A model generated the notes under the pieces. The model saw nothing but the letters and a program-made list of their open reading frames with translations, did not search any database and was not told the origin of the DNA. Positions 1 through 30,405 of a stretch of DNA of 30,405 nucleotides are shown here, in pieces. Position numbers and translations under genes: made by a program. The stretch's first letter is position 1, and every line of letters starts with the position of its first letter. The DNA is from Candidatus Hydrogenedentota bacterium (lineage in GTDB: Bacteria; Hydrogenedentota; Hydrogenedentia; Hydrogenedentales; SLHB01). The DNA is taken from contig JARKSN010000204.1 of the NCBI GenBank assembly GCA_029974275.1, positions 1 through 30,405 of the forward strand, in the 5' to 3' direction.

Positions 1-1803
1 TCCGGCGTAAGTACTGACACGATTACGCTGAACGAAAGAGCCGGCACGGAGGAGACGGTTCTACTTCCAGGTGGCGTGCCGTTGGTGATGGTGTGGATAC
101 CGGGCGGAACATTCATGATGGGGCGGTATCCGGGAGAACAGGACAGTGGTGACTCGGAGGACTCGCTGCACCAGGTGACAGTTCCAGGTTTCTGGATGGC
201 GAAGTATGAGTTGACGAAGCGTCAGTGGGTGGCGGTGATGGGCACGACGCCTTGGTCCGGAGAAGATTGTGTGTTGGGCGACCTGGACAGTCCAGCGGTG
301 TTTGTATCGTGGGACGACGCCAAATTGTTTTCCGCGATGTTGAATGGGTTGACGGGCAAGCCATTTCGGTTGCCTTCCGAGTCGCAGTGGGAGTATGCGT
401 GTCGCGCAGGAACGACGACACGGTTCTACTGGGGGGATGATCCCGGCGGCACGGTTATCAACGACTACGCCTGGTACTACTACAACGCTTTCCACGTGGA
501 CGAGAACTACGCCCATGTGGTGGGTCTTAAGCTACCGAACGGGTTTGGGTTGTACGACATGAGCGGGAACGTTAGGGAGTGGTGCGCGGATGATTTCCAC
601 TGGGATTACTCGGGTGCGCCGACGGATGGCAGCGCTTGGGTGGATTCGCCGAGAGCTTCAAGCCGCATGTTGCGGGGCGGCGGCTGGGGCCACTACGGCA
701 ACGGATGCAGGTCTGCGGGCCGTGACGGCTGCTTTCCGACGGTCACAGCCGCCTCCATCGGGTTCCGCCTAGTCGTGGCGGCGGATATGACATCACCGTC
801 AGTAAGCAGTTTTGCCATCGACAACAACGCCGCCGAGACCGCCTCGCGCACGGTGAGGTTGAACAACGCCTGTACGAACAATCCCACGCACTACATGGCC
901 TCGGAGTCGTCGGATTTCAGCGGAGCGTTATGGCTAGAGTATGCGACCAACCCTTTGTTCACGCTCTCCTCGGGCAATGAGGTGAAGACCGTCTACTTCA
1001 AAGTCAAGAACGATGCGGGCGAGTCGGCGGCAGTCAGCGACACGATCACGCTGAACGTAAGTGCCGGCACGGAGGAGACGATTCTACTTCCGGGCAGAGT
1101 TCCCTTGGTGATGGTGTGGATACCGGACGGGACGTTCCTGATGGGGCGGTATCCGGGAGAACAGGACAGTAGTGACTGGGAGGACTCGCAGCACCAGGTG
1201 ACGCTGTCCGGTTTCTGGATGGGCAAGTATGAATTGACGAAACGTCAGTGGGTGGCGGTGATGGGCTCGACGCCGTGGGTGGGCCAGTCCTATGTCTTGA
1301 ACGACTTGGACAGTCCGGCGGTGTATGTATCGTGGGACGATGCCCAGGCGTTTATTACGGCGTTGAATGGGTTGACGGGCAGGACGTTCCGGTTGCCTTC
1401 CGAGTCGGAGTGGGAGTATGCGTGTCGGGCGGGGACGACGACGCGGTTCTACTGGGGGGATGATCCCGGCTGCACACTTATCAACGACTACGCATGGTGG
1501 TACTACAACGCCGGGGATGTTGCAGACCAGCAGTACGCCCATGTGGTGGGGTCAAAGCTGCCGAATGCCTGGGGTTTGTATGATATGAGCGGGAATGTTT
1601 GGGAATGGTGCGAGGACGACTGGCACAGTAGCTACACCGGCGCGCTGGCGGACGGGAACCCTTGGGTGGATTCGCCTAGGGGCTTGTCCCGGGTGTTTCG
1701 CGGCGGCTCGTGGATCAGCGACAACAACTGCCGTTCGGCGAACCGATCCTACGGCAGCCCGGACCACGCGCACATCAACTTCGGGTTCCGCCTCGCCTGG
1801 TGA
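1..1803 (+). CDS. 5'-truncated multidomain surface-type protein: tandem FGE-sulfatase (SUMF1/CLec-fold) domains separated by an Ig-like spacer
   Basis: Frame 1 is open from base 1 to TGA 1801-1803. Two domains carry FxMG, RLPSExxWEYACRAG, NxxGLYDMSGNVxEW, RGGxW and GFRL. The spacer (~784-1060) is beta-rich (SFAIDNNA...KTVYFKVKN...DTITLN), and base 1 starts in the tail of an earlier spacer. Confidence 0.9.
   Translation, partial: SGVSTDTITLNERAGTEETVLLPGGVPLVMVWIPGGTFMMGRYPGEQDSGDSEDSLHQVTVPGFWMAKYELTKRQWVAVMGTTPWSGEDCVLGDLDSPAVFVSWDDAKLFSAMLNGLTGKPFRLPSESQWEYACRAGTTTRFYWGDDPGGTVINDYAWYYYNAFHVDENYAHVVGLKLPNGFGLYDMSGNVREWCADDFHWDYSGAPTDGSAWVDSPRASSRMLRGGGWGHYGNGCRSAGRDGCFPTVTAASIGFRLVVAADMTSPSVSSFAIDNNAAETASRTVRLNNACTNNPTHYMASESSDFSGALWLEYATNPLFTLSSGNEVKTVYFKVKNDAGESAAVSDTITLNVSAGTEETILLPGRVPLVMVWIPDGTFLMGRYPGEQDSSDWEDSQHQVTLSGFWMGKYELTKRQWVAVMGSTPWVGQSYVLNDLDSPAVYVSWDDAQAFITALNGLTGRTFRLPSESEWEYACRAGTTTRFYWGDDPGCTLINDYAWWYYNAGDVADQQYAHVVGSKLPNAWGLYDMSGNVWEWCEDDWHSSYTGALADGNPWVDSPRGLSRVFRGGSWISDNNCRSANRSYGSPDHAHINFGFRLAW
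16..1800 (+). repeat. Intragenic tandem duplication, period about 1023 nt (341 aa)
   Basis: gacacgat occurs at 16 and 1039, gccggcacggaggagacg at 40 and 1063, and gggcggtatccgggagaacaggacagt at 121 and 1144. Scaffold identity is high, with divergent patches. Confidence 0.9.
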
Positions 1804-2132
1804 TTGCGCTTGGTTACGTTGCCGCTTTGTTTCTCGTTGAGAGCGGCGAGTGAGAAGGACAGTGGTCTTGGAGCAAGGGGTGAGAGCGTCTCTGGGCGGC
1901 TTCGATGATGAAGCCCTGTGGGACTTTCTTGTTGACAAAGAGGTCCTGTCCGTGGGTTTGTGGCGTTTCGGCAATCTCCATGTCGATGATCCTGCGGGAC
2001 TAACGTATACAGAGAATGAGTCGGCCTGGCAGGTTCCTTCTGGGCGTCATGAACATCTCCGTGGCTGGGGGCAGGGACATTGCATTAAAAGGCCGAGGGA
2101 AATGGTGCATGGGAATTGCCATTGTTGATGTT

Positions 2133-2299
2133 TTTGTAGCGCCCGGTCTCTGTGCCGGGCGGGTCTGGGCGCAATGACCAATGTTTATGCGGAAGGCAAG
2201 TCTGGGGATGAAGCATTCTAGCCTCACGGATCCGGGACGGTGCGGATTCGTCTTATCGCTTGCCGAAAAGCGCCCGGCACAGAGACCGGGCGCTACAAA
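2133..2299. repeat. Inverted pair of 29-bp GTAG-type REP-like palindromes (REPIN/BIME-like)
   Basis: tttgtagcgcccggtctctgtgccgggcg (2133-2161) is the exact reverse complement of cgcccggcacagagaccgggcgctacaaa (2271-2299). Each copy is GTAG plus the hairpin CGCCCGG-N8-CCGGGCG. Confidence 0.8.
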
Positions 2300-2455
2300 G
2301 ACGAAACTCGTGAGCCAAACGGTAAAATCGGGACGTACGCATATGGGGCGGAAAAATCCTAATGGCTCAGAATTTTAATGCACATTCCCCGTGACTGTGG
2401 GCGGCTTGTCGGAGGGGGAGGCGCGCGTTTCCGGACGCGCCGCTCCTGTTCCGTT

Positions 2456-3835
2456 TCAGTGCGAGGCGGAACGCGTCTTTCCTTTGGCGCATCCACAGCG
2501 CAGGATGAGATATCCCACAGTGCCGGCGATCGCGCTGGCAAGCAAAATGCCCAATTTGCTTTCCGCCAAGTGCAGCGCGGAGGCTTCGGCTCCATTGAAG
2601 CCTTCCGCCGGGAACGCGAGCTTGGCGATGAACAGCGACATGGTGAAGCCTATGCCTGCAAGCCAGCTCATTCCGTATACATGCTTCCAACGGACGCCTT
2701 CCGGCAACGCGGCTATCCCCAGGCGCACGGCAACCCACGAAAAGGCCATGATGCCGATCTGTTTTCCAAGCACCAGACCCGCCAAGACCCCCAGGAATAC
2801 CGGTTGCATCAGGAGATGCCATGCCTGAGACCAATCGAACGAGACGCCGGCGTTGGCGAAGGCGAAGATGGGCATGATCCCGAACAAGACCACGTGATGC
2901 AGGCTTCGTTCGATGCGTTGCAACGGCGCTTCGACATGCCGGCATTCCTCGATGATCGAATGGACAAGGTTTTGCTGCCGTTCGTTGACCATGTAGGGAT
3001 GTGAGGAGGCGCGCGCGTTTTCCAGATCAAACCGGTCCACCAGCGTTCGGATGCGGCCTTGAAAGTGCCACGTCTGGTAACGGGCGTTGCTGGGAATCGT
3101 AAAGGCCAGCAACACGCCGGCAATGGTCGCATGCACGCCCGACTCCAAAAATGCGAGCCACACGAGAATGCCCACAATCACGTAGGGAAAGGTGCGCCGA
3201 ACTCCGAATCGGCTGAGCCCGGCGCTGACGAGTATCAGCGTGCCGCCCAGAAGAAGCGGCTCGATATCGATGCGCTGGGTGTAAAAAACCGCGATCACCA
3301 GGACGGCCCCCAGATCATCCACAATCGCCAAGGCAATCAAAAACACGACCAGGCCTGGAGGAACGCGCTTCCCCAACAAACTCATGCAGCCCACCGCAAA
3401 AGCGATGTCCGTCGCCATCGGAATGCCCCAACCGCGCTGCAGGTCCGTGCCGCCGGTGAACGCGAGATACATCAACGCGGGAAATGCCATGCCGCCAATG
3501 GCCGCCAGCATCGGCAACGCAGCCCGGCGAAACGTCGACAATTCTCCGGCGATCAATTCGCGCTTGATCTCGAGACCCGCCATGAAAAAGAAAATCGCCA
3601 TCAACCCATCGTTGACCCAGTGTTGCAGCGTTTGCGCAAACTCGAATCCCCCTGCACGAAAGCCTGCCTTCATCTCCCAGAAGGCCGCATACGATTCCCG
3701 CAGGGGGCTGTTCGCCAAGATGACTGCTGCAACGGCCGCGAACAACAGAAATGCCGCCGCATACGTATCGTGCTCGAAAAAATGGTCGAGCAGCGTCTTT
3801 CCTTCCAATTCCGGCAACGTGGATGGTGGCTTCAC
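2456..3835 (-). CDS. nhaA: Na+/H+ antiporter NhaA
   Basis: Motifs WVNDGLMAIFF, GLEIKRE, GWGIPMATDIAF, LAIVDDLG, SGVHATIAG, GKQIG and GIGFTMSLFI are present with many TM helices. GTG start follows GAAAGG. Confidence 0.96.
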   Translation of the reverse strand: MKPPSTLPELEGKTLLDHFFEHDTYAAAFLLFAAVAAVILANSPLRESYAAFWEMKAGFRAGGFEFAQTLQHWVNDGLMAIFFFMAGLEIKRELIAGELSTFRRAALPMLAAIGGMAFPALMYLAFTGGTDLQRGWGIPMATDIAFAVGCMSLLGKRVPPGLVVFLIALAIVDDLGAVLVIAVFYTQRIDIEPLLLGGTLILVSAGLSRFGVRRTFPYVIVGILVWLAFLESGVHATIAGVLLAFTIPSNARYQTWHFQGRIRTLVDRFDLENARASSHPYMVNERQQNLVHSIIEECRHVEAPLQRIERSLHHVVLFGIMPIFAFANAGVSFDWSQAWHLLMQPVFLGVLAGLVLGKQIGIMAFSWVAVRLGIAALPEGVRWKHVYGMSWLAGIGFTMSLFIAKLAFPAEGFNGAEASALHLAESKLGILLASAIAGTVGYLILRCGCAKGKTRSASH

Positions 3836-4000
3836 GGAACGCCTTTCTTGATCGATGTCTGTTTGCTCCTAGCCATGCTGCCCCGGAAACACGGCTCAAC
3901 CTGGGAAAATTTCACCGCCTTACGATGCCCTGTCGCATGGGCGGCAGGCAAAAACGTTTTGTGCTCACTTCATGCAATGACTGCTGGGAATACAGATGTA

Positions 4001-4038
4001 TAGCATGAACGTCGCCCCCAGGGCGACTCGCCATGCTA
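4001..4038 (-). terminator. Stem-loop at the stop of the REC-GGDEF-like gene
   Basis: TAGCATG...GTCGCCC-tgg-GGGCGAC...CATGCTA (- strand) is an interrupted hairpin. There is no clear U-tract. Confidence 0.35.
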
Positions 4039-4965
4039 TTGCATGCCGCGACGGTCCAGGCATATGCCGCCGCTCCTGGCTTCGATCGATTTGCCGCGGA
4101 GGTGAGTCAGGATTTCGAAAAGCTGTTGGGGCGTTCGCGGCGTGGCGCGATCAGAGAAGCTCACGCAAAAAAGCACATCCAACTCAAGGCGAGGATCCTT
4201 CTCCCGGGATTCGGATGCGGGTCCCCGCTGGATGGCGGTCGATCCTATTCGGGCATATAACGAGGCGAGTCCCTCCTGCCAGATTTCCCGGACTCGCGAA
4301 CAGTATGCCTGGACCTGATCGGCGCTCAACAAGCTAACGAAATGACCGCCGCTCATGTGTCCCGAAAAGACGCTTTCCCCCCCGAATTCCTGGTTGCATG
4401 TCTGAAGAACCTGGGCAAATGCAGTGATAATGCGTATTCGCGCTTCCTCGCCGTACCGGTACGAAAATTCCCGGACATTCGTGACTTCCCCATAGGCCAC
4501 GGCAAAAGGTTCGCCGCACCCGAGGCGTCGCTGGATTTCGCGCTTGGTGGATTCGGCCCCGTGCATTCCCGTGAGGGGGTCGATGTCCACCGTGTTTGCG
4601 TGGGATCGCAGGAGAGAATCGATGCGTTGTAGCAATTGGCCGACATGGAACGGCTTGGAGACGTAGTCATCGGCGCCTTGCGCCAAGCCATGGAAAACCT
4701 CTTCCTCGCTGTCCATTGAGGAAAGGATGAGAATAGGCAGTGTATAGAGAGAAGCGCTTCGACGCATGCGGCGGCAGAGTTCAAATCCCGACACGCCCGG
4801 AAGCATGACGTCCACAATGAGCAAGTCGAATTTCCCTTGCTGCATGGCATCGATTACTTGATCGCCCGATCGGATGACTGTGCAATGATGGCCTTGAGCG
4901 ACCAATTGCTGTTGCAATACAGCGACCGCCTTCGCGTCGTTCTCTGCAATCAGAATCCGGGCCAT
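4036..4965 (-). CDS. Response regulator: REC domain + degenerate GGDEF-like domain
   Basis: The REC domain (ILIAEND, LLIVDVMLP, GADDYVSKPF) is followed by DPLTG...FAVAY...YG...GHMSGGHF. The start is placed at ATG 4965 behind AGGAGAGGATGGAG; the ORF track starts at 5001. Confidence 0.85.
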   Translation of the reverse strand: MARILIAENDAKAVAVLQQQLVAQGHHCTVIRSGDQVIDAMQQGKFDLLIVDVMLPGVSGFELCRRMRRSASLYTLPILILSSMDSEEEVFHGLAQGADDYVSKPFHVGQLLQRIDSLLRSHANTVDIDPLTGMHGAESTKREIQRRLGCGEPFAVAYGEVTNVREFSYRYGEEARIRIITAFAQVLQTCNQEFGGESVFSGHMSGGHFVSLLSADQVQAYCSRVREIWQEGLASLYARIGSTAIQRGPASESREKDPRLELDVLFCVSFSDRATPRTPQQLFEILTHLRGKSIEARSGGICLDRRGMQ

Positions 4966-5352
4966 TCTCCATCCTCTCCTCGCATGCGCGGTGCCTTTCA
5001 AACGGTGTTCGCGATATACACGCCTCCAATGGTCACAAGCGGCTGCTCGATGCGAAGCGCTGCCCCAACTTTCCCCGGTAGTAAGGTAGCAGCCTTATGC
5101 CGACGTGTCAAGAGATGTTTTTACTATGAAACCCGTAGTTCATGCGCCTTCGAGAACCGCGCCCGATATTGCGGGGCATCTGTTGGAAAGCCTTATGCCG
5201 CAGGCATGTGCACCCATGCGATCAGAATTTTTTGCATGCCGTTGCACGGATATGGGGATGGTTCCGGATAGTGTTTTCGCCGAGTTTTCAAGACGGCGTT
5301 TCCGCCTCCTGGAAATGCCGTTATACGAAATCCCGGATAACTGAAAGTACTG

Positions 5353-5407
5353 TCCGGAAAACATGGAGACGCTCCGGAAAAACCGGACCCCTTCCGGGGA
5401 AAGTGGA
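5353..5407 (+). promoter_or_regulatory. Putative upstream activator array: three 15-bp palindromes on a 20-bp period
   Basis: TCCGGAAAACATGGA (5353), TCCGGAAAAACCGGA (5373) and TCCGGGGAAAGTGGA (5393). A weaker fourth site TCCCGGATAACTGAA may lie at 5331. Confidence 0.7.
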
Positions 5408-5463
5408 AGTAAAACCGGCGACTTTGAGATCGGGAATAAAGAAGGGTTTCGCAAGTCAATGTA

Positions 5464-5476
5464 TTTCAATGTGTTA
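5464..5476 (+). promoter_or_regulatory. IHF-like binding site
   Basis: TTTCAATGTGTTA has one mismatch to WATCAANNNNTTR. It lies in an AT-rich patch between the palindrome array and the sigma54 site. Confidence 0.45.
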
Positions 5477-5521
5477 CAGATGTATTCCTGCTTCGCTTCG
5501 GTTTCATTCCTTCAACGTCCG

Positions 5522-5539
5522 TTGGCATGTTACTTGATA
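5522..5539 (+). promoter_or_regulatory. sigma54 (-24/-12) promoter of the cheA operon
   Basis: TTGGCATGTTACTTGATA gives GG-N10-GA against consensus TGGCACGNNNNTTGCW. It lies about 70 nt upstream of the cheA start. Confidence 0.7.
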
Positions 5540-5607
5540 ATAAGCCCAATAGGCACGGATCGGCATTGACTGGGGGTTTGGAAATGGAGTCTGCGGGAGG
5601 AAGAGGC

Positions 5608-8154
5608 ATGCTGACGGCTGAGCAAGAACAGATCGAACGCTTATCGGAATCCCTGCTCCTCGCTGCCCCTTCGGACATACAAGAACTTGCAGGATTTCAC
5701 ACCCAGTTTCAGGAAATCGCCGCGTGGGCGCTTCAGCGTCATTTCCCTTCCGCCTCCCAAGTTTCTCGAAAAGCGGCGGACGTCATCGAGCAGGTCATTC
5801 TGGGGGAGGCCGTGAATCCCCAGCAGGCGCTCGACGATGTCTGCCAAGCGGCGGCATTCATTCAAAGCGTCGTGTGCGCGGGAAAAAATCCCGGGGACCT
5901 CCCGCTTCCCGATGCATTCAAAATCGCGGAGACAATGGATGAAAATGCGGGCGATCTCCCGGACAATGGGAACGATGCCGCAGGGGATAACGGCGCCGCA
6001 CCGAAGGGTGCGCACAAGACGTCCGATACGACGACGGGGCAGGGATCGGAACCTTCCAGCGCGGAAAGCAACATGTTTGCCAATGACCCGGAATTGATGG
6101 CGGAGTTCATCCAAGAAGCCCGGGAACACTTGGAGGCGGCCGATGTTCATTTGCTGACTTTGGAGACGGAACCCGACAACGAAGAGGCGCTGAATGCGGT
6201 TTTTCGAGCGTTTCACACGCTTAAAGGCAATGCCGGCTTCTTGGCCCTTCCCGAGATTCAATGCTTGGCCCATGAAGCGGAGAGCCTGCTCGATCGCGCC
6301 CGGAAGCGAACCCTCCAACTGGAGGGCAAAGCGATGGATGTGGCGTTTGACGCCGTAGACGCTCTCAAGGGGCTTGTAGGGCAGATATCCGAAAGGCCTG
6401 CCCCGGAAAGTCTTTTGGCTCAGCAGGTTGAATTAGAGCGCCTTCGCGAGCGGTTGCGCGCCATTGCCGAAGGATCGGAAAACGAGACCAAGACCGCCGA
6501 AATGTCTGACGACGCGGAAGTCGCCGAAGGCATGAAATTGGGCGAAATCCTAGTCGAAACGGGTGTTGCGACCGAGTCTGCCGTCGAACATGCCCTGCAG
6601 GAACAGCAGGCAACTCCCCAACCCAAAAGACTGGGCGAAATCCTGGTCGAACACGTTGCCACATCCAGCCACGCCGTTCAGGAAGCGCTCGAGATACAAC
6701 GCAACGGTTCTGAGTCCCGGAAAATCGGCGAGATCATGGTGGAATTGGGGTCTGCGTCCCCGGAAGCGATAGACGCCGCCCTGGAATGCCAACAGCGGAC
6801 CCCGGAAAATCCCAAACTGGGGGAACTCTTGGTGCGCGCAGGCGAAGCGCCCGCAAAAGACGTAGCCCGCTCCCTTCGCAGTCAGCAGCAGGCTGGCGTC
6901 GCGGGCGAACACATGAAAGAGTCCGTGAAAGTGGATGCGGCGCGTCTTGACCGCCTCATCGACGCGATTGGCGAAATGGTCATCGCCGAATCGATGGTGA
7001 GTCAGTCACAAGCCGTGCTTCAGGCCAGTTCTCCGGAATTGGCGCGTCATCTGGCCCAACTCGACAAAATTACCCGAGAGTTGCAGGAAATGGGGATGTC
7101 GTTGCGCATGGTGCCGATTCGCCCTGCCTTTCAGCGGATGGCGAGGCTCGCGCGCGATCTGGCGAAGAAATCGGGGAAGCAAGTGGAATTCGTGACGCGC
7201 GGAGAGGACACCGAACTCGACAAGACCGTGGTGGACAAGATCGGCGATCCCTTGGTGCACATGGTGCGCAACGCCATCGACCACGGGATCGAGGAAAGCG
7301 AGGCCGCGCGCATCGCAGCCGGGAAAGCGCCGGCGGGGCGCGTGGAACTGCGCGCGTTTCACAAGGGCGGCAACATTCACATCGAAGTGGAAGACGATGG
7401 CTGCGGCCTTGATCGGGAACGCATCTTGGCCAAGGCGCTGGAGCGGGGGCTTATCCGCGAAGGCGAGATTCTTTCCGATCGCGAGGCGTACAACCTGATT
7501 TTCGAGCCGGGCTTTTCGACGGCGAAGACGGTGACCGACGTGTCGGGCCGAGGCGTGGGGATGGACGTGGTGCGGCGCAACGTCGAAGCCCTGCGCGGCC
7601 AAGTGGAGATTCGATCCGAGAAAGGAAAGGGCGGGCTGTTCAGCATCCGGCTTCCGTTGACGCTGGCCATCATCGACGGCATGGTGGTGCGCGTGGGAAG
7701 CGAACGGTACGTCCTGCCCACGTTATCCATCGTAACCTCGTTGCGTCCAAACGCGAAGAACGTATCCACGGTCGTCCAGCGCGGGGAGATGCTCACCCTG
7801 CAGGAACAGTTGATTCCGATGCTGCGACTGGGGCGTCTGTTCCATGTTCTCGATGCGGAGGAAGAGATGTCGCAATGCATTGCCGTTGTGGTCGAGGCGG
7901 AGGGAAGACGCGCGGCGCTGGTTGTTGACGAGATCATCGGACAACAGCAAATCGTGATTAAATCCCTGGGCGAAACCATGCAGGGCATACCGGCCATCGC
8001 GGGCGGCGCCATCATGGGGGACGGTCGCGTCGGGCTGATCGTCGACGTGAGCGGTCTCATGCGCGTCGCCAAGGAAACCCCGTCCGAGGATGTCCAGCAC
8101 CAGTGCGAAACCAAGCCGGGCTCTTCTGGCGCCGAAGGAGAGGCAACCCCATGA
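5608..8154 (+). CDS. cheA: Chemotaxis histidine kinase CheA with N-terminal helical extension and four MshEN-like repeats
   Basis: Hpt FRAFHTLKGNAG, dimerisation VKVDAARLDRLIDAIGEMVI, HATPase HMVRNAIDHGIE / EDDGCG / IFEPGFSTA..VSGRGVGMDVV, and a C-terminal CheW domain. ATG 5608 follows GGGAGGAAGAGG; the ORF track start at 5527 overlaps the promoter. Confidence 0.97.
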   Translation: MLTAEQEQIERLSESLLLAAPSDIQELAGFHTQFQEIAAWALQRHFPSASQVSRKAADVIEQVILGEAVNPQQALDDVCQAAAFIQSVVCAGKNPGDLPLPDAFKIAETMDENAGDLPDNGNDAAGDNGAAPKGAHKTSDTTTGQGSEPSSAESNMFANDPELMAEFIQEAREHLEAADVHLLTLETEPDNEEALNAVFRAFHTLKGNAGFLALPEIQCLAHEAESLLDRARKRTLQLEGKAMDVAFDAVDALKGLVGQISERPAPESLLAQQVELERLRERLRAIAEGSENETKTAEMSDDAEVAEGMKLGEILVETGVATESAVEHALQEQQATPQPKRLGEILVEHVATSSHAVQEALEIQRNGSESRKIGEIMVELGSASPEAIDAALECQQRTPENPKLGELLVRAGEAPAKDVARSLRSQQQAGVAGEHMKESVKVDAARLDRLIDAIGEMVIAESMVSQSQAVLQASSPELARHLAQLDKITRELQEMGMSLRMVPIRPAFQRMARLARDLAKKSGKQVEFVTRGEDTELDKTVVDKIGDPLVHMVRNAIDHGIEESEAARIAAGKAPAGRVELRAFHKGGNIHIEVEDDGCGLDRERILAKALERGLIREGEILSDREAYNLIFEPGFSTAKTVTDVSGRGVGMDVVRRNVEALRGQVEIRSEKGKGGLFSIRLPLTLAIIDGMVVRVGSERYVLPTLSIVTSLRPNAKNVSTVVQRGEMLTLQEQLIPMLRLGRLFHVLDAEEEMSQCIAVVVEAEGRRAALVVDEIIGQQQIVIKSLGETMQGIPAIAGGAIMGDGRVGLIVDVSGLMRVAKETPSEDVQHQCETKPGSSGAEGEATP

Positions 8155-8642
8155 AAGCCGAATACGTCAACCCATTCGTTGAAAGCGTGTATGAATTGTT
8201 CGTGTCCATGCTGAACGCCAACGCGCGAAAAGGCGAAGTGACCCTATCCACCAATAACGTCAAACCGCGCCAGTTGACCGCCCTCATCGGCTTCAGCGGC
8301 CCGGTCCGCGGCATGGTCGCGATGTCTTTTCCCGTCAATACGGCGTTGGCCATGGTGAGCCGTCTTCTGGGAACGCAAGTTCTGGTGGTGGACGACACGG
8401 TTTCGGATGCGGTGGGCGAATTCGTCAACATCGTATCGGGGGCGGCCAAGGCGAAGTTTTCAGGAGATGGCCCGCCCATCGACTTGAGCTTGCCGACGGT
8501 GGTGCGAGGCAGTGGCTATGTCGTGGATTATCCGTCGCGGGCACGATGGCTGGAAGTTCATTTTGACAGCGATCTGGGACCTTTCAGTCTTCAAATCACG
8601 TTCGAGACGCAGCAGACTGCAAAGGATGGAGGCGCCCCATGA
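8151..8642 (+). CDS. cheX: CheX chemotaxis phosphatase
   Basis: MKAEYVNPFVES N-terminus, DAVGEFVNIVSG (ExxN) and LSLPTVVRG. ATGA overlap with the cheA stop; RBS AAGGAGAGG. Confidence 0.9.
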   Translation: MKAEYVNPFVESVYELFVSMLNANARKGEVTLSTNNVKPRQLTALIGFSGPVRGMVAMSFPVNTALAMVSRLLGTQVLVVDDTVSDAVGEFVNIVSGAAKAKFSGDGPPIDLSLPTVVRGSGYVVDYPSRARWLEVHFDSDLGPFSLQITFETQQTAKDGGAP

Positions 8643-9013
8643 AAGCACTTGTTGTAGACGATTCCGTGGTGATGCGAAGAGTGCTGATCGGCGCGCTCAG
8701 CCGGGCCGGCATCACGGAGGTCGCGGAGGCGGCGGACGGCTGCGAGGCGGTCAAGGCCGTCGCGGAGGCGGAGTACGATCTGGTTTTGATGGACTGGAAC
8801 ATGCCGAACATGCTGGGAATAGACGCCGTGCGGGAGATGCGCGCGCAAGGAAAGAAAGTTCCCGTCATCATGGTGACGACCGAGGCGGAAAAATCACGCG
8901 TCATTGAAGCCATCAAGGCGGGCGCTAACAACTATATCATCAAGCCATTTGATTCCAAGGGCATCGTCGACAAAATTCATGAAGTGCTCGAGAAGGCGGC
9001 TCCGGTTCAATAA
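8639..9013 (+). CDS. cheY: Single-domain response regulator CheY
   Basis: VVDDS, LMDWNMP, MVTTE and NYIIKPF. ATGA overlap with cheX; RBS GGAGG. Confidence 0.93.
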   Translation: MKALVVDDSVVMRRVLIGALSRAGITEVAEAADGCEAVKAVAEAEYDLVLMDWNMPNMLGIDAVREMRAQGKKVPVIMVTTEAEKSRVIEAIKAGANNYIIKPFDSKGIVDKIHEVLEKAAPVQ

Positions 9014-9054
9014 CGGAAGCAGGTTCGAGACGCGGAAAGGGAGGCGTTTCCCAT

Positions 9055-10050
9055 ATGCACGCAATCGCATCGGGAAAGTCGCAATGCGGCGAAACCGGAA
9101 AGGAGACGGACAATGTCTACCGGTTGCACCGGAAGCGTCCTATCTGGAAATCCCAGCCACGATTGGAAAAAACGCGCGAGAAGGGCGTTGCGTTTCGGAC
9201 GTCGCCCGTATCCCGCTTGTCGCGCCGCCCGGAAGCGTTTTTGATGGACGCCGCCGTCTTCGAGAAGTTTCGCGCGCTCGTCCACGATCGCAGCGGCATT
9301 TCGCTAGGTCCGAACAAGGAATCGTTGGTGTCGGCGCGCATTGCAAAACGCATGCGTTGTCTCGGGGTCGCGACGCATGAGGACTACCTTGAACATGTCC
9401 TGGGCGACGAGACAGAAATGATCTTTCTTATCGATGCAATATCGACCAACGTGACCAGTTTTTTCCGGGAGCCGGACCATTTCAATTTCCTGCGCACGAT
9501 CGTTCCGCAATGGGTCGCCAAAGGGCAAACCCGCTTTCGCTTTTGGTCTGCGGCGAGTTCTTCGGGCGAAGAGCCGTACACGTTGGCGGTAACGCTGCTC
9601 GACGCGCTGCAAGGCCGCAATCTGGACGTGCGCATCTTGGCCACGGACATCTCCACCCGCATGCTCGACAAGTGTCGCGAGGCGCTGTATAGCGAGGAGC
9701 GGATGCGGAACGTGCCGCGCGCCATCCGAGACCGGTATTTCATCCCCTGCCGCAGCGAACGCGAGATTCTCGGCTATTCGCCCATCGAGGAGGCCCGGCG
9801 CCTGATAGCCTTCCGGCGCTTGAACCTCTCCCAGCCCCCTTTTCCCATGCAGGGCCCGATGGACGCCGTTTTCTGCCGAAACGTGATGATCTATTTCGAC
9901 AATGCCGTGAGGAAACGGCTTTTGGAGGACATTTATCGCCTGCTGAAGCCGGGAGGATATCTCTTCGTGGGACATGCCGAAAGCCTGACGGGAATCATGA
10001 GCCGCCTGGTTCCGGTGCGTTCGTCCGTCTACATGAAGCCGAGCAAGTGA
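9055..10050 (+). CDS. cheR: Protein-glutamate O-methyltransferase CheR
   Basis: STNVTSFFRE, WSAASSSGEEPY, ILATDIS, FCRNVMIYF and GGYLFVGHAESL. The conserved core begins at ATG 9244, but ATG 9055 has a GGGAGG RBS, so the start is uncertain. Confidence 0.93.
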   Translation: MHAIASGKSQCGETGKETDNVYRLHRKRPIWKSQPRLEKTREKGVAFRTSPVSRLSRRPEAFLMDAAVFEKFRALVHDRSGISLGPNKESLVSARIAKRMRCLGVATHEDYLEHVLGDETEMIFLIDAISTNVTSFFREPDHFNFLRTIVPQWVAKGQTRFRFWSAASSSGEEPYTLAVTLLDALQGRNLDVRILATDISTRMLDKCREALYSEERMRNVPRAIRDRYFIPCRSEREILGYSPIEEARRLIAFRRLNLSQPPFPMQGPMDAVFCRNVMIYFDNAVRKRLLEDIYRLLKPGGYLFVGHAESLTGIMSRLVPVRSSVYMKPSK

Positions 10051-10102
10051 GTTTCGCCGTCGAATCCCGGGCGAAACGCGGGGAAGCATCGAGGAGCAAG
10101 CA

Positions 10103-10582
10103 GTGCAACATACGGTTGGAATCTCCGAACTAAAAATATCCACGGATCCCGAGGACGTGATCATCACCTACTCTCTGGGGTCGTGCGTTGGACTATCGCT
10201 CTACGATCCCGAGGCGAGAGTGGGGGGGATGATCCATTGCATGTTGCCGCTGTCGAAGATTGATCCGGCCAAGGCGGCCTCCAATCCTGCGATGTTCACG
10301 GACACGGGGGTGGTGTTGCTGATCCAGACCATGCTCGACGCCGGCGCCTCGATCAAACGGCTTGTCGCGAAGGTGGCGGGCGCTTCGCAGCTCATGGACC
10401 AGACGGATACCTTCAAGATTGGCGAACGGAACTACGTGGTTTTGCGGAAGGTCCTTTGGAAGAACAATATTCTGATTGCCGCCGAAGATGTGGGCGGAGC
10501 CGTAGCGCGCACGATGGCGCTGTACATGACCAACGGCAAGACCACGGTGCGAAAAAAAGGCGAGGAGATCGAATTGGCGTAG
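10103..10582 (+). CDS. cheD: Chemoreceptor glutamine deamidase CheD
   Basis: TYSLGSCVG, GGMIHCMLP, AKVAGAS, IGERN and AEDVGG. GTG start after GAGGAG. Confidence 0.93.
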   Translation: MQHTVGISELKISTDPEDVIITYSLGSCVGLSLYDPEARVGGMIHCMLPLSKIDPAKAASNPAMFTDTGVVLLIQTMLDAGASIKRLVAKVAGASQLMDQTDTFKIGERNYVVLRKVLWKNNILIAAEDVGGAVARTMALYMTNGKTTVRKKGEEIELA

Positions 10583-10643
10583 CCTACATTGCGGATGATC
10601 CCCGTGGATCGTCCGCGACGGGACGCATAACGGCGGGAGTGCC

Positions 10644-11489
10644 ATGCCCTATCGACACCAAATAGAACGCGAAATTGACGCCGTGCCTGCGCTGCCTGGC
10701 GCGTCGGCGGAGGCGCTTCAACTTGTGCAGCGTCCCGACGTGAGCGTGGCGGAACTAACCAAAGCGATTGCGTTCGATCCCGGATTGACCGCCAACGTGC
10801 TTCGTTTGGCCAATTCGGCGTACTACGGGAAGGGAAGGTCCATCGGTTCCCTGCAGGAGGCGACGGTGCGGCTGGGCATGCGATGCGTCGAACAACTGGT
10901 GGTTACGGCCGCCGTGACGCCCTATGCGCGCAACCCCTTGCAGGGATATGATTTGCCGGCAGGCGATTTGTTGCGCCATTCGACCTTGACGGCGGTGGTT
11001 GCCCTGGAGCTTGCCGAGGCGATCCGGAAAACGCCCCCGCCGCGCGCGTTCACGGCGGCCTTGTTGCACGATCTGGGCAAGATCGTATTGGGCACGTTCG
11101 TCAAGGTGGACGCCGGCCCGATACTCCAGTTGGTTGCGCAGGAGAAGAAGAGATTTCACGATGCCGAGCGCGAGGTGTTGGGGATCGACCATGCCGAGGC
11201 GGGCGCCCTTTTGCTGCAGCGATGGAGCCTGCCCCTCGAGATCGTCGACGCGGTCAGGTGGCACCATGATCCGGGACTCTGCAGCGAGACAAGTTTGATC
11301 TTGGACCTGGTCCACGCAGCGGACGCAGTGAGCATGAGCAGCGGCGTCGGCGCGGGGGTGGACGGGTTGAGTTACCGGTTATCCGAGGCCGTGGGAGCCC
11401 GGCTGTCGTTGCGCGAAACCATGATTGAGGGCGTGATGAGTCGAGCATTCACGAAGTGGAGCGATCTTTGCGCGACCATCGCCTTCTAG
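10644..11489 (+). CDS. HDOD domain signal transduction protein
   Basis: DPGLTANVLRLANSAYY, AFTAALLHDLGK, GIDHAEAGALLLQRWSLP and VRWHH. Confidence 0.92.
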   Translation: MPYRHQIEREIDAVPALPGASAEALQLVQRPDVSVAELTKAIAFDPGLTANVLRLANSAYYGKGRSIGSLQEATVRLGMRCVEQLVVTAAVTPYARNPLQGYDLPAGDLLRHSTLTAVVALELAEAIRKTPPPRAFTAALLHDLGKIVLGTFVKVDAGPILQLVAQEKKRFHDAEREVLGIDHAEAGALLLQRWSLPLEIVDAVRWHHDPGLCSETSLILDLVHAADAVSMSSGVGAGVDGLSYRLSEAVGARLSLRETMIEGVMSRAFTKWSDLCATIAF

Positions 11490-11510
11490 GGCGATCAGGA
11501 GGACCCGCAT

Positions 11511-11889
11511 ATGGGACTGAACATACTCATTGTGGACGATTCGGACACTGTCCGGGCCGTCATCGCCAAGACGCTTACGATGTGCGGCTTGCCCATCAAC
11601 GAGGTCTACCAAGCCCCCAACGGCAAGGTCGCCCTCGAGATTCTCGCGGAAAAGTGGGTCGACCTCGTTTTTTCGGACATCAACATGCCCGTCATGGGGG
11701 GCGTGGAAATGATTGAAAAGATGCACGAAAACGATCTGCTCACTTCCATACCGGTCATCGTGGTCTCGACAGAGGGCAGCGCGACGCGCATGGAACAACT
11801 CAAGAGCAAAGGGATTCGCGCCTATCTGCGCAAACCCTTCACGCCGGAACTGGTCAGGGGCGTCGTCAACGACATCGTGGGGTTGCGTC

Positions 11890-11909
<20 letters not shown>
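11511..11909 (+). CDS. Second CheY-like single-domain response regulator
   Basis: ILIVDDS, FSDINMP, VVSTE and YLRKPF; RBS AGGAGG. Confidence 0.92.
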
Positions 11910-13441
<1,532 letters not shown>

Positions 13442-13686
13442 GGGAACACGACGGCGTATTCAAAATGAGAATGTTCCGCTTCCAGATTCATGCCTCGTTG
13501 ATCGAACGCGCCCGGCTGTCGCTCTAGGCGGCGCCCCGGAATCGCAACCCCTCCGCTCCACTAACTCAGAGACGCCGCTTTCGTGCGCTTGTGTTCGTCA
13601 CATATTCACCGTGAATGGACTGATGCCTACGTTAGGCGAACAAAGGATGGTTTCGCCGGGGATTTGAAAAGGGATCCAGAAAATGC

Positions 13687-13718
13687 GCGACAGGGCGTCC
13701 TTGCGGACGCCCTGTCGC
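13687..13718 (-). terminator. Probable intrinsic terminator of the cheW-MCP operon
   Basis: A perfect 14-bp stem GCGACAGGGCGTCC/GGACGCCCTGTCGC has a GCAA loop on the - strand and is followed by GCATTTTC. It lies 26 nt after the MCP stop. Confidence 0.7.
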
Positions 13719-13744
13719 ACGTGCCATTGGGGGGAGGAGAGGGA

Positions 13745-15805
13745 TCAGAAGTCTTTCAGTTCGTCGTCATCCAGCGGGATCACTTCCTCGGGGCGCGCAT
13801 GGGACGACTTTGCGGTTGCGCCTACGAGGGCATGTTTTCCCATGCGGTTTTTCGCGGCGCTTTCCGATTTTCCATTATGTTTTATGGGCTCTGCATGGCT
13901 TCCGATTCGAAGGTCGTGGGACGCGGCATGAGCCGCCGCAGGATGTTGTCTCAGAGGCCCGCGGGCCGACGCTTGGGCGCGTCCATTTTGGGCGGCGGCT
14001 TTGCCGCTCACCAGGGCCGTCAGTGCGTTCACGACTTCGTTGAGTTCGGCGGCCTGGGCCGACAATTCCTCGCTGGCCGAGGCGGCCTCTTCGGAACTGG
14101 CTGCGTTGGCCTGCGTGAGTTGGTCCATCTGCGCGATGGCCGTGTTGATCTGCTCAATGCCCTGCGCTTGTTCGTTGCTGGCAGCCGCCACTTCGCCGAC
14201 GAGTTGCGTCACCTTGCCGATGCTGATGGCGATTTGCTCCAGGATGGATCCTACCTCCCCGGCCACCGCGACGCCGTTGTCCGCGTTCTGTTGAGAGCCC
14301 TCGATCAACGCGGCGGTATCCTTGGCGGCTTGGGCGCTGCGTTGGGCCAGATTCCGCACCTCTTCGGCCACCACGGCGAAGCCCTTGCCGGCGTCGCCCG
14401 CCCGGGCCGCCTCTACCGCCGCATTCAAGGCAAGCAGATTGGTCTGGAAGGCGATTTCGTCGATCGTTTTGATGATCTTGGCCGTCTGGTCCGACGAAGC
14501 CTTGATTTTGTCGATGGCTTCGGACATTCGGACCATGGCGTGCTGGCCTTTTTCGGCGGCATTCCGGGATTCCGTCGACATGGTCGAAGCCTGGTTGGCG
14601 TTGTCGGCGTTCTGCTTGGTCATGGAGGTCATTTCTTCCAGCGAGGCGGAGGTTTCCTCTAGGCTCGATGCCTGCTCGCTGGCGCCTTCGGCCATCGACT
14701 GGCTCGATTGCGCCACTTGGTTGGCTGCGGAGCCCACCTGCTCGGAGCCCTGGGTCAGGCTGTCGATCACATTGCCGATGGGTTTCGTGATCGATCGGGT
14801 GATGTAGACGGCCATCAACACCCCAAAGACCGCGCCAATGGCCAGGCCGATGATCATGGTCCATGTGCCGATGGCCAGCGAGTGAACGGCGGTCTTGGCC
14901 CCGTCGGCCGTATAGTTCATGCCCTCGAGCGCTGTGCCCTTGGATGCGTCCAAAACTTTCTGCGCGGTTTCACGCCGTTTCGTGTTGAGGTCTTCCCGTG
15001 CCAGCCATTCTTTCAAGAAGCTTTCCATACAACCCAAATAGATCTTCCCTGCTTCGCTGCATTCGTCAATCAGTTTGATGTCTTCGGGCCGATCGGTCGT
15101 TTTCCGGAGTTCCGCCAATTTGGCGTTCACATTCTCGAAGATAGCCTCTGTCTCTTGGAACAGTTTCGGGTCTCGACCCGCGATCGAACGCCATGTTCCG
15201 GCGATGATGGCGTTGCCGAGGTCGATGATATCGTTCACGATGGCTATCTGGGCGTTAAGGGGCAGCACATCCGCCGCTTTCGCAAGGGGGTTCTTGGCCA
15301 GATCGGCGATGGCCGCTTCTTTTGCCTTGATGAAGGCATAGCAGCAATCCATGTATTTCTTGGCGGCTTCGAGAGATTTCTCTTTCTCGATTGCCATGGC
15401 TTCCGTGGCCTTGACGGTTTGTTCGAACACCATACCATAATTAGTCGCTTCCGCGGAGGCCGTTTCGGCGTTCTTCTTCAGCCACTCGATGTTTTCCTGG
15501 GCGGCCAGTTCGGAGGCCTTCTGTAAGTGCGCCTTCACGTTTTCCAGTTCCTTGCGCGTGTCTTCCAGGTATTGTTGTTCCTCCGTGTACGCGTAGCCGC
15601 GCGCCGCATACATGGTGGCAAGCGACGAACGCTCGACGTCGTTGGCCACCGCGACGGCGGGCACGTTCTTGTTTTGCATGATTTTGGCGATGGCGCTGAC
15701 TCCGTTCATGCTCCACACGGCCAAGCCGCCCAAAACCACCGCGATGAGGATAAGCAGGACGAAACCGGTCCCGATTTTGGCTCCCAATCCCATGTTTCCA
15801 AACAT
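13745..15805 (-). CDS. Methyl-accepting chemotaxis protein (2 TM, large helical extracellular domain, C-terminal pentapeptide-like tail)
   Basis: [42 protein letters not shown] hairpin tip, two hydrophobic helices, and the end ...[18 protein letters not shown]. Confidence 0.96.
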
Positions 15806-15865
15806 ATGCAGTTCTCCTTTTCTGCGACTCTTCCGCCCCCCTTGATGTGATGGCGGGTCATCGGT

Positions 15866-16396
15866 TTAGTCGGACACATCCCCAGCGCTCTGACGCACGA
15901 GCGACAGTTCATCGCCTGACAGGACTCGATCCAAATCCAACAACATAATCACCCGTTCTCCGACTTTGCCCATCCCCAAGATGAATGTCGTGTCCACATT
16001 CGTGCCAAAATCCGGAGACGGCTCAATCTGATCCGGGCCGATATCGACCACTTCGGACACCTGATCGACGATGATGCCTAATGTCACCTGATGCCCGGAG
16101 GCCCCGATCTGAACGACGATAATGCAGGTCCGTTCTGTCTGTTCCTGAGACTCCAGGGAGAACCGGCTGCGTAAATCGATGACCGGAATGACTTTTCCCC
16201 GAAGATTGATGACCCCCCGCACGAAATCGGGCATGCGGGGCACCCGCGTCACCGACGTCATGCCGATGATTTCCTGAACTTTGAGAATCTGGAGGCCATA
16301 GGGCTCCTCCCCCAGTTCAAAGGTGAGGTATTGGCCCGCGATATCTTTCCAGGCGCAGACCTCTGCCTGAACCGATGTTCCCGTTTCTTCTCTCAT
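15866..16396 (-). CDS. cheW: Chemotaxis coupling protein CheW
   Basis: QYLTFEL, VQEIIG, VRGVINLRGKVIPVIDLR and GIIVDQVSEV. ATG 16396 follows GGGAGGTG. Confidence 0.95.
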   Translation of the reverse strand: MREETGTSVQAEVCAWKDIAGQYLTFELGEEPYGLQILKVQEIIGMTSVTRVPRMPDFVRGVINLRGKVIPVIDLRSRFSLESQEQTERTCIIVVQIGASGHQVTLGIIVDQVSEVVDIGPDQIEPSPDFGTNVDTTFILGMGKVGERVIMLLDLDRVLSGDELSLVRQSAGDVSD

Positions 16397-16539
16397 GGAT
16401 TTCACCTCCCCAGTTGCTCAATTTCCTTTGACAATGGCTGCTCGGCAGTGGCGCCCGCGCCTCCCCTGCGGGCGATCCTATTGTGAAGACCTCTCCGGCG
16501 ACGACATCCGCCTCGGCGTGTTCCGGGCGTCGTTCATCC

Positions 16540-16986
16540 TTACCCCTGCCGCAATCCGTTCCTTGCGGTCTTGGCTTCAGGCGCCGCATGCGGCGCCTCT
16601 ACCTCCAGTCCGACATTGCCGATGAGCTCCGCCATCTTGGCCAGCACGGCCACCACGTCGTCCAGGTTGTTCTCGATATCCGTGAGAAAACGCGGATATA
16701 GGGAATGGCCCTTCGATATGGTTTCGGGGGATGCGTCGGGCAGAATGAGAATGCAGCGATATTCCGCCAACACGTCCCGAAAGACCAGCAGGCGCGCAAG
16801 CTCTTCCTGATTCTCTGCCAAAAGAACCACCACGGTATTCCGTTTGTCTGCATCTCGAAGTTCCAGCAGGAACTCTGGAAGAGCCCCGCAGGGACGCCAA
16901 CTGCCCGGAAGCAGCGCCGCTTCGATCGTGCGTTCGAGTCTCTTCCCTAGAGGGTCTGCCGCTCGTCTGTAGAGGAGAATTGTCAC
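16540..16986 (-). CDS. Small hypothetical alpha/beta protein, possibly a degenerate receiver fold
   Basis: GTG 16986 follows GGAG, directly downstream of the sigma54 site. The pattern alternates strand and helix (TILLY, TVVVLLAE, CILILPD, YPRFLTD). The longer ORF-track start at 17187 runs through the regulatory region. Confidence 0.65.
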   Translation of the reverse strand: MTILLYRRAADPLGKRLERTIEAALLPGSWRPCGALPEFLLELRDADKRNTVVVLLAENQEELARLLVFRDVLAEYRCILILPDASPETISKGHSLYPRFLTDIENNLDDVVAVLAKMAELIGNVGLEVEAPHAAPEAKTARNGLRQG

Positions 16987-17024
16987 GTGTTCCACTCCAG
17001 ATATCCGGCTTGCACAGCAACATG

Positions 17025-17042
17025 TATCAAGCGCCGTGCCAA
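17025..17042 (-). promoter_or_regulatory. sigma54 (-24/-12) promoter of the hypothetical-cheW-MCP operon
   Basis: The - strand reads TTGGCACGGCGCTTGATA: a perfect -24 box, GG-N10-GA, and the same TTGATA -12 as upstream of cheA. Confidence 0.78.
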
Positions 17043-17067
17043 GACGAAAAGAAACGGCGATATGTTG

Positions 17068-17080
17068 AAAGCGATTGATA
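17068..17080 (-). promoter_or_regulatory. IHF-like binding site
   Basis: The - strand reads TATCAATCGCTTT, one mismatch to WATCAANNNNTTR, between the palindrome array and the promoter. Confidence 0.45.
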
Positions 17081-17136
17081 GGAAAGGAGTTCCGCAAACC
17101 GTCCGCTCGGGGCGCGCGATCGGCGGCTTCTGGCGT

Positions 17137-17191
17137 TCCGGTTTTTCTGGACAGAGTCCAGTTATTCCGTATCCGCTCCGGGTTCACCGGA
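17137..17191 (-). promoter_or_regulatory. Putative upstream activator array: three 15-bp palindromes on a 20-bp period
   Basis: On the + strand: TCCGGTTTTTCTGGA (17137), TCCAGTTATTCCGTA (17157) and TCCGGGTTCACCGGA (17177). Confidence 0.72.
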
Positions 17192-17208
17192 CGATGGGAA
17201 GGGGTAGG

Positions 17209-18618
17209 CTATTCCGTACCAGAAAGATGATGTTTTTTCAGCAGTTCGTAGAGGCGGGACTTGGAAAGCTCCGAGAGTTCGCAGGCTTCCTTGACATTCC
17301 CTTTTGTGGCGGAGAGCAGTTTTTGTAAGTACTGTCTTTCTGCAGCGTCGACGGCGCCGCTGCGGAATGCATGAAAGGAGGGCAGAGAGGCCAATCCGTT
17401 GGGGCGGACGTCTGGGCGGTCCTGGGGGGCCGATGTCGCGGGAAGGGAGTCGCAGGCTTTTTGAATGCGCAGATATAACGGCAGGTGTCTGGCAAACAAG
17501 GTGCTCTCCTGACCGGCATTGGCAAGGGCCCAATCGACGGCATTGAGGAGTTCGCGGACGTTGCCGGGCCAGGAATAGGACTCGAGCGCCTCGAAGAAAT
17601 CCGGCGAAAAACGTCGGGTGTCCGCCTGATGGCTCTCGCACAGTCGGTCGAGATAGCTCAAGACAATGTATTTGATGTCGTCGGAGCGTTTGCGGAGCGG
17701 CGGCAATTCGATAGAGATGGTCTGAAGGCGGAATAGGAGATCGCTTCGGAAACGGCCCGCTTTTACTTCTTCGTTCAGGTCTCGATTGGTTGCGGAAACC
17801 AGCCTGAAAGCGCTTCGTATCTCTCGATTGCCGCCGACGGGACGGAAGCAACGCTCCTGGAGCACCCGCAAGAACGCCCGCTGCACGGCAAGCGGCAGCT
17901 CGCCGATTTCGTCGAGAAACAGAGTCCCCTTGTCCGCCTGTTCCACCAGCCCCGACTGGGTTTTGTCGGCGCCTGTAAAGGCCCCTTTGACGTGGCCAAA
18001 CAGGACGCTTTCCACCAGATTGGCGGGCAGCGCCGCACAATCCACGACAACGAAGTTTTCCCCTGCGCGCGGACTGTTTTCGTGGATGGCGCGTGCGAAA
18101 AGCTCCTTTCCTGTTCCGGTTTCGCCGGTGATGAGGACGTTGACGTGGCTGCCTGCGGCCTGGGCCAACAGATCAAAACATCCTCGCATGGAGGGGCTTT
18201 TGCCGGCGATGTTTCCGAGATTCAGCGCCATGGCAGGGCGGTTCGCCGTTTTTTCTTCCCGGTACTTGAGAACGCGCGTCAACTGCAACGTCAACTCATT
18301 GCTAGATATGGGCTTGTGAATGTAGTCCCAGGCGCCGTTTTTGATGGCAAGTTCCGCGCCCGACGGGTCGCCGTCGCCGGTCACGATGATGACTTCTGGG
18401 GGGGATGCGACTTCGCGGATGACCGGCAACGCTGCCAAACCGTTGCCATCGGGAAGGCAGACATCCAGTATCGTCACGTCGAATTGCCCGGCGCGGAGTT
18501 CGTCAAGGCCTTTTTGGAGGGAGCTCGCCGCTGTGGCCTCGTGCCCCATTCCTCGGATGCGGCGGATCAGCATATCGCACAGGATCGCGTCGTCATCGAT
18601 TACCAGAATGCTTGCCAT
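17209..18618 (-). CDS. NtrC-family sigma54-dependent response regulator (REC-AAA+-Fis HTH)
   Basis: ILVIDDD, ILDVCLPDG, Walker A GETGTGKE, GAFTGA, GTLFLDEIG, FRSDLLFRL, WPGNVREL and a C-terminal HTH (GNVKEACELSELSKSRLYELLKKH). Confidence 0.96.
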   Translation of the reverse strand: MASILVIDDDAILCDMLIRRIRGMGHEATAASSLQKGLDELRAGQFDVTILDVCLPDGNGLAALPVIREVASPPEVIIVTGDGDPSGAELAIKNGAWDYIHKPISSNELTLQLTRVLKYREEKTANRPAMALNLGNIAGKSPSMRGCFDLLAQAAGSHVNVLITGETGTGKELFARAIHENSPRAGENFVVVDCAALPANLVESVLFGHVKGAFTGADKTQSGLVEQADKGTLFLDEIGELPLAVQRAFLRVLQERCFRPVGGNREIRSAFRLVSATNRDLNEEVKAGRFRSDLLFRLQTISIELPPLRKRSDDIKYIVLSYLDRLCESHQADTRRFSPDFFEALESYSWPGNVRELLNAVDWALANAGQESTLFARHLPLYLRIQKACDSLPATSAPQDRPDVRPNGLASLPSFHAFRSGAVDAAERQYLQKLLSATKGNVKEACELSELSKSRLYELLKKHHLSGTE

Positions 18619-18973
18619 GCATCACCTCGCTGCCAACAGGCCTTGCGTGGCGACTTTTCGGGCGCAATGCATGATGCCGCTTCCCCCCAATGCTCTACTG
18701 CAGGCCATGGGAGATCGAAGTGCAATCTCGGGCGTTAAGCCCGATCCGGCTCGATTGCTCGTCTCGCCTAACTGGCCAGCTTGGATGTCTTGCCACGCTG
18801 GAAACGGATTAAGTATACACGATCATGCTGGATTTTTCACGGGAAAGTACCTAGTCAATGCAAATTATGCGCAACAATACCAGATGCGCCGATCTTTTTT
18901 CATAAACCGCGCATGAGGGAAGCGTGGGAGGTTGCAGCCTACCCCAGAAATATCGGTTGCAGGTTTTGGGTGG

Positions 18974-19420
18974 TCATTTTGCAAAGTATTGGGGAGGCGG
19001 CGGGGACTGGGATTGGGACATCGGATCCGCCGCCCTCGTTGTCTTGTCCTCGGAAGGGCGATGGATTTGCACAATGACGTAGCGTCCGTCCCGCAAGGAG
19101 GAATAGGGAGTTAGCTGAAGATGATGGTTGTGGTGGTGGTTGGATGAGTGGGGGGCATGATAGCGATGTTCCGTGCTGACGATTTTTCCGATGATTCCCG
19201 AGGGGTTCTCCGGGGTGTAGTCTACCGAAGCGCCGGGAAACTGACGGCAGAGCTTGAATAGTTCCCCCAGGAGTTGGGGGCTATCACAGACGATTCTGCC
19301 GGCGCGGTTGTGGCGTTGGTCGCACCAGGTGATTTCAAACAGCTCATCCGCGAAGTCATGCTGCACACCCTCGGCAATATAGGAGGCCGCGCGATCGGGA
19401 TCGTCAAAATTGGCATGCAT
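18974..19420 (-). CDS. Hypothetical protein with His-rich segment
   Basis: ATG follows AAAGGGAGAG. The first ~90 aa look globular and are followed by HRYHAPHSSNHHHNHH. No family recognised; the true 3' end is uncertain. Confidence 0.4.
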   Translation of the reverse strand: MHANFDDPDRAASYIAEGVQHDFADELFEITWCDQRHNRAGRIVCDSPQLLGELFKLCRQFPGASVDYTPENPSGIIGKIVSTEHRYHAPHSSNHHHNHHLQLTPYSSLRDGRYVIVQIHRPSEDKTTRAADPMSQSQSPPPPQYFAK

Positions 19421-19609
19421 GGGAACTCTCCCTTTCCCCCTGCTCCTCCTGAGACCACCGAGTCCCGATTAAATAGTACCCCGTAAATCTATGCTACGTC
19501 AAGTGAAGCGGCGGGAGAGATTTGCGGGATATGCCGGACGGGGCAATGTTTTTTGCCTGGAGGGCGTTGTTTGCGGAATGGCTCTCTGCTTTTCGTGAAA
19601 GATTTTGAA

Positions 19610-19638
19610 TTGTCTCGTTCGTCTGGTGTGCGTATGAT
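19610..19638 (+). promoter_or_regulatory. Candidate sigma70 promoter
   Basis: TTGTCT-17 nt-TATGAT, 60 nt upstream of ATG 19699. Confidence 0.4.
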
Positions 19639-19698
19639 GCTCTTGTCACGTGTGGTGGCGTATGACCGAAGGCAGAGCCGTCTGAGAGAGGGGGGACA

Positions 19699-22260
19699 AT
19701 GAACGGTTTACGATTCATTTCGGCGTTGGCGTTGCTGCCGGCCGTCGGCGTGGGTGCGGTGTGGGCGGATGATGCGACGATGGTCGTATACATCGCTCCT
19801 GATGGGAACGACGCGTGGAGCGGTTTGGCGCCTAGTCCGTCGTCCACAGGCGCGGATGGTCCGCTGGCGACCATGGAAGGCGCGCGCGATTTTATCCGGC
19901 GTCTGAAGGCCGAGGGGCGGTTTGTGAAGCCAGTTCGGGTTTTGTTTCGGGGGGGGGCATATCGCTTGACGGCTCCGGTGACGTTTCTTCCGGAGGATTC
20001 GGGAAGGCCGGATGCGCCGATTGTGTATGCGGCGTATCCGGGGGAGAAGGCGTTGTTTTGCGGCGGTCGCGTGGTTTCGGGATGGAAGCGCGAGGGGGCC
20101 CTGTGGTCGGCGGATGTTTCCGAAATGGACGGGAAGTTTCTTTCGTTTTGGGTGAATGGGAAACGGTGTGTGCCGGCTCGGATTCCGGATGAGGGCTATT
20201 TTTTTGCCGAGGGTATTGTGCCGGGTTCAGAAGACCCGAGCAAGGGAAGTCGGCGCGCGCTTCGTTTCCGGCCCGGGGATATCCGGCATTGGGGGAATTT
20301 GGACGAGGTGCGCGTGGTCGTGACCAATTCTTGGGAGACGTCCCTGCATTACATCGCGGATATTTGCGATGCAGATTCTATTGTCACGTTTACGGGATCG
20401 GCGTGGAGTCCATTTGGCACGTGGACGATGCCGATTGCGTATCACGTGGAGAATACCCTGGAAGGTCTGAACCAGCCGGGAGAGTGGTGCGTGACGGACG
20501 GAGTGATGCACTACCTGCCTCGTCCCGGCGAGGACATGAAGCGGGCGGAGGCGGTGGTTCCTGTCGCGGAGCGATTGGTGGTGTTGCAGGGCGATGTGTC
20601 CGCGGGGAGTTTTGTCGAGTTTGTGCGTTTCGAGGGGCTTCGTTTTGCGCACACCGACTATCCTGTTCCTCCCGAAGGGAAGAGCGATCCGCAGGCGGCT
20701 TTCAGCGTGACGGCGGCAATAGAGGCGCATGGGGCGCGGTATTGCACGTTTCAAGATTGCGAGGTGGCGCATACGACCAATCACGGCATTTGGCTAGCGG
20801 AAGGGTGTCTGTATAACCGAGTGCAACGCAGCAACCTGCATGACTTGGGCGCGGGCGGCATTCGGATCGGCGTTGGGTCGAGAGAGGAAGATCCCGAGCG
20901 GTCAACGTCGTGGAATGATATCGACAATAATTGGATTCATGGGGGAGGCCGTGTTTTTCCGGCGGGATGCGGCGTGTGGATAGGGGCGAGTTCTTATAAC
21001 ACGGTCTCGCACAACGAAATCTTCGACATGTATTACACCGGGGTTTCTGTCGGTTGGAGTTGGGGGTACGGGCCGAGCGCCGCGCATCATAACATCATCG
21101 AGTTCAATCACATTCATCGCATCGGTCAAAGCCGCCTCAGCGACATGGGAGGTATTTACACGCTTGGCATATCGCCGGGCACGATTCTTCGGAACAACGT
21201 GATTCACGATATTTGGGCCATGACGTATGGGGGGTGGGGCATTTATCTCGACGAGGGCAGCACCGATATTTTGGTCGAGAACAATGTGGTCTACCGAACG
21301 AAGTCCGGGGGCTTCCACCAGCATTACGGCAAGGAGAACCGCATTCGCAACAATGTTTTCGCGTTTGCGAGCGACGCGCAGATCATCCGGACACGGGAGG
21401 AGGAGCATTGGTCGTTTTTCTTTGAGAAGAATGTGGTTCTTTGCGACAACGGCCGTTTTTGGGGCGGAAATTATAGCAATGGGCGTTTCTCGTTTCAGGA
21501 CAATCTTTACTGGAATTATGCGAGGAAGGCGGAGGAGCTTGGCCAAAATGTGTTGGATTCGCGCCGTGAAAAGGGCCAGGATTTGCGGTCGGCGTATAGG
21601 GACCCGCATATGGTCGATCCACAAAAAAGCGATTTTCGTTTTGCCAAGAATGCCCCGGAGCTTCCGACAGGGTTTCGTTCCATTGATGTGAGATCGGCGG
21701 GGCTGTGCGGCGCGCCGGCCTGGGTGCGCGGACCGAAAAAGGCGGCGCGTCAGGCGGGGCCGTATCTGCGCGTGGATGCAGAAGACCTGCATTTTGCGTA
21801 CAAGCATTCGGATTGTGAGATCGTCATGTCCTTTGATCAGGAGTGGCTTTTCCGTTTCGATCCTGACGGGGTGGGAGAGCGGGAGGAGTGGCATGTTCGA
21901 ACCCCGTCTCTTCGTGAGTGGCGTCCGATTAGGGCTGGGGCGTCTTGGGAGGAGCAGTTGGGCGTTTCGTATGATGGGGCGGCGTGGTATTGGACTACGT
22001 TTCCGGTTCGTTCCTCCCTTCAGGGGAGGCGCTTGGCGCTGGCGTTCGGCGCGGTGGATGAAACGGCGGTCGTGTACATAAATGGTCAAAAGGCGGGGGC
22101 ATTCGGCACGTTGGGTCTTACATGGAACATGCCGTTTGAGATCGATATTACGTCGTTCGTCAAGCTGGGATCGAAGAACACGATTGCCGTGCGCGTGGAG
22201 GATTCGAAGGGGGCAGGGGGGATTTGGAAGAAGGTCAGGTTGATTTCTCCACGGACATGA
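19699..22260 (+). CDS. Secreted right-handed beta-helix carbohydrate-active protein with C-terminal GH2-type sugar-binding (jelly-roll) domain
   Basis: Signal peptide, YIAPDGNDAWSG...DGPLAT, FRGGAYRL, parallel beta-helix repeats (DMGGIYTLG, GWGIYLDEGS), and a C-terminal WLFRFDP...YDGAAWYW...FGAVDE.A.VYING...GGIWK. Confidence 0.85.
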   Translation: MNGLRFISALALLPAVGVGAVWADDATMVVYIAPDGNDAWSGLAPSPSSTGADGPLATMEGARDFIRRLKAEGRFVKPVRVLFRGGAYRLTAPVTFLPEDSGRPDAPIVYAAYPGEKALFCGGRVVSGWKREGALWSADVSEMDGKFLSFWVNGKRCVPARIPDEGYFFAEGIVPGSEDPSKGSRRALRFRPGDIRHWGNLDEVRVVVTNSWETSLHYIADICDADSIVTFTGSAWSPFGTWTMPIAYHVENTLEGLNQPGEWCVTDGVMHYLPRPGEDMKRAEAVVPVAERLVVLQGDVSAGSFVEFVRFEGLRFAHTDYPVPPEGKSDPQAAFSVTAAIEAHGARYCTFQDCEVAHTTNHGIWLAEGCLYNRVQRSNLHDLGAGGIRIGVGSREEDPERSTSWNDIDNNWIHGGGRVFPAGCGVWIGASSYNTVSHNEIFDMYYTGVSVGWSWGYGPSAAHHNIIEFNHIHRIGQSRLSDMGGIYTLGISPGTILRNNVIHDIWAMTYGGWGIYLDEGSTDILVENNVVYRTKSGGFHQHYGKENRIRNNVFAFASDAQIIRTREEEHWSFFFEKNVVLCDNGRFWGGNYSNGRFSFQDNLYWNYARKAEELGQNVLDSRREKGQDLRSAYRDPHMVDPQKSDFRFAKNAPELPTGFRSIDVRSAGLCGAPAWVRGPKKAARQAGPYLRVDAEDLHFAYKHSDCEIVMSFDQEWLFRFDPDGVGEREEWHVRTPSLREWRPIRAGASWEEQLGVSYDGAAWYWTTFPVRSSLQGRRLALAFGAVDETAVVYINGQKAGAFGTLGLTWNMPFEIDITSFVKLGSKNTIAVRVEDSKGAGGIWKKVRLISPRT

Positions 22261-22324
22261 TCGACAAGGCCTGCGGGTTGGCGGCAGGTTTCGCCTATGC
22301 ATGCGGACGTTAAGCGGCGGGCGT

Positions 22325-24652
22325 TTAGGGGGCGTTGGCTTGGCGTCGCCGTGCTTCGGCGAGATCGCGCAGCGTGTCCGGGTCTCCGGGTTGTAGCGCC
22401 AGGGATCGTTCGAATTCGTTGATGGCTTGTTCGAAATTGCCGGCGCGCAGGAGGGATCGACCCAGTTTTCTGCGCAGGACGGCGTTGCCGGGGGCGAGGG
22501 CAACCGCCTGGAAGTAATGTTCCGCCGCGTTCCGTGCGTCGCCCAATTGCATCAAAGCGTCGGCGAGGCGTGTAAGGGCGTCCAGGTTGGGGGGGGGGGA
22601 TTGCGCGGCGATGGCGTAGTCCGCGATGGCGTCAGACGTTCGGCCCAGTTTTGTGAGTGTGTCGCCTCGCGCGAGGCGGGCTTCGGCGTCTTGTGGGATT
22701 TGAGAGATCGCTTGGTTGGCGTGGGCCAAGGCTTGCTCGGGAAGTTCTTGGGCCAGCGATATTTTGGCGAGGTAGACGTGTGCTTGGGCGGTGTCGCGTC
22801 CAGTGGTTCCGAGCAGCGCCCTTTCGCACACGGTTCGGGCCTCGTTCAGGCGATTCAGCCGGTAGAGGGCGTAGCTGTAGTCCACGAGGATGCCGGGTTC
22901 GACGGCGGGATCGGCCGCCGCGCGTCCGTACAGTTCCGCTGCGCGTTCGAAATGGTCTTGTCCCATCTCGATGCTGGCGAGATTGGCGAGGGCGAGCATG
23001 TAATCGGGCTTCAGGCGGATGGCTTCTTCGTATGCGACGGCGGCTTCGTGTATGCGGCCGATTTTACGGAGCATGTCGCCTGTCGCCAGAAAGCGATCGG
23101 GGCGTGTCGGAGCGACGCGCGCGATGTTTTTGAATTCTTCGGCGGCTTCGTCGGCTCGTCCCAGCGCGTTGAGGGTGGTTCCCAGCGACATTCGCGCGAT
23201 AAAGGCGTCGGGGTTCAAGGCGAGGGCTTGTTTGAAGTAGTGGATGGCCTGTTCCCGCTGTCCGCGGTTGCTGAGGGTTGCGCCCAGGTTCGCGAGGATC
23301 ACGTAGTTGTTGCGCGTGACGTTGACGGTGTGGGTGAACAGTGTTTCGCCATCTTGCCACAGGCGGACTTGATGGTTGGCGCCTATGAGCAGCGCCGCCA
23401 GCGCAACGCCCGCGAGCGTCGCGATCGGTTTCGGTCCGAGGCGCCGCGCGAGCGCGTCGCGGGCTCCCCACGTCACCATGATGAAGGGCCCTGTCAGCGC
23501 GATGTACGTGTACCGATCGGCCATTCCGAAATTGGCCACCTGGACCAATCCAATCACGGGGAACAACACGCCGAGGTAATATAGCCAGCCGGTGGAGAGG
23601 TAGGGCCTGTTTGGGGCGAATTTGGCGATCGCGGCGGTTAGCGCCAGCAGGGCCAGTCCCGCAATGGCGACTTTGGTCCATGGCATGGACGCTCCGGCGA
23701 GCGAATCGGCGGGATGGGGATAGAATGGGGCAAGACCGGTTGGCCAGACCATTTTGATGAGGTACATGGCGTAGGCGAGGATGGCGTTGCCCACGCGGTC
23801 TGCGATGGAGTAGTCGCCGGTCGGCACGACGGTGCCGATTCGTTTTTGTCCGATATAGGCCAAAATGGAGAAGGCGAAGACAAGCGCGAAGAACGGCGTT
23901 TTTTCGAGGGCCAGTTTCAGGAAACATCTCCACGAATCACGCCGCGGGATGAGCCGTCCTTCTGTGCGTCCCAGCGGCCATATATCGAGCAGCAAGAGGA
24001 CGAATGGGAGCGTCACCAACATGGGCTTTGCGAGCAGGCCAAGCGTCAAGCAGAGCGATATCAGCAGATACCGTCCTGCGTTGCGGCGCTCGGCATACCA
24101 GACGTACGTCAGGCATGTGAGCATCCAGAACAGGGTGCTGAGCACGTCTTTGCGGGAGGCGACCCATGCGACCGATTCGACGTGCAACGGGTGAATGGCG
24201 AATAACGCCGCAACAAACGTGCTCGGGCCGAGTTGTCGCGTTGCGCGGGCGAGCACAAGAAGCAGCAATACGCTGTTGATGACGTGCAACGCGAGGCTTG
24301 TCAGGTGATGGCCGCCGGCGTTCATGCCAAACAAGCTGACGTCGATCATGTGCGATATCCACGCCAAGGGGTGCCAGTATCCGCCGGCCATCGACGTGAA
24401 TGCCCATCGGACGTTTTCCCAACTCAGCCCCGTGCGAACGTTGGGGTTTTCGACGTAGTTGGGATCGTCAAGGTTGATGAAATCGTTGAAGGCGACGCGC
24501 CAAAACGCCGCCAACGTCAATGCCGCAACGAATGCAGCGGCGCGGCCCAGATCGCGCGCGGGGACGGGGGGGCGGTCCGGGGAATCGGTTGTTCCTGCGG
24601 GCGTGGCGGGAAAGCGGTCTTTTTTCAGCGGTTTTTTCTTGTTGCGAGACAA
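22325..24652 (-). CDS. GT-C fold multi-TM glycosyltransferase with C-terminal TPR array (TMTC-like)
   Basis: N-terminal TM followed by FINLDD..YV, YWHPL, LFAIHPLHVESVAW...RKD, LAKPM, MADRYTY, W.DGETLF, then many TPR repeats. Confidence 0.88.
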   Translation of the reverse strand: MSRNKKKPLKKDRFPATPAGTTDSPDRPPVPARDLGRAAAFVAALTLAAFWRVAFNDFINLDDPNYVENPNVRTGLSWENVRWAFTSMAGGYWHPLAWISHMIDVSLFGMNAGGHHLTSLALHVINSVLLLLVLARATRQLGPSTFVAALFAIHPLHVESVAWVASRKDVLSTLFWMLTCLTYVWYAERRNAGRYLLISLCLTLGLLAKPMLVTLPFVLLLLDIWPLGRTEGRLIPRRDSWRCFLKLALEKTPFFALVFAFSILAYIGQKRIGTVVPTGDYSIADRVGNAILAYAMYLIKMVWPTGLAPFYPHPADSLAGASMPWTKVAIAGLALLALTAAIAKFAPNRPYLSTGWLYYLGVLFPVIGLVQVANFGMADRYTYIALTGPFIMVTWGARDALARRLGPKPIATLAGVALAALLIGANHQVRLWQDGETLFTHTVNVTRNNYVILANLGATLSNRGQREQAIHYFKQALALNPDAFIARMSLGTTLNALGRADEAAEEFKNIARVAPTRPDRFLATGDMLRKIGRIHEAAVAYEEAIRLKPDYMLALANLASIEMGQDHFERAAELYGRAAADPAVEPGILVDYSYALYRLNRLNEARTVCERALLGTTGRDTAQAHVYLAKISLAQELPEQALAHANQAISQIPQDAEARLARGDTLTKLGRTSDAIADYAIAAQSPPPNLDALTRLADALMQLGDARNAAEHYFQAVALAPGNAVLRRKLGRSLLRAGNFEQAINEFERSLALQPGDPDTLRDLAEARRRQANAP

Positions 24653-25854
24653 CGGCGGACCTCTTCAAACGCCTCTTCGACGGTGATGGATTGCATGCAG
24701 ACGTTGTTGCGGCATGGCGAGAAGCGATGGTTCAGCACGTTCATGCACGGACTGCACGCCAGACCTGCCCAGAGGACGTGGCAGCGTCCGCCGAGTGGGC
24801 CGTAGAGTTCGGGGGTCTCGGGGCCGAATAGAACGACGGTCTCGATATCCGTGAGTGATGCGAAATGCGCAGGGCCGCTGTCGTTGGTGATCATGACGTC
24901 GCTCAGGGCGTATAGCGCCAGGAGTTCGCGCAGGCTGGTGCGCCCCGCGGCGTTTACCGCGCGTGGCGATCCGATGTCGCGGCGAAGACGTTCGGCGGCC
25001 TGGCGTTCGGAGGGGTCTCCGACCAGGATGACCGAAGCGTCTTGCATTTCCGCGAGGATGCGGCGTCCGAGCGCGATGAAACGTTCCTCCGGCCATTTGC
25101 GCAACGGCATCAGGTCGCCGGCATTCGGGTTGAGCAGGATGATGGGGCCTTGAGGATGGGTTCCAAGCAGTTCGTGGAGCATCGACTGGGCGGCGTGGCG
25201 TTCTTGCTCCGTAGGGACGAAAGGCGGCACGGTTTCGTCGAGCGGGCCTGCGGGCGTTTTCGGCAGGGGCAGGTCGTTGGGGTCGTGGTTCAATGCGTGG
25301 ACCAGCAGATGACAGAGCTTGGCGGCGTGCAGATAGGGGTTGTATTGCACGCGGTGGGTCATCAGGTCGCCGCGGTAGGGGGCTTCGCTGGTGAAGCGGT
25401 GCAGGCCGACGCGGCGTTGCGCGCCGCAGAGATACGCGAGAAGAGCCGAGGCGCGCGAGTAGAATTCCATGTCGATTGTTGCGTCGATGCCGGTGCGGCG
25501 GATTGCGGACAGCGCGCGCAGGGCGTCCATCGCAAAGGCGCAAAAGCGATGGTTTCGTATCGTGAATACGTTTTGTTCGGGTACGATGCCGAGGAGATCG
25601 AGAATGGGCCGGTTTTCTTCGAAGACGCAGAAGTAGACGTTGTCGCGCCCGACCTTTGCGACGGCTTCGCGGATGGCGCTGTGCATGAGGACCGTCGCGC
25701 CTTGCTCGATGAGTTTGATGAACAAGATGCGGCGAACCGGCGGCAAGGCGCGTCGTCCGCGAAGGAGGCGTCCGGCGCGCGCGACGATCGTGAGCAGGGC
25801 GCACAGCGGTCGTCCCATCCACAGGTCCAGCATGCGTATGGTGTTGACTCTCAC
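24625..25854 (-). CDS. Glycosyltransferase family 9 (heptosyltransferase-like)
   Basis: RRILFIKL, ILLNPNAG...RKWP, NAAGRTSLREL, MITNDSGPAHFA, VVLFGPETP and CSPC...C..NVCM. Confidence 0.9.
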   Translation of the reverse strand: MRVNTIRMLDLWMGRPLCALLTIVARAGRLLRGRRALPPVRRILFIKLIEQGATVLMHSAIREAVAKVGRDNVYFCVFEENRPILDLLGIVPEQNVFTIRNHRFCAFAMDALRALSAIRRTGIDATIDMEFYSRASALLAYLCGAQRRVGLHRFTSEAPYRGDLMTHRVQYNPYLHAAKLCHLLVHALNHDPNDLPLPKTPAGPLDETVPPFVPTEQERHAAQSMLHELLGTHPQGPIILLNPNAGDLMPLRKWPEERFIALGRRILAEMQDASVILVGDPSERQAAERLRRDIGSPRAVNAAGRTSLRELLALYALSDVMITNDSGPAHFASLTDIETVVLFGPETPELYGPLGGRCHVLWAGLACSPCMNVLNHRFSPCRNNVCMQSITVEEAFEEVRRCLATRKNR

Positions 25855-25888
25855 GGGCGTCGGGCGTCCTTGTGTTTGTTCTTCATCG

Positions 25889-27700
25889 TCAGCGGACCAC
25901 GACCAATTTGCGCGGAGGCAGCGTGATGGTGCGAGGCGTTCCTTGCCCAGTCAGTTTTTTTTCTATCGGGTTCTCTCCTCGATGGAACAACAGCAGTTCG
26001 TGCGCGCGCACCGTCGTCCAGACGTCATCCATCACGCCATCGAGGTGCGGCGTCTTCGTGAAACGGGATGCGACGGCGGCGGCGGCCTCGCGCAGCGTTT
26101 CGAAGGATTCGCCGGTGCGGAAGACCAAGCCTTTGCCCAGATGCATTCCGGAGGGCGATGCTTCGTTCACCCAATTCGCGGCGTTTCCGTCAATCGTTTC
26201 GATCGGTTTGTCCGCCGCCCACAGCAATACGCCGCCTCGCTTCACCCAGGGGCGAATCTTCGCCAATGTCTTGGGAGCGATCACGTTGCAGTGCGTTGCG
26301 ATAAGCACGCGATACGTGTTCAGCGCGCCGTCGTTGACGAGGAGTTCATCGAGCACGTCGTAATCGAACAGGTCGCGCAGGCGCATGCCCATGTCTACGG
26401 CCGGCATGATGGCGCCGTTGAGATAATAGACCGTCGTGGGGGCAAGCAACGCGATGTCCGTTTGGCCGCGTTCGCCCGTGAACAGAGGCAAGGATTCCGT
26501 CGCCGCGGCGAGGTGTTTTTCGAGTTCGTAGGTGAAGAGCGTTGTGGCGCCACAGGATGCGTCGGTGAATGTGCGCAGCGCGAAGGCGTCGGGGTCGAGT
26601 CCTCCGGCGGCTTCGGTTCGATAGGGAACGCCATAGTAGGCGTAGGCCGTGCTGGTCCACTTGTCGGCCCAATACGCGCCTCGGCTGTCGGCGGACTGCA
26701 TGGCGATGCGTTTCTTGCCGGCCATTTTCGCGAAGCCTGGGTTGTACGTGCCCCAGCTTACGGGGTTCATGTGGCCGCAGTTTCCGCCCGGCTTTGTCGC
26801 GACACGATCGCGACCGAAGATGGAGACCGCCATGTCGATCGACTTCGCGGAGAAATCGATCAAGGCCTGGTGATACCAATGAATGAAATCGAGCCAGCGT
26901 TGGCGATCGCGCGGCGGTTTCGTCGTGAAGTCTGGGATCGTCTCCGCCTGCAGTTCTTCCGGGAATGACACGTCGCTGAAACCTTTGAATGAGGCTCCCC
27001 ATGCATGGTTGAGGGCGGCAATCGATTTGTATTGGCGTCGCATCGTCTTCTGGAACAGCGGCAGGGCGTACGCGTCGCCGCACCAATACTGGCCGTCGGC
27101 ACAGTCGCCGACTTTCACCACGAAGTCCACGTAGGGCAGGGGGTAGTTGCCTTCGCCGTAGGGGCCGAGCAGGCAGGCGTAGACCTCCTCCAGGCGATCG
27201 CCGAATTGTGCGTGCAGGGCGGTGTAGAAATGCCGGTACCATTCGATCGTGCGCGGGTCGTAGATTGACAGCATGAAGCATTTCTTGCCGTCCCGGACGT
27301 TTGTCATCAACGTCGCGCGCGGGTCATCGCGCAACCACACCGGCGGGATGTGGCACCAGATGTATGGGATATAGAGCAAGCCCGCGTTGTGCAGACGATC
27401 GTAGACCGTTTCGTGGTGCGACCAGTCCCATTGTCCTTCGACCGGTTCGATCGCGCCCCATGCGAGGTAGTCCTCATAGGCCCACAGGCCCTGTGTGTGG
27501 AGGCGGCGCAGAGTTTCTAGGGAAGGGATGTGGGGCGAGAACGAGGGATCGGGATGCGCGCCGATGGGCGAATGGGTGATGTAATCGACCGAGAGATTCC
27601 CCGTTGTAAGGCGAGCGGTCTCTGTTCGTTTCATCGTGTCTCCATAGGCGTGAAGGGCGGTCGCCATCGCAAAGACGCAACTCCAGGCCAGCGGTCCCAT
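25889..27700 (-). CDS. Putative secreted TIM-barrel glycoside hydrolase (GH42/GH14-like) with C-terminal trimerisation-like domain
   Basis: Signal-like N-terminus from ATG 27700 (RBS GGAGGG), YLAWGAIEPVEGQWDWS, PPVWL, GPYGEGNYP, Y.SIAALNHAWG, RWLDFIHWY and WVKRGGVL. Confidence 0.72.
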   Translation of the reverse strand: MGPLAWSCVFAMATALHAYGDTMKRTETARLTTGNLSVDYITHSPIGAHPDPSFSPHIPSLETLRRLHTQGLWAYEDYLAWGAIEPVEGQWDWSHHETVYDRLHNAGLLYIPYIWCHIPPVWLRDDPRATLMTNVRDGKKCFMLSIYDPRTIEWYRHFYTALHAQFGDRLEEVYACLLGPYGEGNYPLPYVDFVVKVGDCADGQYWCGDAYALPLFQKTMRRQYKSIAALNHAWGASFKGFSDVSFPEELQAETIPDFTTKPPRDRQRWLDFIHWYHQALIDFSAKSIDMAVSIFGRDRVATKPGGNCGHMNPVSWGTYNPGFAKMAGKKRIAMQSADSRGAYWADKWTSTAYAYYGVPYRTEAAGGLDPDAFALRTFTDASCGATTLFTYELEKHLAAATESLPLFTGERGQTDIALLAPTTVYYLNGAIMPAVDMGMRLRDLFDYDVLDELLVNDGALNTYRVLIATHCNVIAPKTLAKIRPWVKRGGVLLWAADKPIETIDGNAANWVNEASPSGMHLGKGLVFRTGESFETLREAAAAVASRFTKTPHLDGVMDDVWTTVRAHELLLFHRGENPIEKKLTGQGTPRTITLPPRKLVVVR

Positions 27701-27728
27701 CGTCTTTCCCTCCAGGATGGCGTCGGGG

Positions 27729-28484
27729 TCATTCTGCGCGGCCGACATTGCCATCGACAAACGCATCGACCAATTCGGGATCGAAATGTTTGCCACGTTC
27801 GCTACGCAGGTAGACGATGGCATCCTCGTGCGTAGTGGTGCCTTTTCGGTAATGGCGCGGACTGGTCATGGCGCAGTAGACGTCCAGGATGCGCATAGCG
27901 CGCGCTAGGTACGGGATCGCTTCGCCTTCAAGCTGGTTGGGGTACCCTGTGCCATCCCAGCACTCGTGGTGGTGCCGAACAATCTCGTCGGTGTCTTTGA
28001 GAGCGTCAATTTGGGCTACGATCTCGCCTCCCTTTGTCGGATGTTCCTGAATCTGAATCCACTCGTCGTAGGTCAAGACACTTGCTTTGAGAAGCACATC
28101 GTTGGGGATGCGAAGCTTGCCGATGTCGCGCACGAGTGCGCCGCGTTCGAGTAGCAGCTGGTCGGACTCGCTTAGGCTTAGCGCGATGGCGAAGCGTGTC
28201 GCATGTTCTTTGACTCGTTTCGACGAACTTTGGGCGAAGGTTTCTCTGCAGTCGAGCGCCTCGGCGAGGAGGTAGAGGAGTTCCTCGTGGCGTAGCCCGA
28301 CAATAGAGGCGACTCGCACCACTTCTTCCACTGCATCAGCGCCGCCGATGACGGCTGAGACAGTGGGGGGGACTGCCGCGGCGACCACGAGTTCGGTTAC
28401 CTCGATTCCTTTGCCGGACGATGCCTCGGCGAGGGTTTGGCCGAGCGACGCCTCTGCTCCCACCACCGCGATGCACTTCAACAT
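27729..28484 (-). CDS. HD-GYP domain protein, degenerate metal-binding site
   Basis: HHECWDGTGYP...GEAIP and GKHFDP are present, but RDIGK replaces HDIGK. RBS AAGGAG. Confidence 0.88.
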   Translation of the reverse strand: MLKCIAVVGAEASLGQTLAEASSGKGIEVTELVVAAAVPPTVSAVIGGADAVEEVVRVASIVGLRHEELLYLLAEALDCRETFAQSSSKRVKEHATRFAIALSLSESDQLLLERGALVRDIGKLRIPNDVLLKASVLTYDEWIQIQEHPTKGGEIVAQIDALKDTDEIVRHHHECWDGTGYPNQLEGEAIPYLARAMRILDVYCAMTSPRHYRKGTTTHEDAIVYLRSERGKHFDPELVDAFVDGNVGRAE

Positions 28485-28511
28485 GGTCGGGTCTCCTTCT
28501 GGTTGCCGGGG

Positions 28512-30347
28512 TTACTCCACCGTCACGCTATTGGCAAGGTTTCTGGGTTGATCGACGTCGCAGCCTCGTTTCACTGCGATGTAGTAGGCCAGCAATTGGA
28601 GCGGCAGCGCCGCCACAATGGGGCTGAACGGTTCGTTACAGGCTGGAATATAGACGACGTCGTCGCTGTGGGACTTGATGCTTTCATCCCCTTCGGTGGC
28701 GATCGCCAAGACAATGCCTGAACGCGCCCGGATCTCCTGGATATTTGAGATCATCTTGTCATAGGCGCCGCCTTGGGGCGCAATCGCGATCACCGGATGC
28801 TCGGCTGTGATCAACGCGATGGGGCCATGCTTCATCTCGCCGGCTGCGTAGCCTTCCGCATGGATATAGCTGATTTCCTTGAGCTTCAGGGCGCCTTCGT
28901 ACGCGCTGGGATGGTTGAAGCCTCGGCCCAGGTAGAAAGCGCTGCGAGCGTTCCAGTATTTCGCGTCGGACGCGCATGCTTGTATCTGGTCTTGATGTTC
29001 CAGGCACCATTGGACTTTGTTGGGGATATCGTTCAGGTCGGCGATCAACGCGGCGGCTTGTTGCGTAGTGAGCGTCCCGCGCAGACGTCCCAGCCAGATG
29101 GCGAACAAAGCGAACGCCGTGATCTGGCATGTATACGCCTTGGTGGAGGCGACGCCGATTTCGGGCCCCGATTGGGTGTAGAGTACGCCTTCCGATTCGC
29201 GCGCGATGCTCGAGCCGACCACGTTCACGATCGACATCACCTTCGCGCCTTGGCGCTTGGCAATGCGCACGGCTTCGAGAGTATCGGCGGTTTCGCCCGA
29301 TTGCGTGACCGGAATGACAATCGTGTCGGGTGTGACAATCGGATTGCGGTAACGGTATTCCGACGAGATGTCGACCTCGACGGGGATCCGGCTGAAGGCT
29401 TCGATGAGGCGCTTTCCCACCAGTCCCGCGTGCCACGCCGTGCCGCAAGCCACAACATGAATGCGCGAACACGCGCGAATGTCGGCGTCCGTCAAGCCCA
29501 TGCCCTCGAACGTCACGGTGTCCGCCCCTTCCGTCACGCGCCCACGTAAGGTATTTAGGATGGCGTCCGGCTGCTGATGGATCTCCTTCAGCATGAAATG
29601 CGGATAGCCTTCCTTTTCGGCGGCGGCGGCGTCCCAATCCACGGTCTTGACCTCGAGGCGCTGGGGGACGCCGCGCAGGTTGCAGATCTCGTAGCTATCC
29701 CGCCGAATCGCGCAGACCTGTCCGTTGTCGAGGTACACGACGCGCCGCGTGTAGTTCATGATGGCGGGCGCGTCCGATGCGATGAACGATTCGCCGTCGC
29801 CCAGGCCGAGGATGAGCGGACTGCCGTGGCGCGCGGCAACGAGGAGGCCCGGATCGTGCTTGCAGATCACGCCAATCGCATACGCGCCTTCGACGTCGCG
29901 CAATGCCCGGCGCACGGCTTCGAACAGGCTGCCTGCGTAATACTTGCGCACGAGATGCGCGATGACTTCGGTGTCCGTTTGGCTGCGGAAATGGGCGCCA
30001 TCGGCGGCGAGTTGCTCGCGCAAACGCTGGTAATTCTCGATGATCCCGTTATGGACGACGGCGATTTCCATCGTGTTGTCGAAATGAGGGTGTGCGTTGA
30101 TCTCGCTGGGTGCGCCGTGCGTGGCCCAGCGGGTATGGCCGATGCCTAGGTTGCCGACGAGGGGGGAATCCTCGAGGCGCGTCGCGAGGCCTTTCAGCTT
30201 TCCGGGAGATTTCCGGTAACGCAGTTCGCCGTCGCTGATGACGGCCAGTCCCGCGCTGTCGTAGCCGCGATATTCGAGTCTGCGGAGTCCCTCCAGAATG
30301 ATAGGGACGGCGTTTTTCTCACCGATGTAGCCCACAATGCCGCACAT
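28512..30347 (-). CDS. glmS: Glutamine--fructose-6-phosphate aminotransferase (isomerizing) GlmS
   Basis: MCGIVG start at 30347, LEYRGYDSAG, GHTRWATHG, TQSGETADT, VASTKAY, EGALKLKEISY, GEMKHGP and the end PRNLANSVTVE. Confidence 0.97.
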   Translation of the reverse strand: MCGIVGYIGEKNAVPIILEGLRRLEYRGYDSAGLAVISDGELRYRKSPGKLKGLATRLEDSPLVGNLGIGHTRWATHGAPSEINAHPHFDNTMEIAVVHNGIIENYQRLREQLAADGAHFRSQTDTEVIAHLVRKYYAGSLFEAVRRALRDVEGAYAIGVICKHDPGLLVAARHGSPLILGLGDGESFIASDAPAIMNYTRRVVYLDNGQVCAIRRDSYEICNLRGVPQRLEVKTVDWDAAAAEKEGYPHFMLKEIHQQPDAILNTLRGRVTEGADTVTFEGMGLTDADIRACSRIHVVACGTAWHAGLVGKRLIEAFSRIPVEVDISSEYRYRNPIVTPDTIVIPVTQSGETADTLEAVRIAKRQGAKVMSIVNVVGSSIARESEGVLYTQSGPEIGVASTKAYTCQITAFALFAIWLGRLRGTLTTQQAAALIADLNDIPNKVQWCLEHQDQIQACASDAKYWNARSAFYLGRGFNHPSAYEGALKLKEISYIHAEGYAAGEMKHGPIALITAEHPVIAIAPQGGAYDKMISNIQEIRARSGIVLAIATEGDESIKSHSDDVVYIPACNEPFSPIVAALPLQLLAYYIAVKRGCDVDQPRNLANSVTVE

Positions 30348-30405
30348 GGCTTGATCCCCGAAAGATGGATGATGCGTCATTGTAGCGGAAACGGCGCAGC
30401 GTGGC

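Follow-up and report, generated by a model that had tools for sequence, protein, structure and literature searches.

The window, i.e. the entire 30,405-nt stretch of DNA analysed, carries two convergent operons that are the halves of this genome's only Che pathway. On the plus strand, cheA (5608–8154; start likely at 5608, possibly at 5584), which carries MshEN-related c-di-GMP motifs, is followed by cheX, cheY, cheR, cheD, an HDOD gene, cheY, cheX and cheB (8103–13441). The ATG listed for cheA at 5527 lies inside the promoter. On the minus strand, mcp (13745–15805), encoding a methyl-accepting chemoreceptor whose signalling domain is collinear with the E. coli Tar and Tap profiles, and cheW (15866–16405) are the only mcp and the only free-standing cheW found in the genome; cheA, cheW, mcp, cheR and cheB were each detected in one copy (E < 1e-12). 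A terminator-like hairpin of 16 pairs with a T-run (13685–13720, minus strand) lies 3' of mcp between the operons, and a divergent receiver gene is found at 4036–5001, near the cheA array. The genome also encodes rpoN, three IHF/HU-family proteins that were not told apart, flagellins, and a FliM in whose N-terminal part we find ILSQDEID, a segment to which a role in CheY binding is ascribed.

The minus-strand unit had been described as a cheW-MCP operon in an earlier reading made from the sequence alone (the sequence-only reading). Its first gene is instead a predicted pseudo-receiver gene of 148 codons with a GTG start (16540–16986, minus strand), absent from the listed open reading frames and overlooked by that reading, which is located between the promoter and cheW; cheW and mcp follow it. 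The structural model of its product (pLDDT 92.8) displays a CheY-like five-stranded fold and superposes on the KdpE receiver (VIA Z 13.7, rmsd 2.5, 116 aligned), and the best 16 matches are all receivers; a Foldseek search with the same model returned nothing at E ≤ 0.001. Across 114 sequences, no conserved Asp or Lys was found at the places expected for a phosphoreceiver, namely an acidic pocket following strand 1, an Asp following strand 3 and a Lys preceding the Pro, as assigned from the secondary structure of the model. The family has conserved LPD and GHxLxPR motifs and lacks the phosphoacceptor Asp. No Pfam family covers the protein, 30/30 of its ESM Atlas matches are unnamed, and a related-locus search using it retrieved no relative. 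The protein is predicted to be a pseudo-receiver of a Pfam-less family. The open reading frames 16577–17023 and 16540–17187 were rejected as genes or starts, as they overlap the promoter.

Each operon is preceded by three copies of TCCGG-N5-CCGGA at a period of 20 bp. Array 1, upstream of cheA, spans 5353–5407 on the plus strand (starts at 5353, 5373 and 5393), its centres lying 164, 144 and 124 nt 5' of the −24 GG; array 2 spans 17137–17191 on the minus strand (starts at 17191, 17171 and 17151), with centres 144, 124 and 104 nt from the GG. At 56 nt past each array lies an IHF-like site, TTTCAATGTGTTA at 5464–5476 (plus strand) and TATCAATCGCTTT at 17068–17080 (minus strand), followed by a sigma54 −24/−12 box with TGA at −12, at 5522–5539 for the cheA operon (plus strand; predicted start near 5549) and at 17025–17042 for operon 2 (minus strand; predicted start near 17015). 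With correctly spaced −24 GG/−12 boxes and rpoN encoded, both qualify as candidate sigma54 promoters, and the palindromes, which lie in helical phase at roughly 100 bp or farther from the box, qualify as candidate upstream activator sites. TGA rather than TGC at −12 occurs in 11/65 family boxes and is a common variant; a −12 GA was dropped as a family feature. The strings and coordinates that the sequence-only reading gave for the sites, IHF-like sites and boxes all match, and its gaps of 116 nt (array 1) and 96 nt (array 2) from array end to GG, and of 17 nt between array 2 and the stop codon of the activator gene, were reproduced from the coordinates. Its IHF-like sites are located where it placed them, each with one mismatch to the consensus and with shuffle p values of 0.17 (array 1, taken alone) and 0.02 (array 2). 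The A-rich spacer polarity that it reported holds in the window (12/15 and 11/15 A) and is lost in relatives, the spacers being GC-rich in G012, so that it was rejected as a family feature. A degenerate fourth putative activator site (5331–5345, plus strand; 3 mismatches), likewise overlooked, lies 22 bp upstream of the first site of array 1.

Distribution of the arrays and identity of the activator

In a scan of the 4.38-Mb genome with the TCCGG-N5-CCGGA consensus (periods 15–31), the two window arrays were the sole triples with ≤4 mismatches in 30 (4 for array 1 and 3 for array 2), the next-best triple having 5 at a period of 27. A motif-blind scan (periods 17–25) yielded 14 triples at 26/30, mostly GC-rich tandem repeats, and a sigma54 box was found 60–170 nt away in the window pair only (2/14). 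Similarly, among 294 sigma54-like boxes in the genome, a site pair with ≤2 mismatches was present upstream of the two window boxes only, of which the cheA box scores 19.9. The sequence-only reading had proposed such a genome scan, combining motif, phasing and a downstream −24/−12 box; the window arrays are the only qualifiers in the 4.38 Mb and are not attributable to chance. Two further candidate regulon members, C193 (the next-best box/pair, 4 mismatches) and C83 (a triple with 7 mismatches), were rejected as they appear to lie within coding sequence. Comparative evidence supports a putative regulon of two promoters for this genome.

The gene ending next to array 2 (17209–18618, minus strand) encodes a sigma54 activator with receiver, AAA+ and Fis-type HTH domains, featuring D52, GAFTGA at 212–217 and the helix S452-K-S-R-L-Y-E458. 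Its receiver is intact (D8–10, D52, T80, K102) and of NtrC type. Pfam assigns PF00072, PF00158 and PF02954, the last at 20.1 bits, below the cut-off of 22, and the recognition helix aligns to Fis. The protein is below cut-off for all 25 NCBIfam models among the matches listed, and reaches none of the equivalogs NtrC, AtoC, ZraR, NorR, FlgR, FlbD and LuxO (best listed, 342.5 vs 558.6 for NtrC). Among the 17 full sigma54 activators in the genome, it alone has the S-x-S-R-L-Y helix. A weak sigma70-like site (18812–18840, minus strand; 9/12 match, 4 found vs 2.0 expected) could drive its gene. The activator has no adjacent kinase gene, and its orthologues in relatives have one directly upstream; the term "self-contained" applied to the regulon by the sequence-only reading was thus too strong.

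Within the phylum, an array plus box lies directly 3' of the activator in 8/12 full-length orthologues, and 4/12 have no downstream cassette. Arrays are also found in relatives at promoters unlinked to the activator. The site-to-GG distance follows a 10–10.5-bp period (R 0.59 over 33 loci; the Rayleigh p ignores kinship), and IHF-like sites occur in 12/30 family spacers vs 4.1 expected. The N5 spacer beats N4 at most loci with clear arrays, the order being reversed in L221 (N4 29 vs N5 26). A DNA-first search revealed boxes at 11/79 loci, 7 of the 11 accompanied by a gene for an activator, a pseudo-receiver or a chemoreceptor (mcp). A lone TCCGG pair was discarded as a marker, as it was found in 15/135 genomes, mostly ones lacking the activator, and its reversed control in 8. 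No array is present at the sigma54 promoters that precede che genes in G045, G129 and G031.

Half-site and recognition helix

The half-site varies with the helix, SRLYE being associated with TCCGG, SRLYA with TCCTG, and PRLYA with TCTTG or TATTG, and base 4 tracks residue 458, with G for Glu and T for Ala, Ser, Thr or Gly. Helix and half-site are concordant at 33/34 loci from two phyla, as counted after exclusion of 31/65 loci (22 with other helices, 8 without a clear array and 1 tie); the associated Fisher p (7e-6) ignores kinship. The discordant locus, L269, combines a PRLYE helix with a favoured T. On the tree, the residue changes six times, and the independent contrasts on well-supported branches number two, too few for significance. 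The rule was fixed before the Desulfobacterota loci were scored, of which 6/6 with S-R-x-Y-E favour TCCGG and 4/4 with S-R-x-Y-A favour TCCTG; small-residue loci agree in 18/19 cases, with Ser, Thr and Gly included post hoc. The predicted half-site surpassed the alternative at p < 0.05 against shuffles in just 4/6 and 7/19 of these loci, and the genomes had entered via full-length activator alignment, which gave generic activators. Unlinked promoters match the activator of their own genome, as found for 4/4 in G120/G121, with TCTTG pairs at 0–1 mismatches. As exceptions, 2/4 activators adjoining exact TCCGG pairs lack the Glu (SQLYH and TQLYA).

Because the letters of the repeat change with one activator residue, the targets of such activators are likely readable from protein sequence. 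The earlier proposal that the NtrC-type neighbour is the likely activator gains comparative support, as the half-site follows its helix and the array travels with its subfamily. The 17209–18618 protein likely binds both arrays.

Proposed mechanism, alternatives and significance

We consider it probable that the arrays act as upstream activator sequences of two sigma54 promoters, to which the 17209–18618 protein would bind to switch on both Che halves. D52 would be phosphorylated by an unlinked hybrid kinase, contig C14 carrying two hybrid kinases. With 20 bp corresponding to about two helical turns, activator dimers would line up on a single face of the helix and load there cooperatively before forming the AAA+ ring. 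The ring may then be carried to the sigma54 polymerase by DNA bending at the IHF-like site, and the looping geometry would be preserved by the 20-nt difference in array position from one promoter to the other. A single promoter of this kind would stand at the head of a fused operon in relatives, whereas the cluster in the window appears to have been split, each half keeping its own copy. The output of the pathway is likely the flagellar switch.

The sequence-only reading had proposed that three dimer sites nucleate one hexamer. A variant within our preferred explanation competes with that mechanism, in that the triple would not be a hexamer template: two strong sites would recruit the activator, phosphorylation would assemble the ring, and the third site would add affinity. 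Consistent with the variant, 14/33 family promoters show two clear sites only, without a third at ≤4 mismatches, family array periods differ (19 to 23 bp), array 1 has the degenerate site at 5331, the receiver residues are intact, and NorR and NtrC are contrasted on hexamer formation in the accessible part of PMC2831303. However, a third site is present in 19/33 family promoters and in both window arrays, NorR requires all three of its sites (PMC2831303), and most LurR promoters have three (PMC6456213), as far as the accessible text of these papers extends; we place the variant just short of an even chance.

As an alternative to our preferred explanation, a different sigma54 activator of the genome, e.g. 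a flagellar regulator, could bind the arrays, the neighbour being a bystander or co-regulator. The genome offers 17 activators, and the accessible parts of two studies describe cross-binding of shared sites by LurR and NrfR (PMC6456213) and unlinked sites for the D. vulgaris flagellar and pilus regulators (PMC4641369). Yet the half-site shifts with the neighbour's helix in two phyla and at unlinked promoters, no other activator of the genome has the S-x-S-R-L-Y helix, and the genome's flagellar promoters lack an array, just two sigma54 boxes carrying one, which makes this quite improbable. It is also unlikely that array 2 works alone and that the cheA array is a rearrangement leftover, serves the receiver gene at 4036–5001 or represses. 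An array directly before cheA was found at 0/33 other cheA loci (≤1.5 kb upstream), array 1 lies 20 nt farther out than the commonest family position, and its IHF-like site is non-significant alone; but array 1 is equally intact (4 vs 3 mismatches), in phase and accompanied by a high-scoring box, and the minus strand nearby has no matching box. Furthermore, in G014 and G108 cheA lies on the same strand downstream of the cassette promoter and would for that reason be part of the regulon elsewhere. Lastly, TCCGG pairs arise randomly in GC-rich genomes and the consensus was originally derived from the two window arrays, but the notion of chance GC-rich palindromes deserves almost no credence, as it is already contradicted by the motif-blind scan, which also singles out both arrays, and by recurrence of the motif 3' of orthologues in other genomes.

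To our knowledge, few promoters have been matched to their activators in anaerobes that encode sigma54 activators by the dozen. Our preferred reading of the locus offers a putative assignment of an activator and its motif to targets that make up an entire chemotaxis pathway, in a lineage not yet cultured, together with a one-residue prediction, namely that E458A moves the preference from TCCGG to TCCTG. If true, the rule would extend to thousands of paralogues and yield orthogonal activator/enhancer pairs. More broadly, the sigma54-activator subfamily is large and unnamed, with at least 6,354 proteins at E ≤ 1e-100. We lean slightly towards the view that its members recognise phased 5-N5-5 palindromes by a simple helix code, in which Glu or a small residue at 458 would specify G or T at base 4, and Ser or Pro at 454 would specify bases 2 and 3. 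One branch would be a mobile activator/pseudo-receiver/CheW/receptor cassette that captured an entire chemotaxis pathway, the Pfam-less pseudo-receiver being a new signalling part. Were this code to hold, protein sequence would suffice to predict, and to re-target, the regulons of activators by the thousand in anaerobes rich in such proteins.

Comparison with known systems

The combination of a sigma54 promoter, an upstream activator array and IHF is textbook, and the promoter architecture seen here is already known from the three sites of NorR and from Desulfovibrio sigma54 regulons. The motif, the regulon and the residue-to-base rule were not found in a literature search, and the accessible part of PMC3162934 contains nothing on a TCCGG motif. 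At norVW of E. coli, NorR has three consecutive palindromic enhancer sites and an IHF site before a sigma54 promoter, and three NorR dimers were proposed to give one hexamer, whereas in NtrC the receiver domain drives hexamer formation (accessible part of PMC2831303). Like norVW, the window arrays have three consecutive predicted dimer sites and an IHF-like site. Unlike NorR, which has a GAF/NO sensor and GT-N7-AC sites, the window activator has a receiver domain, and it scores 293.6 against the NorR model (cut-off 476); in the text available, the three-site requirement is demonstrated for NorR only.

The accessible parts of PMC6456213 and PMC4641369 describe closer counterparts in LurR (DVU3023) and DVU0653, which are likewise receiver-type sigma54 activators with TCCG-type half-sites, often three per promoter, and whose genes are preceded by a kinase and followed by the target. 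LurR sites are TCCG-N6-C(A/G)GA with irregular spacing (39 and 100 bp at DVU3025), in contrast to TCCG-N7-CGGA at 20 bp in the window, and LurR targets lactate genes with the helix SHFYS, as opposed to chemosensory genes with SRLYE. The LurR regulon is marked by 16-bp N6 sites, a downstream lactate operon and a kinase gene immediately before that of the activator; the system described here has N7 sites, che genes and no adjacent kinase. A Desulfopila homologue (48.5% identical) lies ahead of genes for L-lactate dehydrogenase, with sites of the LurR type, so that a LurR-like branch looks kin to the window activator, DVU3023 being known here by its published features. According to the accessible part of supplement 3 of PMC4641369, DVU2114 (pili) has TC(C/T)A-N7-T(A/G)GA sites and, in strain G20, DVU2989 (phage shock) has a triple of sites with an exact 20-bp spacing. 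As compared by sites and targets alone, the former shares the site geometry of the window and the latter its 20-bp triple, and both differ in half-site bases and targets. In Geobacter and Desulfovibrio, predicted sigma54 promoters are likewise found ahead of che clusters (PMC2577667 and PMC4641369); the accessible parts of these papers assign them no activator or upstream site, the regulator cell for DVU0750 and DVU1962 being empty in the table of PMC4641369, whereas the window provides both a candidate activator and a motif.

Phased arrays and promoter geometry

The strings and coordinates claimed in the sequence-only reading for the arrays, IHF-like sites and sigma54 boxes were all present, with three TCCGG-N5-CCGGA sites at 5353..5407 (+) before cheA and three at 17137..17191 (−) before the second operon. 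The check it proposed, a genome scan for the phased motif with a sigma54 box, returned the window's two promoters only. Across the 4.38-Mb genome (342 contigs, 100% complete by markers; periods 15–31), the arrays, scored against TCCGG-N5-CCGGA, were the sole triples to stay within 4 mismatches of 30, and the next-best triple had 5. As the consensus was drawn from the arrays themselves, the scan was repeated without an assumed motif, yielding 14 triples of at least 26/30 (periods 17–25), for the most part GC-rich tandem repeats, among which only the two arrays had a sigma54 box 60–170 nt away. Sigma54-like boxes were scored in-house against a consensus; of the 294 in the genome, just the window's two had an upstream site pair of no more than 2 mismatches. 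Because the scans single out just these promoters, they make up the regulon in this assembly.

Distances between site centre and GG, taken over the 33 family promoters where a pair was clear, clustered with a 10–10.5-bp period (R 0.59, kinship ignored). The window centres (164/144/124 and 144/124/104) share the family phase, so the 20-nt offset between the arrays, which is present as described, corresponds to two helical turns rather than to anything peculiar to the period of the array. A third site (at most 4 mismatches) was found in 19/33 family promoters; triples are therefore common, not general. IHF-like sites (at most 1 mismatch) occurred in 12/30 spacers against 4.1 expected, a set made up of both window spacers plus 28 of the 32 others (loci L187, L231, L242 and L269 omitted); both window sites start 56 nt after their array.

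Upstream of array 1, a direct repeat, AGCCTTATGCCG, lies in intergenic DNA at about 5092-5103 and 5190-5201 (~98 bp apart). The divergent gene at 4036-5001 (−) encodes a receiver and a C-terminal domain resembling a degenerate GGDEF by eye (DPLTG ... SGGHF); Pfam matched the receiver only.

The chemosensory operons

The + operon runs cheA-cheX-cheY-cheR-cheD-HDOD-cheY-cheX-cheB, the − operon ends with cheW and mcp, and a terminator-like hairpin divides the two operons. Since cheA, cheW, mcp, cheR and cheB are each single copy in the genome (E<1e-12), the operons constitute halves of one pathway. The genome also has rpoN, flagellins, FliM and three IHF/HU-family genes. Outside the cluster, this genome (G000) has one more cheD-HDOD pair and a third cheX (contigs C125, 1-907, and C248, 45878-46396).

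The − operon's opening gene (ORF 16986-16540) matched no Pfam family, and its profile matched 2,491 clusters (50% identity). Its predicted structure (pLDDT 92.8) has the receiver fold (Z 13.7, rmsd 2.5, 116 aligned), and the phosphoacceptor Asp, acidic pocket and Lys are all absent, so the protein is a predicted pseudo-receiver. CheA (5584-8154) carries three (R/K)xGExLV repeats between its Hpt and dimerisation domains and scored 73.5 (cut-off 38) against an MshE-related c-di-GMP-binding model, from which the kinase may be c-di-GMP-sensitive. In a genome where no other chemoreceptor was found, the one at 13745-15805 has a signalling domain that runs collinear with E. coli Tar/Tap profiles and is probably 36H-like.

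None of 33 other cheA loci had an array directly before cheA (up to 1.5 kb covered, some loci shorter). Two relatives (genomes G014 and G108) have cheA on the same strand as the pseudo-receiver/cheW/mcp cassette promoter and downstream of it. We infer that this regulon takes in cheA within part of the lineage, by operon fusion in those relatives and by a second promoter copy here.

The candidate activator and its recognition helix

With 17 full sigma54 activators in the genome, adjacency to the arrays proves little by itself. The neighbouring activator (17209-18618, −) has an intact receiver and GAFTGA, and its C-terminal helix, which we take to be the DNA-recognition helix, can be aligned to the final helix of Fis. 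It alone among the genome's sigma54 activators has an S-x-S-R-L-Y helix, and it fell short of the cut-offs of all 25 named NCBIfam models listed. No terminator-like site separates its stop from array 2 (17192-17208), and read-through could give operon 2 basal expression and cross array 2. Directly upstream of the activator, most relatives encode a hybrid kinase; this genome has none at that place, and its best matches, two such kinases on contig C14, have no neighbouring activator gene. Lacking an adjacent kinase, unlike most relatives, the unit is therefore not the self-contained regulon first proposed. Where relatives have the kinase, a 148-aa ORF without a Pfam match lies at 18974-19420 (−).

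The activator was found in 14/135 genomes of the phylum and the pseudo-receiver in 11/135, with 10 common to both. An array and sigma54 box, then pseudo-receiver/cheW/mcp or mcp, directly followed 8/12 full-length orthologues; no such arrangement directly followed the remaining 4/12. Array spacing is conserved at 19–23 bp and the letters are not: TCCGG arrays follow SRLYE activators (G012, G045, G116), TCCTG arrays SRLYA activators (G108, G117, G119), and TCTTG/TATTG arrays PRLYA activators (G014, G008).

The resulting rule, that Glu at position 458 goes with TCCGG and Ala with TCCTG or TCTTG/TATTG, was written down before 92 Desulfobacterota paralogue loci were fetched. Of 105 loci, 104 were scorable and 65 had a box (10 of the own phylum, 55 others). 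Among these 55, TCCGG was favoured by 6/6 S-R-x-Y-E proteins and TCCTG by 4/4 S-R-x-Y-A proteins; with Ser/Thr/Gly included post hoc, after the data were seen, 18/19 fitted and one was a tie (Fisher p 7e-6, without regard to kinship). Enrichment of the predicted motif over dinucleotide shuffles (p<0.05) was seen at 5/6 and 14/19 loci, and the difference from the alternative motif reached p<0.05 at only 4/6 and 7/19. In a phylogeny of the receiver plus AAA+ region, residue and base were concordant at 33/34 loci (31 left out: 22 with other helices, 8 lacking a clear array and one tied), with 6 residue and 7 base changes; only 2 independent pairs fell on well-supported branches, usually both agreeing, a number that cannot reach significance.

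In trans, each of G120 and G121 encodes an Ala-type activator together with two pseudo-receiver/cheW/mcp cassettes unlinked to it, whose promoters carry TCTTG pairs in 4/4 cases (0–1 mismatches). At G014's second che promoter the TCTTG array is weak, each pair having 5 mismatches, and no array was present at the corresponding promoters of G045, G129 and G031. A DNA-first search with the exact TCCGG pair gave 101 metagenome stretches; of 79 distinct loci inspected, a suitably spaced box was present at 11, and 7 of the 11 also had an activator, pseudo-receiver or mcp gene. The activator helix was visible at four: two SRFYE (near-identical loci), and SQLYH and TQLYA, which are exceptions; the rule thus applies where the helix contains Arg, without being universal.

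Beside these, TTCAC/TCCAC-N5 arrays follow GRTRLYT-helix activators (L174, L183, L237), a further code word, and Asp at position 458 accompanies mixed TCCGA/TCCTG halves (L227). A pseudo-receiver/mcp cassette with a TCCTG array lies at a contig start (L213; G002 C84:1-2326), and a search of that genome with this activator as query found no counterpart.

Proposed mechanism and known systems

The two-array, two-operon system is well supported as real. From the observed sequence elements, gene content and co-variation, a mechanism can be proposed in which D52 of the activator would be phosphorylated, dimers would load cooperatively on one face, a ring would assemble, IHF would bend the DNA, and open complexes would form near 5549 and 17015; pathway output would be flagellar. 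We give the need for all three sites a roughly even chance.

The motif, activator assignment, pseudo-receiver cassette and candidate recognition code appear unreported: searches of an open-access library, which takes in neither subscription journals nor motif databases (e.g. RegPrecise), turned up no description of the motif, the cassette or the residue-to-base rule. The motif was not found in the consulted parts of PMC3162934 or, as a TCCGG-N5-CCGGA array, PMC4641369.

The promoter architecture is textbook. In the consulted text of PMC2831303, NorR needs three sites and IHF for its hexamer, and NtrC depends on its receiver. LurR has three sites, common to NrfR (PMC6456213, in part), and sigma54 promoters are predicted before Geobacter che clusters (PMC2577667, in part). 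A Desulfopila aestuarii locus (L089 4001-8735), with a kinase, SHFYS-helix activator, two LurR-type sites and L-lactate dehydrogenase genes, is a LurR-like locus inside the same activator subfamily. Within the consulted portion of PMC4641369, two chemotaxis promoters have no assigned regulator, sites of LurR and of DVU0653 follow TCCG-N6, the three DVU2989 sites are spaced at 20 bp, and DVU2114 sites share the N7 geometry seen here but differ in their bases.
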